64,000 nt of DNA, from assembly GCF_009914755.1 (NCBI RefSeq), contig NC_060934.1. One strand, given 5' to 3'. The translations under genes and the position numbers were made by a program. The stretch is from the human T2T-CHM13v2.0 reference genome, Homo sapiens. Each line of letters begins with the position of its first letter. Position 1 is the stretch's first letter. Under the pieces are notes generated by a model. That model searched no databases, was not told the DNA's origin, and saw only the letters and a program-made list of their open reading frames with translations. This document shows positions 1-64,000 of the stretch, in pieces.

Positions 1-2580
1 AGTAAGATTCCATGGAGTGGATCTGCTACACCTGGACCATTCACCCATTGAAGGCTCTCTGGAGAGCTCCTGGTTTGGGGTTACTATGAACAAACCTAAT
101 ATAAGCTTTTGTGTACAGATTTTTGCATGACTACAAGTCTTCATTTCTCTGAGATAAATGCCTGGGAGTGCAGTTGCTGGGTCACATATCAATTGCATGT
201 TTAGTTTTTATAAGAAACTAACAAACTGTTTTCTGGAGTGGCTTCAACATTTTACATTCCCACCAACAACATATATGTGATGCAGTTTCTCCACATCCTT
301 ACCAGCATGTGAGGTTGTCACTGTTTTTTATTTTAGCTATGTTGATGTGTACATAATTGTATCTCCATGCAATTTTAACTTGTATTTCCCTAATGAGTAA
401 TGATGATGAACATGTTTTCATGGGTTTATTTGCCATCTGTGTATGCTCTTGTATGGAATAACTCTTCATATCTTTTGCCTGTTTCCTAATTTGCTTGTCT
501 GTTTGTTTACTACTGTATTTTGAGAGCTATTAATTCTAGACCTTAAAAGCCTTCATCAGGTAAGTAGTTTGTAAATATTTTCTCCCAGCTTGTCTTTTCA
601 TTCACTTAACAGGCTCTTTCACAAAACAAAAGCTTCTAATTTTAAGAAAGTCCAATTATTTTTCATGTCAATTCTAATAACCTGGCTAGTTCTAGATCCC
701 CAAAATTTTCTGCTATTAAAAAAAAAGTTTTATAGCTTTACATTTACATCCATGATCCATTTTGAGTTAGTTTTTGTATAAGGTGTGAATTCATTATTTT
801 TGCTACGATGACCAGTTACTCCTGCATCATTTTTTGGAAAGGCTGTCCATCCTCTGATGAATGGCTTTGGTACCTTTGTGGAAGATTAGCTGGGCATATT
901 TGTGTGAGTAGGTTTCTGAGTCCCATTGATCTATGTGTGTCCATCCCTCTGCCAGTACCCCACTGTCTTGATTAGTAAGCTTTAATTTCAAACAGTGATT
1001 CCTCCCATTTATTCTTCCTTCTCAAGATGGTTTTTGCTGTTCTAGGTCCTGTGTGTTTCCACATAAATTTTATGGAAAAATAAGCTTGTCTATATCCACA
1101 AAAATTCTTGCTAAAATTTTGACAATAACTACATTAAACCTATAGAATTTTGGAAGAATTGACATCCTTATATATTGACCCCTGCACATGTTTTGTTAAG
1201 TTTATAATGAAGTATTTCATTATTTTTGGAATGAATGTAAATGATATTGTATTTTTAATTTTTTTCATGCCTTCTTTGTTAGTCTATAGAAATGGATTGA
1301 TTTTTGTGTGTTGATCTTACATACTGCAACTTGCTAAACTCAGTTATTAGTTCTTTTGCAGATTCCTTGGGATTTTCTAGAGAGACTATCATGTCATCTG
1401 CAAATACAGACAGTTAAATTCTTTCATTCCAATCTGCATGTCTTTTATTTATTTTTCTTGACATATTGTAGTTGGTAGAACTTCCAGTAGCCTACTGCAT
1501 AAGAGAGGTGAGAATGGACACTTTTCCTTGTACCAAGTTATAGAAAGAAAGTATTCAGTCTTTTACCATTAAGTATGTTAGCTGTAGGTTTTTACAGATG
1601 CTCTTCATGAAGTTAAGGAAATTCTCCTTTCCTCCAAGTTTGCTGAGAGTTTTTATCATGACTAGGTGTTGGGATTTTGTCAAATACTGTTTCTGTGTCA
1701 ACTGATAGAATCACATGACTTTTCCTCTGTTGCCTGTTGGTAGGTGTATTACATTGGTTGATCTTGTAATACCGAACCAACCCTGCATACCTGGGATAAA
1801 TCCCAACTGTTCATGGTGTATAATTCCTTTTAAATGTTGCTGAATTTGATTTGCTGATATTTTGTCAACAATCCTTGTGCTAAAGTTCATGAGAAATGTT
1901 GGTCTGTACTTTTATTTTCATGTGTTGTCTTTGTCTGGTTTTTGTATCAGGCCTAGTCTCATAAAATTAGTTGGCAAGTGTTCTTTCCTCTTCTATATTT
2001 TTAAGACAGATTTTGTAAAATATGTGTTAATTCTTCATAAATATGTGGTAGAATTCTCCAATGAAACCATCTGGGCCTAAAGACTTCTTTTAAATTTCAC
2101 ATTCAATTTATAATTGTTATAAGACTATTCAAGTTGCATGTTTCATATTGGTTGAGTTTTGGCCACTTTCGGTTTTTGAGGAATTGGCTCATTTCTTCCA
2201 CACTGATGAATTTATGAGGGTAAAACTGTTTATAGCATTCCTTTGCTGTTTTCAAAATGGCTGCAAGATCTGTAATATCTCTGTTTTATTCCTGATACTG
2301 GTGATTTGAGTCTTCTCTTGTTTTATCTTTGTGACTCTTGCCAGAGGTTTATTTTTTGAAGAACTAGATTTTTGTTTCCTTGTTTTTCTCTATTGTTTTC
2401 CTGTTGTCAATTTCATTGACTGCTGCTCTTTATTATTTCCTTTGCTCTGCCTTGCTCTGGGTTTATTTTGCTTTTCTTTCTCACGTTTCTTGGGGTAGTA
2501 ATTTCAATGATTGATCTGAGACTTTTCCTCTTTTCTAATGTAAGCTTTCAGTGCTGTAAAATTCTATTTCAGGCTTTTTT
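1..2580 (-). mobile_element. Old L1M (L1MB/L1MC-type) fragment, ORF2 3' half
   Basis: Antisense L1 motifs (ttttacattcccaccaacaa, atcatgtcatctgcaaatacagacag, aaaccatctgggcct); heavily decayed, no ORF. Confidence 0.8.
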
Positions 2581-3379
2581 CATTTGAAAGTAGAAGGTTT
2601 GCATAGGCACATGGAATAGAGAAGACAGGCGTGCTTGACAATGGGCTCTGCCGCCTTTCAGCCTGCTCCCTGGGTTAGTTATTTCAACTCTCAGGGATTC
2701 CTCATCCAGAACCCGGCTGTCGTGCACAAGGCTGTGGGTTTCTGGGAAGACTAAGACTGCTGCTTGGAGCAGACCCTCAGCAAACAGCCTTTCCTCTCCA
2801 CTCCTTTCTTTCCTTCTCTGGCAGTTTGATTCTGTGATTAACTTTAAAATAACATTTATTTTACATGATTACAAAATAGATACATTTTCATTGGAGAAAA
2901 TTTGGAAAACACAAAAAGCTATTGAGAAAACAACCTATCTACAAACCTTGCCACTCCACCTGGCCCAGACCTCTGCTCACTTAGGCGGGCACCCTCTTGA
3001 CTTCCTGACGTGAATTTTTTTTTCCATAAGTTATTGAGGTACAGGTGGTATTTTGTTACATGGGTAAGTTCTTTAGTGGTGATTTGTGAGATTTTGGTGC
3101 ACCCATCACCCAAGCAGTATACACTGCACCATATTTGGAGTCTTTTATCCCTCGGCCCCCTCCTACTCTTCCCCTCAAGTTCCCAAAGTCCATTGTATCA
3201 TTCTTACGCCTTTGCATCCTCATAGCTTAGCTCCCACATATCAGTGAGAACATACGATGTTTGGTTTTCCATTCCTGAGTTACTTCACTTAGAATAATAT
3301 TATCCAATCTCATCCAGGTCACTGCGAATGCTGTTAATCCATTCCTTTGTAAGGCTGAATAGTAGAGTAGTATTCCATC

Positions 3380-3417
3380 ATATATGTATATATATATATA
3401 GGAATGTAAAGCTATAA

Positions 3418-3478
<61 letters not shown>
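3380..3478. repeat. (TA)n(CA)n(TA)n microsatellite
   Basis: Directly visible. Confidence 0.95.
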
Positions 3479-3656
3479 ATCACAGTTTCTTTATCCACCA
3501 ATTGATTGATGGGCATTTGAATTTGTTCCACAACTTTGCTATTGTAAATTGTGCTGCTATAAACATGCCTGTGCAAGTATCTTTTTTGAATAATGACTTC
3601 TTTTCCTCTGGGTAGATAACCAGTAGTGGGATTGCTGGGTCAAATGGTAATTCTAC

Positions 3657-4725
3657 TGTTGCAGGAAGTCAGGGACCCGGAACAGAGGGACCAGCTGAAG
3701 CCATGGCAGAAGAACATATATTGTGAAGATTTCATGGACATTTATCAGTTCCCCAAATTAATACTTTTATAATTTCTTATGCCTGTCTTTACTGCAATCT
3801 CTGAAAACAAATTGTGAAGATTTCATGGACATTTTTCACTTCCCTAGTCAATACTCTTATAATTTCCTATGCCTGTCTTTACTTTAATCTCTTAACCCCA
3901 TTATCTTCATAAGCTGAGGATGTATGTCAACTCAGGACCCTGTGATGATTGCGTTAACTGTACAAATTGTTTGTAAAACATGTGTGTTTGAACAATATGA
4001 AATCAGTGCACCCTGAAAAAGAACAGAATAATAGCGATTTTCAGGGAACAAGGACAGATAACCATGAGGTCTGACTGCCTGCGGGTTTGGACAGAATAGA
4101 GCCATATTTTTCTTCTTGCAGAGAGCGTATAGATGGATGTGCATGTAGGAGAAATATCGCTGAATTATTTTCCCAGCAAGGAATAGCCTAGGGAAGGAAT
4201 GCATTCCTGGGGGTAGGTCTATAGACAGCCACTCTGGGAGTGTGTGTCTTATGCGGTTGAGATAAGGACTGAAATACGCCTTGGTCTCCTGCAGTGCCCT
4301 CAGGCTTACTAGGATTAGGAAATTCCAGCCTGGTAAATTCTAGTCAGACCAGTTGTCTGCTTTCAAACCCTGTTTCCTGTTAAGATGTGTATCAAGACAA
4401 TGCTTGCACAGTGGGACATAGAACCTCATCAGTAATTCTAATTTTGCCTTGCCTTGTGATCTTTATTGCGCATTGAAGCATGTGGTCTTTGTGGCTTATT
4501 CCCTGTTCATACACCGCCCCCCTTCTAAAATCCCTAATAAAAACTTGCTGGTTTTGTGTCTCGAAGTCACCATCATGGTCCTACCAATATGTGATGACAC
4601 CCCCAGAGGCCCAGCTGTAAAATTTCTCTCTTTGTACTCTTTCTCTTTGTTTCTCAGACCAGCTGACACTTAGAAAAAATAGAAAAGAACTTATGTTGAA
4701 ATACTGGGGGCTGGCTCCCCCAATA
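3657..4725 (+). mobile_element. MER11 (MER11A-like) solo LTR, ERVK class
   Basis: Starts tgttgcaggaagtcagggacc, ends ctggctcccccaata; 6-bp TSD ttctac (3651-3656)/tcctac (4726-4731). Confidence 0.9.
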
Positions 4726-7700
4726 TCCTACTTTTAGTTCTTTAAGGAATCTCCACACCGTTTCCCATAGTGGCTGTACTAGTTTACATTCCCATCAGCA
4801 GTGTAGGAGTGTTCCCTGATCACTGCATCCATGTGAACATCTACTGTTTTTTGATTTTTTGGTTATGGCCATTCTTGCAGGAGTAAGTTGGTATCACATT
4901 GTGGTTTTGATTTGCATTTCCCTGATCACTGGTGATGTTGAGCATTTTTTCATATGTTTGTTGGCCATTTGTATATCTTCTTTTGAGAACTGTCTATTCA
5001 TGTCCTTAGCCCACTTTTTGATGGGATTGTTTGTTTTTTTTCTTACTGATTTGTTTGAGTTCATTGTAGATTCTGGATATTAGTCCTTTGTCAGAGGTAT
5101 AGATTGTGAAGATTTTCTCCCACTCTGTGGGTTGTCTGTTCCTCTGCTGACTGTTCCTTTTGCCATACAAAAGCTCTTTAGGTTAATTAAGTCCCAGCTA
5201 TTTATCTTTGTTTTTATTGCATTTGCTTTTGGGTTCTTGGTCATGAAATCCTTGCCTAAGCCAATGTCTACAGGGGTTTTTCCAATGTTATCTTCTAATA
5301 TTATCTCACTTCACTTAATGGTATCTTAATCATATCTTTGTGTTATCAAATATTTTTCTAAAATATGATTTTAACATATGTGGATATGCCATAATTCTAC
5401 AGCTGATTTATATTTAAGCTTTAATTTTTGTCATTATGAGTTGAATTTTGTGAACAAATTCACACATCTTTGGGCATGTCTCTGATTTTTTTCCTTAAGA
5501 CAGATTCCTAGAAAGGGAATTTTTGTGTCAAAGACTGTGATCATTTTTAAGATTACTGCCTAGAAAATTTGTCCCCAAATCCACTCCACCTGGAAGTATG
5601 CCCTACCTTCCTTTATGTGGAGTGTTCAATTATTTTTTAAATATTGTATTTGCATTTATTGTGGATGAAATCTTATATTTTATTGTTTTAACTTGCATTC
5701 CATGCTAGTAAAGCAAGTGTGACCCTCAATGTCCAATCACAGGTGTAAAGAACAATGTTATTTCTCTCTTTATGGAAAATTCTAAGCCCCCATCCCTTTC
5801 TTGGACCTTTTTTGTGGTCTGGCATCTTTTATGGATACTTTCTAGCCTCAGTGACCACTGGCCCTGGCTACCTCTGAGACCATGCGGCTCTGGTCGGCAG
5901 ACCAGAAACTAAAAATGGGCCCTTCATGTTTGCAGTCTTTGTTGCTCCCATTTCCTCCTTGGTCATAAGGCCCTCCCACCCCCAACTGCAGTGCCCACTG
6001 CCTGAAGTCACAGGTGGAGCCCCAGCCCCTGGCAGCCCTCCCAGGCTCTGCAAGGCCCCAGCCCCCTCTGCATCTCAGATGTTCTTCCTGGCCACCCCGG
6101 GACACAAGCATCCTCCATTTAGGGCATTGGGCTTTTAAGGGAGTGGCTGCCTCTGGGCTCTTCTCACTTCCAAAGAGGGCAAAACAGAAAACAACATGCA
6201 TTCAGCAACTCAGAAATCACCTTGCTGTACAGCCAGTCTCCTGGGGTCACAGGTTGTCTTCCCACGTGTCTCCCTGTTCTCCTGCTCTTTCATGATTTAT
6301 AAGAGCTCTTTGTACGGGAACGACAGTGGTCCTCTGGTTATAGTGTGTGTGGCAGTGGTTCCACAAGGGAGGCATTATTTGCCCTTGAACTTTGCCTGTG
6401 AGCTGTGCCTGTGCGTTGCTTTGCTTTGCTTTTTAATTTTGAAGGGAGTTGATGCCTCCCGTGCTTGTTTGCTTTCACTGTGCTTTCCTGATTAGAAAGG
6501 CTTTTCCACCCTCCACTCAGCATCTTATGGTTTCTTTGTTAACACTGGAACTCAATTGCTCTGGAATGGACTTGGGGGTTAGGGGTGTGGACTTCCATTT
6601 TCTCACCAGGTAGGGTGTGCCCCCAGCACCCCTAGACATGTCCCTTCTGTCTAGGTCAGCATTTGCTGGATTGCACAGGAGACCCGCGGTCTCCTGAAGG
6701 GGATGAGATGAGAAGGATGCGGAGAGATACTGAGGGGCTCCCCACCCAGCACCCTGCTGAGCCCCCCTTTCTCCCTGTGGAAGGAAAGACAAGCCTCACC
6801 CAGGCATTGACCATGGGTGACCACTCATTCTGCAAGCAGGTGAGATCCTCAGAGTGGCTTCCTCCCAGTGCTCAGCAGGATTCCTGGACAAAGGGAGTTG
6901 TCAACCTTTGGGTGGTGGCCCCACGACCCTACTTGAGAGCCCCTTGGCTCTGGCCTAGAGGCAGGGACCTCCATCCAGCCTCTGCTTCCCACCTGGGCCT
7001 TCACCTTGATTGTGCTTGAGACAGGTGGGGTGGGGGCCCAGTGAGAAGGAGGCAGAGAGGGGCTCCAGAGCCAGGCTCCTGTGGGGAGGGAGCCCATCCT
7101 TCTGAAGATATCATCAGGGTCTGAAGGCACATTGGGAGGTGTGCTCAGTCACTGAAATTAAATGAGGGACAACTACACACACAAGGAGCCTTCACCCCTG
7201 TTAGTCAGGGACACTGCTCGGCCCATGCCCCACCTCCACATCTCCTCCCTATCCTGCTGTGGCAGAGCCTGCCCTCTAGCCCTCTGCAGCCCCGACCCAA
7301 GTCCAGCTCCCGGCTCCCAGTCCTGCAGCTGCAGAGGCATCCTGGGGAGGGGCAGCTCCTGGCCCACCCCAAAGCAGAGTTTGGTAGCTATGTTGCATCT
7401 GGCATCTGCATTGGACTAAGAGATCCATCAAGTTCAACTAGGGGAACAGCTCCTTCATGTTCTGTTTGGCTGACTAATTCAATAGCAGACACCCAGGCCT
7501 GGGCTGGCAGAGGCACTCCCAAATCCAATGAAGGTCTCGCTCTGCAGCCAGTCTGGCAGCATTACCTGGGCATTTTGCTCGCTCAGCATAGACCTGAGTC
7601 AGGCCCCAGCCACCGCCACCCCCAGGAGCTCACAGGGCCATGCTACTGCCACCAGGCCTCCCCAAGCAAGCACCCTTCCTCATAAATAAGATTATTTATG

Positions 7701-8049
7701 GTGGGCAAAGATTAGAAAAACCCAGGCTATCTCTTTGTAGTGGTGAATGTTTTAAAATTAAAACCAACAGAAAGTAACACTTCCCAAGGGAACATTCTTA
7801 CAGTGACTATGACCTAAAACTTGTAACATTCATCACTTCTAAAATATGTTGAGGATATTTAATATATAATTGCATTGTGAACTCATTAAATATTTGCATA
7901 ATTATAAATAGAAAACATAAATAAAAGGAAAGGTTACAATATGAGTAAACACATAAAACTGATATTTAATTCACTGTGCTGATTAGCAGTGCACTTATTT
8001 ATATTGGTACTTGAGTTTAAGACTATATGCATACTTTTTTCTTTGTTTC

Positions 8050-8385
8050 AAATTTTTATTTTTTAAAATAAAATTATATATATTTAAGTGTACAGCCTGT
8101 TTTGATTCATATATGAATATCTATGTATGTGTTTGTATATATACATATGTATACACAGTTAAATGATTACTACAGTCAAATTAACATATCTATCTTCTCA
8201 TATAATTAGATGACAGCAACTGAAATATATTCTCTTTGCAAATTTCCAGTATGCAATATTATTAACTATAATCACATAACTGCAACTTTGTACTCTTGGA
8301 CCAACAGATTCCCTTTTCTCCTACCGCCCTGTCCCTGGTAACCACCATTCTACCCTGCTTCCATGTATGAAATTTTTAAGATTCT
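8050..8385 (-). mobile_element. L1MA-type 3' end fragment
   Basis: ccctggtaaccaccattcta and ttaacatatctatc motifs typical of L1MA 3'UTRs. Confidence 0.65.
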
Positions 8386-8686
<301 letters not shown>

Positions 8687-9012
8687 CAATAGAGTACCTC
8701 AACACTCTATTATAATCAACACTCCACTATCGTCAATGGACAAATCATCCAGATAACAAAAAAGTATGAGTTAAGCTGTACTCTATACCAAATTAACCTA
8801 ATAGAAATTTACAAAGCTTTCCATCCACAACTGCACAATGCACATTCTACTCAGCAGCACATGGATTATTCTCTAGGATACACTATGTGTTAGGCCAAAG
8901 ATTAAGTAACAACACATTTTTAAAAACTGAAATCATATCAAGTATCTTTTCTTACCACAGTGGAGCACTACTAGAAATCAATAACAGCAGGAAATTTAAA
9001 AACTTTACCAAT

Positions 9013-9102
9013 AGCCACAGTGGCTCAGGCCAGTTGTCCTGGTGCTCAGGGAGGCAAGGCTACACTTTCGAGGCCAACCTGGTCAACATTGACAAAAAAA
9101 AA
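9013..9102 (+). ncRNA. snaR-related (ASR/CAS-like) Alu-left-monomer derivative; possible Pol III gene or pseudogene
   Basis: agccacagtggctcaggccagttg...ctcagggaggc...ttcgaggccaacctggtcaacat + A tract resembles snaR (recalled: GAGCCATTGTGGCTCAGGCCGGTTG...CTCACGGAGGC...GTTCGAGGCCAGCCTGGTCCACATG); A-box 9021-9031, degenerate B-box 9066-9074. Confidence 0.7.
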
Positions 9103-9105
9103 TAA

Positions 9106-9405
<300 letters not shown>

Positions 9406-11940
9406 CTGTACAAATATATGAAAATTGAAATACATGCTTATGAACAACTGATAAATGAAAAAATTTAAAATTCATTGAAACAAATAAGGGAAATTAAAAA
9501 TTCATTGAAACAAGAATAGAAACACAATGTAACAAAACCTGTGGGATGCAGCAAAAGCAATTGTAAGAGAAAAAGTGCGTAGCTATAAATGCCTTCATCC
9601 AAAAAGTAGAAAGATCTCAAATAGCCAACCTGACAGTACAGTTCAAGTAATGAGGAAAACAAGAAAAATCAAATGCTAAAATTAGTAGAAAAAAATAAAA
9701 CATAAATATTAGGGAAGAAATTTTAAAAATAGAAACTAAAAAAATTACAAAAAGTCAAAGGAACAAAGAGCTGGGGTTGTTTAGAAAAAAAAAATCAAAA
9801 TTGACAAGCTATGAAGAGACTAGGAAAAAGAAAAAGAAAACTGCAATAAAATCATAGATGAAAAAGGAGACATTACAATTGATAACACAGAAATACAAAG
9901 GATCGTAAGAGATTACTAAAAACACCTATATAGAAACAAACTGAAAAATCTAGGAGAAATGAATAAATTTCTGGCAACATAAAAAATTCTCAAGATAGAA
10001 TAATAAAGAAATAAAAATTCTGAACAGACTAATAATAAGTAATGAAATTAAAGCAGTAATAAAAATATCCTATCAAAGAAAAACAGAAGAATTATGGCTT
10101 CACTGCTGAATTCTACTAAACATTTTTAAAAGAAGTAATACTAATTTTACTCCCCAAAAAATAAAAAGGAAGAAATACTTCCAAACTTGTTCTATGAGGC
10201 CAGCATTACCCTGCTACAAAAACCAGACCAGGACACAGCACAAAAAGAAAACCACAGGCAAATATCCCTGATGAACATAGATGCAAAAAATCCTCAACAA
10301 AATACTTGGAGAAAATTGCACTTGACAACACAATAAGAAGATCATCTGCCATGATCAAGTGGGATACGTTGGAGGAATATGAGAATGATTCAATAAACAA
10401 AAATAAATAAATGCCATACATCACATTCAATGAATCAAGAACAAAAACCATATAATCATTTCAGTAGATGCTGAAAACAATAAAATTCAACATTCTTCCA
10501 TGATAAAAACTAAAAATGAGTACAGAAGGAACATATTTCAGCACAATAAAGGCCATATATGACAAACCCACAGCTAACGTAATCAATGGGGGAAAAGATA
10601 AAAGCTCTTCCTCTAAGATCTTAAACAAGTGTGGCTGCTTTTACCACTTTTATTCATCATGGTACAGGAAGTGCTAGCTAGAGCAATTAGACAGGAGAAT
10701 GCAATGAAAGGCATCCAAATTGGAAAAAAAGGAAGTCAAACTATCTCTGTTTGCAGGTGACATGATCATATATACATAGAGAGAGAACCCTAAGGATTCC
10801 ACAAAAAAAACCTACTAGACATAATAAATTTAGTAAAGTTGCAAAATACAATATCAATATACAAAAATGAGTACCAGGCCCATGCACCAATAGTGAAACA
10901 CATAAGAAAGAAATCAAGAAAGCTATTTCATTACAGTAGCTGCCCACCACCCCACAAAAAAAATTGCTACCTAAGGATAGACTTAACCAAAAACGTCAAA
11001 GACCCTACAATGAAAACTATAAAACATAGATGAAAGATATTAAAGCAGATACAAGTAAATGGAAAGATATCCCATCTGCATGCACCAGAAGACTATTGTT
11101 AAAATATCTATATCACTCAATGTGATCTACAGAATCAATGCAATCCATGTTAAATTACAAAAGACATTCTTCATAGAAATAGAAAAAAAACTATACTAAA
11201 ATTCACATGGAAATGCAAAATACCTCAGATAAACAAAAGAATCTTGAATAAAAAGAAAAGCTGGAGGCATCACACTACCTGATTTCAAAATACACTACAA
11301 AATATATTATAATTCTATAGTAACTTCAAATCTATAGTATAGTATCAAAACAGCATGGTACTTCAAAAAAAGGGGCAAGGGAGAGACAGAGACAGACAAA
11401 TGACAGACATAAACAAATGAAACAGAATAGAGAACTCAGAAATAAATTAACATATTTACAGTCAACACATTTTTAACAAAGGCACCAAGAACACATCTTC
11501 CTGAAGGACAATCTCTTCAATAAACTTTGCTAGGAAAACCCAACACCCAAATGTAGAAGAATAAATCTAGACCGTTATCTTATCATATACAAAAATCAAC
11601 TCAAAATGAAGATTTAAATGTAGGACCTGAAACTACGAAACTACTAGAGAAGAAAACATAGGATAAATGCTTAATGAAACTGGTTAGGACAAGGAATTTT
11701 CAAATAGACATCAAAAGCACAAGCAATAAAAGCAAAAATAGACAAATGGAATTACATTAAACTTAAAAGCTTCTGCAAAGCAGAGGAAGCAATCAGTAGA
11801 AAGAAGAAACAATCCAGAGACTGAAAGAAAGTATTTGCAAACTTTACCTCAGGCAAGCAGTTAATACACAAGATATATAAAGCAAAACTACTCAAAAGCA
11901 AAAATGAAAATAATCTAATTTAAAAATCAGAAAAAGATCT

Positions 11941-12400
11941 CCCCAAAACTTTGTCCCCCACCATTATTTCCCCAACTTCTTTTCCCAACTGCCTTCAGCC
12001 CCCTCCCTCTCGCCACCCTTTTTTTCTCCATCTAGCCCAAAACTTTTTCCCCACCATTTTCCCCCAACGTCTTTTCACAAAGCCCTCTCTGCTGCTCACA
12101 ACCCTTTTCCCCACCAACTTTTCCCCTTCTCCTTGGCCACCCTCTTTTCCCCTCTCACGCTCTCATCACCCTCTTGTTCTCCTCCATCTACCCGAAAACA
12201 TTTTGCCCCGTCTTTTGCCAAAGCCTTCTCCCCACTCCTGCTGCTCACCACTGTCTTTTCAAACTCCATCTACCCAAAAACTTATTTTCCCCCCACCCTC
12301 TTCTTGCAACGCCTTCTCCTGCTCTCCATCCTTTTTTCCCTTTGGCACTCACCACCCTCTTTATCCCTCCATGTACCCCAAAACTATTTTCTTCTCTCCT
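11941..12400. repeat. C/T-rich degenerate low-complexity repeat flanking the REP522-like element
   Basis: Recurring ccatctacccaaaaact / ttttcccccacc modules; very few G on the + strand. Confidence 0.75.
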
Positions 12401-12518
12401 ACCACTCCAGCTGCGCAGCAGTCTCCTTCTCCGCCACCAACCGCAGCCAGGCGAGGTGTGATGTCACAGGCCCCAGCTTCCAACGTGCCGCAGATGGCTC
12501 CCCTTTCTCGTCGTCTAG

Positions 12519-13010
<492 letters not shown>

Positions 13011-13088
13011 CTACTCATTCTCTAAGATAGCACGGAACAGCTGGGCGGGCAGACACACAAAAGCCTGGAGCAGCCTGACTCCTCACCT

Positions 13089-13346
13089 CAGCATGCTTTA
13101 TATACTAAGGTTATGCAAATGAGGTTCCTAGACTACATGTTCTAATTGGATGAGAGAAAAACCTCTAGGTCTACTCTGACTGGACTTTGTTATCATGTTC
13201 TGATTGTATGAGAGCAAGTCTTAGGACAACCAGTCACAGCATGAAAATAAAGTCCAGTCAGAGTAAGCCTAGAGGTTCATCTTATCCAATCAGAACATGT
13301 AGTCCAGGAACCCCCATTGCCTAAGCTCATTATATAAAGCATGCTG
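13089..13346. promoter_or_regulatory. Mirror-image divergent promoter core (CCAAT, octamer, TATA)
   Basis: TATATAAA at 13331-13338 (+) and 13097-13104 (-); CCAAT at 13286-13290 (+) and ATTGG at 13145-13149; ATGCAAAT at 13113-13120. Confidence 0.6.
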
Positions 13347-13569
13347 CAGTGAGTCAGGCCATTCCAGGCTCTGTTGTATCTGCCCACCCAGCTCTTTCCT
13401 CCCAGACTTAGCGGACAAGAAGAGGGAGACACCTGCTGCACGCTGGAGGCTGGAGGCTGGAGCCTGTGGCACCTCAGCTCACCTCACTGCCAACAGGATG
13501 ACGGAGACTGTGGTGTGGCCAAAGTGGTAGAATGGTGGCAAGTGTGTTAACCAAGGCATCTCTTCCCAC

Positions 13570-14270
13570 AGCATGGGGCAGTTTCGGGGCCTATCCTGGG
13601 CTGCACTGCCCATGGCAGGGACTGGTTGGGTGCACTATCCCGGGCTGCACTGCTGGCGGCAGTGGGGCACTTGAGGGGAGCTATCCAGGGCTGTGTTGCC
13701 CACAGTGTTGGGGGGGATTGGGGGCATGATCCTGGATGGACAGGGTCTGCTTGGGTGTGCTATCCAGGGCATCACTTCCCCTGGCAGGAGGCTGGTTGAG
13801 GGCACTATCCTAGATGGCACTGCCTGTGGGGTGGGGGGGGCACTGTTTGGGTGCACTATCCCGGGCTGCACTGCTGGCAGCAGTGGGGTTCTTGGGGGGA
13901 GCTATCCAGGGCTGTGTTGCCCATGGTGTGGGGCAGATTGGGGATGCAACCCCAGACAGCCATGGGCTCGTTGGATGCACTATCCAGGGCATCACTTCCC
14001 CTGGCGGAGGGCTGGTTGAAGGTGCTATCCCAGGCTGCACTGCTGGGGGCAGTGGGGCATTTTGGGGGTTCTATCCAGTGCTGCACTGCCTGCAGTGGGG
14101 GCCCTATCCGGTCTTGCAACGCCTGTGGCTGTGATGGGTTGTGAGCAATATGGGTACTACACTGCTGGTGGCAGGGGGCAGTTTGGGGGTGCTGTAAGGG
14201 TTACACTGCCTGCCAGGGGTGGGGGGATGTTGGGGGCACTATCTAGGGCCTGCACTGCTGGAGGCAGGAG
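13570..14270. repeat. G-rich minisatellite, ~45-bp monomer with ~221-bp higher-order period
   Basis: ctatcc..ggctgcactg core recurs; a 32-mer is identical at 13626 and 13847. Confidence 0.85.
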
Positions 14271-15460
14271 GCAGAGGTGGCAGCGACAGCGGTGGTCTCT
14301 AAGGAAGGGTACGTTCTCCTCTTCCTAGACTCTGTATTCTAGAGGGTGACCTGTTCTGCTCGTTCTGGAGCACTGGAGATGAACAACGTTTCTGCAGGAA
14401 TCCTGAGTAAGGCAGGGCCCCCATACCCACCATGGTCCCCAGGCCTACACCCTCTTGTTGTGTTGCAGGAACCGCCTGGGACCCCCCCCACACTGGCACT
14501 GGGGGTCAGGGGAGAGTCAGGGCGGGCCCTGTGGGTTCAGGGGTCAGGAACAGGAACTAGCACTTGGGTGTGGGGGTGGCTGGGTCTGAGTTTCTGCTAC
14601 TCCTGTTCCCCAAGGTGTGCAGCCCCAGTGGGCCCGGGGGTTCCTGTCTAGCTGGACCTGGCCAGGACTCGGTTTCAGTGAAGACACTCACACCCACCCC
14701 AGGCCCCAGTTCCTGACCAACTTGGGCCAAAAGGAGAGGCTGAACTTTGGAGGGTGGGTGTGAGTGCCTTCGCTGAAACTGGCCCCTGCCACCCAGTGGC
14801 CAGCATGACAAGGTGAGGCTCTAATGCTACCACTCCCTGCATCCTGTTCTAGGCTTTTCTGGCTTTGCCTGTCCAGCTGCTCCATACCCAGCTAGAGGAG
14901 GAGAAGCAGGAAGCACCAGATGCATGCTGGAGGCTGGAGCCTGCAGATGGCATGGCTCTGTGGCTCGCCTCACTGTGGTTGGTGGCCGTGACAGAGAATG
15001 CAACTCGACTGGAGCGGTAGGAGGGGGCCAGTGGTGGCCAGGTGGTAGGAGCCTTACAGGGTGGGCTGGTGCATTGAGGGTAACAGCAGCAGTGGTTGTA
15101 TTGGCGTCAGTGCTAGTGGTGGCAGCAACAGCAAGTCTGGGGGCTGGGAAGGGGGAATAGGAGCACTGTGGGGCCTGGTCCAGCCTGGATTGGGGAGGAA
15201 GTTGCAGGTGCTGTACTGTGGGCCTTGGTGGCAGTGGTGAAGGTGCAGTCACGGCAAGAAGCCCTCCCCCTTCTCCTGCAGAATCTGGAGTGTCTCTTCC
15301 TCCTGCTGGTGCCTGAGCCATGTGAGAGTGGTAGCATTGTCTCATTCTTAACAAAATTTAGGGGGTGACTATTTGTGTATTTTCTACTTGTTTTGGTTGT
15401 GATAGTCCTGGATTTTTTCAAATTTCATGAATTGGGGAGGAGAAAATATCATAATAGGCT

Positions 15461-15757
<297 letters not shown>

Positions 15758-15789
15758 TAATAGACCTTCTAATTTCCTCACCTGTTTTT

Positions 15790-15915
15790 TCCTTTCTTCC
15801 CATCTCTTTTTTCTTATCATCATCATCATCATCTTCTTCTTCCTCTTCATTTTCTTATGCTGCTGCTTCTATTTCTTGTTTCTATTCTTGTTTCTCCTCC
15901 TCCTCTTGTTTTCTT
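15790..15915. repeat. (TCA)n/(TCT)n pyrimidine-rich low complexity
   Basis: Directly visible. Confidence 0.8.
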
Positions 15916-17159
15916 TATCCCGAGCGGTGGCCTTAACAAAACAACAAACCAAAATTGAGTTAAAAATAAACTACCTGTGTGCTGTATTTTTAAAATAATT
16001 GGCCCATTACTATGTTTTTAGAGATGAGAAAAAAATAGTTCCATAGTTATTTAGTTATTTGGATAGCTATGCTTTCATGATCCTGTAATGTGTTGTAAGT
16101 AGTTATTCAAGGAAACAAGGAACCATCAAATCAAATATTGGTAGCAAACAGCCATTTCATTTCTCTCACATAGTAGTCTGGAGATATCCAAGAGTCATGG
16201 AAGTATTAAGTTCCAATTTTTGAGATCATTAAGTGAACCATAATCCCTTCATTTTATTTTTCTGCCACCATTTTCAAGAGTATTGTCATCTGTATGGTGA
16301 ACCTGGTTCATCATCGCATCTTTGCAACAGGAAAAGGAAGGGGAGGATCATGTGTATAATGTTTTAAGGCCAACATTCACAACCAAAAACAAGGCTTTAT
16401 TAACTTTTGCCTTTAAGAGCCTGCAGTGTTGAGCCCTCTTTTATTCCTAGTATTATTACCTTTGGTATGAACATTTTTTAGTGATTACTGTAGAAGTTTA
16501 TGCATTTTATTGACTAAAGAAACAATCCGTATTGTATCACTTTTCAAGCCCACAGAAATGCATAGGCCTATAATTTAGACACTTTTTAATTATTTTTAAG
16601 GCTGTGAGCCTGTAAAATACTGTCGATATATGTAAAAATATGTATAAATACCACTAGATAGCTTATATTGAAGAGATACTGTCTAGATTTTTGTCCAGAG
16701 TAGATTGGTTGCTGTTTCTTAGGTGTGTTTCTCAATACATTGTCTCAATATTTTAAAGCATATAGAAATTTGAATATTGTTTAACCTCGTATAGTTCTTT
16801 GTTTATAGGTTGTTTAATATTTCTAAAGACTAATAACATCACAGCCCCCTTTAAGATTCAGTAATATTAATAAAATTTGAGGTATATAGAGTTATAATCC
16901 AATAAACCCAGAGGAAAATTGTTAAATTATATAGCTGTAGAGCAGGAAATGAAACCCAGGTTCCAAACTCTAAGGGGTCCATGAGCTACCACACAAGTAT
17001 ATCAGTGGCGGGCATAAATTTGGCAGAATTACAGGATTTTTAAGACAGGGAGCTGTGGAGCCTAACTCTATGAGAACATAAATTTTTAAACTGCATTGGT
17101 GCCTTAGTTTATCCATCGTTCCAATGGAAATAGTACTAAGTTTTTCTTTTTCTTCTCAG

Positions 17160-18270
17160 TTGACTGAATTATTTCCCTAGTCTGTCTTGTTGCCCCTCTT
17201 GATGCCCACATGAGAGGACCTGAGGTAATTTCTGACAGCCTGGGACAGGTTAGGAGAAATCAAAGGTGTCACAAACCCCATTTTAGGAGAAGCCTATTTT
17301 CCTCATGGAACCCCAAGAACTGTAAGCAGACAGGTCCCTCTCAAAATCTAAGGCTCTTGTGTTAGCTGATCTTTTTGATTTGGGTGAGCATCAGAAATTA
17401 GTAGGGAAGAGAGATACAAAGAAAATTATGGATTTGAACATGTATTTATGGTAAGAAAAGTTATGAAGAAAATAAATTTTATATGAGAGAGGATCTTGTG
17501 TGGCAAATTCTTTTCCTGAAGTAGAATGACTAGCAAAGAGGGGAACATAGAAGAAGTCAGAAAGTGCAAGTTTGTCATAGTTGGTCTTTGAAAGGTGTGA
17601 TGGGAAAGAAAATCTTACAACTGCTAGATGTTCTCCTGTCTAGAAGTGTTGTGTGTGTGATGTTTGTACAAAGGAGCTCTAATTAATTGGCTTGAAAGAA
17701 AATGAAAGCTCTTAAGTATTATGAAAAAACAATAGAAACTCTAATGCCTTTTATTTCACATGACTTTAATAATCTTTGGGAAATGAAGACAGTTTCAAAA
17801 TCATTGGTAAAATAAAAAAGTCTTCAAAATTTAGACGTTTGGTCTAAATTAAGTCAGCTTAAATTTGCTTAGTGCTTTAATGTCATAAACTGCTTTGACT
17901 TTGGACGATTTTTCAGTTTACCTGGTTTAGAGCCATTTGATTTCTAGGTAAGGCTTGGGGACAGGTGGAGTTAGCCATGTGTCCTAGCTATGCAAGAAAG
18001 AGTCAGACTTTATCTGCAGTTCTGTCTTGTATCCTAGACTCTGCACCTGGTACATAATTAAACCTTCTTAAACTGGAAAGAAAAATTTGTGTTTTTTAAT
18101 TTTTAAAAGGCATGGGAATATGTTTTTTTATAAAACCAAGTTTCATCTGATTTAGAAAGTTTAAGAATTATTTTATTTGAAAGAAAACAAAGATTAAGCA
18201 AGCTACAGAAGGTTTATGAAAGTTAACTTTGGAAAGAATTCTGTGTGAGCAAGTTGACTAAAATAAAAGG
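17160..18270 (+). mobile_element. ERV1 MER4-group internal sequence fragment
   Basis: gatgcccacatgagaggacctgaggtaatttctgac, ccctctcaaaatctaaggctc and ggagttagccatg motifs recalled from MER4-int-like sequences. Confidence 0.6.
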
Positions 18271-19888
18271 ACAGTGATGTTAGATACAATAAATGCAGGT
18301 ACCCTTCCACTTTATTGTCTATTTCTTCAGTTATAAATATTTACATCTAAAATTTCTACAAACCCCTTCACTATTATATTAAAACACAACTGTGTTCTCC
18401 TTGCATTGCATTCCTTTTTCATAGTATCCTGAAATTTCATTAGTAGACTCAGATTCAGAAGACGGTGGAGAAGAACCTTATGAAAGTATTCATAAGTACA
18501 TTTACTTTAAAGTAAGGCAAGGGTTTTCTGTACGTGGTGGTCATCACAGCATCGTTTGTTGCAGCGAAACATTGGTAAAAACATCAATGTTTATCAATGA
18601 GGAATTGTTCAGATAAATGATGATTTGTGTCTTTCAAGGCTCAGCTGTTAAAAAGCACCCTCTTTTCATCACTTGCTTACATTTGGTTCTGGGCCTGGAG
18701 TCCTTCAGAGGTTACTCAGAACAGTGGACTCCTGTCTCCTGTGACTAATCCAGACAGTGGCTTCCTATTTCATCCTTTATCATTTTCCAAAAGTTTGTGA
18801 AGATAATTTCTTGATGACCCATACTCTTGGTTTACTTTGCAGTTAACAATTTCATTCCTTCACTAGATTATCTGTTTGAAGCTGAGGGTTGTATGTGTTC
18901 ATACTCTGGAGGGGGCAGAGGGAAACAGCTACACCCAAATGAGTTATCTTGCACTAAATGTTCATTATAAGAATGTGAATACATTCATAGATGATAAATC
19001 TGTCAGTAATGTTTACTTGCATGATTCTTAGTTGAAACTTCACTCACTGGTGATACTGTGCTGGTTGGATCATACGTGCAATTCTTATGCATTGGAATTG
19101 CATTCAAACCACCAGTGCCTACCTACTCAATTTTTGTTGCCTTTTGATTAAAAACACTTGTGAATGTTTCTGCTGCATGCAAATATGGGAACTGCAGTTT
19201 CATTCTAAGTAGAAACTCTTTGGCATTGAAATGCCATAATAAGATACACAGCTATCAGTGGGCAACAATTCACTGTTAGTTAGGAATTTACATTGGTAAT
19301 TTTCATATTCTTCATTATCCAGACTTTGTGGCAAGAAAACGACATTCTTTAATTTTTTTTCTGGAAGAATTACACAATATTGCTATTATCAAACCCAACA
19401 CTGTGATAAGTAGAAAAGGTCTAGAAATTAAAAACAAAAGTAGGTAATATTTTCCAACTATGGTTAAATTAATTGCAAAATAACAACCTCTTAATTGTCA
19501 ATTGGGAAACAAGGTTATCATTTAGAGTGAAACAGAACATAATGCATTGCTGGCGCTAGTTACCACTAAAGCCTTTGAGCACTTTATATGTTTACAAAGA
19601 CTCAGTCTACTCATGTGTCCTTCTGTAAATAATCCTACTCTACCAGCATCCCATGTAAATTTTAAAAATTATAATTCTTACCTTAGATTGTAACAAATGT
19701 TCTTCTTATTTAATTATATGTAAAGCAATCTTGTTATAAACTCACATTAGCTTGCCTCATTCCCTGTATGTTTATTATAAAATGTATGGTCCTTTTCAAT
19801 ATATGATAGTTTAAGGATGCATTTAATAGTTTGTTTTAGAACAAAAATAAATCTTTTATTTTATATACAGGAAAATTACAGTCAAATT

Positions 19889-20106
19889 CAGAGGTCAGAA
19901 AACTTCTCCCGTAAAGGGTGAAATAGTAACTATTTTCAGGTTTGCTCAGCATGTGGTCTCTGACAACTGAACTCTGAAGTCATACCAAGACAGCAGCAAT
20001 AAACAATGTGTCAATGAATGAGTGGAGCTATGCTCCAATAAACTTCATTTACAAAAACAAGTGGTGGGCCAGATTTTGACTGGAGGCTGTAGTTTGCTGA
20101 TCCCTG
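19889..20106. mobile_element. MER58A hAT-Charlie MITE
   Basis: TIRs cagaggtcagaaaact / agtttgctgatccctg; internal ccaataaacttcatttacaaaaaca. Confidence 0.85.
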
Positions 20107-20154
20107 AACAATTTTTCTTGAAACAATGAAGTTGGATTGAAATTTGAAAGAATG

Positions 20155-20788
20155 TTGAAGCGGCATCATTCTTCTGGGGTAATACCCAACAGAGGTTCAT
20201 CCTCTCACACCAGGGAAATCAGGGATGTGGACACACAAGAAGTGAGTTTGAGTGGAGGATTAATAGGCAAAAGAAAGAAAAGAGAATAGCTCTCTGTCCT
20301 CCAGAGAGAGAGGGGCACCCGAGTGTGTCTTCCAGTTTCACGGTGACATGCACAGGGTTTTATAGAAGAACTCGAGGAGGTGGTGTCTAACTTACACAGA
20401 GCTGGAGAGATTGATTGGACCAGGTGTGATGTTCGCATAGCATGCAAAGAAGCTGGCCATCCCACCCCAATCTTGTATTATGCAGATGAGGTCTTTGCCT
20501 GACTGGCACCATATTGTTCGTTCCTTACTGTACCTGTGGTTGACAAAGAAAAGGGAAGATGGAACCACTGTGTTGAACATTCATTGGCCGTGTTGAACAT
20601 GCCTGGCTACCAGGTAGCCTTTTCCTATTGGCACAGCTGCTGGCATTCACCTGTGTAAGCTTATCTGTGTCTATAGCGTGATTTTACAGGGTGCTGTTTG
20701 TTAGAAAAGGAATTATTTTGGGGCTGCTTTTTATTAAAAGGAAAACCTTACTGAGGACTTCCTTACCTTCATTATCTGCCTAAATTTC
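20155..20788 (-). mobile_element. ERV1 solo LTR (LTR9-like)
   Basis: tctggggtaataccc...ggacacacaagaagtg...taataggcaaaagaaag motifs. Confidence 0.65.
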
Positions 20789-21089
<301 letters not shown>

Positions 21090-21228
21090 AAGAGATATTC
21101 TTCTGTTTGTGGATTTCTTAGGGTTGAGTCATAGTGACTAACAAGGCTTATCAAGGACAGGGATCAGTGCTTTGGTGGCACTGGTAAAAACAAGCTTATA
21201 AAATGGCTTTCAGAATTAGCTAGCTCTC

Positions 21229-21795
<567 letters not shown>

Positions 21796-22244
21796 AAATA
21801 AGGATGAACTTGTTCTCATGTCATTGTGACACTGGCAAACCACACTGCCCCCAGCACAGTGATATTGTTTAATTATGTGACACATTCTCTAAAATGAGGT
21901 GTTGTTAAAGAGATCTTTTAAAATTGTCTTGTATACAACTCCCCAAATATTAGGAATATAGTTCCATTGGGTGCATATGCAGTAAACATTTATTTGAAAA
22001 TGTAAAAATCTAGCTAATTGGATATACATGAGTTATTAAAATAATTCAAACATTAATTTCTTTTTGAATATTTCATTTTCTTGTTTGTTCTTTGGCAATT
22101 AAACACAATCTGAAGCTCAGTTGATTCTCATTATTTGGGTTTGGAATCACCAATGTTTCAGGTGAATCATGTTAGGGCTAATTGGGGCTCTGAGAAGGGC
22201 TCATTTTCTGTGTGGAAATCATTACTTAAGAGGTGCTTGGCTGG

Positions 22245-22879
22245 TTTGGTCAGCTCGGGCTACCATGACAAAATACCAAAGACTGAGTGACTTCAACAAC
22301 AATGTGGATTTCTCACAGTTCTGGAGGCTGAGGTCCAAGGTCAAGGCACTGGCAGATTAGGTTCCTGATGAGGGCCCCTTCCCAGTTTAGAGAGGGCACC
22401 TCCTCAGTGTGCCCTCATGGCACACTGTGTCCTCTCATGGCAGAGGGAGAGGAAGAGAGAGGGGGGTTGGGGGAGAGAGAGTGTCAGAGGGGGAGAGAGA
22501 GAGGAGGGAGAGAGAGGGGGTTGTGAGGGGAGAGAGACAGTGTCGAAGGGAGAGTGAGGGGGAGGGGGGAGAGAGTTCGAGGGGGAGGGGGGAGAGAGTT
22601 CAAGGGAGAGAGGGACAGAAAAAGAGGGAGAGTGGCAAGGGGAGAGAGTAAGAGAGACAGTGAGGGAGGTGGGAGAGAGAGGGACAGAGAGTATGAGTCA
22701 GGGCTCTACCCCCTTCCTCTTCCTTTTAGAGCAGTGATCCCACCATGAGGCCCCACCTTATGAGGTTAGCCTCATCTAACCCTCATTTTCTCCCCAAGGC
22801 CCCTCCTCTAAATACCATCACATTAGGGGTTTAGGCTTTGACATGAATTTTGGGGGGATGCAAACATTTAGTCCATGTC
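22245..22879 (-). mobile_element. MLT1A-type MaLR LTR with expanded G/A tract (22440-22690)
   Basis: gggctaccatgacaaaatacc...ctcacagttctggaggctg...aataccatcacattagggg. Confidence 0.8.
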
Positions 22880-22901
22880 AAAGGCAACACTGAAGGATCA
22901 T

Positions 22902-24802
22902 TTGACAGCTGAATTGTGTTTCCCAGGAAATCCTACTTTGAAGCCCTAACTCCTGGGACCTCAGATTATGATTGTATTTGGAGATACGGTCTTTAAAAAG
23001 ATAATTAGTGTAAAATGACGCCATCTGGCTGGTCCCTAATCCATAGGGCTGATATACTGATAAGAAGAGGAGATTCAGACACAGACATACACAGGGCCAA
23101 TCCTGTGAAGACGCAGGGAGAAGATGCCGTGTCAAGCCACAGGGATAGGCCTCAGGAGGAACTGAGAGGTGAGAGCATGCTGGCAGCCCTCGCTCACTCT
23201 CGGTGCCTCCTCGGCCTTGGCGCCCACTCTAGCCATGCTTGAGGAGCCCTTCAGCCTGACACTGCACTGTGGGAGCCCCTTTCTGGGCTGGCCAAGGCTG
23301 CAGCTGGCTCCCTCAGCTTGCGGGGAGGTGTGGAGGGAGAGGCACGGGTGGGAACCAGGGCTGCGCATGGTGTTTGTGGCCAGCACGAGTTCTGGGTGGG
23401 CGTGGGCTCAGCAGGCTCTGCACTTGGAGCAGCCAGCCGGCCCTGCTGGCCCCAGGGCGTGAGGGGCTTAGCACCTGGGCCAGAAGCTGCTGTGCTGGAC
23501 TTCTCGTTGGGCCTTAGCTGCCTCACCACGGGGCAGGACTTGGAAACTGCAGCCTGCCATGCCTGAGCCTCCCCGCTGCATGGGCTCCTGCACAGCCCGA
23601 GCCTCCCCAACGAGCGCTGCCCCCTGCTCCAAGGTGCCCAGTGCCATCGACCACCCAAGGGCTGAGGAGTGTGGGCGCATGGTGCAGGACTGGCAGGCAG
23701 CTCCACCTGTGGCCCCCGTGCGGGATCCACTGGGTGAAGCCAGCTGGGCTTCTGAGTCTGGTGGGGACTTGGAGATCCTTTATGTCTAGCTAAGGGATTG
23801 TGAATACACCCATCGACACTCTGTATCTAGCTACTCTGGTGGGGACTTGGAGAACCTTTATGTCTAGCTAAGGGATTGTAAATACACCAATTGGCACTCT
23901 GTATCTAGCTCAAGGTTTGTAAACACACCAATCAGCACCCTGTGTCTAGCTCAGGGTTTACGAATGCACCAATGGACACTCTGTATCTAGCTACTCTGGT
24001 GGGGACTTGGAGAACCTTTGTGTCGACACCCTGTATATAGCTAATCCAGGGGGGACGTTGAGAACTTTTGTGTCTAGCTCAGGGATTGTAAACGCACGAA
24101 TCAGCACCCTGTCAATACGGACCAATCAGCTCTCTGTAAAATGGACCAATCAATTCTCTGTAAAATGGACCAATCGGCTCTCTGTAAAATGGACCAATCA
24201 GCAGGATGTGGGTGGGGCCAGATAAAAGAATAAAAGCAGGCTCCCTGCACCAGCGGTGGCAACCCGCTGGGGCCTCCTTCCACACTGTGGAAGCATTGTT
24301 CTTTTGGTCTTTGCAATAAATCTTGCTGCTGCTCACTCTTTGGGTCCACACTGCCTTTATGAGCTGTAACCCTCACCGCAAAGGTCCGCAGCTTCACTCC
24401 GGAAGCCAGCGAGACCACGAACCTACCAGGAGGAACGAATAACTCCAGACGGGCTGCTTTAAGAGCTGTAACACTCACCGCGAAGGTCTACAGCTTCGCT
24501 CCTGAAGCCAGCAAGACCACGAACCCACCAGAAGGAAGAAACTCCGAACACATCTGAGCATCAGAAGGAACAAACTCCGGACATGCCGCCTTTAAAAACT
24601 GTGACACACACTGCGAGGGTCCACAGCTTCATTCTTGAAGTCAGTGAGACCAAGAACCCACCAATTCTGGACACAGAACCAGCCCTTCCCACACCGTGAT
24701 CTCAGACTTGCAGCCTCCAGGACTGTGAGAAAGACATTTCTGCAGTTTAAACCTCCTGTCTGTGGTGCTTTGTGATGGCAGCCCTCACGTACAGCTGTAC
24801 CA
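22902..24802 (+). mobile_element. MLT1B-type MaLR LTR split by LTR12C
   Basis: gctgaattgtgt...atttggagatacggtctttaaa 5' part; cagcctccaggactgtgagaa 3' part after 24679. Confidence 0.8.
23163..24675 (+). mobile_element. LTR12C (ERV9) solo LTR
   Basis: tgagaggtga... to ...ccaattctggacaca; 4-bp TSD gaac (23159-23162 / 24676-24679); tandem CCAAT repeats. Confidence 0.93.
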
Positions 24803-25624
24803 GGCTGGAGAAGCATGGCTTGGCCTTGAAGCAGCAGCAGAGAGACCACAGAGATGCAGGCAGATGTGGGGTGGGTATCAAGCCAGTTCCCACAGCTTTT
24901 CTGTACCCCCTTAGCTCCTCCTGAACCTGGAGGCCTCTCCCAGCCTGATGGGAAATTGGCTGGGTTTAGTTCTAGTAGAAACTGGGGCAACTTTCTCACA
25001 GACATGCAGGCAGCAAACACACAGAATAGACAGTCGCCTGCATCAATGTCAAGGGGCAAAGTGAAGCACAAACACACATGCGGGCCTAGCCTGCCCAGTG
25101 TGGCTGCAGGATCCCCACTGCAGCCAGGGAAGGTCAGGCATGTGTGTGTGTTTGGGCTGGGATTGGAGTGGGGATTAAGGTTGCAGTGGTTAGCAGGTGG
25201 GCAGGGAGGTGAGGGCAGTTCGCAGGGACCAGCAGGTAAGGCAGACAGAGAACTGCAAAGACAGAAAAGTAAATGGGGCTGCAAATCACAGTGCACAGAG
25301 GCATATGTGGGGCTTGTTTTTGGAAGGCTGAGGATGAATGAGTCATGCGTGTGGTCTCAACTATGCTTCAGGACACCCACTGAGTCAAAGATGCTCACTC
25401 TGGCCCAGGAGGCTAGCTGCTTCTGGCTCCCTTATAACCTTCTAAGAGCCCACTGGAAACTCTCCGGGCCTAGTGGCAAGTGGTCCCCAGTTGTCAGGAC
25501 TCATGGCTGCAGCCTCATTCCCTAAGCTCAAGGCTACCATCCTGCTAATGAGGCACTGATTAATTGGAGTTTTGTCCCATCTGATCATAAACTGATGCTT
25601 GCAAGTCTTAAAAAACAAAATAAA

Positions 25625-25931
<307 letters not shown>

Positions 25932-26339
25932 TTACTGTGTGCCCGGTGGCTTGTTTGGGGTTGAAAGCATAGACGTGAATAAGACATCCTTAATCAACCA
26001 GAATAGTTGATTCTTTTGGAGGGAAGGGGCCCCAGGTAGCTGGTTGTGCACAGGATCCTTGTAGCTTGCCAAGGCATAAAGCCCACTTTCCAGGAAGCCA
26101 GATGCACTGGGTAGTGCCTGGCCCCAGCTGTCCATTGGCCCTGTGCATTACAGGGGGTCTGACCGAGGGAGGGCTCTTTTATTTAGCACTTAGCACTGCC
26201 TGTGAACTTGCCAGCTTCTCTGCCTGTTTACCCTCACTGGATTGAATGTTCCTTAAAGTTTAACATAAAAGAATTTATGTTAAATAAGACAGAGGTCTTG
26301 TTCACTTCTTCTACTGCCTTGCGTGGAATAGCATGTTTA

Positions 26340-27272
26340 TTAAAAAATGAAAGAGAGATTTCAAGAACTTCATTAACTAAAAGTCACACAACCTACATAT
26401 TTAAAAAGGAAATTTTCCTCAAAGGTTTATGGGCTGCAAGGTGGCCATCCCTATAGGCTGGGAAGCGTAGCCCACCCCAGAGCCTTCTAGGCAGAACTGT
26501 GAGGGAGGGGAGTGTGGCACAGGGATCCATGCTGAATGGATTCAAGCACACATATTCAACGCATTACAGGAGGAGCTATGAATACTCAGGAATGGGGTCC
26601 TGGACATGCATGATGGACAAACATGCATGTTACATATAAACCAAGTTCACTTTGGGATGGAAACCTAACACTTAAATGTGTTACAGTTGGGCTATATACA
26701 TCAAAAGGTCTCAGGACACCAAAGCACTCAAGGGCACAGCCTCTGGTAAAGTGGCTGGAGCCAGTCCATGGTTGGGGGTCTTTTTATCAGGAGAAAGTCA
26801 CTCAGTCTCTTGTCTAAATCAAAGCTGTAGTCGTGGCTAGTGGAATGGGGTTCAGTTAGGCCGCGTCTGCTATTTGGTGAGCTGTTGCTGCTGCAACACT
26901 GTTTATCTCGAGGCCAGGGCTTGTTTAGCTGCCAGAGAAATAGAAAAATCTTGTGAGAGTTAGAACACAGTTTACTCCATGCACAGTGTAGGGTGCATGT
27001 CTTAACCCTTGCCTGGTGCAGCCTTAGGCCCTGTGTATAATTTTGGTATCTTATTGCCACAGAGTCTCCTCCATCAGTCTTGTCTTTGTTCTGACATTAC
27101 TCCTGGTCAGTTGTGTCTAAACCCCAAAAGGGTGAGGTATAATGAGGCGTGTCCCACCTTCCATGCCAACATGGCTGGGAAGTCAGTTTTAAGGTTTCCC
27201 TGGGGTACCCTTGGCCAAGAGGGGTTCTGCCCGGTCAGTTGGGGAGCTTAGAATTTTATTTTTTCAGTTTAC
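26340..27272 (-). mobile_element. ERV1 MER4-group LTR (MER49-like)
   Basis: Reverse complement begins tgtaaactgaaaaataaaattctaagctccccaac...cctcttggccaaggg. Confidence 0.7.
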
Positions 27273-28169
27273 ACCTCTTGGTGGAGAAATCTGCAGAGGG
27301 AGCACCTGTTAGGCGCTGGGGCCAGGGGTCCTGGGTTGGGCCTGTGGGAAGTTCACAGTGATGCCGAGTGAGGACGCACCATTCTGGGATGGAATCCTGG
27401 CATGGTGAGCCATGCCACATGGAACGTGTTTGCATCAAGAAGCGTCATTTAGGGGTTTTCTTTCTGCTATGAGCCACAGTCCCTTCACTTCATCAGCGGG
27501 ACTTTCCTTCCGAGAGCCTGGGGAAAACAACTGTGACCTCGGAGCAAGGTTGGGGAGAGGGGACAGCAGCTGCAGACTCAGGGTCAAAAGGCAGGTGGCC
27601 CCCGTCATGATTTGCGTGGCAGGCAAATACCTGGAGCCCCCACGGCCACGTAGACAACACTGGAATCACTCGGGGTGAAGATCAGGTCTGCAGGACACAG
27701 CTCAGTCTGAGTTCTCTACTCGATTTCCCCATCACAACTTGGAAGACAGAGTTGTGCCGGGACCCCGGGGACTGGGGGAGGCAAAGCCAGTGGGGGCGGG
27801 GAGGGCAGGGACCATGAGGGAGATACAGCATCCCAGAAACATTCAAATAAACAACCAGAAAATCAGAGCAACACTGGGTGAGAAGAGGATCCAAGGGCAG
27901 GCGGGCTGTTGTGGATGCCAGCCTGATCTGTGGCACAGTTTGCAAGAGGAGGCTCGCACCAGTGAGTGGCCCTAGAGGATGTGCCGACCTCCCACGCTTA
28001 ACTAACAGACATGGGGCAGGTGTGGTTTTGAACCACAGGAAGACAGTTTACATTTCATTTATTTGTTCATTCTTCCAATAATTGTTTTCATGATAACCTT
28101 TTGTTCCTGGGAACTTTCTCTGCTTCTGTCAAGAATGATATGTTTTAGGATTTTTATGCTTCAGAATAT

Positions 28170-28447
28170 TTATTTATTTTTGAGACAGGGTCTCACTCTG
28201 TTGCCAAGGCTGGCATGCAGTGGCACAATCTCGGTTCACTGCAGCCTCTACCTCCTGTGCTCAGTGCCTCAGCTTCCCGAGTAGCTGGGATTACAGGGGT
28301 GCACCACCACATCAGGCTAATTTTTGTATTTTTAGAGACTGGGTTCCAACATGTTGGCCAGGCTGATCTCAAACTAGACTCAAGTGATCCTCCCACCTCG
28401 GCCTCTCAAAGTGCTGGGATTATAGGCATGAGCCACTGTGTCCGTCC
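28170..28447 (-). mobile_element. Alu
   Basis: Antisense dimer. Confidence 0.88.
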
Positions 28448-28450
28448 TAG

Positions 28451-28792
<342 letters not shown>

Positions 28793-28794
28793 TA

Positions 28795-29070
28795 AAAATA
28801 TTTTTATTTTAGATTCAGGAGATCCATGTGCAGGTTTGTTTCAAGGGTGTATTTTGTGATGCTGGGGTTTGGGTTTCTATTGATCCCATCCCCATACACT
28901 GAGCACAGTACCTGATAGGAAGTCTTTCAAGCCTTACCCCTCCATCCCTCCTTTCTTTTGGAGTTCCCAGTGTCTACTGTTGCCCTATTTATGCCCTATG
29001 TATTCAATGCTTAGCTCCCATATATAAATGAGAACATGTGATATTTGGTTTTCCGTTTCTGTGTTAATTC
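28795..29070 (-). mobile_element. L1PA/PB (old) 3' end fragment
   Basis: catgtgcaggtttgtt...ttagctcccatatataaatgagaacatgtgatatttggttttc. Confidence 0.75.
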
Positions 29071-29300
29071 ATTCCGTAAACATTTATTGAGGACATGGAA
29101 TGGGGGGGGGGTGGCATGCCATGTGCTGAGCTCTGAAAATGCAGACATAAATAAGTTGGTTTCTGCCCTGCAGTAGCTTTCATTCCAGCAGGAGGGTGAG
29201 AGAGTCGCTGTGTAAAAAGTGATAATCACTAAGAAACTGTTAACTGTTGCAGTATTAGTATGTGTGTCAAGTGCTGTGAAAGCCCAGAGAAGGTTGTGAT
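29065..29300 (-). mobile_element. L2 3' fragment
   Basis: ttcattccgtaaacatttattgag motif followed by gtgctgagctctg. Confidence 0.55.
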
Positions 29301-31899
29301 TAATGCAGAGAAAAGAGCTCAAAGCTGAATCTCCTACAGAAAGCGCATGTGCTTATGAACTTCCTGGTTGTAGCAATGGCTGATATTCACACAGACATGG
29401 CAATACCTACATGCTGTTTCATAGAAAGCCACATCTACACTGTCCTGCATAAGAAGTCAGGAGTGGCCTTTTATTAGACAGCAGCAGAGCAAGCTTCTCA
29501 AGTACCTTGAATATATCCCTCATGTAATTCATATTTAACGTAGTATACAAGCTCTCAACCCATATGTGAATAAAGTGTCGGATATATAAGCACAGATGAA
29601 CCTACACATTGCTTTTGAAAAATATTTGCCATGAAGTCTACAATGCAATATTGCTCTGCTCTTCAAAAGATTCCAAGTGAATAGCCCATGTGTGACAACC
29701 TTGATCCTTGCAAATAATTACGTGACATCCAAATGGATCCAGAAGGACGCAAGAGTCCTGGTGTGGCATAATGCAAAGCATGACTGAAGACACACAGTGG
29801 CCAACCTCTCAGTGTCCCAAAGACTCTGTGTCTGTTTTTCAGGGTTTTTTTTTTTTTCCCTTGAATTCCTGTCACCGAGGTAGATGCCTTTTCTCAGGAT
29901 GCAAAGTAAAAAGATACAAGAGCTGAATATCTGCTAGATTCCTTCCTTTTGAAAAATTGTTCATTGTTCTGTGTCCCAAGTTAGGTCCGATAATGACAAT
30001 GCTTCTTTTTCATAATAATAATAGAGTATCTGGAAACCTCTGACCACAGTAAAAACCCTGAAAAGATACAACCACAGGATTGATAACAGGAGTCAGGTGT
30101 GATTAGCAGAGCAGTCATTAAAGAAGATAAAGAGGAAAGAATGCTGTCCTCACAGGGCAGGCCAGTCTGACTTACAGAACCTCCAGGAAGGCAAGGATTA
30201 TCCGTCTTATTTTCTCTCTGCTAATAAAAGTTTTCTTTGTTGTTGTTCTTCTGGACAATAAGAAGAATATTTAGAATCCAAATGCAGCAAATTATAAAAT
30301 AATATCCTCTGGAGATGCTGAGATAATATATTTACCGAGTTTTATTAAAAACAAATATATCATTAAGTGAGACTGTAGTCTTAAAAACACACAAAGGCCT
30401 AATCTCTATCAGGATGCAGGCATGTAAACTGTTCTAGAATAGTATTTATAATCACACTTTCTTAGGTTGGGAGAACTGTTTTCAAAACTCCTGCTAGTTA
30501 ATGACCTAACTTTCCCCCACAAAGTTTTTGGCTCTCAGCCTGAGACTATCTTAAGGATATAAGCAGAGGCCTGAAAACCCTATGGCCATGGAGATTTGGC
30601 TGCAGAAAGCCAAAGCCAAAGGAGGCATAGACCTGTTCCCTGGGACACAAACATGTTCCAAAGTCAAATCAATGTTGTGAGCAATATAACATGTATGACG
30701 GCAACCATAGTCAATATTTCAATAGTTGTGCATTGCTCACAGATGTAATTCTTAACAGAAGGTGGTTCTAACACCCTCAAGACAATGTTGGGAGTGAAGA
30801 TAGACACATAAGTAGCAACCAGCTTATTGAAATCTGTTAGTCCAAACAAACGCCTTAGAAAAAAATTTCCAAAAGTGTTTGTAGGGGGTTAAATTTTATT
30901 TCCCAAATTTTTGTAGTGCAGAAATCTTTAGAATCATTCAAGCTTCAGTGGATTTTAAACTTCCTAACATTAGCTGCAAATTTTTATTGCATGTGTATAT
31001 ATCCGTATTGATTTTTTCTGAGAAGAGGGTCAAATAGGTTTAATCACATTATTATATTGTCAGAAACCAGTGCTCTAAGGACCCACCAGGGTGTGTAGCT
31101 AACAATAGACAAGGGATTCTGGTGAGAATTTCATACAGTGAGACAAAAACAAACTTCCTAAGTAGATTGCTGCTCACCCCAGATGAACCACAGCAAGGAC
31201 AATGGGGACAGCAGCAGCAGCAGCAAGTGATGTTTCACCTGCTGGTTGTTGGAGTCCTGGGAAGGTGTTAGTGGTGTTTGCTAGAAGCAATCTGCTGCCC
31301 TGGAAACCTTGCTGCTTGTTGGAGTGGCAGTGAAGAGTGGCCCATACACACAGGGCACTGCCACAGAATCAAAGGTTCCATGGGAGAGGGTGAGCATGTT
31401 CTCCAGGTGGACCCCTTCTATAGAAATTCTAGCACAGGGAAATCCAGTCATTCTTCCCTAGGACAGATGTTGACCGACTCTTTACTGCCTTCAACTCTGG
31501 GGTCATGTTCTGTTAAAAGTATTATGAAGACAACAAAGAAAATATTAGAACTTCTTTAAGAGAAAAAGGAATGTACAACCCAAGGATGAATGAAGAGAGT
31601 GAGGCTCACTGCAGAAGAAAAAAGATTATGGAAGAAGAAGTATTTCATAAATCCCCAATTGATCATAAATCTACATCTGTGTGACTACCATATGTGTCAC
31701 TGATGAATTAGAAGCTGGTTCTTAGAATCCTGTCTTGCACATGGGATTATGCAATTTACATACCATTTTGGTTCTAACACTTTGGCCACATCTTACTGTA
31801 GAATTGGATATAATGCCCAGTTAAAGTAGTTTGTTTTCTGCTGTGATGCTAAGGGGGCCTCAGGATGTCATGGCAACCAAAGGGTAGTCTAGTCCAGAA

Positions 31900-32450
31900 C
31901 AGATGCCCCTGAGCTATGATGGGGTTATGTCCTGATAAACCCATTGCAGATTGAAAATATGGTACATTGAAGGCTGGGCTTGCTCGCTCATGCCTGTAAT
32001 CCCAGCACCTTAGGAGGCCGAGGCAGGCTGATCACCTGAGGTCAGGAGTTCAAGACCAGCCTGGCCAACATGGTGAAACCCTATCTCAACCAAAATACAA
32101 AAATTAGCTGGGCATGAAGGCCTGTAATCCCAGCTACTCGGGAGGCTGATGAGGGAGAATCACTTGAAGCCAGAAGGTGGGGGTTGCATACAGTCAGATT
32201 GCGCCATTGCACTCCAACCTGGGCAACAGAGCGAGACTCTGTTTCAAAAAAAATGAAAGACAAAGAAAAAGAAAATATGGTAAGTTGAAAATGCACTTAA
32301 TACACCTAATCTATAGAACTTCATGGGTTAGCCTAACTTGCCTTAGACGTGCTCAAAACACTTAAATTAGCATACAGTTGGGCACAGTCATGTAACACAG
32401 AGCCTATTTTATAATAAGGTGTTAAACATCTCAAGTCATTTATTGATGTA
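31900..32450. mobile_element. MER47A (Tigger family) interrupted by an Alu
   Basis: cagatgcccc...gatggggttatgtcctgataaacccat; resumes aatgcacttaatacacctaa...cagttgggca. Confidence 0.75.
31972..32270 (+). mobile_element. AluS
   Basis: TSD gaaaatatggtacattgaa / gaaaatatggtaagttgaa. Confidence 0.92.
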
Positions 32451-33509
32451 GTTGCTAGTTGAACCAGCATAAATCAAGAACTGTCTGTATTGATTACATT
32501 TTCTTTCTCCTAACTTTTCAAAATCCTAAACACTGTCATGAGAATCTGTTGTGGAGTAATCTTGCATTATTTTACACAAACACACTTTAAGAATATCTGT
32601 ACTTTTATCTTATACCTGTAATAATGAACTTTACCATTTTTCTATGGCATAGAAAGGTATTTACCCACCTCGCTTTTAAATCTAAAATTCCCTCCTTCAC
32701 CAAATTTACACTCTGAACAATTCAGAGACTTCTTTCGAGTGCTCTTCCATCATTTATCTTTCCAATGGATGGGTCCTAACCATGTCCCTATCCCTGGAAA
32801 GTCCATACCTCCCCTTGGTCAGTTCACCTGGGCCTTGGCCCCGCTGATGTGCTCTGCCTGCCATGAGACAGATCCTGCAGGGGCACCTGGGATTCCCTGA
32901 CAGTTCACTGGGTCTTGTGCCAGAGTGGGAGCCTGTTTTGTGTTGTTACCACTTGCTGCCTCTTAAGGTCTGACGCCCATCACTTTGTTGACTTGTTTTG
33001 CCATTCAACTTCAGTTTGCCATAAAACACTACTCTAAGTCAGCCTGTTAGAGAAAACACTGTCAAGGTCTGCAGTCAAGGATAGGCATAGCTTCTGAAGC
33101 CTGTTTTTCTCCCTATTATCATTTTGCCCAAGCCTTGCTCTTTCCGAGTCCCTTACCTTTGTGAGCAGCATCAGTGTCATGAGGTCTGTAACAAACGTGT
33201 TGCCGTGGTTAATAAACTGACCTCAGGTCCCCTCCGAGTGCGTTTTTGCATGCCCAGCATTTTCACTGTAAAGTAGATCCTTGCTGAATCAATTTCCATC
33301 TGTCATTGTTCTTATTGCCCCACTTAACAGGATTGAATTACCAGGTTGAGATTGGGTTTCTGTATTCCAGCAAAACTGCTCACATAATCCTATGTGGCCA
33401 GGGAGGTCAGTAACACATATGGTAAAACTGTGTGATGCCACTGCAATGTGCCCATCTGGTTGCTGAATATAAGACCAAATCTGAAAGCTTTCTGAAGGTC
33501 CTGAAGTTA

Positions 33510-33936
<427 letters not shown>

Positions 33937-34556
33937 TAGCACTTTGGCCCTGTTCCCGTGGGTACGCTGCTTCCTCTCTCAGGGCATCAGCCTCTGACAG
34001 GTGCCCTGGGTCCCATCGAGGTCTCATGACTCAGTATCATCTGAGGGCATGACTTTCCTAGTCGTGCCTCACCCTCAGCACCCCCACATCCTCTGTGTAT
34101 GGTGAGCATGTGGACAATGCCCTTTTGCGTGGTTCTGCTGGGGCAGAGCAACAGCTGGCAGGCTTGATCCTGAGGACTCTGGGGCCAGCACAGAGGTGGG
34201 GACAGTCACGTCTCATCTTTCTGAAGCTACGGCCCCAATTCTGATGAGCTGGCCAGAGCCAGAGCGGCAGCCTTGGACACCATACAGAGGAAGCTGACAC
34301 CAGCCTGTTCTCTCCGTTTCCCTCTTGTATTTAGGCTCTGCCCCTTGTGTATTTAGGGTGTTCCCACAGAGAGAGTGAATCATTCCTTTCAAAAGGAGCT
34401 ACCACTTAGTAAATATAATGCAGCATAAAGAGTCTCTCTGTGACATTCAAGGTGTTTTTTTTGTGTGGGAGGGTCCTCAATTTATCAAGATTGGGGGCAG
34501 GAACAGTGCTGAAGAACAAGGAATTCAGTGTGGATGGCTGTGTCCCCTTGCCCCTG

Positions 34557-34931
34557 GTTACAGACTGAACTGTGTCCCCCTGATTCATAAGTTAAAGCCC
34601 TAACACCAATGGGACTGTATTTGGAGACAGGATCTTTAAAGAGGTCATTAAGGGTAAATAGGTCCTAAGAGTGGGGCCCTAATTCTCACAGGACTGGAGT
34701 ATTTAGAAGAGGAAGAGATTGCTCTGTCTCCTCTCTTCATCACTGTCTCTCTCCATCTTTGTATCTCTCTGTCTCTCTCTGTTTCTCTCCCTATCTCTAT
34801 CTTCATCTCCATCTAGCTGTCTTTGTCTATTTTGGTCCCTGTCTCTCTCTTTCTCTGTCTCCATCTCTGTTTCTGTCTCTCTGTCTCTGCCTCCATCTTT
34901 GTCTCTGTCTCTCTCCATCTCTATCTCTGTT

Positions 34932-34969
<38 letters not shown>

Positions 34970-35121
34970 ATGTGAGCACACATTGAGGTTGTCATCTGCA
35001 AGCCAGGAAGAAACCATCACCAGAGGACACTTTGATTTGGCCTTCCAGCCTCTAGTGCTGTGAGAAAATAAACCTCTGTTGTTCAAGCCACCCAGCCTGT
35101 GGCATTTCATCGTGGCAGCCT
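34557..35121 (+). mobile_element. MLT1A-type MaLR LTR with expanded C/T tract (34720-34966)
   Basis: gactgaactgtgtcccc...gtatttggagacagg...ccttccagcctctagtgctgtgagaaaataaa. Confidence 0.8.
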
Positions 35122-36469
35122 CCTGTTCCTACAGCTCAAAATCAAGCAAATCATTGTAGCATGTGGGGCAACCTTGGCGAGCTTATTAATTACTTAGTCT
35201 GTCTCCCAGGCAGCCATCTTTATGGTCATCCTTCAGACCCCACTGCCCTTGGCCCCAAAGCCATGCCCACAGATACTTCTCAATTTCCGTGTCTTATTTT
35301 TATTCAAGTTCTGCTCTGTGTAGATGACAGCAGCCATCCTGAGACATCCATCTATGGAAGTGCATGACTTTGTTCAGGTGCAATATTGACAGTAATACTG
35401 TTCCCTACCAGGTGCACCACAGGCTGGGCCCATACCAAGCCCTTTGTGTGAATATCAGGTATTTTCACAGGGGATTTCTTTGTACCACCTAGAGAAAAGC
35501 CTCATTCAACAGACCTTCCACATTTGTATGCAAAGTCCTACCTTTCCTGGACTTTTGCTGTTCTTCAAAGCACACATACACCAGGATCATATGCTTGGGT
35601 GCGTAGGACTTCTCATTTTATCTTCTCATAAATGAGACTGAGAAGGCACCAGAAACTTGGGGACCAGCCAGCAGCATGCTGTGTTCTCAGTGAAGCTATT
35701 GAAAAACCTTAGTTACAGTTCTAGAAATAAATGTATTCATGAAAAATTAAGAAAATATAGTCTCGCCCTTCTGGATTACCATCATTATAAACAGACACAC
35801 CAATTGTCTTATGATATAAAAGTCAGAATTAGAAGTATAGAAAGTAAAAAATCCAATTGCTGCATTCTAGAAACTCTTATGCATATTTTTAAAAGATAAT
35901 CAAACACAATCACCAGGAAAAACCTTTGATCTAAGATATGCCACTTTTTTTTGGTCTCCGAAGTATACTATTTTCCTCTGATTACGTTAAAGAAGATTGC
36001 CTTTAAAAACATTAGATGGAGATAATTTTGAGTCCTATTAACTTGTATTTCAAGCTTGCCTCAAGCACTAATGAGAAAAAAAATTCCTGCTTTTCTCACA
36101 AAGAGGAATACACAACTCCAGCCTCAAAAATACACTCAGTGTTTGCATTTTATTAAAGCACACTTTGGACATCTGTGCCACTGACCTACAGGTATACTGA
36201 TCTAGAGATGTATTAGCATGGTGTATGAGATCAAGTTTGAGAATATTGCTTTACCAATCAAATGAAAGCATCTCTAACATTTAAATGCTTACCTGTGGCA
36301 TGATGCCACCAATGACTACTGCCTCTTCACTCCAAGTATTTGCAGAATTGCTTACACAAGCCCCCCAGATTGCCTGCTGTTGTATATTTCAAGATATTCT
36401 TATTTATGGTCTTGTTACGCAGGTGTAAGTAACTGTGGGCTCAAACCAGTGACATTGTTTGGGACAGGA

Positions 36470-36697
36470 GGTGACAGAGCTAAGAGTCGGACATGGGACA
36501 CACCTGTGCTCAGATGAACTTATTATTATTCATGGGAATTTAAGCAATTATTTTCCAATTTTAAATCTGTTTCCCCATTTGAAAAAAATTATTCCACATA
36601 AGTATTGTGAGCATTAAACAAAAGAATGTATGTTAAACATTTAGCTCAGAGCAAGGCACATAGCAAATGCTTAATAAATAATAGCCATTATTATCAT
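36470..36697 (+). mobile_element. MIR
   Basis: ctgtttccccatttgaaaa...ggcacatagcaaatgcttaataaat. Confidence 0.65.
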
Positions 36698-36817
36698 TTG
36701 AGATTTTTCTGAAGTTATGTGGAAAATATCTTACCAACTTAGAAACACAATTTAAATGCCCTGAGAAGGAAGATTGACTCCAGGGAATGATCTCTTGTCC
36801 GTCAGGATAAAGCATTC

Positions 36818-37006
36818 TTAGGTGTCCAGCATACCTAGTCAGTTATGCAGTATACCTGGTCAGGTATCTACCATACCAAGTTAGGTGTCTACTGCACCTG
36901 GTCAGGTGTCCAGCATACCTAGTCATGTGTGCGGTATACCTGGTTAGGTGTCTAGCATACAGAGTTAGGTGCCTACCACACCTGGTCAGATGTCCAGCAT
37001 ACCTGG
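36818..37006. repeat. 21-bp minisatellite, 9 copies
   Basis: Consensus tyaggtgtcyagcatacctgg, exact 21-bp period without indels. Confidence 0.92.
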
Positions 37007-38020
37007 TCCTGTTTCCTTTAGGAGACATTTCCATTTTTGAAGGAAATTTTCAGGCTGATACACATAGTTTCCTTTTAGGAGTGGTATACAATCTATTAAT
37101 TCAATAGCAGTTATTTTCCTTTCATCTGTTTTCTTGTTCTTCAATTCATTTTACATTTCTAATAGTTGCATTTACACATTTTTGCTCATTTAAAAACAGA
37201 AATGCACCCTTAGCACATTTATTAATAGGCATATTGTCCACAGAAAATTTATTCTCACTAAATACTGCTTTCCAATTTGTTGCTGGTATAGAGTCTCTTG
37301 AGGATTTTGCTTGACACCTGAGTTTTCAGTTTTTTCACCAAGATATCTAATGATAATTATATCAATATCTTGAATTCTATTAACTTACAGGTGCAGTAAA
37401 CTTATTGGAACTATCCTTAATAATTTATTGAGCACCTACTATATGCCAGGCACTGCATCAAATCTAGTTACACTAAAATAAAAACTTAAAACTAAAAAAT
37501 CTCAAATTCCTGTCTGAAAGAAATATTCAATTAATGTTGACTAAAATAAAATACTTGAATTATCTGGGTTTTCACTTATTGCATTACCCTGGGAAGGGCA
37601 ACTACTTTAGGGTTATTCTTCCCTTGCTACTTCTCTTCAATGGTATTTCCTTCTCCATCTGTTTTTTAAACATGAACCAAGAGGCTGTTTGAAGCCAGAA
37701 CCTTGATCACATGCACAGGGAAACCAACTGGTAAGTAGTTCCTGGATGAGTTCTCAGAAGTACCCGGAGTCCCGGGCCACGCTCATTGCTGGGGATCCAA
37801 GATAAGGGTTGACTTCTGTTGCAGGGAGACCCAGCTACAGCAGATGTGCTGTCATTTAGAAGGGAACCAGCAGGGTCGCCACCCCACCAACTTCACGAAA
37901 GCTCATCTGAGCCTTGCAAAGGGGCAGGATCAGGAGGGCAAAGTCAGCCCACGGTCCTGCAGTGAACCATGAAAATGCTGGAGACCATGGGTGTGCAGGC
38001 TGGCTCTTCAATTTGACTTC

Positions 38021-38419
38021 TATTAAAATAAAAACTTTAGAAAAATTAAACAGTTTAACTGAGCAAAGAATGATTTGCAAACCAGGCAGCCCCTAGAACC
38101 TGAAAGGGGTTCTAAGAGACTCTGCGGCTGCCCCATGGTTGGATAATATTAGGGACAGAAAAAGGAAAGTGAGGGACAGAAAACAGAAGTGAGGCACAGA
38201 AACAGCTGGACTGGTCACAGCTCCACCTCTGCCTTCTTTGAACACAGATTGAGCAGTCAGCCACCTGTGATTGGCCGAAGCTCTGATTGGTACAATCACA
38301 ATTGTAGGTGCCAGCCTGTTACACATCCTGTTAGGTTACAGTTCACTGTGCATGGAGAAATCTTTTAGTGAGCTTAAACCACATAAGGAGGCAGCTTTAG
38401 GCTGAACTTAATGCTTGAC
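38021..38419 (-). mobile_element. MER57-type ERV1 LTR
   Basis: taaggaggcagctttaggctgaacttaa end; ttaggttacagttcact. Confidence 0.75.
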
Positions 38420-38831
38420 AGCAGAGAACAACTTACAGTGGTCCAGGAGGGCCACCAGAGGACACTCCTGAACACTCCATCAGCCAGGGCCTTTCCATCC
38501 TCACAGCTAAGAGCCTTCTGCTCAAGCTAAAGACCAAGGAAGCAGCTCCAAGTGAGCCTACTGCCTTGGCGTGACTTCCTGAACATGCAAAGCTGACTGT
38601 GCATTGTCTTCCATAGCACATCTGGTCCCCGGGTGTGCAGGCCACTGCAGCATGAAGACTCATCAATCAGAGCAGATGCATGCTGGGGCAGAGCATAGGG
38701 GTCCCCAAATGGCCTGGGAGTTAGTCTTTTAATTTCTGAGTTTGGGAGTGGTGGGGGTCCAGGGAGAGAAGTGTGCTTGTCTGGGCAAGTGGGGTTAGTA
38801 TAGGGACCCTGGGGCAGCTGCTATTTACTAA

Positions 38832-39172
<341 letters not shown>

Positions 39173-40239
39173 TAGAAAGCAGGCAATGGGCTCCGTTGGA
39201 ATGACTGATGTTGCCCGGTCTGTCCAACTCCAGGCCCTGGCCTTTCCCAGCCTCCACTTCCCACGTAGCGACTTGAAGCAGCTTGTAGTTTCAGGCACGT
39301 CACACCATTCCACTCCTGCTCTTCTCTTGGGGCCTCCCGCCTTCTGTCCAGTTCACCCCCTTCCTCCTCATGTGCCCTTGGGGCCTCTGCTAAGACATAC
39401 CCTTCTTCATGGGGTCTTTGCTCACTGGTCTGGGCTGGGCCATGCGGATGCTGCCTTCTTCACCCAAGTGCACATGCACACTTCTGTTGCTGTTCCCACG
39501 GTGTGACACAGAGGCTGGCCGAGCTCCACCTTCTTCCTAGATGGTCTCTATCCTCTGGGATTCTACATATGTGCAGGGGTCTTATTCTCTAGACCCCAAA
39601 TGAGGACATTTGTCTGAAATATTGGCATTATTCCAAAACATGGAGGCCAGTCTAGAGTCGGGAGTTACCGTTGTGTAGCAGACCTCTAAATATCCTTTAT
39701 GCTCGTCACGACTTTGAAGTCATAGTAGTTACCAGACCCACCACTAAATCTTTTTATTTTAATGCTCAGAGAAGCACGTAGACTATTCCCAAATAAGTTT
39801 TTAAAAATATTCTATATACTTTGTATATTTTTAAAATATTTGACAACTGGTTTTTAATAATAGTAATAGTTTATTAGATATTTTCCTTATTTATTTTCAT
39901 ATTTATTTTATCTAATTTAGGTGTTTTATTTTCTTAGGTATTTTAATAGTTTAAAAATATTCTGAGAAAGGGTCTTTAGGCTTCACGTGGCTATCAAAGA
40001 GACCCAATGCATAAAAAGATTAAGAATGTTTTTAGAGGATTTGAGGAAAGATAAAAGATAACTGTGAAGGCTGTCATCAAAAGTGTAAGGTGAAGACTCT
40101 AATTTGAGTAGAACCAGGGCTGTATGCCTGGTACACAGTGGTGCTCAAGCAAAGTTTATTGAATGATGAGTGACTGCATGGATGCTGGTTGGGCTCCTTT
40201 TGGGCTCCTAATGCCTGAGCCATTTAGCTGCTCCTATAA

Positions 40240-40770
40240 AGTGCACTAGTGGGTCACTATCCCTAAGGCCTTTGCTTCCAAGCACAGCCACTGTCTGAAG
40301 ACAGTGCTGCCTGCATCTCTTGTGTTTTACTCATCTCCTGGACAGAGATATCTCATGTCTCCTGCAAGTCTTTGTTGAGGACTTGTCTGAACAAAGTCTT
40401 TTTTCTTTTCCAGGATGTTTGTGCAGCAAACAGCCTTAGAAGGTGGAGATAGTGTGTCCCTAGGAGCAAAGGGCAGTCATGCCTCCTGCCAGTGTAAAAG
40501 ATCCAGGTTCTCTAAGCTCAGGGTCGCTGCTTCTCTCCTGTAGCACAACCCACTGCACATCCACATCATCTGGTCTTTTCCATCACCATGTGGGGCTTGA
40601 CAAACTGGCATCACAAAATTCAGATACTCTGACTATGGCAGCTTCTGTGTGTAATAACATTGTTGTCCTCTGACACAGGTGTCTCATGTCTTCTGCCAGC
40701 TTTTGTGAAACTGGCAGGCTCAGGAGTTAGCTTGCAGGAGAGTAAAATCTCAGACCCTTTTCAGGTCTTG
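40240..40770 (+). mobile_element. Old ERVL-class LTR (MER54/LTR47-like)
   Basis: ctaagctcagggt and gtaaaatctcagaccct motifs; subfamily uncertain. Confidence 0.45.
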
Positions 40771-41597
40771 AAAGCTCACAGGGGAAACCTGGATCTGGGT
40801 CCACGTTGGGTGCCCCTTTCTCCAGAGCTGTAGTTGTCATTCTAGAAAGTCCAGAAGGCAGCAGAACAGTGACACTGCTGTGCCCTCTAGTGCCCACTGC
40901 AGGTTATGTATCAAGGGGAGAACTTGTAGGAACTCAGCTCTCAAGCTGTCTAAGAAGAAAGCTAACCATGCAGTCTCCTTTTAGCTTTGTTCCATAACAG
41001 AGTGTTGCAGGTACTCCATGTTACCTACCATTAGCCATTATTTTCCCCTAAGCTTTGGGTGAAATTTATAGCTGATCTCCTGAGAAGCTGTATTACAGCA
41101 GTCACTAGATGTGTGCTTTTTTTCTTCCTTTTTCCCTGGCAGGATCCATCCATGCTAGGTGCCAGGAATAATTCCAAGCCCTGAGATGTACCCACAGACC
41201 CAGTTCCTGCACTGTAGGGCTGGGTCTGAGTCTGCACTTAGCCAGAGACTCTGCAAAGGCCAAGATGAAAGAAAGATGATTTCTGTGGAGTTCTCATCCA
41301 GTGCTGTGTCTCAGCACTGATAGAAACGAGTCAGTTTTGCATGCCACATGTTTCCGTCCTTATTTAGATGTGGGGCTGCGACCTCCACAGATAGAATTTG
41401 GGAGGAGAGGGTCGAGGCAAACCAAATACAAAGGTGGCCCAGAGCAGCACAAGAGCCCAAGAGCTGTCACCATGCAGATCTTTGTGGTATTCATGGCCTC
41501 GTGTGTTTTGGGTAAATCTGACTCTGATGGGTGGGAAAGGGTCAGGCTTCCCCTCTATGCAGCTGCACACTCCTCCACTGTTGGCACCCTACCTATT

Positions 41598-41880
41598 CTA
41601 TTTTTAGAGACAGGGTCTCACTCTGTCTCCCAGACTGGAGTGCAGTAGCACGATCATAGCTCATTGTAGCCTCCAATTACTGGGCTCAAGCAATCCTCCT
41701 GCTTTAGCCTCCTGAGCAGCTGGAACTACAGGTATACACCACTACACCTGGCTTTTTTTTTTAAGAGACAAGGTCTCACTATGTTGTCTAGGTTGGCCCT
41801 GAATTTCTGGTCTCAAGCAATCCTCCTATCTCAGCCTCTCAAAAGTTTAGGATTATAGGCATGACCCACTGCACTTGGCC
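41598..41880 (-). mobile_element. AluJ
   Basis: Antisense dimer, shortened linker. Confidence 0.85.
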
Positions 41881-42040
41881 ACATCTAGTGAATTTTTTAT
41901 TTTAGGTAATTTATGTTTTAGATCTATAATTTCCATGTGGTTTTTTCTGTAATTTATATTTCTATGCTGGGACTTCCCATTCATTTTCTCCTTCATTATG
42001 AACATATGTCATATATGACATTATGAGTATATGTTCTTGA

Positions 42041-42351
<311 letters not shown>

Positions 42352-42376
42352 GAGCACAGTTTTAAAAGCCACATTA

Positions 42377-43022
<646 letters not shown>

Positions 43023-43429
43023 TAACTTTTCCATGAAAATCTTGGTCATCTCAGAACTTGTCTCCATTGATTGTCTTTTCTTCTGATGTGGTTCATGTGT
43101 TTCTGTTTCTTCATATGCAAAGTGATTCTGGACGTTGTGTATGATAGATGGTAGAGACTCTGGGTTCTATATTGTTCCTCTAAATATTACTGATAGTTTC
43201 TCTTCCAGTAGTTAGTTTATTGTCTGGATTCAAACTCCAAGCTCTTTCTACTAGGTCGTGGAAAGCAGCTGAAATCTCTTCAGCCTAAGATGGCTTGGTT
43301 GGAATTTGCAGTTCAGATGTCAGCTAGATATACTAGCTGATTTTATGTACAGAATTTGGAACTCCACCCTCTGTGAATCTTTTTTCTTGGATTTCCTCCT
43401 TCACCTTCTAGTTGCCGTGGTATCCTTGA

Positions 43430-44600
43430 AACAATTTTGAACTTTCAGGAAAGTAGTAAGTACAGCACAAAAAAACTCAAGAATATACTAAACCAAATTT
43501 AACTTTCACCAATTGTTCTAATAAAGCCCTTTATAGGAAAAGAATCCATCCAGGGTTGTGTGGCTTACCCGGTTGTCTGATTTGGAGCAGTTCCTCCAGA
43601 TCAGACAACCAAAGCGGTTCCTCAATTTGGAGCAGTTCCTCAGTTTCCTGCACTTTGATTACCTTGATGTTTTTGAGAATAACTCAGTCACTTTGTGGAA
43701 TATACTTCAGTTTTCCTCTGTCTGATGTTTTCTCAGAAGTAGACCCAGAGTATCCTGTGGCTGAATTGCCACTGAAATGATGCCAAGTTGCCACTGTGTC
43801 CTCTCAGGAGGCACCATGATGCTGATTTAATCAATTACTGATGGTATTAACTTTGATCACTTGATCAAAACGGTGTTTGCTATGTTTTCCACTCTGTTTT
43901 TTCACCCTTGAATTACTAAGAATGTTGTAGAGTGATACTCTGAGACTATATCAAATACGATTCCTCATTCCACTTTCTTCCATTAATTTTGGTATCCACT
44001 CGTGTTTCTTGCCTGAAGTAATCATTACTGTGATGACAACCAAATGGTAATTTATTAGTACCATTATTCCTTCTGCATTTATCAGATAGGAAGAGCATTC
44101 TCTTCTCTTCATTCATTTGTATTAGTGTAGAGTTATGGATTTCTATTTTACTCAATGTTCTACAGTCCATTACTATCATTATTCTTACACTGTCCCAGAT
44201 TCTGCCAATAGGGGTCCCTTTAGGTTGCTTTAAACTGTGTACTTTTGACAGTCTCATCATGCTGTGAACACTTCTTTACTTTTTCACACAAAAAAATATT
44301 TCAGGCTAATCTTGTAATTTCCTTGTCCCAGTCCTGCAATCAGCTATTTCTTCAAGGACACCAGGTTCTTTTAGTAAAGAATGGCATTTGGGAACCAAAA
44401 TGTAGAAACCAGCTATGCTTATTACTACTAGTTTATTAGCGCTACCATGCCCCCTCAGTGGACAGAGTTGGGATGTGTGCATACAAGCAGCCACATTTGC
44501 ACTTTTACATATTTCTTATTTTAATGAAAGTCATATACTCACAATAACACCTATTCCAAGCCAATGCCACAGTACTTATTCTATTTTCTCCCCTATATCT
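43430..44600 (-). mobile_element. Old L1MC-type 3' region
   Basis: taactttgatcacttgat, ttcttgcctgaagtaatcattact motifs. Confidence 0.6.
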
Positions 44601-46187
44601 TTAAACTAAATTCTCATTCTGCTCAAAGAAGCAGGAGTTGCCTCTATTGCCTCATGCAAGAAAAATATTTCACAAATAATTAACACAAAGTACAAATATA
44701 TAATCATATTGTTATTATCTTTTGAGATATTTCTACTAGATTCATTCTTACTTGATATTTCTGTTTCCCTGTTTTTAATGTTTTTGATGTAGCTTAACTG
44801 TAAAATCTCAGACAGTTCTGGGTGTAAAAGCTATCCTTCCCACAGGATATGCGTTGTCCTTACTTATCCCAATGCAGAAACACATCTGACATCTTATTCT
44901 TTATCTCTCAGTTCAGAGTGAAAGGGTTCTGAATGAGCTACAGAGAGAATGCTCTGCTGTCCTGTGCTAAAGGAGACCACTAGGCAAGGAAGGATCAGAT
45001 GGACTCCCTTGGACCTCTCTTGGAAGCCACTTGTGCAGGTTTCTCACAGCCAACAAGGTTAACATGCAGCCCTGATCCTCAACTCCAACTCTCAAAGTTG
45101 GCTCTCAGAGCAGATTTGAAAAGCAGTAAAACATTCCTTTGGTTGCTAGACCCATGTAAAAAAGTATAATAAATTTAAAAAGAAAAGCAGTAAAGTGGTG
45201 TTTGGGGGCAGTCTGAGCCATCTGAGAGTTTTCTGAAGGTCTCATTTGTGCTGTGGTTCTTGGTTTACTGACTCTTCTGAGAGTATGATGGAAGCTACCA
45301 ACACACTCCCCAGAAACATGCAGTTCACATATGAACAAGTTCATGAAACTATACATTGGGTGCTAGGTCAGGAAGTATGCTAAGTTACATCTGCTTATGA
45401 AACCCCTTAATGTGTTCCAGATGGGAGAAGGTGCGGAGGCAGGAGCAGGGGATGTGTTCCAGAGCTGTGAAGAATGAGGAGAGAAATTATCACCCAGACA
45501 CTCACCCTGGCAAAAGGCCTTAATCCATTCATCTCTGTTAGTCACACAGATAACTATGGTCAGATAGATGGCTTAGTGAAAGCTGTCAGCTAACCAACAA
45601 GACAGAGCCTTTTTAGTAAAGATTAGTAGGCAGGTAGGCAGTGGTTAGAATGTTGCTCAGTCAGACAAGCAAATACCGAGTTGAGGTTAGAGCCCAAAGG
45701 CTCAATATTGTCTCCACATTCAGAGTGGGAAAATCTGCTCTGAATAGAATCACACATAACCCCAAATTGTGGCATCCTGAAGACATTTTTAAGCAGACAG
45801 AAAGAAAACCTGGAGATGCATCGGTGTCCAGATGAGGCTTCCATTTGCTGGAAATGAAGACAGACCTGCTGTGGAAGAACCGCTAGGCAGGGAGGAGGCA
45901 AAATCAGGGCTCAGGGAGCTGACCCCAAGCCAGTTGGTAATGTTGAGGTGGTTCTGAGGAGCAGAGCTGTCCAGAAGAGGGAAAAGCAGGTGCAATCTGA
46001 GTCCCAATCCCTGGATTCTGGCCTGATCTTGGAAAGCAAGGAAAAGTTTTTACACCTCAGGGTAATGCAAATCCAATCAGAATGCAAAACTTTTGTATGG
46101 GGTGAGGGAAACTAACAAATGGAGTAAATAAAACCTTTAACAAAAATATATGGGGGGAATAACTTCAAGAAATAGAAAATGCTGGGT

Positions 46188-46825
<638 letters not shown>

Positions 46826-48209
46826 CTAAAACATTACCTTTTGTATGAGCACAAACAAAGAAATCAGTGAAACAAATGTCAGAAACATAAAATGTCAGGA
46901 TATTAGTATTTGTTGGCTTAATAATGAAACCACAAGAACGAGATGGCATGATGGTGCAGGCCTTTAGGGCATCTAGAAGAAAGGAGTCATTGCTTCCTGG
47001 ATTGTGCAACATCCCAACTCCATCTGCCTTTCAAATGTCCATATGGTAACTTTTTCATGTAGACACATTTTCTCAACAGGGTTACTGGCAGTTCCAAGGT
47101 CACCAACAGACAGAATGTGATGATCTCCTACTACAAAAACCCACAGACTCTTATTGGCCCATCTTGGATTAAATGCCCTTCCCTGGAATAAATGTTGAGC
47201 CAGAAGGATGTGAAATCTCTGGAATATCTGCCATCCCTTAGGTCATGAAGGCAGGTTGGTAACTATAAGAACAGAGGGATGGGGTGCTGAGAAATACCTC
47301 TCATAAATGACCATTTAGCATGAAGATAGTATTTCAAATTAGTGGGAAAGGTGTGAACTGATCACATGGTGTAGAGAAAACTGGCTATTCATTTGGGAAA
47401 ACAAAGTTAAATCCTTACCTCATAGCAACAACATAGGGACAGATCAATGAACAATTAAACTTAGTAAACATATTTTAAATATAAGATATACATGAGATAA
47501 TGGTAATTTCCAAGTGATTTTCTTGTGCTGATGCAATGAAAAAGTGCAATGAAGCAGAGCTTCGTTGTTTCTTACAATGGAATAGTGAATAACTTTACTT
47601 CAAAGAATCAGGCTTGCCACATGAAGATTTCTAGGGCTGAAACACAGCTACCCATGATCAATTTTTCCTAAGAGCATATTCTCCCCAGAGACTGCTGTTA
47701 ATATTTCTGAATTAATAATTCTTCAAAAAGGTTGCCTGAGTTGGTTAAACCACCTTCAGCTCTAAGAAACAGAAAATCCCAACTAAACCAGTATAATGAG
47801 ACCAAAAAAACTATTATCTCATATAAAGCTTCAAGGTTGGTTAATTTACCTGCTAGAGACCATCAATCCAACTGCTTCCCAGTTTTGTGTTCTGCTATTG
47901 TCAGATCTTACCTCAAGACCAAAAGATAGAATCACACATGCAGACATAAGAACATCTACCAAAATCAAAGGGCTGTCTTATGAAATCTGTTAATCATTAT
48001 GAAATTGTATTGTCTCAAATCTCATTCAGCATTCTCAGTATTTCACTGGCCAGGAAACATTTTTCAAAATTAGGGTGAACTAATAATTCTAGGTAGACAA
48101 TGAAACAAAATCAAGGTTCTGCTGGCATGGAATAAGTGGGGGATAACTGTTGAATAGCAAATCAAAAACCTACAAAAGCTCCTACAAATCTGTTGCAAGG
48201 AATAATGTT

Positions 48210-48447
48210 CCTCATAATAGTGCTAACACTTGGAATGTTCTACACATTGGTCAAGTACTTTACTAAATTAACTAATCCTTACTAGAACCCCATGAGGGAG
48301 GTAACATTAGTATCATCATTTAGCAGAAGAGGAAACTAAAGAACTTATGTTCAAGAATTTGCCCCAGATCACACACCTAATATGTAACAGACCTGGGATT
48401 TGAGCCCAGGAAGTCTAGTTTCAAGGTCAATGTTCTTAACCACTGTA
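48210..48447 (-). mobile_element. MIR
   Basis: gaggaaactaaag...gggatttgagcccagg...tcttaaccact. Confidence 0.65.
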
Positions 48448-48448
48448 T

Positions 48449-48621
48449 CAGGGGTAAGCAAACTTTGGACCAGAGGCCAAATCTGGCTGAGAATCTGTTT
48501 TTCAATGAACCATGAGCTAAGATTGGGGGATGGGGGGTTAAGAAAAGTGACAGAAATAAGTATGTGGCCTGGAAGGTTAAAGTATTTATAGCATTTTATA
48601 AAAGTTTTTGGCCAACTCCTG
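48449..48621. mobile_element. MER58-type MITE
   Basis: caggggtaagcaaact ... ttggccaactcctg TIR-like ends. Confidence 0.55.
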
Positions 48622-49035
48622 TACTATACCAGGTTGCCAGTACTAGAAAGCAATGGCAAATAACAACACAGGTATGCTACATACAAATAGTTCCTGGGTT
48701 ACATACAAGTGAAGCTTGGCACACTCGAGGCTTCCCATGTAGACATTTCAAGATATTGAAATATGGGTGGTTTTCTTACTAAGCATTTTATGGGATAGTA
48801 CAATGAGCATTACCATTCTCAGCTGTTTCCTTAAACTAATTTAGGCTGTGCTAAATGTAAAAATTATGTACTTGATCACTGCATTTTTCATGTAAATAAT
48901 TATTTTTTTAAAAAAATGTGTGTCTAACAAAAACACTGTTGGGCTTCTTTATTGAAAAGGCAGCTCAATAACAATGGTCATTTCCATTAATATATGCCAG
49001 GAAACGGTAGAGGAAAATGCTTATAGTAGGATACT

Positions 49036-49482
49036 TGCCATGGACCTATTGGACTGAACAAAGGAGGGTGAATGCAGGAATAAAAGACAAGAGACAAAAG
49101 AAGAGTATATTTGGAAGAAGGGGTCGGGGGCACCATGCCTTTACTGGACAAGGGCCCTGAGCTTTACACAGCTCTCCATATTTATTAGGCAAAAGAGATA
49201 GCAAGAAAGAGGGGATGATTGTCGGGTAATTTTCAGTCAGCCATTTGGTTCACAGCAGGCTTGCAAGACTGCCTCCTTTGAACAATAGGTGCTAATTTTC
49301 TCAGTAGATAACTTCAAGGAGCCTGGCTCCAGCGAGTGATCTCCCTAAGCAAACCTTTTGGTGGCAGGGCAGTGTGAGTTTGCCCACATCCTGCATTCAT
49401 GAGAAACAGTTTGCTGTTTGATCATATAGCCTCCAGCAGAATGCTGAGTTGGTCAGGTCCCACAGGCCTTTGGCTACCTGTA
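49036..49482 (-). mobile_element. LTR3 (HERV-K HML-6-type) solo LTR
   Basis: Reverse complement gccaaaggcctgtgggacctgaccaactcagcattc...ggaggctatatgatcaaacagcaaac; 5-bp TSD atact. Confidence 0.75.
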
Positions 49483-49654
49483 ATACTTAAAATGTATCAA
49501 ATATTATTTCACATAAAAGACTGTATTAATATAAAAAAGAACACAGTGATTTACAAGAATTAAGTCATAATGGTTATTAAAGTAAGGATTTTAATGTTTG
49601 AGTTTGATTCTGTTGGGTTCCAATGAAAAAAAGTAGAAGACAGAAAAGATATGT

Positions 49655-50688
49655 TGTTGCAGGAAGTCAGGGACCCTGAACAGAGGGACCGGCTGAAGCC
49701 ATGGCAGAAGAACATAAATTGTGAAGATTCCCCAAATTAATACTTTTATAATTTCTTACACCTGTCTTTACTGCAATCTCTGAACATAAATTGTGAAGAT
49801 TTCATGGACATTTATCACTTCCCCAATCAATATTCTTGTCATTTCCTATGCCTGTCTTTAATCTCTTAATCCTGTCATCTTCATAAGCTGAGGATGTATG
49901 TTGCCTCAGGACCCTGTGATGATTGTGTTAACTGCACAAATTGTTTAAACAATATGAAATCTGGGCACCTTGAAAACAGAACAGGATAACAGTGATGTTC
50001 AGGGAACAAGGGAGATAACCATTAGGTCTGGCTCCCTGAGAGCCAGGCGGAACAGAGCCATATTTCTCTTCTTTCAAAAGCAAATAGGAGAAATATCACT
50101 GAATTCTTTTTCTCAGCAAGGAACAGCCCTGAGAAAGAGAATGCATTCCTAGGGGGAGGTCTCTAAAATGGCTGCTCTGGGAATGTCTGTCTTTCATGGT
50201 TGAAGATAAGGGGTGAAATAAGCCCCGGTCTCCCGTAGCACTCCCAGGTCTATTAGGACGAGCAAATTCCCGCCTAATAAATTTTGGTCAGACCGGTTGT
50301 CTGCTCTCAAACCCTGTCTCCTGATAAGATGTTATCAATGACAATGCGTGCCCGAAACTTCATTAGCAATTTTAATTTCACCCCAGTCCTGTGATTTCGC
50401 CCTGCCTCCATTTGCCTTGTAATATTTTATTACCTTGTGAAGCATGTGATCTCTGTGACCCAGACCCTACTAGAACACTCCCTCCCCTTTTGAAAATCAC
50501 TAATAAAAACTTGCTGGTTTTGTGGCCTGGGGGCATCACAGAAGCTGCCGACATGTGATGTCTCCCCTGGACACCCAGCTTTAAAATTTCTCTCTTTTGT
50601 ACTCTTTCCCTTTATTTCTCAGATAGGCCGACACCGGGAAAATAGAAAAGGACTCATTTTGAATTACTGGGGACAGGTTCCCCTGATA
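49655..50688 (+). mobile_element. MER11 (B/C-like) solo LTR
   Basis: tgttgcaggaagtcagggacc ... ggttcccctgata; perfect 6-bp TSD atatgt. Confidence 0.92.
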
Positions 50689-50923
50689 ATATGTAGGAAC
50701 TAATTCTTTGCCATGTTGACTGTTAAGATCATCAGAAAAAGTTAATATAGGATGTTTACTATATTCTCTATTTTATGTCATATTTTGTGGGAGAAAGAAA
50801 AACAGTAAAAATACCCAGTTAATTTTCTAATTCATGCATAAGACATGCAGATACAATATATTATATGCATGAATCTGCACTAGTTTATGTGGATATTAAA
50901 ACACCTAAGACACTTTTTGAGCC

Positions 50924-51218
50924 TTTTTTTTTTTCTTTTTTTGAGAGAATCCTGCTCTGTAGCCCAGGCTGGAATGCAGTGATGCAATCTTGGCTCACCG
51001 CAACCTCTGCCTCCTGGTTTCAAGAGATTCTCCTGCCTCGGCCTCCTGAGTAGCTAGGACTACAGGCCACCATGCCCAGCTAATTTTTTTTTATTTTTAG
51101 TAGAGACAGGGTTTCTCCATGTCAGCCAGGCTGGTCTCGAACTCTTGACCTCAGGTGATCTGCCCACCTCGGCCTCCCAAAGTGCTGGGATTATAGGTGT
51201 GAGCCACTGAGCCTGGGC
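50924..51218 (-). mobile_element. AluS
   Basis: Antisense dimer. Confidence 0.88.
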
Positions 51219-52629
51219 AAGTTTGAGCTCTAATGATATAAATTCCTTGAGCTGTTTAGGGAATGGAATTATGTGGCGATTTGGGGATTATTCCTTTAAA
51301 CAAATGGTCTCCAAAGTATTTGATGACTCACCCTACAAGGAAAAAAGTTTCAGCATCCACATATTTGTAGCAATAGATAGGTATGTATGAATATAGATGT
51401 ATTTCCAGGTGGTCCACACTTTGCATGATTCTGATATGCAGGAATTTCAGTTATGACAATTCAGTTAAGTAACACCAGTCTCCCAACAACAAAGGTCAGA
51501 TTTCATTTAGCATGGTATATTATCTGTAACTGCATAAAATACAAACTTCACTCCTAGCTCTTAAGTCCACAAATCACCACATTAATAATCGATGCACACT
51601 GGAAGGGAGCCAAGATGGCCGAATAGGAACAGCTCTGGTCTACAGCTCCCAGCGTGAGCAATTTCTGCATTTCCATCTAAGGTACTGGGTTCATCTCACT
51701 AGGGAGTGCCAGACAGTGGGTGCAGGACAGTGGGTGCAGCACACCATGCGTGAGCTGAAGCAGGGCGAGGCATTGCCTCACTCAAGAAGTGCAAGGGATC
51801 AGGGAGTTCCCTTTCCTAGTCAAAGAAAGGGGTGACAGATGGCACATGGAAAATTGGGTCACTCCCACCCTAATACTGCACTTTTCCAACGGGCTTAAAA
51901 AACGGCACACCAGGAGATTATATCCCACACATGGCTTGGAGGGTCCTACGCCCACGGAGTCTCACTGATTGCTAGCACAGCAGTCTGAGATCAAACTGCA
52001 AGGTGGCAGCAACGCTGCGGGAGGGGCGCCTGCAATTGCCCAGGCTTGATTAGGTAAACAAAGCAGCCAGGAAGCTCGAACTGGGTGGAGCCCACCACAG
52101 CTCAAGGAGGCCTGCCTGCCTCTGTAGGCTCCACCTGTGGGGGCAGGGCACAGACAAACAAAAAGACAGCAGTAACCTCTGCAGACTTAAATGTCCCTGT
52201 CTGACAGCTTTGAAGAGAGTAGTGGTTCTCCCAGCACGCAACTGGAGATCTGAGAACGGGCAGACTGCCTCCTCAAGTGGGTCCTTGACCCCCAAGCAAT
52301 CTAACTGGGAGGCACCCTCTAGTAGGGGCAGACTGACACCTCACATGGCCGGGTACTCCTCTGAAACAAAACTTCCAGAGGAACGATCAGGCAGCAGCAT
52401 TTGCGGTTCACCAAGATCCGCTGTTCTACAGCCACCACTGTTCTGCAGCCACCACTGCTGATACCCAGGCAAACAGGGTCTGGAGTGGACCTCTAGCAAA
52501 CTCCAACAGACCTGCACCTAAGGGTCCTGTCTGTTAGAAGGAAAACTAACAAACAGAAAGGACATCCACACCAAAAACCCTTCTGTATGTCACCATCATC
52601 AAAGACCAAAAGTAGATAAAACCACAAAG

Positions 52630-53645
52630 ATGGGGAAAAACAGAGTAGAAAAACTGGAAACTCTAAAAAGCAGAGTATCTCTCCTCCTCCAAAGGAACAC
52701 AGCTCCTCACCAGCAACGGAAGAAAGCTGGATGGAGAATGACTTTGACGAGCTGAGAGAAGAAGGCTTCAGATGATCAAATTACTCCGAGCTACAGGAGG
52801 AAATTCAAACCAATGGCAAAGAAGTTAAAAACTGTGAAAAAAAATTAGACGAATGGATAACTAGAATAACCAACACAGAGAAGTCCTTAAAGGAGCTGAT
52901 GGAGCTGAAAGCCAAGGCTCGAGAACTACGTGAAGAATGCAGAAGTCTCAGGAGCCGATGCAATCAACTGGAAGAAAGGGTATCAGTGATGGAAGATGAA
53001 ATGAATGAAATGAAGCAAGAAGGGAAGTTTAGAAAAAAAAGAATAAAAAGAAACGAGCAAAGCCTCCAAGAAATATGGGACTAGGTGAAAAGACCAAATC
53101 TACATCTGATTGGTGTACCTGAAAGTGACGGGGAGAAAGGAACCAAGTTGGAACACACTCTGCAGGATATTATCCAGGAGAACTTCCCCAATCTAACAAG
53201 GCAGGCCAACGTTCAGATTCAGGAAATATAGAGAACGCCACAAAGATACTCCTCGAGAAGAGCAAGTCCAAGACACATAATTGTCAGATTCACCAAAGTT
53301 GAAATGAAGGAAAAAATGTTAAGGGCAGCCAGAGAGAAAGGTCGGGTTACCCACAAAGGGAAGCCCATCAGACTAACAGCAGATCTCTTGGCAGAAACCC
53401 TACAAGCCAGAAGGGAGTGGGGGCCAATATTCAACATTCTTAAAGAAAAGAATTTCCAACCCAGAATTTCATATCCAGCCAAACTAAGCTTCATAAGTGA
53501 AGGAGAAATAAAATACTTTACAGACAAGTAAATGCTGAGAGATTTTGTCACCACCAGGCCTGCCCTAAAATAGCTCCTGAAAGACGCACTAAACATGGAA
53601 AGGAACAACCAGTTCCAGCCACTGCAAAAACATGCCAAAATGTAA
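52630..53645 (+). pseudogene. L1 ORF1p, disrupted
   Basis: Fragments MELKAKARELREEC... and MKEKMLRAAREKGRVTHKGKPIRLTADL; frameshift and stops. Confidence 0.9.
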
Positions 53646-53709
53646 AGACCAATCAAGGCTAGGAAGAAACTGCATCAACTAAAGAGCAAAATAACCAGCT
53701 AACATCATA

Positions 53710-57530
<3,821 letters not shown>

Positions 57531-57945
57531 ACAATGAGAACACATGGACACAGGAAGGAGAACATCACACTCCGCGGACTGTTGTGGGGTGGAGGGAGGG
57601 GGGAGGGATAGCATTAGGAGATATATCTAATGCTAAATGATGAGTTAATGGGCGCAGCACACCAACATGGCACATGTATACATATGTAACAAACCTGCAC
57701 ATTGTGCACATGTACCCTAAAACTTAAAGTATAATAATAATAAAATAAAATTAAAAAAAACAATCGATGCACACCAAGATCAATGACTAATCATGTCATT
57801 CTTTCAAAGTCAGCCAGTGGCTGACCACTCACATCTGTCACTCAGTTCATTCACAAATCACAAAGCATGTAATTGTGTAGGGCCTCCTTATCTCCCAGCA
57901 ACAAACCCCTAAGACATTTTGCAAAAATGATTAAAAGGTAAAGGA

Positions 57946-58240
<295 letters not shown>

Positions 58241-58962
58241 GGCTTTCTAGTCTGGTTTCTGCATTTACAGCCATTTTTAGAGCGCCATACTATCATGCAA
58301 AGTGAGAACCAACTGTATGCACTGTGTGTGTCTGTGTGTGTTACATATATAATATATATTGCCACCAGACACTGCTGAACTCCAAGTGGGCAGTGTGCTG
58401 ATGGACTAGCCGAGGAAACACCTGAAGGACTATCAGACCCCTTTGGGATGTTGCTACTGTATAAGCACAGTGGAGGCTGAAAGATAAAGCAGATAAAAAG
58501 AATGTATTATGTAAATATGGGTAAATACTTGGGGCTCTGATAATGGCCAAATCAACCAGAGAGAAAAAGATTTTGCTTTAAGGCAAGTCTTCTATGAGAC
58601 AGGTCACAGTGGTCTAACACCACAGTATGAGAAACCTGCACTTTAGACATGGAGAATCCCTTTAGTCACGTATTTGCTCCCTGTTGATAACCTGACAGGG
58701 AATTTATTCCTGTTCATCTTTCCAATGATTTCATTTACTGATCCTTGAAGTCAGCTCTTTCATTGAGGGAAGTAAACAGATGAAGTAACAGCGTTCCACA
58801 TTTCTGACTAAACTCACAATAGCCACCTACATGAATCAAACCAAATCTTCACTTATAAATGTAAATGGAAAATGAAGTTTCACTACAAATTTGAGAACCA
58901 GTAACACAAGCTACATATGTACCAATATGAACTGAAGACGTGACTATCAAAGGAAAAAAAAA

Positions 58963-59229
58963 TGGGGGAGGCCGAGGCCTGTGGATCACTTGAGGTCAGG
59001 AGTTTGAGACCAGCCTGGCCAACATGGCGAAACCCCGTCCCTACTAAAATACAAAAATTAGCTGGGCGTGGTGGCACACACCTGTAATCCCAGCTACTCA
59101 GGAGGCTGAGGCAGGAGAATCACTTAAACCAGGAGGTGGAGGTTGCAGTAAGCTGGGATCACACCACAGCACTCCAGCCTGGGCAACAGAACAAGACTCC
59201 GTCTAAAAAATAAATAATAATAATAATAA
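58963..59229 (+). mobile_element. 5'-truncated AluS with (TAA)n tail
   Basis: Begins at gggaggccgagg. Confidence 0.88.
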
Positions 59230-59477
59230 TCTGTATCAAGAATCAGAAGAGACTGTTTTTGGAGACATTGGAGATTATTAGTATCCTCAATTATACTCAA
59301 GAGAATGTTACTTCACTTCACAGCTATTAGAATGGCTATCAAAAAACAGAAAGTAAGTGTTGGTGAAGATATAGAGAAATTGGAACATTTGTCACTGTTG
59401 GAGGGACATAAAACAATGCAGCCGCTATGGAAAAGAGTATGGTGTGTTCCTCAAAATGTTAAAAATAGAATCACTAT

Positions 59478-59835
59478 ATGTATACATTCATTTTCTGGGG
59501 ATGCCATAACAAAGTACCACAGACTAGGTGGTTTAAACAACAGGAATTTATTTGTCATGCTCCTAGTGTCAGAACAGGGTTGGTTTCTTCTGAGGCCCCT
59601 CTCCTTGGCTTACAGGTGGCCATCCTCTTACTGTCTCTTCACAAGGTCATCCTCTCTACACACATCCCCCTGGTTGCATGTCCTCATCTCTCTTTCTTAT
59701 GAAGACACCAGTTAGACTGGATCACAGCCCATGCTAATGGTCTCATTTTAACCTAATTATCTCTGTAAAGGCCCTATCTCCAATACAGTCACATTCTGAG
59801 GCATCGAGGGGGTTAGGGCTTCAGAAAAGGAATTA
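59478..59835 (-). mobile_element. MLT1B-type LTR
   Basis: gccataacaaagtaccacagactaggtggtttaaacaacag...cagtcacattctgagg. Confidence 0.75.
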
Positions 59836-60026
59836 TGCCTCAAGACTGCAGCATTAACGTCTGCCTAGCTCCCAGCCTGCTGGCCTGCCCTACAAATTTT
59901 ACATTCGACCAGCCCCTATAATCACATAAACCAATTTCTGAAAATGAATACACACACACACACACACACACAGGCACATGCACCCATATCCTATCAGTTG
60001 TTTCTCTGGAGAACAGTGATTGACAC
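59835..60026 (+). mobile_element. MLT2-type LTR 3' part with (CA)n
   Basis: cccagcctgctggcctgccctacaaatttt...tttctctggagaac. Confidence 0.65.
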
Positions 60027-60695
60027 AGGGCTTAGGGCATGTTATTTTTCTTCATCTTAAAGTTTTTCCTCCATTCCATTTCCCTCCTTCTCTCCTGACA
60101 GCCACCAGAAGAAATGGGGAGTAGTCTACTCTAGATCTGTCAACAGGAGCATGGCCCAGATGGCACTTTGATTTCAGACTGATCCAGAACTGGGAGAGAA
60201 TACATTTCTGTTAACAGAACACAAAGACTGTGGTTATTTGTTACCGCAGTCACAGGAAATTAATACACCAATATTTTGCAAAAATCCTACAGAAAATTAA
60301 CAGTTTGCTTTGCTCAGCGAGAGCACATCTAACCAGTGAGAGCTATCACTTTAAAAGCGCTAAATTCACCTTTTGTGTTTCAGCTCTCGAGGGGTTATCT
60401 TATCCTTTGATATGGTTAAAAATCTAGAGAGTATGTAATCTGTCAAGAAAAATAGGGTAAGAGTTATAAAACACCTGGGGATATGCTAGGCTATAAAACT
60501 CCAGGAAGACAAGAACATGAAGCAGACGGAAGAAATCTACCACCTGGATCAATTGAGCTGTCCTTTGACTTTCTGCCATCTGTGCCACTAAAGAACAAAC
60601 AGCGTGGCAATCACAGGCAGCATGCATTTCAGGCTTGTTGACTGAGGGTGTCAACTACATCACTTTCATGAAGAGAGTTAAAGACATTTTCTTAG

Positions 60696-61030
<335 letters not shown>

Positions 61031-63149
61031 TCTTTTGTTTATTCTTACGGTCAAAACAAAGCACTGTCCTTTGGCACAGAGTATCAGAGATAAGTCTGCA
61101 CGTTACTAATAATTACAGTTATACAACACAATGTATAATATATACACACTAAAACTATTATAATTATCTTGATATCTTTATAATTAATATGTTGACTTTT
61201 CCCTATTTTAGATCTGTTAACTATAAATTCCTTGATAATTTTTATCATGTTAATCTTTTATCATTTTATGCAATGGAAACATGAGAAATGAATAAACAAC
61301 TCACCTGGCATTTGCTTTTTTTCTGTTGCTCTTGGGAAAGTGCAGGGGAAGCTGAATGTACAGTTACGGGAGAAGAACACAGGGGTGGTCATGCGAGATC
61401 TGGCCTGCTACGGACCTTTGAGATTCAGCTTCCTAAAAACTGCTGCCCACCAACTGGTTACACACTCGTCTATGGGAAAAAGTTTCTTTGGCCCTTGAGG
61501 AGACAGCAAGAGCCATGATGAGTGAGAATTCACACATGTAAATCTGACAAGATGTCACAGAAGTTGACTATGCAACTTTTCACTGGGTTGCACTTCCTAA
61601 TGGTCAATTTCATTTTTCTTTCAGAACTAATCCGGGACTAATTCAACAAATAATATTATATCAGAAGACAAATTGTCACCTGCCATGTTCACTCCTGTAG
61701 GTGAAATACTCAGGATATTTGTTTACTTACATTCCTACTGAGTTGCTAACCCTTAAGGAAATCATGCTGCAGCAAATGGTGGGAGTGCTTTGGGGAAAGA
61801 TCTGTTTTAAGATTGTTTGCTTCTAACTCAGTTGCAACAGAACCTGGCAGGTGACTTACCTGTTATAAGATGGATGGGTGTTTTCTATTCCTGCTCTGCC
61901 ATTTACAAACTGGATGAGTCTGGACAGGTTACTTATACATCCAAGAGTCAAGGTTTCTCAGCTTTGCAATGATGCAGACACAGACACCCCTACTCTCTGC
62001 CTCTATAGGATTAGGGTAGGTAAGGCGGCACCACATCTCTAGAGGGCCCATATCACAATGGACATGGCGTGAGAGCAGCTCAGAATCTGGACAAAGACCA
62101 TGGAGACTGAATGTGGGGCATGTTGGTTAAAGACTGGAGATAGAACTCCTCCAGCTATGCCCAGTGATCTCTCCCTGCAGACCATGCCCACACCAACCCT
62201 CCAAGATTAATATTTCCACAGCATACCCCTTTCCACCACTCAGTCCAGTCACATATCTTTTCTGAGACGTGGTCCAAACCTTTCATCATAGTGGGGAGAC
62301 CTTCTGGATGTGATAACATTTACAGAGCATCACTCATTCTGAGCAGGAGGAAGAATTACTTCAGGCTGTGCAAACTGTCAGGCTCTGCCCTTTCTGGCAG
62401 TTTCCTGACTTTGCTCTGAAGTTGGGCTGACAACGTTCAGGTTAGAGAAGCAATCTTCAAGGTGGGATTCCTGTTCCTAGGGCGCCTTCTTCTTACTTCA
62501 CAAGAACTGCTTTCTTCCGAGGAGCTGAAACCTGAGCTTAAAGGACAAAATCATTTTACTCAGAAACTTCACTCAGGGTTCCAAATCTCAAAGAACTTCC
62601 TTGTCTAAACTCTGAAGGCACTGACTATGCTGAAGGTTGGATGGTGCAGGAGTCCAAGCAACACAGTCATGCAGCCTGACCCAAGGACTTCAAGATGCTA
62701 AGAAACCCCAGAATACATGACTACAAGGTGACACTCAGCCGCCCCCCACCCACTTCAGTATGATTTCAGGAATACAAGATGGTTTTAGGTAGGGTGGTCT
62801 ACCCTGGCCATGTGACCTTCACCATTTCACTTGAACCCTCAGACCGTCAGTTTTCTTGTTTGTCAAGATGGAAGACAGTCACATAAAGATTGTTGTAAGG
62901 ACTAAATAAAAGAGCTAATGAGAAGAAAAAAGTATTTTCAAAATACCTTATCAGCTGAGGTTAACTACTAAGCTCTGTGCCAAATTTTTTACATATGCCA
63001 AAAATGTGAAACTCAGAACCACTCCGCATGGCACATATTATTGATGGGATGTGCTATACAAAATGGGCTTACTCTGATTGAGAGCTCTAAACTGGAGGTA
63101 GGAAGTCATTCTAAGGGCTGCCTGCACATTCTACAAACCTGCAGGGAAA

Positions 63150-63496
63150 AACAAAACAAAACAAAAAAAAGGAACTTGCCTTGAACCTTTGAAGTGGGCC
63201 AAACTGCAACGACCACAAAATTATGTAAAACAGCTGAACTTCACCAGCGTTGCAACTCCTGAACAGTAACAACCAATGAACTATGGACTCAGGTACTAAG
63301 CCACCCGCTTCCACCAACGGATAATTCTTTCAGGACTTGCATAAACACCCGTAGCTTCCTTTCTGATTTCCTCCCTGTTCCCCTCCCTCTTTTTGGAATA
63401 CAATTTGGCTTCCAGCCCAATGCGTCTCCAGAATCGCAATTCCTAAAACCTCAATAAACGCCATGGTTTACTGCATTGCAGCCTGGTCTTCGACTC
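63150..63496 (+). mobile_element. Probable old ERV1 LTR fragment
   Basis: ccaat, gcaattcctaaaacctcaataaac polyA-signal context; subfamily not identified. Confidence 0.4.
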
Positions 63497-64000
63497 TTTT
63501 TTTTTTTTTTTTCAATTAAAGTTTTAGGGTACATGTGCACATTGTGCAGGTTAGTTACATATGTATACATGTGCCATGCTGGTGCGCTGCACCCACCAAC
63601 TCGTCATCTAGCATTAGGTATATCTCCCAATGCTATCCCTCCCCCCTCCCCCCACCCCACAACAGTCCCCAGAGTGTGATATTCCCCTTCTTGTGTCCAT
63701 GTGATTTCATTGTTCAATTCCCACTTATGAGTGAGAATATGCGGTGTTTGGTTTTTTGTTCTTGCGATAATTTACTGAGAATGATGACTTCCAATTTCAT
63801 CCATTTCCCTACAAAGGACATGAACTCATCCTTTTTTATGGCTGCATAGTATTCCACGGTGTATATGTGCCACATTTTCTTAATCCAGTCTATCATTGTT
63901 GGACATTTGGGTTGGTTCCAAGTCTTTGCTATTGTGAATAGTGCTGCAATAAACATACGTGTGCATGTGTCTTTATAGCAGCATGATTTATAGTCCTTTG
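63497..64000 (-). mobile_element. Young L1 (L1PA2-like) 3' end, continues beyond the window
   Basis: Reverse strand ctaatgctagatgacgagttggtgggtgcagcgcaccagcatggc; ORF 63714-63956 is the ORF2 C-terminus. Confidence 0.9.

What the first reader, a model, noticed from the sequence alone, without database searches (positions are those of the whole stretch)
9013..9102. snaR-ancestor-like (ASR/CAS) small RNA element hidden in an old L1
Seen: a ~90-nt element with Alu-like A-box TGGCTCAGGCC, B-box-like TTTCGAGGC and an A tail, much shorter than an Alu left monomer. It shares snaR-type words (gtggctcaggcc.gttg, ctca.ggaggc, ttcgaggcca.cctggtc.acat) but lacks the internal expansions of snaR as I recall it. 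Established: snaR Pol III RNAs derive from a deleted FLAM via ASR/CAS intermediates spread by segmental duplication. It would easily be masked as an Alu scrap.
Basis: partly seen in the sequence, partly recalled or inferred. Interest (0 to 1): 0.75.

Follow-up and report, generated by a model that had tools for sequence, protein, structure and literature searches.

The report
Dead CAS retrocopy inside old L1
This is a decayed, retrotransposed copy of CAS, the already described Alu-derived ancestor family of the snaR small RNAs, sitting in an old L1 with a later Alu in its tail; it is an ordinary genomic fossil.

Summary
Window 9013-9093 is an 81-nt Alu-derived element with an A-rich tail (9094-9105).

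It is not a random Alu scrap. A search of the window's own genome found 39 paralogues on many chromosomes, and all of them share the same internal deletion relative to Alu left monomers. Two of these paralogues are letter-for-letter the published CAS elements HsX and HsERV of Parrott et al. 2010/2011.

The window copy has both deletions, delta1 and delta2. It lacks the two snaR expansions. That makes it CAS, not ASR and not snaR.

It was inserted by L1-type retrotransposition into an L1 ORF2 remnant. The target-site duplication is 15 nt and is shown by empty-site L1 paralogues. A dimeric Alu later landed in its A tail.

It looks dead:
- the B box is mutated;
- 5 of 6 CpGs are lost;
- there is no T4 terminator for about 700 nt;
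- its fold is no better than shuffled sequence.

The family and its mechanism are already published, so interest is low.

The parts
8700..8997 (+). 5' flank: decayed L1 ORF2 remnant (C-terminal end of the endonuclease domain)
   Evidence: window 8700-9012 has 2375 first-look candidates in the genome. 40 of them were scored, giving 49 matches, the non-self ones at 73-92% identity; the translation of 8797-9012 matches LINE-1 ORF2p residues 187-237 (nt 8830-8982) at E 2e-4; 7 of 7 hits are L1 ORF2.
8998..9012 (+). 5' target-site duplication, AAAAACTTTACCAAT
   Evidence: in L1 paralogues L075-L079 the two window flanks overlap by 14-15 nt. L074-L079 carry the sequence AAAAACT(G/A)TACAAA(T/C) once, directly after TTT; a 15-nt repeat with 2 mismatches.
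9013..9093 (+). CAS body (catarrhine ancestor of snaR), lacking the family's first 3 nt (GGG)
   Evidence: 39 paralogues at 80-91% identity; 71 of 80 matches to the CAS majority sequence with no gaps; paralogues L005 and L024 equal the published HsX and HsERV; the copy lies inside the CAS+snaR clade.
9020..9031 (+). A-box region GTGGCTCAGGCC (family positions +11-22)
   Evidence: the same 12-mer occurs in 21 of 40 copies and is the commonest form. The position is as given in PMC3045588.
9066..9074 (+). B box, mutated: TTTCGAGGC (family GTTCGAGGC, positions +57-65)
   Evidence: it fails the consensus GWTCRANNC printed in the paper's Fig. S4 legend. 21 of 40 copies meet the consensus; the window copy is one of the 19 that do not.
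9094..9105 (+). A-rich tail of the CAS copy (A9TAA), interrupted by the Alu
   Evidence: direct reading. A-rich tails follow the core in most of the paralogues shown.
9106..9400 (+). Full-length dimeric Alu with its own A-rich tail, inserted in the CAS tail
   Evidence: the SRP model hits 9106-9222 (68.3 bits) and 9241-9388 (49.2 bits). The Alu lies inside the outer 15-nt duplication.
9401..9415 (+). 3' target-site duplication, AAAAACTGTACAAAT
9416..9560 (+). 3' flank: continuation of the same L1 remnant
   Evidence: window 9401-9559 aligns to the same L1 paralogues (L075-L079), directly continuing the 5' flank.

Best explanation
Window 9013-9105 is a processed, retrotransposed copy of CAS, the low-copy Alu-derived SINE described by Parrott et al. 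as the catarrhine ancestor of snaR.

Shown: it carries the family's two defining deletions (delta1 and delta2), lacks the snaR expansions, ends in an A tail, and lies within a 15-nt target-site duplication that starts at a TTT|AAAAA site in an L1 ORF2 remnant.

Inferred: a Pol III transcript of a source CAS gene was reverse-transcribed into this site by the L1 machinery. The papers place the source at the chr19 parent locus. The copy was made at a middle stage of CAS evolution and lost the first 3 nt. Later a dimeric Alu used the CAS A tail as its own target.

Inferred: the copy is now inert. Its B box has lost the first G, 5 of its 6 CpGs have decayed, no T4 terminator follows for about 700 nt, and it has no fold stability. 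It most likely makes no discrete small RNA and has no function.
For: - Family. The 80-nt core finds 39 other places on many chromosomes at 80-91% identity. Three queries together give 73 distinct places on 20 of 24 contigs.
- Shared indels. The 19-column gap against 7 Alu left monomers is present in the window copy, in 39 of 39 paralogues and in 4 snaR genes. The 3' segment kept by the ASR-type rows is absent from the window copy and from the CAS rows.
- Match counts. CAS majority 71/80 with 0 gap columns. ASR 68/80 plus 13 gap columns. Alu left 53/80 plus 34 gap columns. snaR 57/80 plus 16 gap columns.
- Published references. L005 equals HsX and L024 equals the CAS in HERV-44200, both with 0 mismatches. 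The window core is 87.5% identical to L005 and 85.3% to L024.
- Tree on 80 substitution-only columns. Alu left monomers split from all the rest with 100/100 support. The window copy lies inside a 26-row CAS+snaR clade (94/86). The snaR clade (100/98) excludes it.
- Retrotransposition. Flanks 8900-9012 and 9401-9559 overlap by 14-15 nt on L1 paralogues L075-L079. L074-L079 carry the site once.
- Direct repeats in the family. 26 of 39 other copies have a flanking repeat of at least 10 nt that is not A-rich. Mismatched flank pairs give 83 of 746, or 11.1%.
- Host L1. ORF2p residues 187-237, E 2e-4.
- Decay. 4 of 9 differences from the CAS majority are CpG transitions, and 1 of 6 CpGs is kept. The B box fails GWTCRANNC. 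The first TTTT lies at 9721. The fold z-score is +0.77, with 151 of 200 shuffles folding at least as well; snaR-A gives z -2.61, with 1 of 200.
[quoted passage not shown] It ascribes the scarcity of ESTs to B-box mutations and missing oligo-T tracts (Fig. S4 legend).
Against: - No expression, ChIP or primate-orthology data could be consulted. 'Inert' and 'catarrhine-age' are therefore inferences.
- The element is short (80 nt), so tree forks within CAS are weakly resolved. 23 of 46 inner branches are drawn open, and no starred clade holds the window copy.
- The 5' target-site copy differs from the 3' copy at 2 of 15 positions.
- The order 'CAS first, Alu second' rests on parsimony only. The Alu's own A-rich duplication cannot be seen.
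- The published locus list (Supplementary Data S3/S4, an old .doc file) could not be read. Whether this exact locus is among the 24 published human CAS is unknown.
- A B box with T at its first position may still bind TFIIIC weakly.
Confidence: 0.93

Rival explanations
1. It is an ordinary free left Alu monomer (FLAM) or Alu scrap that happened to suffer random internal deletions.
For: The element is Alu-derived. Its A-box and B-box words and its 3' end align to Alu left monomers of the window at 53 of 80 positions. The paper says RepeatMasker scores ASR as closest to FLAM C / AluJb left arm.
Against: - Both gaps lie at the same columns in the window copy and in the paralogues. Delta1 is shared by 39 of 39.
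- Many substitutions are also shared: GGCC.GTTGTCC against the Alu's CGCCTGTAATCC, and GAGGCCA against GAGACCA.
- The tree on substitution-only columns splits Alu left monomers from the family with 100/100 support.
- The Rfam SRP model hits the Alus but not this element.
Confidence: 0.01
2. It is an ASR (Alu/snaR-related) element, the older simian-wide stage, rather than CAS.
For: It shares some older character states with the ASR majority: TTGTCC and GGTGC at core positions 25 and 31-32. Identity to the ASR majority over shared columns is 68/80.
Against: ASR-type copies keep about 13-19 nt (AACCTCTCATCTAT...) between ...CAACATAG and the tail. The window copy goes from ...CAACATTGA straight into C plus the A tail, which gives 13 gap columns against the ASR majority. 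It also has CTGGTC, the CAS state, where ASR has CTGGGC. In the tree it sits well inside the CAS grade.
Confidence: 0.02
3. It is a retrotransposed snaR pseudogene, like snaR-21, which lacks the expansions.
For: snaR-A is its only full-length Rfam match. The paper describes snaR-21 as lacking both expansions and flanked by direct repeats. The chr21 copy L062 fits that description.
Against: The window copy lacks the substitutions that L062 shares with the snaR genes: ATTGTGG, GGTCCACAT and GGGTACGAG. It has ACAGTGG, GGTCAACAT and GGCTACACT instead. The snaR+L062 clade (100/98) excludes it. Its Rfam score of 21.5 bits is far under the gathering score of 98.
Confidence: 0.01
4. It is still a live Pol III unit. 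The intact A box and the near-consensus B box recruit TFIIIC and Pol III, giving a small RNA or a read-through CAS-Alu transcript.
For: The A-box 12-mer is identical to the commonest family form. The B box differs from consensus at one position only. One human CAS locus (chr8) has ESTs compatible with Pol III transcription (Fig. S4 legend).
Against: - The first G of the B box is lost. The consensus GWTCRANNC is not met.
- There is no TTTT until 9721, after a whole Alu and more L1.
- The first 3 nt of the family are missing.
- The predicted fold is no more stable than shuffles.
- The copy lies in L1 sequence, not in the chr19 parent-locus context that the authors think gives expression.
- RefSeq lists no functional element here (hub annotation).
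Confidence: 0.04
5. The CAS and the Alu arrived together as one composite retrocopy, or the Alu came first, rather than the Alu landing in a pre-existing CAS tail.
For: One 15-nt duplication brackets both elements. No separate duplication for the Alu can be seen.
Against: A search across the junction (9050-9140) finds no other locus with the same junction. Three other CAS copies (chr19, chr1, chr18) match across it only at 79-84% with different tail lengths, so they took up Alus in their tails independently. If the Alu had come first, the CAS would need a duplication of its own around 9013-9105, and none is visible. A-rich tails are the usual L1-endonuclease target (established knowledge).
Confidence: 0.03

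Closest known systems
CAS (catarrhine ancestor of snaR) retrotransposon family, Parrott et al., Nucleic Acids Res 2011 (PMC3045588)
   Same: About 85 nt plus an oligo-A tail. The delta1 and delta2 deletions, the A box at +11-22 and the B box at +57-65 are all as described, and flanking direct repeats are present. It aligns without gaps at 85-88% identity to the published HsX and HsERV elements.
   Different: This copy lacks the first 3 nt and has a G-to-T change at the first B-box position. It carries a few older states (TTGTCC, GGTGC, a ...GAC tail) that place it at a middle rung of the CAS ladder. I could not check whether it is one of the 24 listed human CAS.
ASR (Alu/snaR-related) elements
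   Same: Same delta1 deletion and the same A-box and B-box words. Also a low-copy retrotransposon with target-site duplications.
   Different: ASR keeps the 3' segment of about 13 nt (delta2 region) and has CTGGGCAACATAG. The window copy lacks the segment and has CTGGTCAACATTG.
snaR-A and other snaR genes (Rfam RF02556)
   Same: Common descent. The 5' end (AGCC..GTGGCTC.GGCC.GTTG), the B box TTCGAGGCCA.CCTGGTC and the A-rich 3' end all align.
   Different: snaR has 16 extra columns (epsilon1 and epsilon2), an oligo-T terminator, a stable fold (z -2.61) and tandem arrays on chr19. The window copy has none of these and scores 21.5 bits against the gathering score of 98.
FLAM_C / Alu left monomer
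   Same: The ultimate ancestor. The Pol III A-box and B-box layout and the 7SL-derived ends are shared.
   Different: The Alu left monomers of the window carry 17-19 nt (delta1) and the 3' segment that the element lacks. Over shared columns only 53 of 80 positions match.

Membership tests
CAS (catarrhine ancestor of snaR) | Internal deletion delta1 of 17-19 nt between the A and B boxes, relative to FLAM C / Alu left monomer | tested here: met
   a 19-column gap against 7 Alu left monomers of the window (17 nt against those lacking the CT dinucleotide). It lies at the same columns in all 39 paralogues.
CAS (catarrhine ancestor of snaR) | 3' deletion delta2 (about 13 nt) relative to ASR | tested here: met
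   13 gap columns against the ASR majority. The window reads ...CAACATTGA, then C, then the A tail.
CAS (catarrhine ancestor of snaR) | No epsilon1 or epsilon2 8-nt expansions (these separate snaR from CAS) | tested here: met
   16 gap columns against snaR. Two blocks of the Rfam snaR-A model are unmatched.
CAS (catarrhine ancestor of snaR) | About 85 nt excluding the 3' oligo-(A/T) tract | tested here: met
   the body 9013-9093 is 81 nt, which is the family length less the first 3 nt (GGG in most copies).
CAS (catarrhine ancestor of snaR) | High, contiguous identity to published CAS reference sequences | tested here: met
   The published HsX and HERV-44200 CAS sequences (Fig. S5) match L005 and L024 exactly. 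The window core is 87.5% identical to L005 over 80 nt and 85.3% to L024 over 75 nt, without gaps.
CAS (catarrhine ancestor of snaR) | Pol III A box (+11-22) and consensus B box GWTCRANNC (+57-65). 'Most' CAS have them; this is not strictly defining. | tested here: inconclusive
   The A-box 12-mer equals the commonest family form. The B box TTTCGAGGC fails the consensus at position 1. 21 of 40 copies meet it.
CAS (catarrhine ancestor of snaR) | Retrotransposon hallmarks: A tail and flanking short direct repeats (over 69% of human CAS) | tested here: met
   The tail is at 9094-9105. The 15-nt duplication at 8998-9012 / 9401-9415 is proven by empty-site L1 paralogues. In the family, 26 of 39 copies have repeats against an 11.1% control.
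CAS (catarrhine ancestor of snaR) | [quoted passage not shown] | not testable with these tools
   No primate genomes other than the window's own assembly are held.
CAS (catarrhine ancestor of snaR) | Listed among the 24 human CAS loci of Supplementary Data S3/S4 | not testable with these tools
   The dataset is an old .doc file that cannot be read. Searches of the readable supplement for Hs10 and Ch10 found nothing.
ASR (Alu/snaR-related) | Has delta1 but retains the 3' segment of about 13 nt | tested here: not met
   the segment is absent.
snaR (Rfam RF02556) | Rfam gathering score of 98 bits; epsilon1 and epsilon2 expansions; 3' oligo-U; flanks from the chr19 parent duplicon | tested here: not met
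   The element scores 21.5 bits and has no expansions. The first TTTT is at 9721. The flanks are L1, not the GCCCCGACACCCGG context seen at snaR loci.
FLAM_C / Alu left monomer | Contiguous left-monomer sequence without delta1 or delta2 | tested here: not met
   34 gap columns in two openings and 53 of 80 matches; separated with 100/100 support.

The most novel reading that the evidence does not exclude
The copy is not wholly dead. Its intact A box and one-off B box still load TFIIIC and Pol III. That would give either a read-through CAS-Alu chimeric transcript of about 700 nt (to the first T4 at 9721) or an 'extra TFIIIC'-type chromatin site 35 kb from ZNF248, in testis or transformed cells. 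A milder version: this chr10 locus is one of the CAS-type copies missing from the 2010 list. I count at least 32 CAS-type places in the T2T assembly against 24 published.
Probability: 0.04. Interest if true: 0.4.

Novelty: already known. Interest (0 to 1): 0.12.

Why it matters
It matters little in itself. The CAS family, its descent from FLAM C through ASR, and its spread by retrotransposition were published in 2010-2011. This copy shows every sign of being a neutral fossil.

Its small value is as a dated rung in the 'master gene' ladder that led to snaR. It carries delta2 and the CTGGTC change but not the later TTGCCC, GGCAC and GATT-tail changes. It therefore records a middle state of the chr19 source gene.

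The case also shows that such elements can be recognised from raw sequence. A complete T2T census would probably enlarge the published list: I found at least 32 CAS-type and at least 40 ASR-type places, a lower bound.

Tried and rejected
I then ran Pfam on 15 stop-free ORF pieces from 5969-12720. It gave 0 families for 15 of 15, so Pfam does not support the L1 call.
- PDB sequence searches were then used. The piece 8693-8890 gave only weak L1 endonuclease hits (E 0.47). The 3' piece 9533-9676 gave no L1 hit. The piece 8797-9012 gave the usable match.
- BLAST of the flanks against the rest of the window found only Alu-tail matches and no L1 paralogue. Empty sites were therefore taken from the genome.
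- RNA folding as evidence of function came out negative. z-scores were: window copy +0.77, a young CAS copy (L007) +0.32, L003 -0.20, an ASR copy (L025) -0.80. Only snaR-A stands out, at -2.61.
- The published locus list was unavailable. Text searches of the supplementary figures for Hs10, Pt10 and Ch10 returned nothing, probably because the alignments are pictures.
- A literature search for the phrase 'catarrhine ancestor of snaR' found only the two Parrott papers in the held library. I saw no later annotation or expression study of CAS. This does not cover subscription journals.
- The Alu subfamily was not determined with a tool. No age estimate was made beyond the terminal branch length of 0.049 substitutions per site.

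Full report
**1. The observation**

Reading the window shows an 81-nt body on the + strand at 9013-9093. It runs AGCCACAGTGGCTCAGGCCAGTTGTCCTGGTGCTCAGGGAGGCAAGGCTACACTTTCGAGGCCAACCTGGTCAACATTGAC. An A-rich tail (A9TAA, 9094-9105) follows, and a full dimeric Alu starts at 9106.

The A-box-like GTGGCTCAGGCC is at 9020-9031 and the B-box-like TTTCGAGGC at 9066-9074.

In an Rfam scan of 8000-10500, the four Alu monomers nearby hit the SRP model at 68.3, 49.2, 41.0 and 32.7 bits. The element does not hit it. Its only end-to-end match is snaR-A (RF02556, model positions 1-115) at 19.7 bits. In a 119-nt search this rises to 21.5 bits and E 0.0089, far below the gathering score of 98. The alignment leaves two internal blocks of the model unmatched.

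**2. It belongs to a dispersed family with the same deletion pattern**

The window's own assembly can be searched. The 80-nt core (9013-9092) gave 40 scored matches out of 47 candidates. One is itself. The other 39 are at 80-91% identity on many chromosomes, most of them covering positions 1-80 without gaps.

I extracted all 39 with their flanks. I aligned them with 7 Alu left monomers from the window and 4 snaR genes found with the Rfam model. The alignment shows the following.
- A 19-column gap relative to the Alu left monomers is present at the same columns in the window copy, in 39 of 39 paralogues and in the 4 snaR genes.
- A second, 3' gap is shared by the window copy, the CAS-type rows and snaR. 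13 rows do not have it. They keep a segment such as AACCTCTCATCTATGTAAC in front of the tail. (One of them, L011, keeps a variant form.)
- The snaR genes have 16 columns that all the other rows lack.

Match counts for the window copy:

| Compared with (majority sequence) | Matches | Gap columns |
|---|---|---|
| CAS-type | 71 of 80 | 0 |
| ASR-type | 68 of 80 | 13 |
| Alu left monomers | 53 of 80 | 34 |
| snaR | 57 of 80 | 16 |

**3. Comparison with what is in print**

Parrott et al. (Nucleic Acids Res 2011, PMC3045588) describe two families. I read the abstract, passages found by term search, and supplementary figure legends. I read part 1 of 3 of the review PMC3337139.
- ASR is FLAM C with an internal deletion delta1 of 17-19 nt. 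It is found in all monkeys and apes.
- CAS is ASR with a further 3' deletion delta2 of about 13 nt. It is about 85 nt long and has an A box at +11-22 and a B box at +57-65. [quoted passage not shown]
- snaR arose from CAS by two 8-nt expansions, epsilon1 and epsilon2.
- ASR and CAS spread by retrotransposition. snaR spread by segmental duplication.

The three indels seen are exactly these.

The legend and text of Supplementary Figure S5 print two human CAS sequences: HsX, and the copy inside HERV-44200. Both match my loci L005 (chrX) and L024 (chr19) with 0 mismatches. L005 and L024 were retrieved using the window element as the query, and they are 87.5% and 85.3% identical to it. Membership in CAS is therefore tested against published reference sequences, not against memory.

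The element is CAS, not ASR (the delta2 segment is absent). It is not snaR (no expansions, and no snaR-specific substitutions).

**4. Position within the family**

I built a maximum-likelihood tree on the 80 columns that are free of the indels.
- Alu left monomers separate from everything else with 100/100 support.
- ASR-type rows form a basal grade, followed by early CAS-type rows.
- A 26-row clade (94/86) holds the window copy, 20 CAS rows and the snaR clade.
- The snaR clade (100/98) includes L062 on chr21. L062 fits the paper's description of snaR-21.

Inside the 26-row clade the window copy branches after L008 and L003 and before a group of 16 young CAS rows plus snaR. It has the derived CTGGTC and delta2. 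It keeps the older states TTGTCC and GGTGC and a ...GAC tail like L003, L008 and L015.

With 80 columns many forks are open (23 of 46), and no strongly supported small clade holds the window copy. The rung is therefore indicative only. The ladder shape agrees with the single-source-locus model of the authors.

**5. How it got there**

The 5' flank (8700-9012) is a high-copy repeat, with 2375 first-look candidates. Its translation over 8797-9012 matches LINE-1 ORF2p residues 187-237 at E 2e-4, and 7 of 7 PDB hits are L1 ORF2. A shorter piece gave only E 0.47.

On L1 paralogues L075-L079, the window's 5' flank (ending at 9012) and its 3' flank (starting at 9401) overlap by 14-15 nt. L074-L079 read ...AGGAACTTT AAAAACT(G/A)TACAAA(T/C) ATATG... 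with the site present once. The window has AAAAACTTTACCAAT at 8998-9012 and AAAAACTGTACAAAT at 9401-9415. This is a 15-nt target-site duplication with 2 later mismatches. It starts at TTT|AAAAA, the usual kind of L1-endonuclease site (established knowledge).

The duplication brackets both the CAS and the Alu. The simplest history is that the CAS inserted first, losing the family's first three bases, and that the Alu later inserted into the CAS A tail.

A search across the junction (9050-9140) found no locus with the same junction. Three other CAS copies match across it at 79-84% with different tail lengths, so they acquired Alus in their tails independently.

Across the family, 26 of 39 other copies have a flanking direct repeat of at least 10 nt that is not A-rich, within 100 nt. 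Mismatched upstream/downstream pairs give 83 of 746, or 11.1% (individual repeats). This agrees with the paper's figure of over 69%.

**6. Does it do anything?**

Everything testable here says no.
- The first G of the B box is changed to T, so the printed consensus GWTCRANNC is not met. 21 of 40 copies meet it.
- 4 of the 9 differences from the CAS majority are CpG transitions, and only 1 of 6 CpGs survives.
- The first TTTT downstream is at 9721, beyond the whole Alu and more L1. A Pol III transcript starting here would not be a discrete RNA of about 90 nt.
- The predicted fold (-23.6 kcal/mol) is no better than shuffles: z +0.77, with 151 of 200 shuffles at least as stable. snaR-A gives z -2.61, with 1 of 200.
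[quoted passage not shown] They attribute the scarcity of ESTs to B-box mutations and missing oligo-T tracts.
- The copy lies about 35 kb from the nearest annotated ZNF248 exon, and RefSeq lists no functional element here (hub annotation).

I could not consult expression or ChIP data, so 'inert' is an inference. I put about 4% on residual Pol III or TFIIIC activity.

**7. Census by-product**

I ran two further queries, one with a young CAS copy and one with an ASR copy. Each returned 40 scored matches, from 52 and 77 candidates. The union of the three searches is 73 distinct places on 20 of 24 contigs. Reading their sequences, I class them as follows:
- 32 CAS-type. This includes the window copy, one copy whose 5' end does not align (L069) and one cut short at its 3' end (L087).
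- 1 snaR-21-like (L062).
- 40 ASR-type.

These are lower bounds, because only 40 candidates are scored per search. The classing of the last 33 was by eye. The figure of 32 exceeds the 24 human CAS published. Combined with the unreadable locus list, this leaves open whether this chr10 copy was catalogued.

**8. Verdict**

I sharpen it to 'CAS retrocopy' and correct it on the mode of spread.

Family, origin and mechanism have been in print since 2010. A search of the held library for the family's full name finds only the two Parrott papers. This is a known kind, most likely a neutral fossil. Interest is low.

Noticed in passing
G000 chr19 50.74-50.95 Mb and 53.09-53.23 Mb (loci L031-L060 and further rows): The Rfam snaR-A model finds 54 matches in this T2T assembly. 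52 are above the gathering score, and all of those lie in two chr19 arrays. The 2011 review counts 30 human snaR loci, 14 of them snaR-A. The complete assembly seems to hold more copies than the older reference count.
   Followed up: no
L085 (G000 chr7:26,182,937-26,183,022): This is a CAS-length copy without expansions that nonetheless carries snaR-type substitutions (ATTGTGG, GGTCCACATTGGTTG). It fits the paper's description of the chr7 intermediate 'Hs7i' between CAS and snaR.
   Followed up: partly
L004, L010, L018, L021, L024, L029, L066; L081, L083, L086, L090; window 9106: About a dozen of the 73 CAS/ASR places have an Alu starting right after their A-rich tail, each with a different tail length. 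A tails of these small elements seem to be frequent Alu landing sites.
   Followed up: partly
L008 (G000 chr6:33,044,123-33,044,197): This CAS copy has its 17-nt direct repeat (CCAATTTGGATG...) starting directly after ...ATTGA, with no A tail at all. That is unusual for an L1-mediated insertion.
   Followed up: no
L100-L113: This older-looking set of ASR-type copies reads GAGACCAGCCTGGGCAACATAGGAAGCCCTCATCTAT. That is closer to Alu/FLAM in the B-box region and the 3' segment than the commoner ASR form (GAGGCCAGCC...AGAAACCTCTCATCTAT). It suggests ASR subfamilies.
   Followed up: no
window 8387-8690: A second dimeric Alu (SRP model hits at 8387-8503 and 8523-8669) lies in the same L1 remnant about 320 nt upstream of the CAS copy.
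   Followed up: no
L074, L075 (G000 chr22:25.14 Mb and 23.77 Mb): These are the closest relatives of the L1 flank (87% and 86% over 311 nt), clearly closer than the next tier at 82-83%. Both have the empty site. They could belong to the same L1 subfamily or to an old duplication that predates the CAS insertion.
   Followed up: partly
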